Assembly: GCA_951406725.2 (NCBI GenBank) | Contig: OX597840.1 | Coordinates: 13,516,001 to 13,580,000 of the forward strand | DNA: 64,000 nt | Direction: 5' to 3' | Origin: Octopus vulgaris | Taxonomy: Eukaryota | Part shown: piece by piece, positions 1 through 64,000 of the stretch | Layout of the letters: each line of letters opens with the position of its first letter | How positions within the stretch are numbered: the stretch's first letter is position 1 | Program-made: the position numbers and the translations under genes | Notes under the pieces: model-generated | Told to the model about the DNA's origin: nothing | The model's input: only the letters and a program-made list of their open reading frames with translations | Databases searched by the model: none

Positions 1-1643
1 TCTGATATAAGAAATCAATTTCGTTATAGCTGCCACAAAAGGTGTATTTTCTGTCATGAAAAAGTACAAAAAAATGTCAGCTGGAGGAAGGAGAGATTGT
101 CAGAGGTTGGCGAGATGCAACGGCATAATTCTGCTTAGCGATGGCATCTGGAAAATGTATAACTGCTGTCATTCACAGAAAAATTATTATTTTACCGTGA
201 GAAGAGCGCTGTTGAAGTGTTAAGTGAAATTTGGTAATCAAGGATCGAACCCATGCTATGCCTGCATGAAGCCACTACAAATACGTTGTGGAATAAAAAA
301 TTTACCTACTGTCATGGAAAAAGTGTAACAGTAAAAATGCAGAATTATTGGAGTAATGGGCATTCAAAAACATATGAATGTATAGAAATGTATGAATGAA
401 GTCTTTAAAGTTTAAGATTCAAATTAAGGAAGTGCAATAATAATGTTTAGCAGTTCAAAACTGTGAGCAATGAAATGCAGAATTAGGTCGGCTGATCGTG
501 CGAATCAAATGTTGATTGCTTCACTAAAATCTGCAGATGGTATGGGTTACTTCCTTTGGGTTGTTTAAATATTAGTAATATATGGTAGATAGAAGGATCC
601 ATTGGAAGGGCCCTATTATCGATATTTTCAACAGTCTAAGTATGTCATGAGGTTTCGAGACATGAGTTCTACTCACGTGTCAAATAAAGTATGAAAGTGA
701 TAATGTCTGCAAAATTAGAAATAGGACACACAAAAAATCAATATTCAAAGTAATCGAACATAAACCATGAAATGGGATATTTCCTTTGAGTGTTTAAAAA
801 ATAGTGCTATGAGTTATTTCCCTTGGGTGTTTAAAAAATATTTGTTTTATGAGGTAGATATAAAGGTCCCTTTTTTCATCAATTTTCATTGAAATCAATA
901 AAACGATGTAGGAGGAGTTAGCTAACATAATCAAATACAGAGATCGTGCCCCTCGTGGCCACAGTCCACTCACTGATTGTTTTAACTAATGTTGCTATAA
1001 ACTTTTTATAACATAATAAACAAATTTCTATCATGCTTTATTGTAACGACATTTTGAAAATAAATGAAATATCAAAGTTGTGAAAAGAGCATAAACCTCT
1101 GTTTTGTTTTTTTAAACAGACTTCTTAAGAATATTTTCGTTAACTTGAATGCAGTAAATTAGCTACCGAGAGAGACTCAAAACGTTAAGGCTTTAATCCC
1201 TGGAACGAAGGCGGAAAAAACAATCTGCAATATACATCTGAGAGATTCTGGAATGACTTGTCCCAAACTTTGGCATTGAAATAATAATAATGATAATTAT
1301 GATGATGATGATGTAATAGTAGTAGTAAAAGGATTGGCATAACTTTTCACAAAAATAAACAGACAAGACGAAAAACGCGAGGCGATTGCAATAGATATTT
1401 TATTGGTTGAACGATATTTCAACAGCAAGTATGTCTTTGACGAGTTCAAAATAAAAAGTGAAAGAAATTCAAAATTATGGAAATACAAATCTGAAGTATG
1501 AACGAGAGCAACCAGCGTCCACACGCTTAAGTTGCAATTTTATAACTGGTGAAAAGAAAAAGACAAGAAAGAATGAAGAAAAGGAAAAAAAGAATATTTA
1601 ATCAAACAGTTTTGTACAAATTTGATGATATTCTCCTGTCATT

Positions 1644-1930
1644 TTATTCATTCCTCCAGGGCGTGATGTTAAAAAAAGCACAAACATATTTCTCTTCAGG
1701 CAATTTGAGAAGTGAAAATGAAGTAGATTCAGAATATTTTTTGAGAATATGTACTTTAAAATCTTTTTCAAAATTGCAGCCGTTTGAAGTAAAATGTTCG
1801 GCAAGTTCTGTGGAACTACTGTTATTGTGCCTGACGTAATATCTGTGCCCATTAAACCTTTTGTTTAATTGTTCTGTGGTAAAACTAACATAAATCAAAT
1901 TATGTTTCGTGCATTCTGCAAGATGACAAG
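1644..1930 (-). mobile_element. Decayed GIY-YIG endonuclease fragment (Penelope-like element remnant)
   Basis: Encodes ECTKHNLIYVSFTTEQLNKRFNGHRY...ELAEHF...VHIL...E, a degenerate YIG-T..L..RF..H..HF pattern. Confidence 0.65.
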
Positions 1931-2029
1931 TGTGTTTGTGCGTGCGTGTGTGTGTGTATGTGTATTTTTGGTGAATAAAGGTAATGACAAAGCCAGCTGT
2001 GGTGATGACTGCTAGCTGTGTGTGTCAAG

Positions 2030-3063
2030 CTAGGTCAAAGCCAGGTCAAAAAACAAAGGGCTATATGTATCATAGTGTGTGTGTTGTTTGTAGTGTGTGT
2101 GGCGTAACCTAGTACGTGTGTGCTTGTACGTGCGTGTGTGTGTGTAGGGGGATGTATATGTGGGTTCATTTGTGTGAGAGTGTATGTGTGTGCGAGTATG
2201 TGTGCGTTTGTATGTGTTTGTGTGTATGTGTGCGTGCGCGGATAGGTGTATATTGTGTATGTATATCTGTCGGTGTGTATGTGAGTTTGTGTGTGTTTGT
2301 ACGCGTGTGTGTGTGTGTATATATATGTAAATGTGTGTGTGTGTGTGTGTGTGCGTGTGTGTGTACGTGCGTGCGAGTGAATGTATGTATATATGTGTGC
2401 GTGTGTGTACAATGTAGGGGCTTATATGTGTGTTTATATGTGTGTGTATGTATGTGTTTGTGTGTGTGTATGTATGTATGTATATGTATGTGTGTATGTA
2501 TGTATGTATGTGTGTATGTGTGTGTGTATGTGTGTATGCATGCGTGTGTGTATGTATGTATGTGTGTATGTGTGTGTATATGTGTGTATGTATGTATGTA
2601 TGTGTGTGTGTGTATGTGTGTGTGTATGTATGTATGTACGTACTATGTATGTATGTGTGTGTGTATGTATGTATGTATGTAGGTATGTGTGTATGTATGT
2701 ATTTTTGCATGCGTGTATGTGTGTATGTGCGTGTGTGTACATATGTATGTTTATGTATGTGTGTATGTATTTATGTATGTAGTGTATGTATGTGTGTGTG
2801 TATGTATGTATGTGTGCATGCGTGTATGTGTGCATGTGTGTGTATGCATGTATGTATATATATGTGTGTGTGTGTCTGTGTGTATGTATGTATATGTGTG
2901 TGTATGTATGTGCGTATGTATGTATGTGTGTGCATGTGTGTGTATGTATGTATGTATGTATGTGCATGTGTGTAAGTTTGTGTGTATGTATGTATGTATG
3001 TACGTGTGTGTGTATGTATGTGTGTGTGTGTATGTATGTGTGTATGTATGTATGTGTGCGTGC

Positions 3064-3099
<36 letters not shown>

Positions 3100-4456
3100 A
3101 TATGTATGTTTGTGTATGTATGTATCTATGTATGTATGTGTGTTTGTATGTGTGTATATATGTATGTATGTGTGTATGCGTGTGTGTGTGTGTAAGTGTG
3201 TATGTATGTGTGTGTATGTAAGTGTGTGTGTATGTATGTATGGACGGGTGTATGTGTCTAAGTGTGTGTGTGTATGTGTATGTGTATGTATGTATATGTA
3301 CGCGTGTGTGTATGTATGTATGTGTGTATAGTATGTGTGTGTGTATGTATGTATGTGTGCATGCGTGTATATGTGCATGTGTGTGTCTGTATGTATGCAT
3401 GTATATGTATGTGTGTGTGTATGTATATGTGTCTATGTATGTATGTGTGTATGTATGTGTGTATGTGTGTGTATGTATGTGTGTGTATATGTATGTATGT
3501 ATGTAAGTGTGTGTGTATGTATGTGTGTATGTGTGTGTGTGTGTGTGTGTATGTGTGTATGTATGTGTGTTGTATGTATGTATGTGTGTGTACGTGTGTG
3601 TATATGTATGTGTGTATGTATGTATGTGTGTGTGTATGTGTGTGTGTATGTGTGTGTGTATGTATGTGTGTATTTGTGTATGTGTGTGTGTATGTATGTA
3701 TGTATATGTATGGGTGTGTATGTGTGTATGTATGTGTTTGTGCGTATGTGTGTGTATGTATGTTTGTGTGTGTGTGTGTATCTGTGTATATATGTGTGTT
3801 GTATGTATGTATGTATGCATGTGTGTGTACGTGTGTGTATGTATGCATGTATGTATGTGTGTGTATGTATGTGTGCTTGCGTGTGTGTGTGGGTATGTGT
3901 GTGTATGTATGTGTGTATGTATATGTATGTGTGTGTATGTATGTATGTGTGTATGTATGTGTGTGTGTGAATGTATGTATGTGTGCATATGTGTATGTGT
4001 GTGTGTATGTATGTGTGTGTATGTATGTATAAATGTATGTATGTATGTATGAATGTATGTATGTATGTATGTGTGCGTGTGTGTGTATGTATGTATGTAT
4101 GTATGAATGTATCTATGTATGTATTATGTGTGTGTACATATGTATGTGTGTGTGTGAATGTATACGTGTGGGGGGGTTTGGAGTTGTGTGGGCGTAAGGT
4201 ACATGTGCGTGTGTGCGCTTACGTGCGTGTATCTGTGCGTCCCAGCTAGGTGTTTATAGGAGTGTGCGTATCTGTATGAGTATTGTCCCTGGTGTGTGTG
4301 CACGGGCATGTGTGTGTGTGCACGTGGGTGTGTGTGGGTGTGTGTATGGGTGTGGAAGTATGTGTGCGTACATGTGCATGTACGTTGTGTGTGTGTGGTG
4401 TGTTGGGAGTAGGTGTGTTCGTGGGTACGTGAGTATGTGTGTGTGTGTGACTGCAT
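2030..4456. repeat. Compound (TG)n/(TATG)n microsatellite, probably the 3' UTR of the adjacent PLE
   Basis: About 2.4 kb of alternating purine-pyrimidine repeats just downstream of the PLE ORF stop at 4556. Confidence 0.9.
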
Positions 4457-4555
4457 AAGGACAATTATAAAATTTTAAAAAAATTAAAAATAAATAATAA
4501 TTAATAAACAAAAAATAAAAAATAAAAGATGCGGGGGAGAAGTGGAGCGCAGCCA

Positions 4556-7280
4556 CTAAGAGGAGGGGGCTGTGTTGAGTCCGTGTGGGGTTAGAGTCCG
4601 TAGAAGGAATATGAACCGTTGCTCCAAGTGAAGCCTAGATTGGGAAGAGCCGTTGTGTGGGGCAAGACCAAACACCGAGATGTCATCGGGGGAATGGCTG
4701 GCTGAGCGGAAGTGCCGTGCGACGGGAGAATTGGAAAATAGACGAACATCCCGCAGATGCTCGGTGAATCGGTCTGACAACCGACGTCCCGTCTGTCCTA
4801 TATACAGCATCCTGCAGCGGTTGCATTTACTGCAGTATATGAGTCCAGACGAGGTGCACGTAAAGGAATACCTGATACGTACAGTTCGCCGGTTGGAACC
4901 GGTGACAGCAGTGGTGTTGGTGATGAAGGGGCAGGTGTTGCAGCGGGATCTGGAGCATGGGAAGGATCCGAGTGGGGCCGAGGGGGAAGAAGGGAGGGTG
5001 CTACGGACCAGGAGGTCGCGTAGATTCCGGGCTCGTTTGAGCACGAAGTATCTTCCGACGAAGGGGTAGTGTAGAGGGGTGGAAAGGAGGGGAAAGGGGT
5101 GCGGTTGGGGGGGGTGATTGGAAGGAGAAAGGGCGGTGGTGCGGTCGATGCGACGAGCGCGGGCGAGGGCGTTCAAGACCAGGGTAGGTGGGTATCCTCG
5201 AAGCCTGAACAGGCGGGCCAGGTATTGAGACTGGGTCTCGAAATCCTGGTCGCGGCTGCACAAGCGTCGGAGGCGGAGGAACTGGGAGTAGGGGATAGCC
5301 CGTTTGGTGTGGAAGGGATGGGAGGAGGAGAAGTTGAGATAGAGGTGGGAATCCGTGAGTTTGAAGAAGGCGGAGGTGGTGAGAGAGTGGGAGCGGTGGT
5401 CGATGCTGAGTGAGATATCTAGGAAGTTAACGGAAGTATTGGATATAGTGGAAGTGAATTGTAGAGAGGGGTGGAAGTTAGAGAGGAAAGAGATGAAGTG
5501 ACAGAGTTGTTCACGGGAAAGGGAGGTGGCGCCTATACAGTCGTCTATGTAACGACCGTATAGTTCTGGGGTCGGCCCGGAGAATTGGGAGAATACTTGG
5601 GCCTCAATGTAGCCAACAAAGAGATTGGCGAAATTGGGACCCATTCTCGTTCCCATCGCGACCCCGGACACCTGTTGGTACGTTTCCCCGCGAACGTGAA
5701 ACAGTTGAGGGTTAGGACGAGCTCTGCCAGGCGGAGAAGGGTGGAGGTGCTAGGGGTGAGGTCGGGGCGACGGTCGAGGAAGTGTTGGAGAGCTAGGAGA
5801 CCGTCGTTGTGGGGAATCACCGTATACAGTGATTTGATGTCAAGGGTGAAGAGGAGGTGTGAGGGGCTGGAAGGGAAGGAAAAGGAATTGAAGAGACGGA
5901 GGGCGTGGTTGGTATCATGTATGTGAGAAGGGAGGGCTTTGACTAAAGGGGACAGGATGCGGTCGAGGTATAGGGAAATGTGTTCAGTAGGGCAATTACA
6001 GGCGGAAACAATGGGGCGGCCAGGGGTATTGGGCTTATGAATTTTGGGAAGGAAATAGATGGTGGAGGTGCGGGGTGTGCGGACGATGAGGTTGGTGGCG
6101 GTGGGGGGAGAGCAGAAGAAGAGATGAGATCGCGGATAGTGGAGGCCACTCGCTGTTGGTAGGAAGAGGTGGGATCAGAGGGGAGGAGGCGATAGAAGAG
6201 GGGATTTTGAAGCTGGCTGAGCGCTTCCTCCCTGTAGAGATCCGCGCGCCACACCACCACTGCTCCGCCTTTGTCCGCCGGTTTGATGACAATGTCATTG
6301 CGGCGACGGAGGTGGCGATGGGCAACCAATTCAGCCTGTGTGAGGTTGTCTCGGAGAGGTCTTTTTTAAAATCAAACCGGTTTACCAACGCGTTGCAGTC
6401 GTTCACAAACGAGTCTAGGCTTCTGAATTGGCCCGGGGGCGGCGTCCAGTTGGATGGGCGGCGCCCCAGCTCCAAAAAGCAATCCTGATTGTCGTGACGC
6501 TGCGGAGACGCGTGGTAGAAGGCGCAAAGTTTGAGGCGGCGCAGGAACTGGTTGACGTTCGTCCGAGTCTCGAATTCGTCACAGTGGCGCGTGAGAGGCG
6601 TTAAACGGAGTCCCTTACTGAGGAGAGAGCGCTCGGCTGCGGAGAGGGGGAGATTGGGGGGTATAGTGACAACAGTGCGAGGAAGCGGGGTGGTGGGATG
6701 AGTGGGGTCGGGAAGAGGGGGTGCAGAGGTGTGGGGAGGAGAGTGGGGGTGGTTAGGTGAAGTGGGGGTAGGCGTAGAAAGGTCAGGGTGGGGTGTGTGT
6801 TGGTTCGTGGGGGGAGGGGGAGGGGTGGAGAGAGTCGGGGGAGCTGGAGGGGAGGAAGTGGAGGATGTGGAGGAGAGGGGAGCGGAAGGAGGTAAAGGGT
6901 TGAGGAGGTGGTGGAGTTTTTTGTTTTTTGTGTGTGAGGAAATTATGAAGCTGGTGGTTGAGATTAAGAATGAAGCGGAGAATAGGTTGGGTGAAGAGTG
7001 GAGGGCAGAGGGAGGAGAGAAGAAGGTAAGCTTGGGGAAGTAGGTGGTCAAAGGAGTGGAGGAGAGAGCGGGTGGAACGGATGGTAGCACGGATGAGGAG
7101 GCGTGAAGTGCGGGCGAGGGTGGGTTCGATGAAGGGGGAGGAATAGGGGGTGGCGTGGAACTTCAAGAGGAAGCCACGGGGTGTGACGTGATAGCGGAGG
7201 CAACGGCTGAGGAAGGAGAGATGGCTAGAGTGGCGAGTTTTTTTAAAAAGTGAGAGAGTTTTTTTGCGGGTTGTAAGCAT
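4556..7280 (-). mobile_element. Penelope-like element (Neptune-type), near full-length, frameshifted
   Basis: Across several frames: N-terminal region, IKPADKGGAVVV, DIKSLYTVIPH, GVAMGTRMGPNFANLF, RYIDD, FLD, a Cys linker PCSRSRCNTC, and C-terminal GIY-YIG (LIYC..C..C..LYIGQTGRRL..RF.EH). Confidence 0.93.
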
Positions 7281-7589
7281 TGAGGGGGGGGAAGAAAGCG
7301 AGAAAGCGGCTAAGAAGGGATTGAAGGTGTTGGACGAACGAGTGCAAGTCAGGCATGTTGGGAAGTGGTGAAGGTGTATGTAGGTGTAAGTGGTGGTGAC
7401 ACAAGTGGAAGAATGGAGGTGGAAGAAGAAAGGTAAAGAAGGAAAAAGGAAAAATACAGGGAGATAAGTTCAGGAAAAGAGTTCAGGAGAAAGTTAAATA
7501 AGAGTCACGGACAGATTTTTTTGATTTCCAATCACGAGTTCAGTGGCGTACTCCGGAAGGATGGTAACAGTAATCCGTAGGTGAAAAAA

Positions 7590-7833
7590 AATTTTAGAGA
7601 GTTACTTCCCTTATATATGCCAAAAATGCATTAAAAATGGGAAAAATTGATGGTAAATTTTTTTTAAATCGTAGACTCATTGTAGACGCGCGCTACTACC
7701 CAGAAGGGCTCGATATGAATCACGACTATAAGGTACCCGGTTTTGGTTAAACTGCACCACAAAATGTGGGAGTAGTTAGGAATCTAAATCGTAAAAGACA
7801 GACAGCACACAACCTTACTTTTATATATAAAGA
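7590..7833 (-). mobile_element. Partial non-autonomous Helitron
   Basis: Near-identical to part of the 52072-52373 copy (gagttacttccctta...aactgcaccacaaaatgtggga...ttttatatataaaga). The CTAG end is missing. Confidence 0.7.
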
Positions 7834-7883
7834 TATATATAAATATATATATAATTGTATGTATATATATATATATATATATA

Positions 7884-10195
7884 TCAAAGCCTCTATACTG
7901 TTATCCCTCACCACGAAGGACTGCAGGCCCTTCGACACTTTCTTGACCTCCGCTCTAACCCTGTACCTGACACCTCCACACTCATTCGTCTGGCCGAACT
8001 TGTCCTTACTCTGAACTGCTTCGCGTTCGCGGGCGAGTTCTACCATCAGGTCTCGGGAGTGGCCATGGGAAAGCGAATGGGCCCCAACTATGCGAACCTG
8101 TTCGTTGGCTATGTTGAGGCCCAAATATTCTCTAATTTCACTGGTCCCACTCCTGAACTATATGGTCGTTACATCGACGACATTGTCGGTGCCACCTCAC
8201 TCTCCCGCGAACATCTAGATTCCTTCCTCTCTTTCGTCCAATCTTTCCATCCAGCCCTCCACTTCACTTCCACTATCTCCAACACCTCTGTCTCCTTCCT
8301 CGACATTTCGGTTAGCATTCTTCACTCCACTCTTACCACCTCCATTCACTACAAACACACAGACTCACACTCATACCTCAACTTCTCTTCCTCCCACCCA
8401 GAACACACCAAGCTTTCCATCCCCTATTCCCAATTCCTCCGTCTACGTAGGCTCTGTAGTGACGACCATGACTTTGAGACTCAGTCTCAACGTATGGCTC
8501 ACCACTTCACCCTACGTGGATACCCCCTCACCACTATCCACACCGCCCTTGCCAGAGCACGGTCCGTGGACCGTGTATCTGCTCTCTCTCCCCGAACCCG
8601 CCCTGTAGTCTCCCGCCTCCCTTTTCCCCTCACTTACCACCCCACGACCCTACGTCTCCAACGCACCATTCTTCGAGCTTTCCGTCATCTCCAGTCCGAC
8701 CCGTCCACTTCACACCTCTTCCCTAACCGACCCCTCCCCTCTTTCAAACGAGCCCACAACATTCGAGACCTTTTGGTCCATAGCTCCTTCCCTGACCCTA
8801 CCTCCCAACCCGGCTCGTTCCCCTGCTCCCGCCCACGTTGCCGCACTTGCCCTTACCTCTCCAACACCACCCGCCTCACTAGCACCCACCATCGACCCTA
8901 TCCCATCATCCACTCCTTCACCTGCACCTCCAGCAATATTATCTATTGCATCTCTTGCTCTCTCTGCAATTCCTTGTACATCGGACAAACGGGACGCCGT
9001 TTGGCTGACCGGTTCGCGGAACACCTTCGTGACATCCACCTTGCGAACGACACACCGGTCTCACGCCATTTCCGCTCCACCGGTCACTCCTTGCAACACC
9101 TATCTGTGTTCGGTTTGTCCTTACACAGAGGCCATCGGGATTCCCGTTTGCGCCGTGAACAGGAATTAATCTTCTCTCTTCGCTCTTATACGCCATTTGG
9201 TCTCAACTCTCCCCCCCCTCATCTAACCCTCCTCTCCCCCCTCCTCACCTATCCTTTCCCCCCCGACCCCTACTTCTTCAGTCCTTCATCCTTTCACCCC
9301 TACTCCCCTTCCCTTCTTCCCTCTTTCTCCCTCCCTCCTTCCCTCTTCCCCTTCCCTCTGCTCCCTCACTCCCTCTCTCCCCTTCTCTCTCCCCCTCTCC
9401 CTCTTTCCTCCTTCCTCCCCCTCATTCCCTTCCTTCTCCCCTCCTATCTCTCCCCCATCCTCTCCTCTTCCCCCTCTCCTTCCCCCCCTCTTCTCCCCTC
9501 CCCCTCTTCTCCTCACACCACACGACTTTACACATCACATCATATATGATGTGCCATACTAATACATACACCAACTAATACATACACCAACTAATACATA
9601 CTAATACGTACTAATACATACTAATACATACTAATACATACACCAACCCTACACATACACACGTCCAGACCCCTCATACGCACTTATACTCTCTCATACA
9701 CACACACACTTATACATACTAATACGTACTAATACATACTAATACATACACCAACCCCATACATACGCACGTCCAGACCAATCCTACGCACTAATACTCT
9801 CTGATACACACACACACACACCCTTATACATACTAATACATACACCAACCCTATACCTACACACGTCCAGACCCCTCCTACGCACTATTAGCTGGTCCTT
9901 CAACCCTATTATCAACCCTATTATCTCCCCTTATTTCGCTCTCGCGTCTCATGTTTGATCTTTGACCTCTGGCCGAAATCAGATCGCCATGTTGATTCGT
10001 TAGCTACTGCACGCATTTTTTTTCTCTCCTTCTTTCTGTGTTTTTTTCTCTCTGTGTATCTTTCTGTTGAAGAGCGTAGGCTCGAAACGTTAAAGACTTG
10101 TTTTATTTATATTTCCTGAGCGCCATACTAATACAATTGTTCGTTTGTTTTCCACCTGCCTTCGTCTTTTGTCTATTTTCATAAAGCTTCCCGTT
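7884..10195 (+). mobile_element. Penelope-like element (Neptune-type), 5'-truncated, inserted in (TA)n
   Basis: Open ORF from SLYTVIPH through GVAMG, YIDD, PCSRPRCRTC and IIYCISCSLCNSLYIGQT. The 3' UTR has short tandem repeats and a hammerhead-like motif. (TA)n lies on both sides. Confidence 0.93.
10058..10097 (+). ncRNA. Minimal hammerhead ribozyme variant in PLE 3' terminal repeat
   Basis: TTGAAGA core, GAGC-GTAG-GCTC hairpin (overlapping the core), GAAA, palindromic AACGTT stem III, and tcttt/aaaga stem I. Confidence 0.65.
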
Positions 10196-10364
10196 ATATA
10201 TATATATACATACATATATCTGTATATATACATATCTATATATATATATACATACATACATATATATATATTTACATATATATATATAAGTATATATATA
10301 AATATATATATAAATATTTATACATATATATATTTACATATATATATATACATACATATATATT

Positions 10365-10397
<33 letters not shown>

Positions 10398-10480
10398 TTA
10401 TATACATACATATATAAATATATATATAAATATTTATACATATATATATTTACATATATATATATACATACATATATATT

Positions 10481-10513
<33 letters not shown>

Positions 10514-10581
10514 TTATATACATACATATATAAATATATATATACATATATATATAAATATATATATATATATACATATAC

Positions 10582-10683
<102 letters not shown>

Positions 10684-10795
10684 ACTATTATTTCTAAATC
10701 TCTCAAAGATATTCAGTAACATCGATGTTTCCTGGAACTAAAACAACAGTAACAATCGTCCTATCCAGGATAGCCACATTATGTTGCCAAATAGT

Positions 10796-10836
<41 letters not shown>

Positions 10837-10889
10837 GAGAGAGGGGAGGGAGGGACTGATACAGAGAGAGAGAGAGTGTGTGAGTGAAC

Positions 10890-11141
10890 AATAAGAAAAT
10901 GGAGGGGATCAATAAGTGGTAGTCATCAACTTTTAGGCATTATATTATGTCAATTTATTTATTTATTTACTAAAATGACAATTACAAGAATATACATTCA
11001 TGTACAACATATTATGCTTTACATATAAAATATATTAATATATAAAGATACCAGTAATTATTAAAATATAACATATAAGTTGACATAATATAATGTCTAA
11101 AAGTTGATGAATCACCTGTTGATCCCCTCCATTTTCTTATT
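10890..11141. mobile_element. MITE-like element with ~65 bp imperfect terminal inverted repeats
   Basis: Left arm aataagaaaatggaggggatcaa...tcatcaacttttaggcattatattatgtcaa is the reverse complement of right arm ttgacataatataatgtctaaaagttgatga...ttgatcccctccattttcttatt. Confidence 0.7.
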
Positions 11142-11320
11142 TGCTATATAAATTAATGGTAAAATATCTCTTTACTTTCACCCATTTAGTACACTCGGTA
11201 ATGTGATTTCAATGTAATAGAAAACACTTGTGTATTAATAATTGGGTATTCTACCAACAGTATATTGGATAGATATTATCCCTTAGTTGGTTGGATTCAC
11301 AACCTCTAACTTTCTTGGAG

Positions 11321-11357
<37 letters not shown>

Positions 11358-11515
11358 ACGAACTTCTTTCGGTTGCTGTCTACCTAACTCACAAGGCTCG
11401 AGGCTATGGTAGAAGACATTTACCCAAGGTGCCGCGCAGTGGAACTGAAGCCAGGACCAAATGGTTGGGAACCAAGCTTCTTACAACACAGCAACGCCTG
11501 CACCTATCTATATAA

Positions 11516-11612
<97 letters not shown>

Positions 11613-11709
11613 TGTTTAGTTAGTGTGATGTAAATTAGTTTGGTTATGTAGACAACGTTCTCTGTAGCTCAGTTAATTAAATATGCGATAAAGTTCTTAA
11701 AATGTTTCC

Positions 11710-11876
11710 TTAACTCCTGATAAAAGCTTGTGGAAATCGTTCTTCACTGTTGACAATCTTTTCACATTCCATCATAAAATCATAAGCGATTCTCTCACTG
11801 ACAACAGAATCATTCTTGTAATCTTCATGATTTCTTACAAACTGTCTTGTCCATTGGGCCATTGTCATTATCTTTC
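11710..11876 (-). CDS. GCLC: GCLC-like terminal coding exon
   Basis: Acceptor tcttacAG. Encodes (G)KIMTMAQWTRQFVRNHEDYKNDSVVSERIAYDFMMECEKIVNSEERFPQAFIRS-stop, matching GELMT.A.W.R.F...HPDYK.DSV. Confidence 0.94.
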
Positions 11877-12061
11877 CTGTAAGATAAAAATAAATTAGAA
11901 TAATAAATAATTCGTTTTTCATTTCAGATGGAAATTATTTGGTGTATTCTGTAACAATATCCTGGCTTCGTCAAATGAGGTACAAATAGATAAAGCCCTA
12001 ATAGTTTTAGCAGTGATAATTGTTTCTACGAAGCTTACAAAGAATAAGTCTTGGGGTCGAT

Positions 12062-12146
12062 TTGTTCGACGCTTTAAGGTGTTGTTCGACCCTTTAAGGT
12101 GTTGTTCGACCCTTTAAGGTGTTGTTCGACCCTTTAAGGTGTTGCT
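12062..12146. repeat. 20-bp tandem repeat (tttaaggtgttgttcgaccc) x ~4 within a SINE-like repeat
   Basis: Directly visible tandem units. Confidence 0.85.
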
Positions 12147-12204
12147 CCAGCATGGACGTAGTCAAATGACTGAAACAAATACAAGAGCAAAAGTAACATA
12201 TATA

Positions 12205-12547
12205 TAGCAGAGTAAAATTAATTTATTATATAGAAGGAGCTTCTACAGGACTAGAACTGTTTCATTCAAGAGAAATCTTCAGGAAGCTATCTTCAGAATT
12301 GTATCTTCAGAATTGTATTGGCATTTATACATTTAGGCAGGTTTATAGGGGTGGTGGTGGGGGACTTTTTGGGGGTAGGCATAGCGCAAAAAAATCATAC
12401 TTGGGGGAGTGGTCAAGGAGTCAGTGGTAAATTAGATAGAAGAATAAACAAAAGAATAAAAAAAGAATAAAAAAATAAAAAAATATATAGAAGAATAGAG
12501 TTTTAGGTAAATAAGGAAATTCTCACTTATACCTATACACATATGTA

Positions 12548-12587
<40 letters not shown>

Positions 12588-12614
12588 CATACACACATAC
12601 ATACACACACACCC

Positions 12615-12645
<31 letters not shown>
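12205..12645 (-). repeat. PLE pseudo-LTR (3' copy), inverted partner of 19072-19510
   Basis: Near-identical reverse complement of 19072-19510; contains a hammerhead. Confidence 0.88.
12238..12288 (-). ncRNA. Type I hammerhead ribozyme
   Basis: Minus strand reads AGCTTC CTGAAGA T-TTC-TCTT-GAA-T GAAA CAG-TTCTAGTC-CTG TA GAAGCT. This gives a 6-bp stem I, canonical CUGANGA/GAAA core, short stem II, stem III and a GUA cleavage triplet. Confidence 0.8.
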
Positions 12646-12647
<2 letters not shown>

Positions 12648-13591
12648 TACATATACATACATATATCTACCTATATATATATATATATATACATATATAT
12701 ACATATACATACATACACATATACATGCATATACATATACACACACACATGTATATATACACACACACGACCACACATACACATACACACAAAAAAATAT
12801 ATACATACACACACATACACATACACACATACACACACATATCCACATACACACACAACACACAAGTCCCTATATACTCATATATACATATACACACATA
12901 TGTATATATACATCATCATCATCATCATTTAACGTCCGCTTTCCATGCTAGCATGGGTTGGACGGTTCACATACATATGTGTACCTATTCATACCTACAC
13001 ATACACACATATATATACATACAAATACAAACCCATTCCCTAATTTTAATTTTATTATCTTCATTTATTACTTTTGTTATCTTTGACCGCTGGTCACAAG
13101 CATCTTGGCTAAGACAGCTAGTCCCTTTTATCTTTCTACTTGAGCACAAGCACTCACTCACGCACGCACACTCATTAGCACGCACAAACACTCATTCGTA
13201 CACTCATACACATACACGCACGCACGCGTTATATTCATACATACATACATCTACATTCATACACGTTTATACACATACGTACGCGTACCTACAGATTCAT
13301 GTCTACAATCTTAGAAGACTAGTCTATACATATACACCAAATATATATACACACATACATATACACCTACATACAAATACATACATACATATATATACAC
13401 ACATATATATATATACACATATACACATACACACACATATATATATATATATATACACACATCCGCATACACACATACATACATACACCCATACATACAT
13501 ATATACACACATACACACACCCACACGTATACATATACATACATATACGCGCATGCATACACATACAAATACATACACATACACATATACA

Positions 13592-13629
<38 letters not shown>

Positions 13630-14008
13630 CACATACATACATACACATACATACATACATATACATATATACACACACACATACATACACATATACACAT
13701 ACACGCACATACACATATACATACGTACCCATACGCACACACACACACGCGCATCCATATATACACATAAGTACACACATGCGTAAAAGTATACAAATAT
13801 CTATGCTTACACATACACACACACACACGCCACTCCTTATGTTCATACTTACATGCGTACTCAAAGAATAGGTAATAAAATATATATACATGCAGTTATT
13901 CATACATGCATACTCAAAAAATAATAAATAATAAATAATAAATAATAAATATTAAGTATATATACGTGCAGTTACCTATTATACAGACGGATACATACAT
14001 ATAAACTT

Positions 14009-14083
<75 letters not shown>

Positions 14084-14264
14084 TATATACACATACTTAC
14101 ACATATGTACATATACATACACACATACATAACTCTACTTACCTACATATACCTAAACACACGAGCGTACACGTATATGTACATATACACATACACATAC
14201 ACACACATATATACATACATACATATACATACACGCATATATACACACACATATATATATACCC

Positions 14265-14297
<33 letters not shown>

Positions 14298-14338
14298 TAC
14301 ATACACACACATATACATACATATACATACACACACAT

Positions 14339-14391
<53 letters not shown>

Positions 14392-14524
14392 TGTATATAC
14401 ATATACACATACATACATACACATACACATACATATACACACATACACACACACACATACATATATACACATATACACACACACACATACATATACATAC
14501 ACACATACATACACATATATATAT

Positions 14525-14573
<49 letters not shown>

Positions 14574-14654
14574 TACATATACATGTGTGCAAACATACAT
14601 ACATACATACTCATACACACTCACACACTTACATATACATATATACACACACTT

Positions 14655-14713
<59 letters not shown>

Positions 14714-15046
14714 CATATATATACATATATATACATACATACATATACATATACATACACACATACACATATGTACACATACACACACATATTCACATAT
14801 ATATATATATATATACATATATATACACACACATATATATATATACATATATACATACACATATATATATATATACACATACACACACACACATATATAT
14901 ACACACACCTACACATACACACATATATACATACATATACACACATACACACACACACACATATATGTACATACATACACATACACATACATATACATAT
15001 ACATATACATATACACATGCACATACGTATAACTCTACATACCCAC

Positions 15047-15077
<31 letters not shown>

Positions 15078-15996
15078 TCATCATCATCATCATCATCGTT
15101 TAACGTCCGCTTTCCGCGCTAGCACGGGTTGGACGGTTTGACCGGGTCTGGGAAGCCAGGGGCCGCACCAGGCTCCAGTCTGAATCTGGCAGAGTTTCTA
15201 CGGCTGGATGCCCTTCCTAACGCCAACCACTCCGTGAGTGGATTGGGTGCTTTTTACGTGCCACCTGCACAGGGGCCGGAGGGTCCGGCATCGTCACGAT
15301 CGGTTCGAGCATTTTAACGTGTCAGCGGCACGGGGGCAACGAGGTCCGGGGTACTTTGGGGATCCAGGGTACTTTGGGGATCCGGGGTACTTAGAATGGG
15401 TAGGGGGTATGTGGAATTGCTGCAGAAAGCAGCCCGGGTCTTTGTAGTCACAGCATTTATCGTCACTGAGTAACGTAATTAGGTAGAGGAAAGAAATACA
15501 GATATTCTAGAGTTGAGTTGGGGAGGGGGGTCCAGTTGAGGCGGGTAATATAGGGGAGCAACCAGTGGGAAGGTTGGGGTAAGGAGGAACGATGGCAGGA
15601 AGGGTTGGTGTAGGTTCCTAAGAAATAAAAACGTAGGATATTACGAGGCGGGAGGGTACTAAAGGGGATGGTCGGAATGAGGCAGTGTCAGGAGGAAGCG
15701 TAAGATCGGTGGGCAGTTGATGAGCTATGGCGCTAGCAGGGCAGTTGATGAGCTATGGCGCTAGCAGCTTGTCTTTTCACAGTGAAAGCATATGAGGAGA
15801 AGGGGTAGTGGGGGGAGGAGGGAGTAGGGCGTACCCGGTGTAGATGAGTAAGGCGTATCCGGTGTAGATGGTGAGAACTGGGTATACTGGTATTAGTGGT
15901 GGCGGTGAGAACAGTGTTCACCGGTATTGGTGGTGGGGGTGAGAACAATGTTCATCGGTATTGGTGGTGGGGGTGGGGGGCGGGCGCACCGCCACT

Positions 15997-16525
15997 GGCG
16001 GAAAGATGGGAAGAGATGGGATTACGGCTTGAGGCAGCCTAAAGTTAAATTTTGTAGAGAGAGAGATAGGAAAGATAAATCAAGTTATGGCGAAGGCTTG
16101 AAAGTAGCCTAAAAAGGTTAAATTTTCGTAACAGTGTATGAATAAACGTAGTAACAACAAATAAAAGAGTAAGATAAATTTTTAAGAACTTGCTGCGGGC
16201 ATCGACCAGGAGTTGAAATTGAAGAAGAAAGTAAGTTGAATTGGCGGAAAGATGGGAAGAGATGGGATTACGGCTTGAGGCAGCCTAAAGTTAAATTTTG
16301 TAGAGAGAGAGATAGGAAAGATAAATCAAGTTATGGCGAAGGCTTGAAAGTAGCCTAAAAAGGTTAAATTTTCGTAACAGTGTATGAATAAACGTAGTAA
16401 CAACAAATAAAAGAGTAAGATAAATTTTTAAGAACTTGCTGCGGGCATCGACCAGGAGTTGAAATTGAAGAAGAAAGTAAGTTGAATTGGCGGAAAGATG
16501 GGAAGAGATGGGATTACGGCTTGAG
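15997..16525. repeat. Tandem duplication of a ~246-bp unit
   Basis: ggcggaaagatgggaagagatgggattacggcttgag recurs at ~15997, ~16243 and ~16489, with identical intervening sequence. Confidence 0.9.
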
Positions 16526-16692
16526 ATATATATACACACACATATATATACCCATCTACAATCTGTATATACACACACATACCTGCACATACACATAACT
16601 CTACATACCTACATATACATCGACATACTCGCGTACACTCATATATACACATATATATATATACATATATACACATACACATACATATACAC

Positions 16693-16731
<39 letters not shown>

Positions 16732-16806
16732 TATATATATATACACGCACACATATATATACATATATACATATATATATATACACACACACACACATAC
16801 ACATAC

Positions 16807-16848
<42 letters not shown>

Positions 16849-17362
16849 ACAATTGAGGGTAAAGTTAATTAGTTATTAATCAATTTCACCAAGTATTCAG
16901 TATGTAAAAGGACCATTATTTTTTTGAGTAAACATTGTCTGAGAGAAAATTTTCTTTAAGTACTGGAAAAAGCTAAAAAACTTATTTGGCTGCTATTTCT
17001 AGAAAGTTCAGTATGTGGCAAAGTAATTTATTTTACTAAGCCCTAATTATATAATATTTTATATACACACATACACATACATACACACATACATATACAC
17101 ATACATATGCATACACACATATATACATATATACATATATACACACACACACACATACATATATATTTTTTTTTTTACATACATACACACACACACACAC
17201 ATAATACATGCGTATATTCCTACTATACCCATACATTTCTATACATATATACGATACACATATACAAGCGTGCACATACAATATGTGAAAGGTCTTAGGA
17301 GAAAAGGTAGTCGGGGGTGCTAGGGGAACGGTGGGATTGGGGGGTTTGTGGGTGGGGTGTCA

Positions 17363-19070
17363 TCAATCTGGTTGCCGGGTAGGTCTATAGTTCTTGTAGT
17401 TTGCATAATTCTTATGCATGCAATTTGGGGAGTGTTCTGAAATCTTGTTAAGGAGAGGGCCTTTGGCGAACAAGATCTCTAGGCTCTCAGAAATGCAAAG
17501 GTCACAGCAGGTATGGCCTCCTGTGTACGAACGCGCCTTCTGTAGTAGTTTCCACTTGGTCTTGAAGGGGATGGAGTTCCTTTTAAGGTACCAGATGTGG
17601 GCGGCGAGGGTAGTTTGGTTGGATTTATCCGGTCGCCGGAACGAGTGTGTGTGTGCGTACCAACGGGTCTTAAAGCTGTTTGACGTCATTCCGATGTAGG
17701 AATTTCTTTTATCGTCAGGGCCTGATCTTACCTCGCATGTATATACTAGGTCCCTCTGTAGGCAGTTGTTGTTGAGGGGGCAGGTGGTTTTATCAGGGCA
17801 GTTGCAATTGCTATCGGACGTTGGATGGGCCTCAGAAAAAGTAGATATGTTAAGTTTTTTCACATTGTTGTTGGCTAGGTTCCTGGCTAGATTGGGCGTG
17901 GTAGAGTAGGAGAGTCTAATAGTGTTCTTATTTAGGATAGTGTAGTACTTATGTTGGGTGGGGAAGTGTTTCTGTAGGAGAGTGAAGAAGATTTTAGCTA
18001 CAGGTGTAGCGACCTCACGGTTGAAGAGGGGGTTGTACCAGCTAATGTGTCTTCGTCTATTTTTCCTGGGTTGGCGTGGGGCTATACTAGTATAGGTAAT
18101 CTTATCTTTAAAGCCACTGCGGGCCAGGGCCTCGTTGTAATAGGGGGCTGCGGCCTTTAAAGATATCTTCCGTGGCGGACAGGCTAGAAATTCTTATTGA
18201 GACACTTTTTACTAGGTTATCTAATATATTTTTGGGGTGGTTGGAATTAATATCTATATATCTAAGGGATTCATTTGGTTTGTGGTACGGGTAATAAAGT
18301 GAGGTTTTTAAGTCGAGGGTGACGTCAAGGAAGTTAGCTTTGGTTAAGTTGGATTCTAAGGTAATCCTAAGGCCTAAGTTTTTAAAGAAGGTGTAAAGAT
18401 TTTTCCGGAACCCATCCGTGGTCCTGGGGTTTATTTTGTGGAGGGCGAAAAGGCCGTCATCGCGGTAAAGACCACCGGAGAGGCCTGTGAATAGGGTTTT
18501 CAGCCTATGGAGGATGAAAAGGCCCACTAGGTCACTTATTTCAGCCGAGTCGCTAGCACCCATGCTGACGTCGAAGGGGGTCACAGATTTTTTGTTGATC
18601 CAGTGGGATCCGTCGTGGAAAAGAAAAGTCTTACGTGCGTGGAGGATCACATCTTGCTCGGCCTCGGTGATGGTGGAAGACCTCCTGGCGAAGTTAATCG
18701 CGTCGATCAGCAAGCTCTCCGATATGGAGGCGTAGTAATCCTCGATATCCAGTTGTAGGAATCGGGTGTTGCTTTTGTCAGGTAAATCCCGGAACCAGGT
18801 TATTGCCTCGGAGGTCCTATTCCAGAGTGGAAGGGGTGAAGCTTCACGCATTTTTGGTAAAATCCTGTCCAGGATCTTCTTGCTGACGGATCCGATGTCA
18901 GACTTGGTTGGGTTAATCAGTCGGACCGACGGTTTATTTTCGAAATGGTCTTTGTGGTCTTTCAGGGTGAAGTGTGGGGACTTCACCCTCAGGGGTTCAG
19001 TTCGGTCATCAATTTTAAGGGAGGTGGCAATCTCTTTCCCGGCTAAGTTGGTTTCAGTTAGCGCTGTGTC
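17363..19070 (-). mobile_element. Penelope-like element (CxCx5C linker, Nematis-like), 5'-truncated, frameshifted
   Basis: Motifs TLKDHK...RLINPTKS, LDIEDYYASI, FDVSMGASDSAE, GLYRDDGL, NFLDVTL and WYNP, then CNCPDKTTCPL...C..LVY.C...YIGMT...FK.R..H (GIY-YIG). Confidence 0.92.
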
Positions 19071-19071
<1 letters not shown>

Positions 19072-19116
<45 letters not shown>

Positions 19117-19559
19117 GTGTGTGTGTATGTATGTGTGTATGTATATATATGTGTGTGTGTGTGTGTATATATGTATACATATGTGTATAGGTATAAGTGA
19201 GAATTTCCTTATTTACCTAAAACTCTATTCTTCTATATATTTTTTATTATTTTTTTTAATTCTTTTTTTATTCTTTTGTTTATTCTTCTATCTAAGTTAC
19301 CACTGACTCCTTGACCACTCCCCCAAGTATGATTTTTTTGCGCTATGCCTACCCCCAAAAAGTCCCCCACCACCACCCCTATAAACCTGCCTAAATGTAT
19401 AAATGCCAATACAATTCTTGTTAACTAGCTTCCTGAAGATTTCTCTTGAATGAAACAGTTCTAGTCCTGTAGAAGCTCCTTCTATATAATAAATTAATTT
19501 TACTCTGCTATGTATTGAGTACCTTATTTACTGTGGTTAACCCCGAATCAACCCGGACC

Positions 19560-19560
<1 letters not shown>
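19072..19560 (+). repeat. Inverted PLE pseudo-LTR plus ~50-nt tail, ending in (TA)n
   Basis: Reverse complement of 12205-12645 up to 19510, then a unique extension gtattgagtacc...ccggacctac, then (TA)n. Confidence 0.85.
19427..19477 (+). ncRNA. Type I hammerhead ribozyme (identical inverted copy)
   Basis: agcttcctgaagatttctcttgaatgaaacagttctagtcctgtagaagct. Confidence 0.8.
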
Positions 19561-19615
<55 letters not shown>

Positions 19616-20633
19616 AAAAATTAATGAGTGCGTGCGTTTTCAATCATATGTGTGTTTGTGTGTATAAAATCCCGTGGTTGTTTGTCGACAACTTTTTGTG
19701 AAGGTGCATACCACAGTGGTTAAGTGTGGGACTTATATTCGGGATGCTAGTTCAATTCCCGGACTGGGCTTTCTTTTTGTTTCACGTTGCTCCAGTTCCC
19801 TCAGCTGCAGAAATGAGTTGCGATGTCACTGGTGCCAAACTGTATCGGCCCCTTTAGCCTTTCCCATGGATAACATCGGTGACGTGGAGAAGGGAATCTG
19901 GTATGCATGGGTGACGCCTGGTCTTACATGAACAACCTTGCCCAGACAGTTGCCTCAGACGGGAACTTTCTAGGTGCAATGCAATGGTCATTCGCGACCA
20001 AAAACGGTCTTTACTATATGTGTATGCGTCTCTCTGTGTGTGTATGTGTGTGTGTGTTTTGTCTTCTAGCTTCAGTCATTTGACAGCGGCCATGCTGGAG
20101 CACTACCTTGGTGAATTTCTGTGGAATCAAACAACATTAGCACTTTTTAAAGCCTCGCACTTATTCTATCAGTCCTTTTGCCGATCTAATAAGTTACATG
20201 GATGTAAACGCACCAACACTGGATGTCAAGTGGTGGGGGGACAAACACAGACACACATACGACGGGCTTCTTTTAGTTTCCGTCTACCAAATCCTCTCAC
20301 GTAGCTTTGGTTGACCCGAGTTTATAGAAGACACTTTCAAAATGCCACGCAGTGGGACTGAACCTAGAACCATGTGATTGGGAAGCAAGCTTGGACATTT
20401 CTATTGCATGGGAGATAATCTTCTTTGTGTAGTAAACGCGATATTTTCCTTAATTTTAAACATTTGGATTTTAATTGTTAATGGAATGATGGACATATAT
20501 TATATAAATATCGATTATGGAAACCTATGTCGAATTTTTATTTAAATAAATACTTTCAACAATGAGTTTTAAGGTTGAATGTTTCTAATAACATTTGTTT
20601 AATATTGATGAAAACAAATGAGAATCGTCTTAC

Positions 20634-20751
20634 CTGCAGCTTTGTCTGAGAGAAATTTCAGGTATTGCATTATTTTAGGTCTTTTACTGGAATCGTAGTC
20701 AACATGATCAAGATATTTGTGTATGAGAGGAATTAAACCAGGGAAATCATC
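20634..20751 (-). CDS. GCLC: GCLC-like exon
   Basis: Acceptor ctcaacAG, donor GTaaga. Encodes DDFPGLIPLIHKYLDHVDYDSSKRPKIMQYLKFLSDKAA(G), with the FPGLIP motif. Confidence 0.94.
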
Positions 20752-21900
20752 CTGTTGAGAATAGAATCAAAAGGATTGGAAATAGTTTGAGTTTTTCTGT
20801 TGGAGATGTTGACCAAAGAAAATTTCATTATATAATCTGGAATATATTTATGGCAGTCTTTGACCCCGCTTTTAATGAAACTATGATGATTTCTAACATA
20901 AAATGTGGTGAATCATTAAAACACTAGAGAGAAGACTAACGATGAATTGTAGAAAATTATGACGAGGAAAATTAGTGATGTGTGTAGATGAGAGGGAGCA
21001 AATAAGGGAAATTATCCTGTTGGCAATAGAAGCAAAATAATCAAAAATAGTTTCAGTTTTCTGATGGATATATTGACCAAATGGTTATAAAATTTGCTGA
21101 TATTTTTTGTGAAGGAAATATCTGAAAAACTGAAGCAGAAATAAGAAAAATTTCATGATGTTAATTTAGGATATTTTTATGACATTCTTTGACATCTGTC
21201 CCTTTTAATAAAATTATGATGATTTCTAACATACAGACAAAGCCATAAAGCTTGGGGTGTCACAGTGAGATGGGTGTTAGAAAGAGAGAGAAAGAAATAG
21301 TATGGTAGAAGGGACAAACAAATCTCTTTGGAACCATTTCATCTCTACAATTGAACCATTCTGCTTAATCCATGATTTCATGGAAGAGTTTAATAACCAC
21401 AATTGTCATGCAGATTCTTCATTCCTCAGAGTAATTGGAACTTATAGAACAATCTAGAATCTTTTCTATAGACTATTTCTTATTGAAAAAATCATTACCA
21501 ATTTCTTTGGATTAAGAATTTTGTGTGGACATTGATGTGTTTCACAAGTTCCTGAGGTATCCAGGGCATATTCTATTGTCACCATATGTCGATCAGTGCT
21601 TTATATACACACACACAAAGACACACACACTCACCCCATCCTAACCTCTAAAGCCAATCCCCCAAATCATTGATGCTTGAAGGAGAGACAAAAAGGATAA
21701 ATTCTTTTCAGTTCCACATTACTCCTCCTTTCCCCCACCCAAACACACCTACAGTGTCCCTTGAAATAAATAATATTCTTTTACGTTAACACAACATGGT
21801 GGACAGGTCAGTTTTAGCTTCCCTACTATTATAATGTAAACCTTTTTGAACTCATAATATTCTGTGCGTGTATACCAATATTCCACTGAACTTTTTAATA

Positions 21901-22592
21901 CCGTATTTGACGGCATATAGGATGCACTTTTTTCCAAAAAATTTGGCTAAAAAAATCGCCCTGCGTCTAATATGCGAAGTCAAGACCCTCCCATAGGCTA
22001 ATCTTCTCCCAGACGCTCACTAACCTAGCTTACGATAAGTATTTCTACCTACGCTAACGCCTTAATGATATTTTCCGTACTCATGCATCATTATTTTATT
22101 GCTAGTATTATTATTATTATTATTATTATTACCAGTATTATTACTTTAAAATACGAATTCTCGTAAAAATCAAAGCAATCTACCGTAAATTGTTAGGCTG
22201 CGATCCATGACACACGTTTACTAATATCAGCTGATCAGAACCCTAAATCGATGCCATCTGACGGTGAGGAGTAAAACTACATGATCGTTGCGAATTCGTG
22301 TATATACGGAGGTAGGTTGGATATCTTGGTACAACAAAGTTTATGATCATAACAACAGTACAACACTACAACAGTACAAGCACCCTCACGGTTATGGCAA
22401 CACCCTCACGGCTGTTGTAATTTGCATGCTTTCCTTTTGTATGCTTGCTTTTATACAGCAATGTTTTCTGCTTTTGTAATGAGCTGCTAGACTGCTTTCA
22501 ACAATACACTTAAAACTTTTTTCCTGAATTTGACCTGCTGAAATGAGGGTGCGTCTAATATGCCAGTGCGTCTAATATGCCGTCAAATATGG
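21901..22592. mobile_element. Non-autonomous Tc1/mariner-superfamily (pogo/Tigger-like) element
   Basis: TA|CCGTATTTGACGGCATAT...ATATGCCGTCAAATATGG|TA terminal inverted repeats with TA flanks, and subterminal repeats tgcgtctaatatgc. Confidence 0.82.
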
Positions 22593-22596
22593 TAAT

Positions 22597-23098
22597 TCCT
22601 TCTGGAAATTATCTTGAGAATGTATAATATATTTGTTGTAATCTTTTGTGCCCAATATTTCAATGAACTTGTTAAACTTTTTTATGTTCTCAACATGCTC
22701 TTGTCACCAAAGAATGTATATATATATGGATTGTAGTACTCTGTGTCAACCAATATTCTGTGCGTGTTTGAATATACAAATACAATACCAATACCAATAT
22801 CCCACAGAACTTTTTAATAATTCCTTCTGGAAACTATCTTAAACATGTTCTTGAGAATGATTATTTATGTTGTAATCTTTTGTGCCCAATATTTTAAGGA
22901 ACTTGTTAAACTTTTTTATGTCCTTAACATGTCCTTGTTACCAAAGACTGTATATATGTAATGTAGCAATTTGTAACAACCAATAATTAACGCAACCAAA
23001 GTTCTACATGTTACTTTTGACAATCTTTTTCCAAAGAGTGAAACCGGTAAAGTAAATAAACATCTTTTAAAATTGCATTTTCAAACCTTCTTTCGTAT
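22597..23098 (+). mobile_element. Solo PLE pseudo-LTR related to the 30-34 kb element
   Basis: Shares caataattaacgcaacc and ttttgacaatctttt.ccaaagagtgaaaccggt.aagtaaataaa...ttgcattttcaaacctt with 33860-34256. Internal direct repeat 22597-22740 / 22820-22960. Ends in microsatellite. Confidence 0.75.
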
Positions 23099-23121
23099 AT
23101 ATATATGTGTGTGTTTATGTA

Positions 23122-23177
<56 letters not shown>

Positions 23178-23182
23178 CATAT

Positions 23183-23530
23183 AATTAATGCATTCGAGCT
23201 TTGGTGTTGGAAAAGACTTTTACGGATTCCATGGACAGCGAGGCTCACCAATGGAGAAGTTCTTAAACAGATAAGGCCGAAAATGTCGTTAGAAGCTAGG
23301 ATCACCAAGTATAGATTGGCATATTTTGGTCATATTATGCGGAGAAAATCCCCATGCTTGGAATGGTCAGTGGCAAGAGAGGAAGAGGCCGACCAAGAAC
23401 CCGCTGGCTTGACACCATCAAGAGTGATACCGGAATGGACATAGCCAATCTGAAAGAAGCGACCCATGATAGAACTGACTGGAAGACACTGATCCAATGA
23501 GTGACCTCGAGTCGACTTCGACTGAGCGGA
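23183..23530 (+). mobile_element. RTE-clade LINE 3' fragment
   Basis: Encodes INAFELWCWKRLLRIPWTARLTNGEVL...YFGHIMRR, then GKRGRGRP.TRWLD in another frame. Confidence 0.85.
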
Positions 23531-23705
23531 TATATACATATATATATATATATATATTATGATATGTAAAAAAATACAAACTGTGACAAGAACGCATAAC
23601 ACTTAGAAGACGATACAACAAACACAGACAGGACATTCGAAGCCCTCAGTCTTCAGTCAAGAACCGGATCATCGTAGTAATTTTGGCTGATTATATATAT
23701 ATATA

Positions 23706-24683
23706 TAAAGAGTTTAGACAGAATAATGGAAATACCTTAAAATTTCAAACAAATTTATTTTAATATGGGGTACGACTGCGTTTGGCAGTAATTACAGCTT
23801 GAATTCTATGAGGTATGGACTCATACAAAATTTGAATTGTTTCCAAATGAATTTTCGTCCATTCTTCAGCTAAAACGGTCTCCAGTTCTTGTAATGATGA
23901 TGGTGGAGGATATCGACTCATTTGTTTTTCTAAAATGCACCATAAATGTTCAATAATACTGAAATCCGGGGTCTGTTCAACTTCACTAGAATGTTCCTCG
24001 TGCCTTTCAGAAACAACTTTCGGTGTATGAATTGGTGCATTATCATCCTGAAAGATTGTGTTTCCCTCTGGAAACAGTTCTGCGACCATAAGATGAAACT
24101 AATCAGATAAAATGCTTAAATCGTCTTGACTATTAATTCTGGCATGAAAGGACCGGTGGATTTCCAAGATATAGCCTCCACCTCCAGGTCATCACAGATC
24201 CTCCTCCATGTTTAATAGTTAGAAGAAGGCAGTCTGGGTCAAATGCTTCTTTTGGCTATCTCCACACATATACTTGGCCGGTGGTCAGAAATAAGGTATA
24301 GGATGACTCCTCTGCGAAAATAACATTCTTCCACTGATCCAGGGGCCAATTCTGTAGGTTTTTAACTCCACTCTAAATGCTCTGTAACGTTTGTTTTTGA
24401 AAGTAGTGGTTAACTGATTGCAGCCCTCCTGTGAAATCCGGCTTGTGCAGCTCGCAGCAAAGAGTTTTTGTGGAAACTGGGTTCTCGAGGTGGTCATTAA
24501 GCTCTCCAGTAATTTTGGGAGCTGTACTTTTGTGATCCTTTCTAACAATTTGCATAAGAGTCCAACGGTCCCTGTCTGAAAGTTTTGGTTTTCTTCCGGA
24601 ATTTTGTTTCAACGTGGAGGTTTTTCCCTCTTTCTCAAGGGGCTGTCATTACTTTTGAGACAGTACTTCTTGATACACCAAAC
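23706..24683 (-). mobile_element. Tc1-like transposon remnant
   Basis: Encodes FGVSRSTVS, SGRKPKLSDRDR, FQDDNAPIH...PDFSIIEHLW and LYESIPHRIQAVI; frameshifted. Confidence 0.88.
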
Positions 24684-25612
24684 ATATATATATATAAGAG
24701 GCAGAAACAGAGAGAGAAAAGGAGTGTATTTCCATGCAGGAAAGAATTGTGAATGTGTGTGTATGTATGCAAGTATGTGAGTGTGTGTGTGAGTAAGTAT
24801 GAGTGTATGTGAGTGTGTGTGAGACCGAGTGTCTGTGTGTATGTGAGTGAGTGAGTGTGTGTGAGTGAATAAATGTGTGTGTGAGACCGAGTGTCTGTGT
24901 GTATGTGAGTGAGTGAGTGTGTGTGTGAGTTTGTGTGTATGTGAGTGAGTGTGTATATGTGTGAGTGAGTGTGTGTGTGAGTGTGTGTGTGAGTATGTGT
25001 GTATGTGAGTGTGTGTGTGAATGTGTGCATGTGTGTGTATGCATGTGTGTGTGTGTGCATGTGTGCAGGTGTGTGTGTGTGCAGGTGTGCAGGTGTGTGT
25101 GTGTGTGCGTGTGTGCAGGTGTGTGTGTGTGCACGTGTGTGAGTGTTTTAATCACATGCACAAAAACCTGGACTTGGGTCCTTGCAGGATGATAGGCAGA
25201 AAATAAACTTTTGGAATTTGAATGAGAGACAACAATTCTGTCTATCTGTCTTTATACACACACACACACACACACATACAAACACACACACACACACACA
25301 CAAACACATACACAGAAACACATACACACAAACACATGCACACACAAACACACACACACATATTGATTTATTAGTACTCTCCCTTCTCCATCCATCCACA
25401 AGTTCATTCAGGTTGAATAACTGGTGACGCTAAAGTGGAGAAAATGTATTTTTTTTTAATTTTTAAATAGGTTTCTTTTTAATAAACTGGAAGAGACCCT
25501 CTTCATGCAAGGTTACTTGAGAAGGTGGGTCACTCGGTATAGAGGCTCACTATCTGTGGCAAGGGTACCTCGATACTGAGAGGTCCCAATATTGAATGGA
25601 CCCAATATTGAA

Positions 25613-25995
25613 AGGCGGCGAGCTGGCAGAATCGTTAGCACACCAGGCAAAATGCTTAGCGGTATTTCGTCTGTTGCTACGTTGTGAGTTCAAATTCCGC
25701 TGAGGTCGACTTTGCCTTTCATCCTTTTGGTGTTGATAAATTAAGTACCAGTTACACATTGGGGTCGATATAATCGACTTAATCCATCTGTCTGTCCTTG
25801 TTTGTCTCCTCTGTGTTTAGCCCCTTGTGGGTAGTAAAGAAATAGGTATTTCGTCTGTGTTTATGTTCTGAGTTCAAATTCTGCCGAGGTCGAATTTGCC
25901 TTTCATACTTTTGGTGTCAATAAATTAAGTAGCATTTGTGATCTAATCGACTGCTCCATCCCCAAGATTTTCGGGCTTTGTGCCTAGAGTAGAAA
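25613..25995 (+). mobile_element. tRNA-derived SINE (family also at ~41866-42096, ~39205-39410, ~62715-62930)
   Basis: Head ggcggcgagctggcagaatcgttagc and B-box-like gagttcaaattcc; dispersed near-identical copies. Confidence 0.8.
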
Positions 25996-26380
25996 AGAAT
26001 AGTGAAAGGGCCCGATACTGGGTACCCTCAATATTCGCAGGCCAAGACTATTGTCCTTTTGCCCCCTATAAATCCAGCTGTGTATGAATGCATATGTATG
26101 TGTGTGTATTTCTTTGTTGGTTTGCTTATGTCCACTGCCTTAGCGGTTTGGCAAAAGAACAATAGAATAGATACCAATCTTAGAGCAATTAAATACATGG
26201 GTCAAATTGTTCGACTACACCTGCCAAGGTGATGCCCCAGCATGGCCACAGTTCAATGACTGAAACAAGTGAAATCATAAAAGAAAACTGCCTTCCACTT
26301 GATATAAGCAATTTTTTTTAAATTTTAGAATTTACAAAATCAAGTAAGTGTTTTGGGGTTTATTTGAAATAATTTCTTAC

Positions 26381-26451
26381 CTTTCCATTCATGATTTCAT
26401 TTAAAGTCATCAGGGAGTAAATTTCATGGGTTACCTCACAACTGGTAAATT
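26381..26451 (-). CDS. GCLC: GCLC-like exon
   Basis: Acceptor tgtcaactAG, donor GTaaga. Encodes (E)FTSCEVTHEIYSLMTLNEIMNGK, matching Y.LMSID.I.NGK. 71 nt, phases fit. Confidence 0.9.
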
Positions 26452-26519
26452 CTAGTTGACAGAAAAAAAAAAGAAATAATGATGATGATGATGGTGGTGG
26501 TGGTGGTGGTGGTGGAGAC

Positions 26520-27336
26520 AAGAAAAGTCCCTTCATGGCAAATACTGGGTTAAACTAAACAGAAAAGAAATAGAAAAAGCAGACTGAAGGATTTTTAATT
26601 GCAGCACAAGACCAAAGCCACCCCACCAGAAATTACCAAAAACATATAATGAAGAGAAACATAACAAGTAACTGCAGAATATGTGGAAATGGACAAGAAG
26701 CAATAAATCATATTATCTCTAGCTGCCCAGTCCTGGCTAAGAAGGAATATATTCACAGACATGACTGAGTAGGAACCTACATACACTGGAAGCTATGCTA
26801 ACACTATGGAATAACAACAGAAAAAAGATGGTATAGGCACACACCAGAAAAGGTCACAGAAAACGAGAAAGCAACCATACTCTGGGATATACCAATACAC
26901 ACAGATAGAGAAATTAAGTCCAACAGGCCAGATATAGTTGTCAGAGATCATGAAGAAAAAAAATACTTTCTAATTGATGTATCAATACCAACAGATGACA
27001 ACATTTCTCTAAAAGAAATGGAGAAACTTTCAAAATACAAAGAACTGGAAATAGAGGTAACTTAAATGTGGAGTCTAAAAACAGAAACAATTCCTATCAT
27101 AGTAGGTGCATTAGGTATGATAAAAAATTTTCAGACAAATACATAACAAAAACACCAGGACTTACAAATATACATAACATACAGAAAATAGCAATACTAG
27201 GTACCGCACACATCCTACGTAAAACACTTTTCAATATGGTAACTACAACAGTATCACAACAAACTACAGCAGAAACCCAAAACACATACAGCTGTGCTCG
27301 GCAGTGCAGTAAAAGCACGTGATGAAAGTAAGACTA

Positions 27337-27345
<9 letters not shown>
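26520..27345 (+). mobile_element. R4/Dong-like non-LTR element 3' fragment (restriction-like endonuclease)
   Basis: Decayed frames give LIAAQDQ, HIISSCPVLA..EY.HRHD, ILWD..I.TD......RPDIV, LIDVSIP and K..KY..L. It sits within (TGA/TAA)n with a (TAA)n tail. Confidence 0.8.
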
Positions 27346-27377
<32 letters not shown>

Positions 27378-27639
27378 TGATGATGATGATGATTTCAAAT
27401 TTTGCCACAAAGGCAGCAGTTTCTAGGGATGGGATAAGTCGATCACATTGACCCCAGTCTTCAACTGGTATTTAATTTATTGACCCCGAAAGATTGAAAG
27501 GCAAAGTCGACCTTGACAGAATTTGAACTTGGAACGTAGTGACGGACGAAATATCACTAAGCATTTCGTCCAGCATACTGACAATTCCGCCAGCTCAAAC
27601 AATACTACTAATAATGATAATAATACTAAATGCCCAGGA

Positions 27640-28195
27640 TGCCCTGATGCAGTACCACATAGTGGCTCTCATGACTTCTGATCTTAACTGAAGTGTTATC
27701 CTGTACATCGTTTTGTCTTGGTATAAAAGATGGGCTACAGCAAATATTCTGCTCAATACCACAGATTTGCTTGTCAGTTGTTTGACCTTAACCAGTTGAG
27801 CATGTCCCTTAGTGGCTGACGATATGTGCATCTCTGATCATGAGCAGAAGTAGTGGGGGAACATCGTAGCCATGTGTTGAAAGGAATTCTTTGGGGTTTG
27901 AATAATTCACCTTTGGAAATATGGGTGGTTCGTTCAACATCCTTAAGCAACCCTTATTCAGGGACCTTTTGAACGGGATGGGTTACTCGACCAGAAGAAA
28001 ATTCTAACTGGGCCCCGCCTGCAAGATCATGTGCTGTTTATCTTGATATGATATCACCATGTCACACACATATGGTTGTGATGCATGTGCCTAGTGTACC
28101 CTTATCAGACGGGTAGTCATGATGGGTATACTGGGCTTCGTATATTTTACCCCAGTGTCACTTTGATGGCATGAACTGCTCTCTCACTCAATAAT
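27640..28195 (+). repeat. Dispersed ~550-bp repeat; inverted copy at ~62980-63470
   Basis: High-identity reverse-complement match (for example accacagatttgcttgtcagttgtttga). Both copies lie in (TAA)n. Confidence 0.8.
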
Positions 28196-29315
28196 AATAA
28201 TAATAAAGTGAGTGCAGTTATAGATTTAGCATCGGGTAAATGTGGAGTCAGCCAATACCAGCAAATGAATATGAGTTGATAACCATACTTGTACCATACT
28301 TACGCTAACTATTTTTGGTGCCCATATGGTCATGATCAGATATCATCCACTCAACTCACCCACTATTTGACCGAGCAGGATATCAAGGATACAACTAAAG
28401 AGAGAGAGAGAGAGACGTGTCAGCATTTGGTTGGTACTCACCAACGGCTGAGCAGACTTGAGCAATGTAAAATGAAGTGTCGTGCTCAAAGACATAACGT
28501 GCTGCTCACTCCAGTATTTGAACTCACGATATTACGATTCGATAGCCGAAAACCTTAACCACTCGACCACGCACCTTCACTATGCAAATTTACATGTTTG
28601 TATATTGTGAGAGACAAATAGTCATGATTCCCACTGTTTCCGTGACCCCATCACCCTTCCCCCTTACAATTAATGTACATGACACCCCTTGTTTTACTCC
28701 AATAGAAAAAATATAAGCTCTGGTGGATGCCCTTAAATGCTGTGTGCGACACCTTAGAGTGTTGTGACACTCCGGTTGGAAACCCCTGACATAGCAGCTC
28801 TTAGCTTTTACTCAGATGTGTTTGTTGATTTGATTACGAATAGGAAAATGTATTAATTAACTTATTATCATCGAACCTTAATTAATATTCGCAGCCATGA
28901 GTCATTACATAACCGCTTGATAAGCTGGCAATGGTGGCCAAAATCTCTCTGGTTATCAAACTCCAATCTGAAACAAGGTAGGACACATTGAAAAACAAAG
29001 CAGAATTATTCTCTAAAGTCATGAGAGAGTCTCTAAATGACAGCCTGATCCACTAAAAATAGCAGCCAAGTGTCCCTGAAATTAATCCCTATCTGAAACA
29101 AGGCAGGACACATGGAATAAGGAATAAAGTAATGGTATATAGCCTTAAAAAGACAGTATGGTCATGCCTGGAATGCATTTGATCACAGATCTGCTCAGTT
29201 GGGCCTGACCTATGGTTAAGCAACAAAATACTTTTTCTTAGCAATCATGATATGTAATCAAAGTTAAAATTAATCTCTCATCATTTTTAAAATTTCCCAA
29301 AAGTTTAGTTCTTAC

Positions 29316-29394
29316 CATTTTGAACTTCTCTGAAGTGAAACTTTTCTGTATTAGTGGAATCCCGCTTTTGTGCTGATGTGAAGTTTTCATCAAC
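29316..29394 (-). CDS. GCLC: GCLC-like exon
   Basis: Acceptor ctcttcaAG, donor GTaaga. Encodes [26 protein letters not shown](E), matching VDENM..AQKRDA....FYFR. Confidence 0.93.
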
Positions 29395-29443
29395 CTTGAA
29401 GAGAATGAAATTGAGTAGAAAATGAATGTTTGTGTGTGTGTTT

Positions 29444-34382
<4,939 letters not shown>

Positions 34383-34720
34383 AAGGCACATGGCTCAGTG
34401 GTTAGAGCGTCGAGCTTACGATCGTGAGGTTGTGAGCTCGAATCCCGGACCGGGCTGCGTGTTGTGTTCTTGAGCAAAGCACTTTATTTTTCACGTTGCT
34501 CCAGTTCACTCAGCTATAGAAATGAGTTGCGACGTCACAGGTGCCAAGCTGTATCGACCTTTGTCTTTCCCTTGGATAACACTGGTGGCGTGGAGAGGGG
34601 AGGCCGGTATGCATGGGCGACTACTGGTCTTCCATAAAACAACCTTGCCCAGACTTGTGCCTCAGAGGGTAACTCTCTAGGTGCAAACCCATGGTCACTC
34701 ATAACCGAAGGGGGTCTTTG
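34383..34720 (+). mobile_element. tRNA-derived SINE (inverted partial copy ~47760-48055; related ~19705-20010)
   Basis: A-box tggctcagtggtt, B-box-like gctcgaatccc; dispersed copies. Confidence 0.8.
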
Positions 34721-35169
34721 CTTTTATATATTGTGTCACTCTGTCAGTCACGATGACGAGGATTCCAGTTGATCCAATCAATGGAACAGCCTGCTTGTGA
34801 AATTAACATGCAAGTGGTTGAGCACTCCACAGACACGTGTACCGACAAGGCTGGCCCTTCGAAATACGGGTACAACAGAAACAGGAAGAATGAGAGAAAG
34901 TTGTGGTGAAAGAGTACAGCAGGGTTTGCCACCACCCCCAGCCAAAGTCTCGTGGAGCTTCAGGTGTTTACTCACAACACCTTGTCTGGGAATCAAAACC
35001 GCGATCCTATGACCACGAGTCCACTGCCCTAACCACTATATATATATATATATACGTAAATGTCAAACAAAGAGAATGAACGTTCCACACCACATTGGTG
35101 GATAAAATTTCTTTATTTGTGAATTAAGGTTACAATTGGTTTCATGTTAAGAAAATATCTTAATATTTT

Positions 35170-35310
35170 AACAATTTTTCAAGCCGATCACATGGGACTA
35201 GCAGAGAAGCTTGGATTTGGTTGCTCAACCATTTATCGACACCTGCATGCCATCAGAAAAGTCAGCAAGTTGGGTCAATGGGTTCCTCACAAACTTTCTG
35301 AGTCTAATGA
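35170..35310 (+). mobile_element. Mariner transposase fragment
   Basis: Encodes LAEKLGFGCSTIYRHLHAIRKVSKLGQWVPHKLS (HTH plus WVPH motif). Confidence 0.8.
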
Positions 35311-35349
35311 ATGTATGTATCTATTTATGTTTATATGTATGTATGTATG

Positions 35350-35383
<34 letters not shown>

Positions 35384-36064
35384 TGTATGTATGTATGTAT
35401 GTGTGTGTATGTGTGTGTGTATGTATGTATGTATGTATTTTGTAAATCGCCTAAATACTTCATTATTAACTTTATGTTTGGAACAGAACTTAACAAAATG
35501 TTCTCTCACAAAATTGGGATAAAATGTTTAAATCGAAATATGCTGTAAATATGTATTAAACAAACAGTGTTTTGTACCATAGAACCAAGAATGGTCACAG
35601 ATAAATTAGTATTAAAAATAGTAAATCAAGGATGTCCTATATGATGGTAGGGAATTCCCTTCCTTAGTCTTTGGATAAAATAGGACATAATGGTGGAGCT
35701 TTCACTGTACCTTCACTTGGAAGAGTGCATGTATTGTGTGAACCATTTTCTGTAAGCTTATATAGACTTTTATGATTCTAAACCTATATAGATTCTCATG
35801 ATTCTTGGTCATCTCATAAAAATAATCTGATAAAATGAATGCTGGTGTTGATATACTTTAATGAAGCACTTGAAGTCAGTATTACCATTTGGTCACAGCT
35901 GAATGATGAAACTAGTGAAAGAATGAATAAAAATTACATCCAGCAGGATTTCAAACCAATAGGATCAAATTGTAAATAGAAATATTTTAAATTGTTTCTT
36001 TATTAAAGATGATATCTGAAGCTTGAGAAAACACAGATATGAAACCAGTATACTCTTTTACTCT

Positions 36065-36472
36065 TTTACTCTTTTACTTGTTTCAGTCATTTGACTGTGG
36101 CCAAGCTGGAGCACCGCCTTTAGTCGAGCAAATCGACCCCGGGACTTATTCTTTGTAAGCCTAGTACTTATTCTATCGGTCTCTTTTGCCGAACTGCTAA
36201 GTGACGGGGACATAAACACACCAGCATCGGTTGTCAAGCAATGCTAGGGGGACAAACACAGACACACAAACCCCCCACACACACACACATATATATATAT
36301 ACATATATACAACAGGCTTCTTTCAGTTTCCGTCTACTAAATCCACTCACAAGGCATTGGTCAGCTCGGGGCAATAGCAGAAGACACTTGCCCAAGATGC
36401 CATGCAGTGGGACTGAACCCGGAACCATGTGGTTGGTTAGCAAGCTACTTACCACACAGCCACTCCTGCGCC
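36065..36472 (-). mobile_element. SINE with internal microsatellite (many related copies: ~11355-11500, 20070-20390, 43340-43630, 44060-44465, 56105-56890)
   Basis: Minus-strand head ggcgcaggagtggctgtgtggtaag...gggttcagtccc; tail gtcaaatgactgaaacaagtaaaagagt. Confidence 0.78.
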
Positions 36473-36694
36473 TATGCTCACATTGATTTGGTTTCTTTAT
36501 CAATGCTTCTTTAGCAGGTGTAAATTTTTAAAGGGTGAAGCTGCTAATCCCATGTCAACAAGCCCAATCTGGAAATTAGTCTTTAGTCTAGCTTCTATAT
36601 TTTGACTGGCTTGGCATAAGTGAATCTATCAGGAAAACTAAGATCTCTAGCAATATAGGTTTTAAGGTCATAGAGGCAGGCCAGTTGTCACATC

Positions 36695-37095
36695 ATCATC
36701 ATCATTGTTCGACCGTGGTCGAGACAATGGAATTTACCATGCTACGCCAGACTTCATGGTCCATCATGGCATTACAGAGGTCCTGTTGCTGGATGCCTAT
36801 ATCCCTGGAGATTACATCAGGGTAGGAGAGTGTGCGCCCTCTGGTATATCGAGTAGATGGCTTCCAGAGGAGAAGAGTAGAAATTACCTCTTTTTCAGCT
36901 CTACAACAATGTCCAGCAAACTGGACTCTCCTACCTTTCACAAGAGATGACACAGGTGGTAGTTTCCCATATATTTGCATTTTGGTTGGATGGCGCTTCC
37001 ACGAGAGATTTTGAGTTCTCATAAGGAGGCGAGTGTAAGTTCCATCCAACCACCTCTCAAGCTTCTTTGATAACGTCCAGGTTTCTGAGCCAGTT
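36695..37095 (-). mobile_element. RTE-like LINE 3' fragment
   Basis: Encodes GSETWTLSKKLE..LDGTYTRLLM...RRVQFAGHC, with a (TGA)n tail. Same family as 57975-59152. Confidence 0.85.
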
Positions 37096-37577
37096 GTCAC
37101 ACCATGATATATCAGCCCTATTTTATGGGACTGAGACATAGTTATACATAAGACACACTAAAGGAGGTTCAGATATTCACCAAGAAATAACTCTCGATTA
37201 AAAGGTTGAAGAAAATCAGAGAGACAACTTTCTAGGAGGAAACTCCACAGATCCCCATTGGCATGGAGATCAAACGAAGAGTGTAGCACTGGATTGGATA
37301 CACCATCACAAGACACCATCCTGGGATCACAAACTAGTCCCTCAGATGGAACCTCCTGAGGAAAAAGAGACAAAGGGCAGGGCACTCCTTACAATGTCAT
37401 CGAGAGAAAGAAGTAAGATCTAGATGGAGTTGAGCCAATTGGATAGAAGGCCCAGGACAAGAATAAGGGAAGGGAAGCCGCCCTAGGAGGGGTTAAAAGC
37501 CTGGGCAAGTGACGGCCCACATGGGTGCAGTTGCATCAATTTGTTTTATGCTTATCGTACAGAAAATCAATATTTAC

Positions 37578-37682
37578 CTTTGTTATTGGGATCAAAAGGT
37601 TCAGTTTGAAGGTAACAATGGCTCGGGTAAGAAGGACCATAAATACAACAAGGGCAGCGTTTTCAAAGTCGGTCAATTGAAG
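37578..37682 (-). CDS. GCLC: GCLC-like exon
   Basis: Acceptor tttccAG, donor GTaaat. Encodes [35 protein letters not shown]. 105 nt. Confidence 0.96.
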
Positions 37683-37741
37683 CTGGAAATATAGAAAATA
37701 TGCCTACATTCATGCATATAAACATACATACATACACTCAC

Positions 37742-37784
<43 letters not shown>

Positions 37785-38129
37785 CATATATATATGGTTA
37801 GTATTATTATTATATTCATATATTTTATATATAAATATATATATGTATATATATGTGTGTATGTGTATATATATATATACACACACACACATATATATAT
37901 ATACAAATATATATATGCATATATACATATATATATACATATACACAGATATATATATACGTATATATACATATATATATGTAAATACATGTATGCATAT
38001 ATATATATGTATATCTGTGTATATATATATACATATATTTATATATACATATATATATGTATATATATGTATATATATGTCTATATATATATATACATAT
38101 ATATATATACATATATATGTATATATGTA

Positions 38130-38161
<32 letters not shown>

Positions 38162-38175
38162 AATACATACATACA

Positions 38176-38207
<32 letters not shown>

Positions 38208-38535
38208 CATACAATACACACACACACGCACACATGTATATAAACAAATAAGAAGAAGAAGAAGAAAAAGAAATTTTTTTAACACATCTTTAATAATGCG
38301 TTACAATAGTTTCTGTACTAGCTCTAATGCAATGCCAGTTTACGCAAAAATTCGAAGTGAAAAATTCATGTTATGTTTGTGGTTTTAGACATTAGAGAGG
38401 CATTTCGTCAGACTTGCACCAAAGTGTGCTAGAATGAGAATCCAAATACAGTTAGTGATATTAATATACAGGTGGTGATTTTGATATGGGCTTTGGTATT
38501 AATATAAGAGAGTTATATGTATACATAGGTAGTTA

Positions 38536-39101
38536 TTGGGTTGTCCGGAAAGTTTGTGCCGATTTATAATAGCTTACCTTTCGATTTATTTTAGAACATG
38601 GTTGAGTCCATAAAATAGGATTTGACTATACCTCCATTTAGAGCACAGTTTAAGCTATCTTTTCGTGGAAGAAGGTTTATGTTCCTATAACCTGTGTTAA
38701 TTCTGTAACCCTTTAAAATGGAAGATAAGAAAGTTCATTTTTAGTACTTGATGTTTTGGGAACCAGACAAAAATTGCTGCAGCTCGGCTGGGATGTGTTA
38801 CCCCACACTCCATATTCACCAGATATTGCTCCTTTGGATTTCCTCTTATTCAGGTCTCTGCAGAATAGTCTTAATGGTAAAAATTTCAATTCCTTGAATG
38901 ACATAAAAAGATACCTTGATGAATTCTTTGCCATGAAACCACCTCAATTCTGGGAAGAGGGTAATTTCAAGTTAAAGGAAAGATGGAGACACATTGTGCA
39001 ACAAAATGGTTCATATTTGGTTGATTAAAAATGTAATGGCAAGTATTTATTGACCTTTCTCTTTCCTTTAAAAATCGGCACGAACTTTCCGGACAACCTA
39101 A
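38536..39101 (+). mobile_element. Internally deleted mariner element with both TIRs
   Basis: TIRs ttgggttgtccggaaagtttgtgccgattt / aaatcggcacgaactttccggacaacctaa. Transposase start MEDKKVHF is fused to LPHTPYSPDIAPLDFLLF...GSYLVD. Confidence 0.9.
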
Positions 39102-39902
39102 TTTATGAATACAGATACCATAATATTGAGATGGAGGTAATGATATCGCTACGAATGGAAACATCAATGTTTCACTTGTGATGTTATAAAATGGGTGATG
39201 GTGACGAGGTGGCAGAATCGTTAGCACACCGGGTAAAACACTTAGCGGAATTTTGTAAGTCTGTACGTTCTGAGTTCAAATTCTACCAAGGTTGATTTTG
39301 CTTTTCATCTCTTTTGGGGTCAATGAAATAAGTACCTGTTGATCACTGGGGTTGATGTAATCGACTATCCCTGCTCTAAAAATTTTAGACCTTGTGCCTC
39401 TAACAGAGAGGATGTTATATCATGGACAGAGGAGATATGAAGGTGGGAAACACGGCAGACAGAACTGTCATATATGTGGTGTGTGTGTGTGTGTGTGTGT
39501 GTGCGCGTGTGTGTATGTCTATGGGCTTGTGTTTGTGCTTGCATTTACACCTTAGAAACTGTTGCTAGTGTTTATGGAGATCAAGAAATAAATTCTAGAA
39601 TTAAAAATATAAGTTCTGGAGTTGATTTGATTGATTGAATCTTTAGAAGTATTTCTTCTAGCATGGCTGCTGTCCAATGGTTCAAACAAGTCGAAGAATA
39701 TACCAAACTGCACCAAATCCCACTCACAAAGTATCAATCAACCCAATGTTATTAGAAAATATTTCTGCAAGGAGTCTTGCACTGAGATTGAACTCATAAC
39801 CATGCTGATATGAAGCCAACACCAAACAGCTATGCCTGTGCCTATATACAATGAAGCATACAGAAATATCTTTTACGGAGACAGTTTCTAGTAAAATGTT
39901 AC

Positions 39903-39989
39903 CTCCATTGTTCTGAATTCTATTTTCCATCCAGATTTCTCATCAGGAAGTTTCAGTTTCAGGTTTTGCCAATTACTACCAATGACGGC
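39903..39989 (-). CDS. GCLC: GCLC-like exon
   Basis: Acceptor ttttaAG, donor GTaaca. Encodes AVIGSNWQNLKLKLPDEKSGWKIEFRTME (NWQ...GW..EFR.ME motif). 87 nt. Confidence 0.93.
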
Positions 39990-41618
39990 CTTAAAACAGA
40001 ATGTTAAACAAGGGTCTTAAAGCAGAATGTTAAACAAGGGTCTTCAATGATATAGAACATATACAACAATTTAATATGATATACTGTATTTATTCGTATG
40101 CAATATATAATCACATATAATGCACATTACTGGTTATGTGTCTTGTATAATAGACACTGGTTTTTCTGTAGTATTATGATATCTGGGAAATAAGTGTTTA
40201 GTCAGATTTATTATAATTGCTGCATCCTTAAATAAAGAAAAAGTGAATACTAAAGTGACCTTTGACATTTACTAGAGTAGAATGTAAATATGATAGACAG
40301 TAAATATCAGAGATAAATGTACCCAGAGAAATGAAACACCAAGCTAACGATACTTTTGAAAATTGTATTAAAAAATTACTCGTTATTTCATAACCAAATA
40401 CTAGTAATTTAAAATTATATATTCTTGCTTTTCATAATTTCTGTGTTTAAAAAGTTCTAATTTTTTACCTAAACTACTTTACATTTAGCAGCTAATTAAG
40501 TGATAATCATTATACTCTATCTTTATTTCTTATTTAATGTAACCCTTTACGAAATAAATACAAAAAGGAAATTCCCTTGACAGCGGCAGTAGTTTGCTCC
40601 TTAAATTTGATTTTAAAATGCCTGCTACTCCAACCACTGTAATCTCTATCACACTGACTTTAATTTTAAATCAACCTTTCCATTTTTCCTCGTTTGCTGG
40701 TCGGCAGCAGTGATAAACGCTTCATCTCATCAATAATATTTGTTTTACCTCTAATGTCCACTTACTCTCTATTTGTTGTTTTTACAAACTCTCATTCAAG
40801 CACTATCTGATTTATGTGATAGTGAACAAACATGGTGGCTGCCCCTTCGTTATCAAGTATGGCCATTGCACGAAGCTTAATCAATATTGTTATCGTGCAA
40901 TGCCTGTGCAAGAAATTTTTTTTTAAAGCAAGGAAAGGCTGTGCACTGAGTCAATCCCACTCACTAAGCAACAGCAGCCATAATCCGAAAAGAAGAACAA
41001 GTCAACATCATCAATAACCACTGAGCTGCAGGTTTTATGTCGGAGATATCCCAGTTACCTGAGTTACCTTCTCCTAGAAGGATGCCCTAACAAAGGCTTG
41101 GAGTCCTTCACTCCCAATGATTTAACTGCACGATCGGGTATTCAGTCTAATTATTTCTATGTCCCCGTGCATGATACAGCCTTAAGACATTTATTGGATA
41201 GCCATTGACTCTCAAGAGTTCCTCTGCCCTTTGACAGGTTTTGTTTTTCATCCCGCAGGGTATCCAATAAACACCCTCCTCACCAAGCAAGCTTGGTGGG
41301 GTTACCGGTTTAGTCGCCAACGACCCGACCATGCAACAGGTTGTACTGGGTTACATGTTACCAGTAGCACTCGAAAGTGATCTGACATACAAGCTAATTA
41401 TCATACATTCTTTTATTCTTTTACATGTTTCAGTCATTTGACTGCAGCCATGCTGGAGCACACCTTAAAGTGTTTTAGTCAAGGAAATCAACCACAGGAC
41501 TTAATCTTTGTAAACCTAGTATTTATTCTATCGGTCTCTTTTGCCAAACTGCTAAGTTAAATATACCAGCATTGGCTGTTGAGCGATGGTGTGGGGACAA
41601 ATACACACACACACATAC

Positions 41619-41665
<47 letters not shown>

Positions 41666-42306
41666 ATATTAGGGAGTATAACTCCAAACTTACAGGGAAA
41701 AATTCAATTTAGTATTAAAACAAATTTCACAATATAAATATATAATATATATAAATTAGAGAAAACCCACTATTATGCAATTCAAACAATGGTAGACATA
41801 AACCATATCATATAGAAATATGGTAATCTTCACTGTGGTTGGGAAGCAAGCTATATATATATAAAAGGCGGCGAGCTGGCAGAAACGTTAGCACGCTGGG
41901 CGAAATGCGTAGCTGTATTTCGTCTGTCGTCACGTTCCGAGTTCAAATTCCGCCGAGGTCGACTTTGCCTTTGATCCTTTCGGGGTCGATAAATTAAGTA
42001 CCAGTTACACACTGGGGTCGATATAATCGACTTAATCCGTTTGTCTGTCCTTGTTTGTCCTGTCTGTGTCTAGCCCCTTGTGGGCAGTAAAGAAATATAT
42101 ATATATATATGATGGGATTCTTTCAGTTTCCATCTACAGTTATCTCTGATACTTACTGTCTATCATACTTAAATTCTACTCAAGTAAATGTCAAAGGTCA
42201 CTTTAGGATTTGCTTTTCCTTTATTTAAGGATGCAGCAAATCATATTCTATATGATTTGGTTTATGTCTATCATTGTTTGAATTACATAATAGTGGTTTT
42301 TCTCTA

Positions 42307-42384
<78 letters not shown>

Positions 42385-42389
<5 letters not shown>

Positions 42390-43328
42390 CTTACCCCTGC
42401 TGGTGACAAAAGGCCTCTCGCTCAAAGTAAAAGGCAGACTGTATGATGCATGTGTACATACAACCATGCTACATGGTAGTGAAACTTGGGCTGTGACTGC
42501 TGAGGATTTGCGTAAGCTCGCAAGGAATGAAGCTAGTATGCTCCGATGGATGCGTAATGTCAGTGTTCATAATTTACAGAGTGTAAGTACCTTGAGAGAA
42601 AAGTTGGACCTAAGAAGCATCAGTTGTTGTGTGCAAGAGAGACGTTTGCGCTGGTATGGTCATGTGACGAGAATGGCTGAAGATAGTTGTGTGTGAAAGT
42701 GCCACACCCTGGCAGTTGAGGGGACCTGTGGAAGAGGTAGACCCAGGAAAACCTGGGACGAGGTGGTGAGGCACGACCTTCTAACTTTAGGTCTCACCAA
42801 GGAAATGATGAGAGACCGAGACCTATGGAAGTATGCTGTGCGTGAGAAGACCCGGCAAGACCAGTGAGAACAGTCAAAATCAAAATCAAACCAAATCAAA
42901 TCAGATATCAGAAAGCAAAACCAAAATTGAGGTCGATCAACATTAGTGAAAATTGCAGCTGTGGTTAAGCGAACCATCCGATCGTGGCCGCGGCATGCCC
43001 CGTCTGGCCTCCGTGCCGGTGGCACGTAAAAGCACCATCCGTTCATGTCCGTTGCCAGCCTCGCCTGGCCCCCGTGCCGGTGGCACGTAAAAGCACCATC
43101 CGCTCATGGCCGTTTGCCAGCTCCGTCTGGCACCTGTGCGGGTGGCACATAAAAAGCACCCACTACACTCACGGAGTCGTTGGCGTTAGGAAGGGCATCC
43201 AGCCATAGAAACACTGCCAGATCAGACTGGGCCTGATGCGGCCTTCCGGCTTCACAGACCCAAGTTGAACCGTGCAACCCATGCTAGCATGGAAAGCGGA
43301 CGCTAAGTGATGATGATGATGATGATGA
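42385..43328 (+). mobile_element. RTE-X-like LINE 3' part with tandem-repeat 3' UTR
   Basis: Encodes TKGLSLKVKGRLYDACV..MLHGSETW...RLRWYGHV and GRGRPRKTW, with a (GAT)n tail. Other copies at 50500-51330 (+), 60845-62180 (-), 15078-15450 (-). Confidence 0.88.
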
Positions 43329-45578
43329 TATATATATACAACGGGCTTCTTTCAGCTTCCGTCTAACAAATCTACTCACAATGGTTTGGTCGGTCTGAGG
43401 CCACAGCAGAAGGCACTTGCCTAAAGTGCCATGCAATAGGACTGAACCCGGAACCATGTGGTCGGAAAGCAAGCTATATATATACAATGGGATTATTTCA
43501 GTTTCCATCTACGAAATCCACTCATAAGGCTTTGGTTGGCCCAAGGCTTTAGTAGAAGATACTTGCCCAAGAAGTCATGCAGTGAGATTGAACCCACAAT
43601 CATGTGGTTGGGAAGCAAGCTTCTTACCACAGGACATCATTTTAAGATTAATTTCTCATTCATTTTTAGCATACTCATTAAAATATGCCAAAAACCTATC
43701 AGAACCTATACTTGTACAAAAGCTGCTTTTTGTGTCTTTTCTTACCTGGAAATAACTGCTTCTCTCCTCTGTATTAAAATGTTGTCACCATTAACTGTTG
43801 AACTATGTATATGTGAAATTTATGTTTATCTACTTTTATGCTAAACACGTTACCCTTAAAGATTGTTTTAGCCGATTATGTCTATGCATACAAGTCGGTC
43901 TTGGATTTCATGCAATGTATTAACCTGTCCGATTTTAACGACCTGTTAGTGATTAAGTCCTTAATCATCGGATATTGTTTTCTTTGATATTTATACATCA
44001 GTTCTTTATATAAAGAGAATACTATTTGGTGATAATTTTTTAGGTGCTTATATTTTATCATTTGCTTGTTTCAGTCATTGGACTACAGACAAAGCCTGGT
44101 ACTTATTCTTCGGTTATTTTTGCCAAATCGCTAGATTACAAGGACGTAAAGAAACAAACATCGGTTGTCAAGCAATAATGGATACAAACACCAATAAAAA
44201 GACACACAAACACTGGAATATATACACATACAAACACACACACACACACACACATATGCGCACACACACACACAGAGAAATAGATAGACAGACAGACAGA
44301 TAGATACACAATATGCTTTCAGTTTTTGTCTATCTAATCCCCTCACAAAGCTTTGGTTAACCTGGGCTATAGTAGAAAACACTTGCACAAACTGCTACAG
44401 AGTGAGATTGAACCCAAGACCACACGGTTGTGAAGCAAGCTTGTCGACTACACAGCCATGCCTAAGAAGATGACAAAATTTAAGGACTTAGACAAGTTTT
44501 AGGGATTCGTTGCATTTAAACATTATTACAGTCAAGCAATTACATTATCTGGAAGTTAACACAATGTTTCCAGTCAACCGTTTATACTAAGAAATATTTT
44601 ATCTGCATAATACTAACTAACCTTAACCCTAACCCTAGAGGTTAGAGTAGCGGACTCATGGTCAAGGGATCGTGGGTTCGAATCTCAGACCAGGCAATGT
44701 GTGTTTATGAGCGAAACACCTAAGCTCCATGCAGCTCCGGCAGAAGGTAATGGCGAACTTCTGCTGACTCTTTCGCCACAACTTTCTCTCTCTCCTTCCT
44801 CCTGCATCTTGCAGCTCACCTGCGACAGGCAAGTGTCCCGTCCAGATAGGGAGCCTATACACCAATGAAACCAGGAAACCAGCCCTTATGAGCCAGGCAT
44901 GACTTAAGATGGAACAAACAACAGCAACAACAACATTACTAACTGATGCTTTAGGTGGTAAGTTGCTAGAGTCATTAGAAAGTCAGAGAGCGCAGTTTGC
45001 ATCATTTGCTTAGGATCTCTGTGATGTACTTTTAAACCCTGCCAAGGTAAACTTTGCCATAATTTTGGGTGCGATAAATAAAATACCAATTCAATTTTGA
45101 GGTTGAGTTTTCTTTCTTTTCCCCCCTCTCTCTTTTTCTGTATGTGTGTGTGAGTGTCTCTCTCTCTCTCTCTCTCTCCCTCTCTCTCTCTGTTTTTCTA
45201 CATGTCTTTTTCTCTCTGTGTGTGCCTCATGTTTTTAATCTCCTCCTCTGCTTCCCTCCCTCTCTGTCTTTCTATTTTTCTGAGAGTCTCTCTCTTTCTC
45301 TCTGTCTCTTTCTGTTTCTTTTTTCTCTACGTGTCTCTCTCTCTCTCTCTCTTCCTGTCTCCCTCTCTCCCCAACCCCTCTCTGTCTCAGGAAGAAATCA
45401 GTTACAGTTAAACCTGAATAAGGACACGCTCCAGCAATTTTAAAATACCCAGGACACAACATAAAACATGACACCACCTCTGTGACTCCATCAAGCATTG
45501 AAGGCCCAAGAAAGGAAGAAATTTATCCATTGTAGAATTAATTTCTAGCATCATAACTCCCATAGATTTATTTATAAA

Positions 45579-45960
45579 CTAGCAGTATCGCCCGGCGTTG
45601 CTCAGGTTTGTAAGGGAAATAACTATAAAGCATTTTTAGAGAGTTATAGCCAAAAAATAGCAAAAAAATGGAAAAAAATGATGGTAAATTTTTTTGAGAG
45701 TTAAAAAAGGTCGAGTTGCGTCCCCTAGACAGTCTGTGGTTTGTGTTTCTGATTCTCGACCCCATGTCGAATTTATCGATTTTTTCAGAACTGGGGGAAC
45801 TTTTCAAAATTTTCGCTGCGTTAGTTTTGAATTATGACATTGGGCTATGTGTGAGTCAAGTTTCATCAGAATCGGTTGAAAGCCATGGTCAGGGTGAGGG
45901 TACAACCTGACAGACACACAGAAACACACACAGACAAACTGCCGTTTATATATAGAGAGA
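45579..45960 (-). mobile_element. Non-autonomous Helitron
   Basis: Minus strand reads A|TC...hairpin (cctgagcaacgccggg)...CTAG|T, i.e. insertion into AT with no TSD. Confidence 0.8.
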
Positions 45961-45996
45961 TTATCAAAAGGATATATTTTACAAATATATATTTAC

Positions 45997-46109
45997 CTGA
46001 ATGTGATCTGTATCATTCATTATGTCTTGATCGATCTTCTCTTTGTATAAAGCGATTGGGTCTCTGACCAGGAGTTGGGCAACGTATTTGGACATCATTT
46101 CATCAACAC
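45997..46109 (-). CDS. GCLC: GCLC-like exon
   Basis: Acceptor aatcAG, donor GTaaat. Encodes (G)VDEMMSKYVAQLLVRDPIALYKEKIDQDIMNDTDHIQ, with the RDP motif. 113 nt. Confidence 0.93.
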
Positions 46110-46388
46110 CTGATTAATTAACAAATAATTTAATCAGTTTTAATAATTTATAAAACTGTTGCATACTTTTACAAGGAAACTGATTAACACAGGCAGACAC
46201 TGGCAAGCATGTACACTCACACACACACACACACACACATACATACATACATACATACATACATACATACATACATACATACATACATACATAGGCAGCC
46301 ACGTACAGACACGCACACATCTGTACATATACACTGACACGTGCACATACACACGCATGTATGTACACTCACACAAACACAAACACAA

Positions 46389-46472
<84 letters not shown>

Positions 46473-46477
46473 ATATA

Positions 46478-46895
46478 TGCGCTGGCTCGGTCCAGTACAT
46501 CGCATGCCAGACGGAAGAATCCCAAAAGATCTCTTGTATAGGGAATTGTCCAGCGGCACAAGAGCACGAGGACGTCTGCAAGAGAGATATGATGTCAATA
46601 GATTTAGACAACACGAGATGGGAGGAGGTCACAAGTATTCGCCCACGCTGGAGTCAAATACTGCGAAACGGGATGAAGCGAGGGGAAGAAAAGCAGGAAC
46701 TTGCCATCAAAGGAAACTGCACTCGACGGAAGGAAAAACCAGTAGCACCGGCAGAGAGTTCCTTCAAATGCAGTTGCTGTATGCGTGACTGCCACTCGCT
46801 TGTGGGCCTGTACTGCCACAAGAGATGCTGTACCACCTTCAGCAGCTGACACAATTTCTTCGGGTGCAGATCCATGGCTTCGCGGGACCGACAAC
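46478..46895 (+). mobile_element. RTE LINE 3' fragment with C2H2-like knuckle
   Basis: Encodes RWLGPVHRMPDGRIPKDLLY.EL..G.R..GR and FKCSCCMRDCHSLVGLYCHKRCC. Confidence 0.8.
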
Positions 46896-48385
46896 TGCAT
46901 ACTACAAACGCACACACAAACACACATACACGCACACGTGCAGGCACATGCACACACACGTACACACATACACACACAAACACACATACACGCACGCGTA
47001 CACACACATACACACACACACACACACGCATGATCTTTTATTCCAGTCTCCATCATTAGGTTTGTAGCCAGAATTAGATTTACCACAAGAGTTACGTCCC
47101 CTCTGCAGAGTTACCTACATTCGTAAAACTGTAGTTGTAATTATCATGTTAAAACATCTATGCTACTATACACACGGATGCGCAATGGCTCAGTGGTTAG
47201 GGCAGCGGACTCGTGGTCATAGAATCGAGGTTCCGATTCCTAGACCGGGTGTTGTGAGTGTATATTGAGCAAAAACACCTAAAGCTCCACGTAGCTCCGG
47301 CAGGAGATGGTGGTGAACCCTGCTGTATTCTTCCCCTACAACTTTCTCTCTCTCTTTCTTCCAGTTACTGTTGTATCTGTATTTGAAAGGCCAGCCTTGT
47401 CACACTTTGTGTCACGCTGAATCTCTCCGAGAACTACATTAAGGGTACACGTGTCTGTGGAGTGCTCAGCCATTTATACCTTAATTTCACTAGCAGGCTG
47501 TACCATTGATCGGATCAACTGGAACCCACTATAGACGCACGATCTACTGTCTATATGCATACGTACGTACGTACATACATACATGCATACATGCATGCAT
47601 GCATGCATACATACATACATTCATACATGCACGCATACATGCATACATACATACATACATACATACATGCACGCATACATACATACATACATGCATACAT
47701 ACATACATACAAACAAACAAAGACCCACTTCAATCACGGATGACCATGGTATTGCACCTAGAAAGTTACCCTCCGAGGCACAAATCTGGACATGGTTTTT
47801 CTTTTTTATGGAAGACCAGCAGTCGTCAATGCATACCAGCCTCCTCTCTCCACGCCACTGATGTTATCCAAGGGAAAGGCAAAGGCTGATACAGCTTGGC
47901 ACCAGTGTCATCACAACTTATTTCTACAGCTGAGTGAACTGGAGCAATGTGAAATAAAGTATCTTGCTCAAGAACACAACACACAGCCCAGTCCGGGATT
48001 CGAACTCACTACTTCTAGATTACAACTAGATGCTCTAACCACTGAGTCATGTGTCTTCAAATGCAGAGAAACTGTTTTTTACTTCACTTAATCATTTATT
48101 ATTTAGTGCCAAAATCTTCATCACTGACCAGGTTGCAAACAACACAATGAAAATTTTGATACCAAGTAAGTAAATGGGTGAATGAAGTTAATAGTTTCTG
48201 TGAATTTTTTAATGGTTAACAAAAGTCATGGATGTTTAATGAATGTAATTATGATTGAATATTTACAACACAGTAGCAAAGTAAAAGGAAATGTGTTTAT
48301 TAATTCTGTCAACTGGTCAATGATAATATTTTTATATAAAATGAATCAAAAATTATTTTTATGTCTTTAGAGAATCTCTAAATAC

Positions 48386-48524
48386 CTTCAGCTTTCAGTA
48401 ATTCATACTGCTCATGGTCATAAGTGAAATCATAATCATTATAAAATTGGTCACTCACAGAAAGGTAACTGCTTACTGTATCATAACGGGATTTCTTCAT
48501 CAAAATGTTACCATTTGTCAAAGG
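48386..48524 (-). CDS. GCLC: GCLC-like exon
   Basis: Acceptor ccttttAG, donor GTattt. Encodes PLTNGNILMKKSRYDTVSSYLSVSDQFYNDYDFTYDHEQYELLKAE(G), with the KSRYD motif. 139 nt. Confidence 0.95.
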
Positions 48525-48769
48525 CTAAAAGGAGAAGGTATAAAGTCAAAACAACTCAAAGTTGTAAGAATAAGCTGCTGTTTTTGACATGAAGAGAAGA
48601 TATTATGAAGTAAGAATGATAGCTTTATGTAAAAGCACAAAAATATGCTACTGTTTATGACATGAGAACAATATATTTGTCCACGAGAAATTGAAATAAC
48701 TTAAAAATTAGTGAAATATTCTCAAAAATACTTCATGACAACAAGACATATCTGTTCTGGAAGCACACA

Positions 48770-50345
48770 TCACTAACACGAGGAAAATGGTATATCGTTA
48801 CCATTTAGTATGGACTGGAAGGTAATGCAGCTAGAGACTCTTAGTTAAAACCCAATCTTGTGAATCCTTGGCAGAAAACCTACTCAACTTCTTCATAGAA
48901 TGAAAGAACTTCTCGGAAATCAACAGATAGAAGAGTCTTATCTTAAGGAAGTTTTCTTTGGCAAGTTACCTCAAACACTACTTTCAGCAGTGAAAGAGCA
49001 AAATTCTCTCAAACAATTGGCATATTTGGCAGATGGTTTTATGGAATTAACTTCTAGATAGTCTGTAAATACCTTGCCATCCAATTCTTCAGAATTACAG
49101 TTGATGAGAGAAACTTATGAGAAACAATTTAAATTATTAACAGACAAGATCGAAAGTTTTCAACTGGGAAGAGATAAATGCTCTTATAATAGAAATAATG
49201 CAAGATGGTGCAGATGATTGAAAAGACCCAAGAGAAATGCTAGAAAATTGAAGCTATCACTTTAAAGGATGATGAATTAAAGGCTTTTCAAAGCATAAAA
49301 GAAAAACTGTGAAGCAACACTCTTAAACCATCCAATTCCTGAAGCAAAATTATCGTTGGTAGTTGATGCTTCTGATGTCGGAATCAGTGGAGTTTTACAA
49401 CAGATTCATTGTGGTTCTTGGCAACCATTATCCTTCTTTTAAAAAAAATTCAAGGCACCAGAAACAAAATACAGCATTTTCAGCAGAGAATTGTTGGCAG
49501 TTTACTTGTCAATTAAATACTTCAGAATATCTTCTTGAAGGTCATTTACATTATTTACTAACCATAAACCATTGACACATGCGCTAAAAAATTCTGAAAA
49601 ATATTCTCCCAGAGAAATTAGACACCTTGATTATATTTCACAGTATACTGTGGATACACAGTATATCAAGGGTGTTGAAAATTCTGCAGCTGATGCACTT
49701 TCTCGAATGAATGTTGATGCATTAATTTCATTAAGCACTATCAATTTAGAAGAAATGTCTCAAGATCAAACTACTGATAAAGAATTTTCTGTATATAAAG
49801 ATTCCAGTTCTACTTCTTTGAAATTTAAATTGTTGCCAATTCATTCTTGTAAATTACATATTTGGTGTGATATTTCTACTGGTTTTTCTAGACAATTTGT
49901 ACCTGAAAGACATAGAAAAGTTGTTTGTTCTACTTTACATAAATTATCTCATCCTGGTATTGGAGTTTCATTAAAATTAATATCGAGTCACTTTATTTGG
50001 CCTGGTATGAATAAGGATATTTGTTCTTGGGTTCAATCGTGTATGCAGTGCCAAGAAGCAAAAGTAAATCATCACATTAAAGCACCTTAGGTACTTTTTC
50101 AAATCTTGGTGCCAGATTCCAACACATTCATATTGACATAGTTGGACCATTACCTCCAGTGGAAGGTAATTATTTGTTAACATGCATAGATCGTTTTTCG
50201 CGATGGCCAGAAGCTTATCCAATCAAAGACATATCTGCAGTAACTATAACAAGAACTTTATTTACAAATTGGACATCTATATTTGGCATACCCAACACAT
50301 TGACAACAGATCGTGGAAGACAATTTGAGTCTACACTTTTCATAG
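48770..50345 (+). mobile_element. Ty3/Gypsy LTR retrotransposon remnant (gag, RNase H, integrase)
   Basis: Gag-like LGRKPTQLLHRMKELL, RNase H DAS...RELLAVY, HKPL, ENSAADALSR, integrase H..SHPG...[21 protein letters not shown] and [10 protein letters not shown]. Contains stops and frameshifts; no LTRs seen. Confidence 0.9.
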
Positions 50346-50759
50346 AAAATATTTTTCAGAAGAATTTTTTAGTGCATGTGTCAAGAGTTCAGAAAAATGG
50401 TTTTATTATCCACAGGCCATTCCTGTCTTTGTTGGCATCAGCTTACATATTTCACCAAACTCTGCTGCATTTATTAAAGCTATTCCTAAAAATATTTATA
50501 GACCCAGGAAGACATGGGATGTGGTGGTAAAGCACGATCTTTGAACATTGGGCCTCACAGAGGCAATGATGAGATATGCTGGAAATATGCTGTGATTGGG
50601 AAGACCCGGCAACTAAAGTGAGATCGCAGTCGTGGATGGTACCAGTGTTGCATAACTAGCCCATTTAAAAGTACCCTTGAATCATTGGGCGATAAATTGA
50701 GCTCGAGAAGACCTGTTGAGTCAAGTGAAATTGTAATCGTGGCAGCTGACTGGCAACCG

Positions 50760-51180
50760 TGCTGGTGGCACATAAAAAGCACCATTTGAATGTGGTCAAT
50801 ACCAGTGTCCCCTTAGACTCCCATGCCAGTGGAACATAAAAAGCACCATCCAAACGTGGCCAATGCCAGTGCCACCTGACTGGCTCCTGTGCCAGTGACA
50901 CATAAAAAGCACCATCCAAACGTGGCTAATGCCAGTGCCCCCTGACTGGCTCTTGTGCCAGTGGAACATAAAAAGCATCATCCAAACGTGGCCAATGCCA
51001 GTGCCACCTGACTGGCTCCTGTGCCAGTGGCACATAAAAAGCATCATCCAAACGTGGCCAATGCCAGTGCCAGCTGAGTGGCTCCTGTGCCAGTGGCACG
51101 TAAAAAGCACCATTCAAAAGTGGTTGATGCCAGTACTGCCTGACTGGCTCCAAAGCCGGTGGCATGTAAAAAGCACCCAC
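50760..51180 (+). repeat. ~64-bp tandem repeats in LINE 3' UTR
   Basis: About 6 units of ccagtggcacataaaaagcaccatccaaacgtggccaatgccagtgccacctgactggctcctgtg. Confidence 0.85.
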
Positions 51181-51425
51181 TACACTCTCGGAGTGGTTGG
51201 TGTTAGTAAGAGCATCCAGCTTGCCAGATGAGACTGGAGCCTGGTGCAGCCTACTGACTTGCCAGTCCTCAGTCAAACCGTCCAACCCATCCAGCATGGA
51301 AAACAATGATGATGATGATGATGATGATTTAAAATGACTTTTTCTAAGCAGTTAGAGAAAATACTTTTATGCATTTCTTTTACAGTTTTTATTTTACAGA
51401 GTGAAGCAGATATATTGAAACTCAC

Positions 51426-51542
51426 TTCTAAACCCTGTTCTTGTCTGGTACGGTCATCACAAGACTGAGAAATAGTACACCAGCGACAGTCAGTATCAGA
51501 CAAAAGTCCTCGATAAACTGGAGCCGCTGCTGTTAGAGCTAA
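51426..51542 (-). CDS. GCLC: GCLC-like exon
   Basis: Acceptor tttccAG, donor GTgagt. Encodes [39 protein letters not shown], 39 codons. Confidence 0.95.
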
Positions 51543-52024
51543 CTGGAAATTAAAATTTTTAAAATTCATTCGTTAACGATTACATGAAACACCATAAAAC
51601 AATGTATAATAAGCAATTAAAGATAAAAATTAAATTTCAAAATTAGAGGTATGTATAATGGTTTCTGCTTTAGGCATAAGGCAAAGAATCTTGATGGCGG
51701 AAGAGCTGGTACCATCAATTTCAGTACATGTCTGTTATTTTTATATCATCAACCCAGAATTGATAACTGGTAAACTTGACTCTGGTGATATTTGAACTCA
51801 GAAAAACAAAATACTAGAAGGAATACAACAGGGAATTTCTTCCAATGCTTTAATGATCCTACCTTTGGAGTTAGAATTAATGTAACACAATATTTTCTCT
51901 ATAAATCTATAGAAAGAAGTTATTACATCTATGGGGAATAGATGAGATAATATAATAACTCTCTCTCTCTCTCTTTTTCTCTCTCTCTCCCACTCTGCTT
52001 ATCTCTCACTCTATCTCTCCCACG

Positions 52025-52071
<47 letters not shown>

Positions 52072-52072
<1 letters not shown>

Positions 52073-52373
52073 TAGCAGTATCGCTCGGCGTTGCTCAGGT
52101 TTGTAGGGGAAATAACTATATAAGCATTTTTAGAGAGTTACTTCCCTTATATAAACCGAGCAAAAAAATGCATTAAAAATGTGGAAAAATTATGGTAATT
52201 TTTTTTTTTTAAATCGTAGACTCATCATAGACACGCGCTAATAAGGGCTTGATATGAATCACGACTATAAGATACCCACTTTTGGTTAAACTGCACCACA
52301 AAATGTGGGAATAGTTAGGAATCTAAATCGGAGTAGACTGACACACACACAACTTCAGTTTTATATATAAAGA
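52072..52373 (-). mobile_element. Non-autonomous Helitron
   Basis: Same 3' end as the 45579 copy (plus strand ctagcagtatcgc.cggcgttgctcaggtttg); minus-strand 5' TC; inserted in (TA)n. Confidence 0.8.
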
Positions 52374-52781
52374 TATATCCCACTCTGTTTATCTCTCTCT
52401 CTCTCTCTCTCCCACTCTATTTATCTCTCTCTCTCTCTTTCTCTCCCTCTCTGTTGAGCATATTTCTCTTTATGTCTATGAAGAGTTCAGTTGATAAATT
52501 TTAATGTCTTTCACTCATCCTCTCTTCCTCTATTCTTTCTATGTTTATAGTTCTGCACGTTCGCCGAAAAGTATTGTTGCCAAAACAAACTGAATACCCA
52601 GTCAGCCATGCCAAATCGTCTCATTATTTTCATACAACACAGTGTGTTATATATTCTATGATAAAGTTTTAAGACAGTCTAAGTTTGTATGTGCAGAGCT
52701 ATTTGAAACTTAAATTGCTTGAAAAATAACCAGTATTTAGGCACTTCATGTGTATTCCCATTTCTGTTATTTTCCTCATAG

Positions 52782-53166
52782 TGGGGGCGCAATGGCCCAG
52801 TGGTTAGGGCAGCGGACTCGCAGTCATAGGATCGCGGTTTCGATCCCCAGACCGGGCATTGTGAGTGTTTATTGAGCGAAAACACCTAAAGCTCCACGAG
52901 GCTCCGGCAGGGGATGGTGGTGATCCCTGCTGTACTCTTTCACCACAACTTTCTCTCACTCTTTCTTCCTGTTTCTGTTGTACCTTGTATTTCAAGGGGC
53001 CGGCCTTGTCACTCTCTGTGTCACGCTGAATATCCCCGAGAACTACATTAAGGGTACATGTGTCTGTGGAGTGCTCAGCCACTTACACGTTAATTTCACG
53101 AGCAGGCTGTTCCGTTGATCCGGATCAACCGGAACCCTCGTCGTCGTAACCGACGGAGTGCTTCCA
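52782..53166 (+). mobile_element. Full-length tRNA-derived SINE (copies ~47178-47530 +, ~34745-35036 -, head shared with ~44640-44935)
   Basis: Head gggggcgcaatggcccagtggttagggcagcggact...ggtttcgatccc with A and B boxes, followed by a conserved non-tRNA body. Confidence 0.85.
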
Positions 53167-54665
53167 TCCCCATTTTCCTCATATCATTTGGTATGAAAAC
53201 ATTTTGTATACATCACAAAGTACATACAGAAGCAAAACAAACAAATGTTTTGTTTATCAATTATTTAGTTACATGATTTCATTAACAAAGAATGACTGAT
53301 AATTACAATGCGTAAATTACATAATCAAAATGCATTCTTAATTATTCAGAAATATGTAGCCTTTACCTGTAATATTATTGGTTGTAGTTGGTGATTATCC
53401 CTTTGCCGTTCAATAATCCAATAATGTTACAAATAAGGTTTGAAGATTAGATAATACATTTTGAAAATAGAAATATCATTATTTCTAAATCTCTCTAAAG
53501 GAGACTATGGCAGCAGTCCATTACAAGCTTCAAACAGGGGAGGGCATCAGTTTCCCCACGCTGGCTCAAGTATCCACAGACTAGTTCCAGAGTATTTACC
53601 TCTTATCGATGTGGAGTAGCCAAACACAACAGGTGTCACTGTTGATTATCTGTTTGAAGGTTTATTTATATTCAGTGGAACACATCCACTGGTTTTCAAA
53701 AATAGAAATATTATTATTTCTAAATCTCTCTAAGAGAGACTACGGCAGCAGTAATGGATATTAATAGTTATCGCCAAGCTAATATGGCAGTCCATAAATA
53801 TAGGACAAATGCTGCCGTTGATTAGTTCCAAGAGGCCATCGCCTAGCGATGCCTGCTGTATTCAGCTACTCCACATTGATAATAGAGGCAAGTTTATCAA
53901 AATTAGTCTGTGGATGTTTGAGCCAGCATGAGGGAGCTGATGACCTCCCCTATTCGAAGGTTGTAATGGACACAAGTTCATGTGTCACATAGCTAGCTAG
54001 AAGCAATGGCCTCTCTGAGCTAATCGATGGCAGATTCATCCTGTTTTCCTGGACTGCCATGTTAGCTTGACGATAACTATTAATACATTTTGATTGTGCA
54101 GCAAATAATCGATTTTTGTTAATGAAATATACGTAAGGTGGTGTATCTAAATATCTTATAAGCAATCACATGGCTCATGTTTTGTTTGTGTGTGTGTGTG
54201 TCTCTGGACAGTCTACTCTGTGTGTGTGCGTGCATATGTGTATGTGTGCATGTGTGTGTGCATGCGTGCATGTGTGTTGACAGTCTCTTTATGGTCACAT
54301 TATGTTGTTTGACGGTGTACTTTGACAGTGTAGTTTGACAATGTGGTCAATGTTGATAATATAATGACTGTTAAAAGTAATTACCTGTTGGAAGTATGTA
54401 TGGTATATGTTGGCAATATGTATAAACAGTATAGTTTATGTTGATATTCTAGTTTATACTGACAATATAATATTTTGCACTATTAATAGTGCAGCATATT
54501 TTGTAAGGCAGTCTATGTTGACAGAATATGTTAATAATGTACAGTTAATGCCTGGTTTAGAACAGTTAACGATGTAGTATTCTGTTAAACTTCAGAATCT
54601 AAGCACTACTGAAAATATAATTTCTGCTGGTATTTTAACAAAAGGATGAATAAAGTTATACCCAC

Positions 54666-54883
54666 CATAATTGGAGTAAGAGGTACCAGATTGTCATAAA
54701 GGTAAGCAGCTTCTTTTATATCAGCAGCTTGAAATGTAACTTGGAGAGAACAACAACCAGCCCCAAATGTGAAGGAATCCATGTAAATATAGCCTGGTTT
54801 CAATGATTTCTTCATCTCTTTATTGTCTCCATATTCAGACAAGTCTTCCCCGTATGGCATCATGGTATTTTTATCTTTATAAA
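54666..54883 (-). CDS. GCLC: GCLC-like exon
   Basis: Acceptor ttgtttcAG, donor GTgggt. Encodes YKDKNTMMPYGEDL...IYMDSFTFGAGCCSLQVTFQAADIKEAAYLYDNLVPLTPIM, the GCLC YMD..FG.G...LQVTFQA motif. Confidence 0.95.
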
Positions 54884-55350
54884 CTGAAACAAGAATTTTT
54901 TCTTTCTTTTTTGAGACAAAATCAATTACAAAATAAATTCAATGATATTTTGAAGTGCATTATGCTTTGCATAAATTAACATATATAATTACATTATCAT
55001 GTTGCTTTAAAAAAATTAAGAAATATATTTCAAGGAAATAATGGTTTGAGCAAAAGATCTGAAATGTTGGCACCATGTATACATGATAGTAAATATCTTT
55101 TGTGTAAGTACCAGATATATATATATGCGGAATTTAGGTTAGTTAAAATATGTTTGTAACATATTTCAACAACTTCAACAGGAATATTCACTGCAGTTAC
55201 CATGAAGAAAAATTTCTCTCTTATGGTAAAAGTTTTAAATCTCAATTTATTTTATAAGCTGAAATCTGTCAATTATATGTTAACTAACCTAAAGTTCACT
55301 TACCCCTAAACACTTCTTGGTGATGATACAACTGGATATATATGTGTATA

Positions 55351-55403
<53 letters not shown>

Positions 55404-55429
55404 TATATGTATATATATATATACATATA

Positions 55430-55470
<41 letters not shown>

Positions 55471-55471
55471 C

Positions 55472-55559
<88 letters not shown>

Positions 55560-56605
55560 AGGGGAGAGGTAAATGAAGGGATCAGTGAATTAGACTAATG
55601 AATATATAAAGTGTATTAAATACATGAATTGAACTCAGAATGTAAAGACAGATGAAATACTGCTAAGCATTTCGCCTGACGTGCTAACGTTTCTGCCAGT
55701 TAGCCACCTTATGTGTATATGTGTACATGCATATAACCTTTAAAGATACACTTAACATAAACATCGGTGATATATGTTTTGTCTGTTTTCATATCAAGTT
55801 ATATATAAGAATATAAAATAATTTAATATGAAACCAAAGAATTGCTCATTCCTTTTTAATAGAGAACATGTCAATTAAAATTTTACAAATAGTGGATTGA
55901 CAGAGTCCTTGGCATTTTGGCATACTTGTTTAAGAAATGTTTAACTAATAGTTAAAAATGAAAATGAAAACTATAATTAATTAGTGAAGTTGTGAAAGGA
56001 ATAGTTAGCTAAATATGATATAGAATTGTCCTGGTATACAGAACCACATCACGTCACTGAGGTTCTCAGATCTAGACTTGTATACAAAACAAAAGTTAAG
56101 TACATAGGCACAGGAGTGACTGTGTGGTAAGTAGCTTGCTTACCAACCACATGGTTGAACTCAGAATTTGAATTCAGAACGTAAAGACAGATGAAATACT
56201 GCTAAGCATTTCGCCTGACGTGCTAACATTTCTGCCAGTTGGCCACCTTATGCGTATATGCATACATGCATATAACCTTTAAAGATACACATAAACATCG
56301 TTGATATATATTTTGTGGCACCTTGGGCAAGTGTTTTCTACTATAGCCTCAGGCTGATCAAAGCCTTGTGAGTGGATTTAATAGATGGAAACTGAAAGAA
56401 GCCCATCGTATATATGTATGGCGATTTTTTTTCCCTGTCTTCCTTTCTCTGGATCTTTCCTTCTCCTATGTTTCCGACGAAGAGCTCCGCTTGAAACATT
56501 AAACCCTCCTTCTTCCCTTCCTTCCTGAGCGTCCAATAATACTATATTTGTTCCACGTCCTCGCGTTGTTGTGTTTTCCTTTTGTGTTTTCATGTTTGGA
56601 TTAAC

Positions 56606-56651
<46 letters not shown>

Positions 56652-57177
56652 TGTATGTATGTATGTATGTATGTATGTATGTTGTTGTGTTTGTGTGTCT
56701 GTGTCTGTCCCCCCAACCATCACTTGACAACCGATGTTGGTGTGTTTACATCCCCATAACATAGCGCTTCAGCAAAAGAGACTGATAGAGTAAGTATTAG
56801 GCTTACAATAAATAAGTCCTGGGGTCAATTTGCTTGACTAAAGGCGGTGCTCCAACATGGCCACAGTCAAATGACTGAAACAAGTAAAAGCGTACCGAGC
56901 ATAACACTGGTTTCAAATTTGGCACAAGGCCAGCAATTTCGAAGGGGAGGGGGTAAGTCAATTACATCAATGTCAGTGCTTCACTAGTACTTCTTTTATT
57001 GACACCGAAAGGATGAAAGGCAAAGTTGACCTTGGCTGATTTTCAATTTGAAACGTAAAGACAGATGAAATGTTGCTAAGCATATTGCCCTGCATGCTAA
57101 GAATTCTACCAGCTGGCATCCTTAGTATGGATTAATAATTGAATGACAAAAGAATATGAGTTATGTAATCGCTATCA

Positions 57178-57262
57178 TTGGTTTACAACTGTTTCAGCTG
57201 TAAGGATATGTGCACCCTGAGCTGAGAACCAGTCATACATCCTATAGCTTCATCAGAGCCTT
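57178..57262 (-). ncRNA. Hammerhead ribozyme motif with long stem II (PLE-type)
   Basis: Minus strand reads aaggct CTGATGA AGCTATAGGATGTATG...CATATCCTTACAGCT GAAA CAGTTG TA aacc. Canonical core and near-palindromic stem III; stem I is weak. Confidence 0.65.
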
Positions 57263-57438
57263 AACATGAAGATTTTCTTTATAGAGGAAATTGTTGAAAT
57301 AACTGGAACATTTTCACAATAGTAGCATGATGGTAATCATTTAAGGGTTGTAAAAAAGTTTGTAGAATTATTTATATTTTTATGTTGTGATGTCTTATTT
57401 ATAAGAAAAAGAAGCTATTTTATGTTCAGTATACTCAC

Positions 57439-57497
57439 GCGGTACATTGGTTGCAGTTCTTTCTTTCCTTCTGTATACCATATTTTTAATTCGATCT
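57439..57497 (-). CDS. GCLC: GCLC-like exon (59 nt)
   Basis: Acceptor ttcccaatcaAG, donor GTgagt. Encodes (R)DRIKNMVYRRKERTATNVP(L), aligning to TLTRNIRHRRGEKVVINVPI. Phases fit both neighbouring exons. Confidence 0.85.
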
Positions 57498-57743
57498 CTT
57501 GATTGGGAAAATATGAAATATTTAATACATGAAAATTTTATAATTTTGAAGATAGGGGTTACATTTCAATTCTTTATTGATAAAAAAGCTGGCTGCAATC
57601 TCTACACATTCAATCATACAAAACAGCCCTCTTAATCTTTAGTTTTACTTACATAAGACAAACAGTTCGGATATTCTCAGTTTGAAACACTACTTTGTAA
57701 TAAAGTACTCAATATGTTTTTATATAGAGAGTTTACATATATG

Positions 57744-57789
<46 letters not shown>

Positions 57790-57974
57790 TACATGTATGT
57801 GTATATATATGCATATATATATGTGTATGTATATATATACATATGTATCTATATCTATCTATATATGTATATATAAAATGTATATACATACATATATACA
57901 TGCATGTATGTATATATATATATACATATTTGTACGTGTGCGTATATGTGTGTGTGTGTGTATACACATATTCT

Positions 57975-59152
57975 ACTATATGGCTCAGAAACCTGGACGT
58001 TATCAAAGAAGCTTGAGAGGTGGTTGGATGGAACTCGACACTCCTTATGAGAGCTCAAAAACTCTCGTGGAAGCGCCATCCAACCAAAATGCAAATATAT
58101 GGGAAACTACCACCTGTGTCATCTCTTGTGAAAGGTAGGAGAGTCCAGTTTGCTGGACATTGTTGTAGAGCTGAAAACGAGGCAATTTCTACTCTTCTCA
58201 TCTGGAAGCCATCTACTCGCAATACCAGAGGGCGCACACTCTCCTACCCTGATTTAACCTCCAGAAATACAGGTTTCCTATGGCGGTTTTCTGTTATTTC
58301 TACCTTGAGTTTTCTCTTAGGTTATATTATTTATTTAGGCTTTTCTCTTGAAGCTAGGGAGAACATGATTTATCATCACTTATACTAAAGTGTTATCTTT
58401 AACCCTAACTGCAGTTGTAACATCATATAGACATATACGCATGGAACGCTACATCAACGACCATGTATGTTGAATATTTTAATCGTGTCCTTTAAACCGC
58501 TATAAGAAACATAAAACAAAGATTACAGAAATGCATATTTATCTATGCTCAGTTGAAAAACAAACATGAAGAGAAACATTTTCTTTTTAATTATTTTTTA
58601 TTATATGAATATAACATTTTATATTTATTTACAAGAAGAAAGATATCTTAGTCGTGAAGAAAAACGACTTTAAATTCCTTAGCTAATTTCTTTTTCTATG
58701 TAATACGTTAACCAACAAATCAAAATAGATTTGTGATTAAACGTAGACATGGCATAAAAATTTACCAATGTCTCCAAAAGAGTGAGTGACATGAAGTTAT
58801 ATGAATACCGAACGAACACTGAAATATCTTCCAAAATCCAGGGTTTTTATAACTGCTCACTTGACTCAAAAAGAATCGAAACTCATGACAGATATTCTTT
58901 ACGAAACTTCTAGAATCTTTATATGAGCAGTTATATTAACCAATGGAAAAAAACGAAAATGATATTTCTTCGGCAATACTACATTACGTCATATTGCCAA
59001 TTCGCGCCACATTTCAAAATGGCTAAAATGGCTATTGTTACACAGGCATCAAGCAACAGGACCTCCGTAATGCCATGATGGACCGTGAAGTCTGGCGTAG
59101 CATGGTAAATTCCATTGTCTCGACCACAGTCGAACAATGGATGATGATGATG
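57975..59152 (+). mobile_element. RTE-like LINE fragment split by a ~770-bp insertion
   Basis: Matches 36695-37095 up to ...agaaatacagg (58273) and resumes at cacaggcatc (59041). Confidence 0.8.
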
Positions 59153-59169
59153 AAATTTAATCATCAATG

Positions 59170-59915
59170 TACTTTCCCTGATTATCTATGACTTCCTTCC
59201 ATCTATTTACAAGCTTTTTAATCCCATCAATGTAAAACTCTTTTGGTTTTTAAAGCAAAGAACTCTGAAATGTCAGTTTCGACCTCCTCCTGGCTTGCAA
59301 AAGTTATGTCCCCCAAATGATTCTGTAAACTACAAAACAAATGGTAGTCTGAAGGAACAAGGTCAGGAGAATAAGGTGGATGACGAATTTTTTCCCAACC
59401 AAGCTCTTTGATCTTCTGTGATGTGATCTTTGCAGTGTGGGGTCGCGCATTGTCTTGATGAAACATCACTCCCTTTCGATTCACTAAAGTGGGTCTTTTT
59501 TCTTCAAAGCTTGGTTCAAATGCTCTAATTGCTGACAGTAGACTTGAGCATTGATTGTTGCATTAGGTGGTAACAATTCAAAGTGAATTACTCCTTTGCA
59601 ATCCCACCAGATAGAGAAAAGAACCTTTTTCTCATGAAGTTCCCTTCTCAGTTGTGGTTGAACTTTTTCCCTTTTACCAAGCCACTGTTTACGACGTTTA
59701 ACATTTCAGTAGAAGATCCCTTTTTCATCGCCAGTTACAAGTCTATCCAAAGAGGGTGAAATGAATTTGCGAGAATGGAGAGAAGAGCAGATGTCAACTC
59801 AGGATTTGCAGTTGCTTTCGGGCAATTCATGAGGCACCTATTTTGCAAGTTTAGGAACGTTTCCGAGTTGTTGAAGATGACGATGAACCATCGTATCGTT
59901 TGAACTAAGCTTTAG
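59170..59915 (-). mobile_element. Mariner transposase remnant
   Basis: Encodes VTGDEK, LFSIWWDCKG, FHQDNARPH and HPPYSPDLVPSDYHLF (DD34D type). Confidence 0.9.
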
Positions 59916-60402
59916 TTCAAAAAATTTTACTAAAGTAAAATTATTCCAACAACTTCTAGTTATATAATTTTAGTTTCTCTTTTAGGATGTAAATAGCAAA
60001 ATAAGTTCATACATGCAGACCTGAAGATTGGCAATATAATCGTTTTAATATGGTATTGTATTTAGAGACATTCTATTTCAGCAATATCGAAGAATATGTT
60101 GCCATGAAACGCACGTAGTAAAGTATATGATTTGAAATAAGAATTGAAGGTATTAATTTTGATAATTTGGAATAAGAATTGTAGGTATTAATTTTGATAA
60201 TTTTAATATTTAGTCCTATATGTAGCTATTGTGGATAATGTCATTCAATGATGCTTGAGTTGCTTGAGGGTGATTCTGTCTCTTAAACCTATCTATATAT
60301 ATGCATATATAATACAGTGAGTAATTCATTTTAGTACCATTAAATTGAATTTCTCTTCCCTGTGGACTTGGAAATAACTTCACTAACATTAATATTAATT
60401 AT

Positions 60403-60431
<29 letters not shown>

Positions 60432-60453
<22 letters not shown>

Positions 60454-60795
60454 GGAGATGTACTTGCATAGCAAGTGATTTGATCTGAGATCATGCTGAA
60501 ACGAAAACAATTGCAGCGTGGAAGGTGTTTGTAAGCCATTTAAGAAACACGCAAAAGCCGTTCGATTCACTTCAACATTTTAAGTTTAATTTGTCAAAAT
60601 ATTTTCGGCGCTTTAAGACCGCGACCTGTTCACTGACAAAAATCCGTGCTGAGATGCAGCACGGATTTTTGTCAGTGAACAGGACGCGGTCTTAAAACGC
60701 CGAAAATATTTTGACAAATTAAACTTAAAATGTTGAAGTGAATCGAACGGCTTTTGCGTGTTTCTTAAATGGCTTACAAACACCTTCCACTCTGC

Positions 60796-60799
<4 letters not shown>
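60432..60799. mobile_element. Fold-back (palindromic) MITE, right arm truncated
   Basis: Arms 60509-60651 and 60657-60799 are near-perfect reverse complements around a 5-nt loop. Confidence 0.88.
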
Positions 60800-60844
<45 letters not shown>

Positions 60845-60848
<4 letters not shown>

Positions 60849-62180
60849 CATCATCATCATCATCATCATTTAACGTCCGTTTTCCATGCTAGCATGGGTT
60901 GGAAGGTTCGACCGGGGTCTGGTAAACCATGGAGGCTGCACCAGGCTCTAGTCTGATTTGACAGTGTTTCTACAGCTGGATGCTCTTCCTAACGCCAGCC
61001 ACTCCATGAGTGTAGTAGGCGATTTTTACATGCCACCAGCACAGGGGCCAGAGCAGGCTGCCAAACGGCCACAATCGGTTGGTGCTTTTACGTGTCACCA
61101 ACACGGATGCCAGTCAGGCAGCGCTGGCATCTGCCACGTTCAGACGGTGCTTCATATGTGTCACTGGCACGGCTGTCTTAACTACAATTTCCATTTGAAT
61201 TTTTATTTTGATGTTGACATACTTCACTCAACAGGTCTCCTCAAGAAAGGTTAGCACAGCAGGTTGTCCTGCAAGCCCTGAACTCACTTCATTTGTCAGG
61301 TCTTCGAAGTCACAGCATATCTCCAGAGGTCTCGGTCTTTCGTCATAGCCTCTGTGAGGCTCAAAGTACGAAGGTCATGCTTGACCACCTCGTCCCATGT
61401 CTTCCTGGGTCTACCTCTAACCCGGATTCCTTCAACAGTTTGGGAGTGGCACTTCTTCACACATCTCTCCTCATCCATCCATAGTACATGACCATACCAA
61501 TGCAATCGTCTCTCCTGCATGCTGCATCCAATGTTTCTTATGCCCAACATTTCTCTCAGGGACTTACACCCTGTCATGCATGGACACTGACATTACACAT
61601 CCAGTGGATCATGCTAGCTTCATTTCTTTCAAGCCTACGCATGTCTTCTGCAGTCGCAGCCCATGTTTCACTGCCGTGAAGCATGGCAGTTCACACACAT
61701 GCATCGTACAATCTACCTTTCACTCTGAGCAAAAGACCCTTTGTCACCAGTAGGGGGAGAAGCTTCCTAAACTTTGCCCAGGCTATTCTTATTCTAGTAG
61801 TAATGCTCTCTGAGCATCCACCCCTGCAACTAACTTGGTCACCTAGGTAGCAGAAACTATCAACTACTTCTAGTTTCTCCCCAAGGAGTGTAACGGAATC
61901 TGTTTTCTGAGTATCAATGGTATCTATTGCACCTGTGCGTCTGCCACACATGAAAGATATCTTCTCGGTTAATTTTCCTTTGATATTGCTGCACCTCTTA
62001 TGTGTCCATAGTTTACACTGGGTACATCTTATGGAGTTTCTACCTACACCTTTTCTACAGCCCTTATTAACCATTCGTCAATCTCCAGTTTCCGCATCGC
62101 CCACCAGATAAGGGATTGAGGGCCCCTGTCAAAGGCTTTCTCCAAGTCCACAAAAGCTAAGTATAGGGATTTATCTTTGG
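60845..62180 (-). mobile_element. RTE-X-like LINE 3' part
   Basis: Encodes CRKGVGRNSIRCTQCKLWTHKRCS, FCYLGD, RIRIAWAKF and RLHWYGHV; (CAT)n end. Confidence 0.88.
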
Positions 62181-62206
62181 CTTTGGCTAGGTATATATTT
62201 ATATAT

Positions 62207-62241
<35 letters not shown>

Positions 62242-62394
62242 AATATCGAGAGAGAGAGAGATCAGAATTAAAATGTGGTACAGAGAAATTCAAATTCATG
62301 TTACGATCATTTCAATAAACAAATTTTTTTTTGTTCAATTATATAAAGACGTAATTGACGCAATATGTGTAAAACAGGTAATAAAATGTCATAC

Positions 62395-62511
62395 CTATAT
62401 ACAGGATGCTGGAAACACAGTGCAGCATCTGCTATGAAAACTGATTGGTGAATTTCCGTTACATGTTTGTTTGCTTCATAAGAGGGAAAAGTGAAATTAG
62501 GACAACCCAAT
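62395..62511 (-). CDS. GCLC: GCLC-like, first exon within window (upstream exons outside window)
   Basis: Acceptor ctttcAG, donor GTatga. Encodes (R)LGCPNFTFPSYEANKHVTEIHQSVFIADAALCFQHPVY(R), matching the GCLC segment RLGCPGFT...SLFFPD..I..HPRF. 117 nt, phase 2 to 2. Confidence 0.9.
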
Positions 62512-62658
62512 CTGAAAGAGGAAAACAAAGTTAAAACTAATGAAAACCAGTTATAATTAATATTTTGTTTTGTTATGGATTTTTATGTAAAACTCCACAT
62601 TTTTTGTAAATTTAATGTAATATCTCATTGTTATCATCACCATCATCATCATCGTCAA

Positions 62659-62709
<51 letters not shown>

Positions 62710-62937
62710 CATTAAGGTGGTGAGTTGGCATAATCGTTAGCACACCGTGCAAAATGCTTAGCTGCATTTCGTCTGTCTTTACGTTCTGAGTTCAAATTCC
62801 ACTGAGGTTGACTTTGCCTTTCATTCTTTCGGGGTTGATGATAAAAGACCAGTTATACACTGGTGTCGATGTAATCGACTATCCCCCTCCCCCAAAATGT
62901 CAGACCTTGTGCCTATAGTAGAAAAGATTATTATTAC

Positions 62938-62980
<43 letters not shown>

Positions 62981-63626
62981 GAGTGAGAGAGCAGCACATG
63001 CCAACAAAGTGACTCTGGGGTACAAATATACGAAGCCCAACATACCCATCATCACTACCCGTCTGATAAGAGTACACTAGGCATATGCATCACAACCATA
63101 TGTGCGCGACATGATGATCTCATATCAAGATAAACAGCACATGACCTTGCAGGTGGGGCCCAGTTAGAATTTTCTTCAAGTCAAGTAACCCATCCCACAC
63201 AAAAGGTTCCTGAATAAGGATTGTTTAAGAATGTTGAATGAAACACCCATGTTTTCAGAGGTGAATTATCAAGCCCCAAACAATTCCTCTCAACACATGG
63301 CTATGAAGCTCCTCCACTACTTCTGCTCATGATCAGAGATTCACATATCAGCCACTAAGGGACATGGTCAACTGGTTAAGATCAAACAACTGACAAGCAA
63401 ATCTGTGGTATTGAGTAGAATATTTACTGTATCCCATCTTTTATACCAAGACAAAACAATGTATGCGATAAAAAAAAGCAAAAGAAGAAAAGAAAATCGA
63501 TTGTATATAATTCCTAAATGTTTTAAATGAACATAGATCAACTAGTTTTATGGTGTCGAGTTATGCTGTATTGAGAAGCCCATATAAGAGTGAAATAATT
63601 TCATCTACAGCTACTAGGACACTAAT

Positions 63627-63830
63627 GAGATGCAGCACAGAATTTTGTCAGTGAACAGATTGCGGTCTCAAAGCGACGAAAATATTTTGGCAAATTAAAT
63701 TTAAATGTTGAAGTGAATCTGTTTTTGTGTGTTTCTTAAATGGCTTATAAACACTTTCCACGCTGCAATTGTTTTCGTTCCAGCACACGATCTCAGATCA
63801 GGTCACTTGCTATGCAAGTACATCTCAGTA
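63627..63830. mobile_element. Isolated right half of the fold-back MITE
   Basis: Reverse complement of 60432-60651; flanked by direct repeat tactaggacact. Confidence 0.8.
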
Positions 63831-64000
63831 ATACTAGGACACTCAAAATGAGAGGGGAAAATGAATGATATGGAAATATCATTTCATATGTTCTCTCATT
63901 CATAAGAAAAAGATATCTCATAATAATAATAATAAAGCAAAAAGAAATTATGAACTCTGAGTGGCTCTCTCCCCTTAAAGGGAAACTTCACCTTCCCTTC

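What the first reader, a model, noticed from the sequence alone, without database searches (positions are those of the whole stretch)
39903..46010. Second active-site motif also replaced (DHFENIQSTNWQTMRFKPP to DHIQAVIGSNWQNLKLKLP)
Seen across the 45997/39989 exon junction. As recalled, this block is one of the most conserved in eukaryotic GCLC and borders the substrate pocket Trp and nucleotide-binding basic residues. Many substitutions around a retained NWQ, while the neighbouring structural exon ([10 protein letters not shown]...) stays conventional, argue for targeted change rather than random decay (inference).
Basis: partly seen in the sequence, partly recalled or inferred. Interest (0 to 1): 0.7.

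Follow-up and report, generated by a model that had tools for sequence, protein, structure and literature searches.

The report
Octopus glutathione-enzyme copy with remodelled pocket
Octopuses carry a cluster of extra copies of the first glutathione-making enzyme that keep its metal- and phosphate-handling core but have rebuilt the pocket that normally holds cysteine, so they probably attach glutamate to other small molecules.

Summary
Exons ending at 45997 and starting at 39989 (minus strand, GT-AG) splice to DHIQ|AVIGSNWQNLKLKLP. The gene is intact over 12 exons, with 462 of 462 residues matching Octopus vulgaris CAI9741799.1.

It is not the octopus GCLC. A conventional GCLC with DHFENIQSTNWQ lies on another chromosome. 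This gene belongs to a fast-evolving paralogue clade: six models on one O. vulgaris contig, orthologues in O. sinensis and O. bimaculoides, one in Argonauta. The replacement is clade-wide and kept in orthologues, so decay is excluded.

The block is enriched for changes at otherwise invariant sites (8/14 vs 37/163, p=0.009), but the whole protein has diverged and a broader near-site test was not significant. Mg ligands, Lys451 and catalytic Arg472 (yeast numbering) are kept in 7 of 7 paralogue groups. Acceptor-side positions (R196, L200, M258, M262, C266, this helix) are changed, and several differ between paralogues.

Best reading: ATP-dependent gamma-glutamyl ligases with new acceptor substrates, possibly amines. 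Activity and substrate are untested. Five literature searches found no description of the cluster.

The parts
62395..62511 (-). First coding exon inside the window (P0001 aa 73-110); holds HPV, where conventional HPR has yeast R196 (Val codon 62402-62400). Upstream exons lie beyond the window.
57439..57497 (-). Coding exon (aa 111-130); L200->R (57493-57491) and R205->V (57478-57476)
54666..54883 (-). Coding exon (aa 131-203); first remodelled motif DSFTFGAGCCSLQ (M258F, G259T, M262A, C266S), with Q268 and Q272 kept
51426..51542 (-). Coding exon (aa 204-242); R313 kept (51485-51483)
48386..48524 (-). Coding exon (aa 243-288); Y362, the glutamate-carboxylate contact, kept in this gene (48485-48483)
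45997..46109 (-). Coding exon (aa 289-326) ending in DHIQ; His->Tyr (46086-46084) at the position of the human deficiency allele H370L
45997..46008 (-). 5' half of the finding's block, DHIQ (conventional DHFE)
39990..45996 (-). 6,007-nt GT-AG intron that splits the block (phase 0)
39945..39989 (-). 3' half of the block, AVIGSNWQNLKLKLP; W445 at 39971-39969, R449K at 39959-39957, K451 at 39953-39951
39903..39989 (-). Coding exon (aa 327-355); also holds GWKIEFRTME with R468K, Mg ligand E470 (39920-39918) and catalytic R472 (39914-39912)
37578..37682 (-). Coding exon (aa 356-390), [10 protein letters not shown]..., conventional
29316..29394 (-). Coding exon (aa 391-416)
26381..26451 (-). Coding exon (aa 417-440)
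20634..20751 (-). Coding exon (aa 441-479); Cys->Pro at the position of mammalian C553
11710..11876 (-). Last coding exon (aa 480-534, stop codon 11712-11710); lacks the C-terminal tail of conventional GCLC

Best explanation
The gene is a neofunctionalised paralogue of the glutamate-cysteine ligase catalytic subunit. Shown: it arose by duplication, the conventional gene was kept, the copy diverged on a long stem and multiplied in Octopus, and it keeps the GCL fold. Inferred mechanism: as in GCL, Mg ions held by E50, E52, E96, E103, Q268 and E470, with K451 and R472, let ATP phosphorylate the gamma-carboxyl of glutamate. An amine then attacks the acyl phosphate to give a gamma-glutamyl amide. 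The finding's block is the helix and turn leading to W445 plus the strand carrying K451. Together with R196, L200, M258, M262 and C266 it most likely reshapes the acceptor side, so cysteine is no longer the preferred acceptor and different paralogues take different acceptors. My preferred acceptor class is a more hydrophobic amine or a non-cysteine amino acid, because the invariant Arg196 is replaced by V/L/F/Y in all seven groups. That last step is inference only.
For: Intact 12-exon frame, 462/462 to CAI9741799.1. Conventional GCLC present separately in three Octopus species and Argonauta. The paralogues form one clade (100/100), sister to octopod conventional GCLC (98/89), with a stem of 0.86 changes per site. 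AlphaFold model of the O. sinensis orthologue: pLDDT 88.2, TM 0.88 to yeast GCL 3IG5, Z 44.6, rmsd 2.1 A over 593 residues. D49, E50, E52, E96, E103, Q268, Q272, K451, E470 and R472 are kept in 7 of 7 groups, while only 97 of 177 near-invariant sites are; six of six metal ligands kept gives p=0.025 (Q268 as a ligand is recalled, the other five are). The most variable formerly invariant sites among paralogues are M258, L200, H194, S442, N439, M262 and R196. In other eukaryotic GCLC-like proteins with intact metal ligands, a changed first pocket goes with a changed helix: 16/23 vs 10/75, p=6e-7. Conventional GCL already accepts other acceptors (PMC10179188 passages).
Against: No activity, substrate or expression data. 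Taken over all 17 listed contact residues, 10 are kept in all groups, no more than background (97/177), so the p=0.002 printed is for a hand-picked subset and should not be relied on. Nucleotide-side residues also changed (T105K, R449K, R468K, P473T), and Y362 is Phe in 5 of 7 groups. The cysteine backbone contacts E96 and W445 are kept in this gene. The near-site neighbourhood test was not significant for this gene. The pocket roles of R196, L200, M258 and M262 in the yeast structure are recalled; the papers were not held. The 16/23 vs 10/75 rows are not phylogenetically independent, and the divergent set is more diverged overall (0.27 vs 0.20). E50 to E103 lie upstream of the window and were read from the orthologue P0012.
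Confidence: 0.58

Rival explanations
1. It is still a glutamate-cysteine ligase but a deregulated isoenzyme: less sensitive to glutathione feedback or independent of the modifier subunit, and multiplied for gene dosage in particular tissues.
For: E96, W445, Y362, R313 and R472 are all kept in this gene. In plant GCL an Arg at the pocket mouth binds the glycine end of glutathione (PMC6463388 passages); its equivalence to R196 is my recollection. The C553-equivalent Cys and the C-terminal tail are lost; their link to the modifier subunit is recalled.
Against: Dosage copies should not differ from one another in the pocket, yet M258 reads F/P/K/M/P/K/L and L200 reads R/I/R/V/I/S/A across the seven groups, and W445 is lost in two. 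The site of the human loss-of-function allele H370L is Tyr in 17 of 17 paralogue models.
Confidence: 0.2
2. It is a pseudoenzyme or recruited structural or ligand-binding protein under relaxed selection, as cephalopod S-crystallins came from glutathione S-transferase; the pocket drifts because it is unused.
For: 80 of 177 near-invariant sites changed in at least one group. Orthologues diverge faster than the conventional gene: 328/349 vs 322/328 identical between O. vulgaris and O. bimaculoides. Nucleotide-side arginines became lysines. One group also has R313A and W445G.
Against: Metal ligands, K451 and R472 are kept in 7 of 7 groups, including Argonauta at 62% identity. The Arg-to-Lys changes keep the charge.
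Confidence: 0.17
3. It is a decaying pseudogene, or a splice or annotation artefact.
For: The database model CAI9741799.1 lacks the E96/E103 exon, and several paralogue models are partial.
Against: Twelve canonical exons without a stop or frameshift. A full 606-aa orthologue in O. sinensis and the same block in O. bimaculoides. The missing exon would lie outside the window.
Confidence: 0.05

Closest known systems
[quoted passage not shown]
   Same: Pfam GCS 467 bits over the full profile; same fold; metal ligands, K451, R472, R313, Y362 and W445 kept in this gene or its orthologue.
   Different: 54% identical to the octopus's own conventional GCLC; R196V, L200R, M258F, M262A, C266S, F437I, E438Q, N439A, Q441I, S442G, T443S, R449K, F450L, R468K, P473T; about 43 residues shorter; multi-copy.
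Carboxylate-amine ligase YbdK and other GCL-fold gamma-glutamyl ligases (PafA)
   Same: Same fold family (Z 27 and 16); a precedent for GCL-fold enzymes with weak or no cysteine preference (recalled).
   Different: Bacterial, 10-15% identity, not its ancestor.
Neofunctionalised glutathione-synthetase effectors of cyst nematodes (PMC5919673, passages seen)
   Same: Lineage-specific expansion of a glutathione-pathway housekeeping gene, catalytic and ATP residues kept, one half of the substrate pocket diversified, canonical activity lost.
   Different: That is the second enzyme of the pathway (ATP-grasp fold) and is delivered into the host; here it is the first enzyme, with no sign of secretion, and activity is untested.
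Gamma-glutamylhistamine synthetase of Aplysia (EC 6.3.2.18; table row and reference seen in PMC9547800)
   Same: ATP + glutamate + amine chemistry in a mollusc, the reaction a re-pocketed GCLC would give.
   Different: No sequence link. That it has no known gene is recalled. The one Aplysia GCLC in my set is conventional, and I found no divergent Aplysia copy (only 10 of 149 unnamed representatives were looked up).
Uncharacterised divergent GCLC-like proteins of Mytilus, Mactra, Lingula, Tachypleus, Halotydeus and some fungi
   Same: Metal ligands kept, the same two segments altered, tail shortened; F450L in four of four compared and an aliphatic residue at P452.
   Different: Best trees place the octopod clade with cephalopod GCLC, not with them; no function is attached to any in the database names.

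Membership tests
GCS / GCLC protein family (PF03074) | Profile match above the gathering score over the whole domain | tested here: met
   467 bits vs cut-off 25, profile 1-372
GCS / GCLC protein family (PF03074) | Eukaryotic GCL fold | tested here: met
   Model of orthologue P0012: TM 0.88, Z 44.6, rmsd 2.1 A to 3IG5
Catalytically competent GCL-fold ligase | Mg ligands E50, E52, E96, E103, E470 (and Q268), K451 and catalytic R472 | tested here: met
   7 of 7 paralogue groups; Q268, K451, E470 and R472 are read in the window, E50-E103 from orthologue P0012
Conventional GCLC orthologue (EC 6.3.2.2) | Orthology to the single-copy GCLC of animals | tested here: not met
   A separate conventional gene exists in each octopod; this gene is in the paralogue clade
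Conventional GCLC orthologue (EC 6.3.2.2) | Invariant HPRF, MGFGMG.CCLQ and HFENIQSTNWQ motifs | tested here: not met
   All three altered; these positions are 50-51 of 51 in conventional sequences
Conventional GCLC orthologue (EC 6.3.2.2) | Cysteine backbone contacts E96 and W445, glutamate contacts E52, Y362, R472 | tested here: met
   Kept in this gene or its orthologue; W445 lost in 2 and Y362 in 5 of 7 groups
Conventional GCLC orthologue (EC 6.3.2.2) | Forms gamma-Glu-Cys; inhibited by glutathione and BSO; binds GCLM | not testable with these tools
   Needs an enzyme assay
Gamma-glutamyl-amine synthetase (EC 6.3.2.18-like) | ATP-dependent ligation of glutamate to histamine or another biogenic amine | not testable with these tools
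   No reference sequence found; only the loss of R196 is suggestive
Gamma-glutamyl-amine synthetase (EC 6.3.2.18-like) | Present in gastropods, where the activity was measured | tested here: inconclusive
   No gastropod member of this clade among the listed hits; most representatives stayed unnamed

The most novel reading that the evidence does not exclude
The cluster is an octopod-specific set of gamma-glutamyl-amine ligases built from GCLC, each tuned to a different biogenic amine or octopus metabolite. The same helix has been re-cut independently in mussels, clams, brachiopods, horseshoe crabs and fungi. Divergent GCLC copies would then be the gene class behind invertebrate gamma-glutamyl amine conjugation (EC 6.3.2.18-type), and this block would be their specificity switch.
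Probability: 0.15. Interest if true: 0.8.

Novelty: new variant of a known kind. Interest (0 to 1): 0.52.

Why it matters
GCLC is normally a single-copy, strongly conserved housekeeping enzyme. A cluster of copies that keep the catalytic core but differ from one another in the acceptor pocket points to undescribed gamma-glutamyl chemistry in octopods. It gives concrete, soluble candidates to assay for the amine-conjugating activity measured in molluscs in the 1980s. It also marks a helix that may set acceptor specificity in eukaryotic GCL, and it warns that octopus transcripts labelled 'GCLC-like' may not report glutathione synthesis.

Tried and rejected
Alternative conventional exon in the window: none by tblastn of five proteins or blastn of the exons.

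Pseudogene: rejected.

One ancient clade of all divergent GCLC copies: a short LG+G4 search joined them with support 98. The tree holding the octopod copies with cephalopod GCLC was 26 log-likelihood units better under that same model and was preferred by the mixture model. The AU test did not reject the joined clade (p=0.18), and shared-residue counts were 15 vs 18. Independent origin is therefore favoured but not proven.

Sequence-neighbourhood enrichment around contact residues: not significant for this gene. A 3D distance test was impossible because model coordinates are not returned.

Squid or cuttlefish members: none among the listed hits. This is weak evidence; no animal genomes could be scanned, and the metagenome and viral collections stayed unchecked.

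Literature on the cluster: listings of searches showed nothing on it. Word searches found no mention in the main text and nine supplements of PMC7656900, three supplements of PMC9712504 (one picture PDF unread) or the supplement of PMC7693380, and none of this gene in the main text of PMC6635378. The yeast structure papers and the O. bimaculoides genome paper were not held, and bioRxiv supplements were closed, so expression data may exist unseen.

Adenochrome biosynthesis was considered and set aside: as recalled its peptide part is glycine, not gamma-glutamate. No complex prediction was run.
Full report
OBSERVATION. On the minus strand the exon 46109-45997 ends in D-H-I-Q followed by GT. The exon 39989-39903 follows AG and reads AVIGSNWQNLKLKLPDEKSGWKIEFRTME. 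The two are separated by a 6,007-nt phase-0 intron. A search over AG/GT boundaries gave one exon chain: 12 exons from 62511 to 11710 that translate without a break into 462 residues identical to residues 73-534 of Octopus vulgaris CAI9741799.1 (P0001), plus a stop. The 5' exons lie beyond the window. Five exons tested each match Pfam GCS.

WHAT THE GENE IS. It is not the octopus GCLC. O. vulgaris (CAI9722052.1), O. sinensis, O. bimaculoides and Argonauta hians each have a conventional GCLC with DHFENIQSTNWQSLRFKPP on a large chromosome. The window gene belongs to a separate set. CAI9741796-99, CAI9742054 and CAI9742280 share one 40.2-Mb contig in O. vulgaris, their O. sinensis counterparts share one 20.3-Mb contig, O. 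bimaculoides has orthologues, and Argonauta has one (GAB1605628.1). Tandem arrangement is inferred from consecutive accessions and contig length, not from coordinates. In a 41-sequence tree the 16 paralogue models are one clade (100/100) on a stem of 0.86 changes per site. It is sister to octopod conventional GCLC (98/89), with an unnamed cephalopod-like sequence (P0028) outside. A profile search of 1.84 billion representatives returned one hit above 1000 bits, an Octopus paralogue, and the next at 656 bits. Clear clade members among shorter hits were all named Octopus. The clade looks confined to octopods in these data, though squid genomes could not be scanned.

STRUCTURE AND RESIDUE ROLES. 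AlphaFold of the full-length O. sinensis orthologue P0012 (342/349 identical to P0001 over residues 203-551) gave pLDDT 88.2. It matches yeast GCL 3IG5 at TM 0.88, Z 44.6, rmsd 2.1 A. The block is helix 395-403, a turn with the Trp, and strand 408-411. Yeast numbering comes from the alignment. Table 3 of PMC5613772 (section read) lists E50, E52, E96, E103 and E470 as Mg ligands, K451 at the ADP phosphate, E52, Y362 and R472 at glutamate, and E96 and W445 at cysteine. So the block does flank the pocket Trp and a nucleotide-binding Lys. That R196, L200, M258 and M262 line the cysteine pocket is my recollection of the yeast structure papers, which were not held.

IS THE CHANGE TARGETED? Of 177 columns near-invariant in conventional GCLC, P0012 changes 45: 8 of 14 in the block and 37 of 163 elsewhere (p=0.009, block chosen post hoc). 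Shuffles reached the best 19-residue window in 77 of 5000 cases and the block's own count in 363 of 5000. The neighbouring exon changes 1 of 16. Against this, invariant sites within 6 residues of 17 contact residues are not enriched in this gene (16/54 vs 25/106, p=0.26; without the block 11/46 vs 23/103), although the other six groups give p=0.03-0.09. The replacement is old and shared: F437, N439, Q441, T443, F450, R468 and P473 are changed in 7 of 7 groups. The exon holding most of the block is 28/29 identical in both orthologues. Decay is excluded; concentration at the pocket is moderately supported.

WHAT IS KEPT AND WHAT VARIES. D49, E50, E52, E96, E103, Q268, Q272, K451, E470 and R472 are kept in 7 of 7 groups. 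For the six metal ligands alone p=0.025 against a background of 97/177. Over all 17 listed contacts, 10 are kept, which is background level, because T105, M262, R449 and R468 (this gene and others), R313 (one group), Y362 (five) and W445 (two) change. The formerly invariant sites that vary most between paralogues are M258 (F/P/K/M/P/K/L), L200 (R/I/R/V/I/S/A), H194, S442, N439, M262 and R196 (V/L/L/F/F/Y/L). The position of the human deficiency allele H370L (PMC11444706 passages) is Tyr in 17 of 17 paralogue models, while P414 is kept in 17 of 17.

INDEPENDENT CASES. Of 149 unnamed representatives, 1 was set aside as mammal-like and 148 aligned; 98 had all tested sites covered and intact metal ligands. 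Among them, 16 of 23 with a changed first pocket also had two or more changes in this helix, against 10 of 75 with a conventional first pocket (p=6e-7; rows not independent; background divergence 0.27 vs 0.20). Ten were looked up: Mytilus, Tachypleus, Halotydeus, Lingula, Mactra, three fungi, and two left unnamed. Mixture-model trees keep the octopod clade with cephalopod GCLC. A short LG+G4 search joined all divergent copies, but the alternative was 26 units better under that model. The AU test does not reject the joined clade (p=0.18). Repeated independent remodelling of this helix is favoured, not proven.

MECHANISM. Shown: duplication, retention of the conventional gene, intact frame, fold, and the pattern of kept and changed residues. 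From established GCL chemistry (PMC5613772 passages): Mg-ATP phosphorylates the glutamate gamma-carboxyl and an amine attacks. Inferred: the paralogues still do this with new acceptors (0.58). Rivals are a deregulated but true GCL (0.20), a pseudoenzyme (0.17) and decay or artefact (0.05). Conventional GCL is already loose about the acceptor (PMC10179188 passages). ATP-dependent gamma-glutamylation of histamine was described in Aplysia as EC 6.3.2.18 (table row in PMC9547800), and gamma-glutamylserotonin occurs in Aplysia, annelids and cone snails (PMC8155685 passages). That octopus salivary glands are rich in biogenic amines is recalled. Against the link, the one Aplysia GCLC in my set is conventional and no expression data were found.

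COMPARISON AND VERDICT. The protein is a member of the GCS family by profile and fold but fails orthology and motif tests for conventional GCLC. The closest documented parallel is the expansion of re-pocketed glutathione synthetases in cyst nematodes (PMC5919673 passages). The listings of searches showed no description of the octopod cluster; the library omits most subscription papers. Verdict: real feature, new variant of a known enzyme kind, function untested. Interest 0.52.

Noticed in passing
window 40041-39990 (-): The splice acceptor of the block's second exon is a 26-nt tandem duplication (one mismatch); the upstream AGs at +26 and +52 nt would shift the frame if used.
   Followed up: partly
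window 20978-21075: Degenerate direct copy (78% over 99 nt) of the acceptor and first codons of exon 20751-20634.
   Followed up: no
window 20751-20634 and 11876-11710 (-): The last two exons are identical in protein to the neighbouring paralogue CAI9741798 (39/39 and 55/55), while the two exons around R196/L200 are 23/38 and 7/20; this suggests gene conversion of the 3' part or shared exons.
   Followed up: partly
window 20620-20552 (-): Intron sequence after exon 11 matches the C-termini of database models P0004 and P0011 (78% and 68%), so those models read into the intron and the intron is conserved between paralogues.
   Followed up: no
upstream of window position 64000: Model CAI9741799.1 lacks the E50 and E96/E103 segments that the O. 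sinensis orthologue has; probably an annotation gap, not checkable in the window.
   Followed up: no
paralogues P0013/P0005 and P0015/P0016/P0022: Two sister groups have lost W445 (Thr; Gly), and the second also has R313A; they may use another donor or be inactive.
   Followed up: partly
P0298 (O. vulgaris, 119-Mb contig): A 163-aa fragment of the paralogue clade lies on a different chromosome from the cluster.
   Followed up: no
window 7855-9546 (+): 564-aa ORF that looks like a Penelope-type retroelement by eye, with a weak GIY-YIG match (E 0.003, below cut-off); retroelement-like fragments also at 5946-7469 (-) had no Pfam hit.
   Followed up: partly
window 18111-19058 (-) and 23763-24098 (-): Intronic mobile-element remnants: weak RVT_1 (E 0.02) and DDE_3 transposase (E 8e-4), both below cut-off.
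   Followed up: partly
P0149, P0369, P0158, P0168, P0182, P0226, P0258, P0265: Divergent GCLC-like proteins with intact metal ligands and altered pockets in Mytilus, Tachypleus, Halotydeus, Lingula, Mactra, Dimargaris, Aspergillus and Cyphellophora; worth a survey of their own.
   Followed up: partly

Follow-up and report, generated by a model that had tools for sequence, protein, structure and literature searches.

Seven divergent glutamate–cysteine ligase-like genes with altered acceptor pockets in Octopus vulgaris

The genome of Octopus vulgaris carries seven divergent copies of the glutamate–cysteine ligase gene (GCLC) in addition to a single canonical one; to our knowledge, GCLC is normally one highly conserved gene. 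The predicted acceptor pocket is rebuilt in these copies, well beyond the signature motif, and most metal, nucleotide and glutamate ligands are retained. On balance, the seven paralogues are probably ATP/Mg-dependent gamma-glutamyl ligases for acceptors other than cysteine, with the sequenced allele of the copy studied here, A4, probably crippled by a lysine at a metal ligand (E50K; yeast Gsh1 numbering is used for active-site residues). The finding is the family, and the A4 allele is its least safe member for assay.

The sequence analysed (the window) is a stretch of 64,000 nt. A4 is a minus-strand gene of 65 kb, with 16 exons encoding 606 aa and the same exon pattern as the octopus canonical GCLC gene. 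Exons 5–16 lie in the window and exons 1–4 outside it (C27:13580385-13592718). Stops, frameshifts and broken splice sites are absent from all 16 exons. An earlier note on this DNA had reported that the exons of the window join in frame; all 12 do so over 463 codons, with AG/GT ends throughout and zero internal stops, and the CRW, DDRT, SRY and EFR motifs that it described as retained are found in the translation. CAI9741799.1, a model that is incomplete, matches the exon 7 region at 99% identity. The features of the window are as follows.

62395..62511, minus strand: exon 5 of 16, 117 nt; lid, in which canonical H-P-R-F reads H-P-V-Y
62400..62402, minus strand: Val181, which aligns with yeast Arg196 (position worked out from the exon phase)
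61299-62289 and 36705-37157, minus strand: putative ends of LINE retrotransposons, recognised by eye (Pfam matches sub-threshold or none)
59230-59705, minus strand: frameshifted remnant of a mariner-type transposase in intron 5 (Pfam Transposase_1, E 5.5e-28)
57439..57497, minus strand: exon 6, 59 nt; Arg185 in the place of yeast Leu200
54666..54883, minus strand: exon 7, 218 nt, the signature exon; A3-type contigs of presumed-RNA runs end at its boundaries
54741..54782, minus strand: signature MDSFTFGAGCCSLQ; F240, T241, A244, S248 and Q250 correspond to M258, G259, M262, C266 and Q268
51426..51542, minus strand: exon 8, 117 nt; CRW with Arg295 (R313, glutamate site), and DDRT
48386..48524, minus strand: exon 9, 139 nt; SRY with Tyr328 (Y362, glutamate carboxylate)
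45997..46109, minus strand: exon 10, 113 nt
39903..39989, minus strand: exon 11, 87 nt; remodelled loop preceding W405 (W445), then K411 (K451), E422 (E470) and R424 (R472), with Lys at the R449 and R468 positions
37578..37682, minus strand: exon 12, 105 nt
29316..29394, minus strand: exon 13, 79 nt
26381..26451, minus strand: exon 14, 71 nt
20634..20751, minus strand: exon 15, 118 nt; identical to A3 exon 15
11710..11876, minus strand: exon 16 with stop codon, 167 nt; 99% identical to the last exon of A3
2171-4156: degenerate GT microsatellite of about 2 kb in the gap between A3 and A4

The signature is read from the minus strand of exon 7 (54782..54741); it falls within a match to Pfam GCS (E 7e-13) and is therefore no chance likeness. 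Aligned without gaps to yeast Gsh1 (PDB 3IG5), it shows the changes M258F, G259T, M262A and C266S, with C264 and Q268 kept; the substitutions given in the earlier note are correct, and the alignment bears out its yeast numbering. C266S, the change that it listed for the glutamate site, carries little weight, since the Leishmania enzyme works with Ala at that position (PMC5613772) and 17 of 144 aligned representatives have a residue other than Cys. By profile and fold, A4 belongs to the eukaryotic GCLC family: its orthologue P0012 matches the complete Pfam GCS profile (PF03074; positions 1-372 of 372, 462 bits), above the curated cut-off, and the AlphaFold model of the O. sinensis orthologue (pLDDT 91.6) matches 3IG5 in Foldseek with E 3e-51 and a TM-score of 0.88.

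The single canonical GCLC gene of O. vulgaris, with the motif MDAMGFGMGCCCLQ, is on chromosome C4. A4 is accordingly a paralogue, as the earlier note had supposed, and is not the sole GCLC of this genome. A genome search with exon 1 returned exactly seven divergent copies plus the canonical gene, and all seven are on a chromosome other than that of the latter.

C27, 13.35-13.59 Mb: A1-A3 and A4 (the gene studied)
C27, 23.94 Mb: B1
C27, 36.19-36.29 Mb: C1 and C2

Fragments resembling the 3' part of C1 occur at C9:9409-13115, where the last exon appears frameshifted, and at C28:20820467-20821130. Six of the seven copies splice to full frames of 605-607 aa from 16 exons each. The exception is C2, in which one extra homopolymer base in exon 6 (C27:36279970-36280030) shifts the frame in this assembly; the frame is unbroken in its O. 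sinensis orthologue. Further peculiarities of C2 are the loss of R313 and W445 and a GC splice donor behind exon 1. The copies diverge from each other by up to about 30%, are about 53% identical to canonical GCLC, and have a C-terminus about 40 aa shorter. Residues 257-262 are unlike in each copy (SMTFAA, TKLFGL, APVFGA, SFTFGA, TPIFGV, SPTFGV, TKSFGV). A simple hydropathy scan found no hydrophobic leader in any of the seven paralogues, and a secreted, effector-like role was rejected on that ground. Exon 3 (C27:13587122-13587229; 108 nt, frame-preserving), which encodes E96 and E103, is present in this genome, but six of the 20 public gene models examined, spread over two species and three paralogues, lack it; these six may be annotation artefacts or may represent an isoform without two metal ligands. 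Searches with PF03917 and PF03199 gave no match in O. vulgaris or in the controls and are uninformative on glutathione synthetase copy number.

The active sites were compared between 109 canonical sequences (104 database matches and 5 from cephalopods) and 17 divergent ones, two of which are imperfect models. E52, Q268, K451, E470 and R472 are kept in all 17 divergent sequences, and E96 and E103 in 15, the two exceptions being models without exon 3; these seven residues are invariant across the seven paralogues. In A4, five of the six Mg-ligand positions tested (E50, E52, E96, E103, E470 and Q268, the last presumably having this role) are kept, E50 being Lys, and so are all four glutamate-site positions (E52, R313, Y362, R472). 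The Mg ligands E50/E470 and E52/E96/E103 are those of Table 3 in PMC5613772, which for the yeast enzyme gives Y362 and R472 for glutamate; the cysteine contacts in the table are limited to E96 and W445. The O. bimaculoides orthologue of A4 and 13 of the 17 divergent sequences have Phe in place of Y362.

The cysteine pocket is taken here to consist of Y97, R196, F197, L200, M258 and M262, R196 being the residue assumed to bind the cysteine carboxylate. A4 departs from this canonical pocket: R196, F197, L200, M258 and M262 read V, Y, R, F and A, and W445 is kept. All 109 canonical sequences have Arg at position 196, and none of the 17 divergent ones does (V, I, F, L or Y instead); of 149 more distant representatives, 133 have Arg there and five Lys, while four lack the residue and seven have another one. 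L200, M262, C266, N440, Q442 and R468 are altered in every divergent sequence, M258 and R449 in most, and W445 is lost in A1 and C2; A4 retains both E96 and W445. Changes near the nucleotide site are R449K, R468K and T105K. At least seven of eight divergent sequences are changed in 39 of 180 near-invariant columns, which include R449 and R468. Across the paralogues, seven pocket sites show 3.43 states against 1.65 at canonical-conserved columns (P 4e-5, an optimistic value because the site set was fixed after the alignment was seen), and ten metal/ATP/Glu sites show 1.3. The pocket remodelling proposed in the earlier note is thus supported, and its predicted extent is greater than was noticed there, taking in R196, L200, N440/Q442 and R449/R468 and a family of seven copies.

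Purifying selection acts on the divergent family, with dN/dS about 0.3. The 21 pairwise comparisons gave dN/dS values of 0.21-0.43, those of A4 with the other paralogues lying at 0.25-0.34, and omega under model M0 is 0.29; together with the intact frame and splice sites, these values rule out a classical pseudogene, the decayed state that the earlier note had considered for this gene. M2a is marginally favoured over M1a (p 0.04), with the codon equivalent to M258 as the top candidate (NEB posterior 0.96), and the evidence for positive selection at this site is no more than suggestive, because gene conversion can bias site tests and inflate this comparison. A3 lies tail-to-tail with A4 just before the window, and exons 15-16 of the two genes are 99–100% identical, introns included. 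Exon 15 of A4 falls within a 1.5-kb tract that is 97.6% identical to A3, probably through gene conversion, and at window positions 11595-12070 and 19575-21062 identity to A3 is 98-99% over the 3' exons and adjoining intron. Exon 10 is 98% identical between A2 and A4, as is exon 11 between A2 and A3, a mosaic pattern that suggests repeated gene conversion among the paralogues.

Orthologues of A4 are present in O. sinensis (XP_036370436.1; 595 of 606 residues identical) and O. bimaculoides, and the divergent clade spans three Octopus species and Argonauta, with one member in Argonauta hians. The public models of A4 in O. vulgaris and O. bimaculoides are incomplete. The best 120 of 1130 matches include no divergent copy from squid or cuttlefish; coverage of decapodiforms is thin there, since no named decapodiform protein of any kind is included. 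The only Aplysia match among these 120 is canonical, with no divergent copy. All trees were quick ones. In them the divergent octopod clade groups with the canonical GCLC of cephalopods, its stem measuring about one substitution per site, and the clade shares 15 cephalopod-only states as against six contrary ones. When more long branches were included this grouping was lost, with weak support, and the AU test does not reject an origin shared with the copies of Mytilus and Tachypleus (p-AU 0.19). Among 10 of the 149 representatives that were looked up, seven GCLC-like proteins with rebuilt pockets could be named, from Mytilus, Tachypleus, two mites, Apostichopus, Lingula and Aspergillus (P0156, P0160, P0162, P0165, P0167, P0176, P0262), so that pocket rebuilding is a recurring theme.

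The allele of A4 in the assembly departs from its relatives at position 50. Exon 1 ends with TGG GGC GAC AAG before the GT donor, which gives Lys50; the codon (C27:13592569-13592571) is 12.6 kb past the window end, and the change is a single CpG transition. This position is Glu in the six other paralogues, both A4 orthologues, all 109 canonical enzymes and 118 of 119 aligned representatives. A near-identical DNA contig of run X19 has Glu50, and was the sole informative contig in the four of 24 runs examined at exon 1; a search for short fragments returned no O. vulgaris allele at codon 50. With a heterozygosity of 1.22% given for O. vulgaris in PMC10700109, E50K is plausible as a polymorphism, and it may also be fixed or an assembly error. 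Lysine at a Mg ligand would probably abolish the activity of A4. The earlier note had called the enzyme intact, which is true of the reading frame; because of E50K, the word fits the O. sinensis orthologue better than the A4 allele. The note also had the protein still binding ATP and glutamate; because of E50K, this allele may not bind Mg-ATP productively.

Contigs from four presumed-RNA runs extend over exon 7 and break off at its ends. The loose ends of those from X4 and X15 best match exons 6 and 8 of A3 (26-30 of 30 bases), which indicates spliced transcripts of the family. In the four of 24 runs examined at exon 7, the contigs spanning the motif derive from other paralogues (best match A3 in the fourth run, with one low-depth contig unassigned) and are neutral on A4; no RNA run was among those listed for A4. 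The depth of such contigs is an unreliable guide to expression.

Ligation to acceptors other than cysteine is proposed because the catalytic core is kept, the pocket appears rebuilt in a copy-specific manner, and canonical GCL is already broad, accepting amino acids besides cysteine (PMC10741565). In such enzymes, Mg-ATP would phosphorylate the gamma-carboxyl of glutamate as in GCLC, using E50, E52, E96, E103, Q268, K451, E470 and R472, and an amine would then attack the gamma-glutamyl phosphate. The polar pocket groups (R196, N440, Q442) have mostly given way to hydrophobic or smaller residues and M262 to Ala, Val, Leu, Thr or Gly, for which reason the favoured candidate acceptor is a hydrophobic amine without an alpha-carboxylate, an assignment that is tentative and, taken overall, somewhat doubtful; or else the acceptor may be a bulky hydrophobic amino acid. 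Preferences would differ between the paralogues. R449K, R468K, T105K and Y362F could lower activity instead of redirecting it. Two points weigh against the amine version: reports of gamma-glutamyl conjugation of monoamines come from gastropods and annelids (PMC8155685, PMC9547800), and a review (PMC6454038) places it in gastropods, set apart from cephalopods. A wider claim, rather unlikely as a whole, is that the octopod copies form a panel of gamma-glutamyl-amine synthetases for different biogenic or dietary amines and that the horseshoe crab, mussel, mite and sea cucumber copies are the missing genes of EC 6.3.2.18 type.

It is improbable that the paralogues still form gamma-Glu-Cys and merely do so with altered kinetics, for example escaping glutathione feedback and supplying extra glutathione in one tissue. 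Glutathione inhibits GCL via this same pocket, a point in favour of such retuning. So are the two tabulated cysteine contacts of the yeast enzyme, E96 and W445, both of which A4 has, and the function of the Leishmania enzyme with Ala at C266 (contacts and Leishmania residue from PMC5613772). A single shared product, however, would not favour 3.4 states per pocket site over seven copies, and W445 is gone from A1 and C2 and R196 from all. Little credence is likewise given to a family that is non-catalytic or barely so, whose members would bind ligands, regulate canonical GCL or serve as bulk proteins in the manner of lengsin, a lens protein derived from glutamine synthetase. A pseudoenzyme would account for the 39 changed columns, R449 and R468 among them, for E50K in A4, for the missing R313 of C2 and for the six public models that skip E96 and E103 with exon 3, yet it would be expected to shed the seven metal, ATP and catalytic residues, which are invariant over copies as much as 30% apart.

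A4 alone could also be a redundant copy decaying in O. vulgaris, whatever its sisters do, and this too seems quite unlikely. The near-universal Glu at position 50 lends it some force, as do the 11 residues at which A4 differs from its O. sinensis orthologue (three to seven for A1-A3, one for the canonical gene) and its incomplete public models in O. vulgaris and O. bimaculoides. Against decay, a 65-kb gene has kept every splice site and the frame of 16 exons as well as a low dN/dS relative to its paralogues, and E50K is a single CpG transition, with Glu in the X19 contig, so that polymorphism or assembly error is possible. Gamma-glutamyl ligation to acceptors other than cysteine is the reading preferred here for the family.

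Judged by title and opening of the abstract, none of the papers listed in the literature searches deals with the octopod GCLC expansion. The main text of PMC7656900, PMC9635652 and PMC10700109 contains no mention of it, nor do the supplements searched of PMC7656900, PMC9795677 and PMC9068888; the 2015 octopus genome paper, subscription journals, and bioRxiv and other supplements were outside this scope and could list it. Seven selected copies with differing pockets would imply undescribed gamma-glutamyl metabolites in octopods. They would also provide natural specificity variants of the eukaryotic GCL pocket, yeast Gsh1 being the one solved sequence that was found for it, as well as clonable candidates for the gamma-glutamyl-amine activity of invertebrates, known by assay since 1982. 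Since databases name all copies 'glutamate--cysteine ligase', transcriptomic studies of oxidative stress in octopus may be counting non-glutathione genes.

Compared with canonical GCLC, the octopod copies share the Pfam GCS domain (462 bits), the predicted fold (TM 0.88), the exon pattern of the octopus gene and, in the A4 orthologues, the Mg, Glu and ATP ligands. They differ at R196, L200, M258, M262, C266, N440, Q442, R449 and R468, in their number and shorter C-terminus, in having only about 53% identity to it and, for A4, in E50K. The Mytilus, Tachypleus, mite, Apostichopus, Lingula and Aspergillus copies resemble them in length (about 575-620 aa), in keeping the metal and catalytic residues and in a rebuilt Met pocket, and the Tachypleus motif is close to the octopod one (M262T and C266S); most of these, in contrast, have Arg or Lys at R196 and Arg at R449/R468. 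We know of no gene assigned to the gamma-glutamylhistamine synthetase of Aplysia (EC 6.3.2.18). That molluscan enzyme is comparable in its ATP-dependent ligation of Glu to a carboxylate-free amine (PMC9547800), but it is a class defined by activity alone, and the reports of it concern gastropods and annelids rather than cephalopods (PMC8155685, PMC6454038). Among systems already worked out, the glutathione-synthetase-like effectors of cyst nematodes (Lilley et al. 2018, PMC5919673) come nearest. There, a single-copy housekeeping gene of the glutathione pathway has likewise expanded, with one substrate subsite hypervariable, the ATP site and catalytic Arg kept, and a new substrate inferred. The nematode proteins are of the second pathway step, have an ATP-grasp fold and signal peptides, and have been shown to lack the canonical activity (PMC5919673), whereas the octopod copies are, by sequence, first-step enzymes with no hydrophobic leader.
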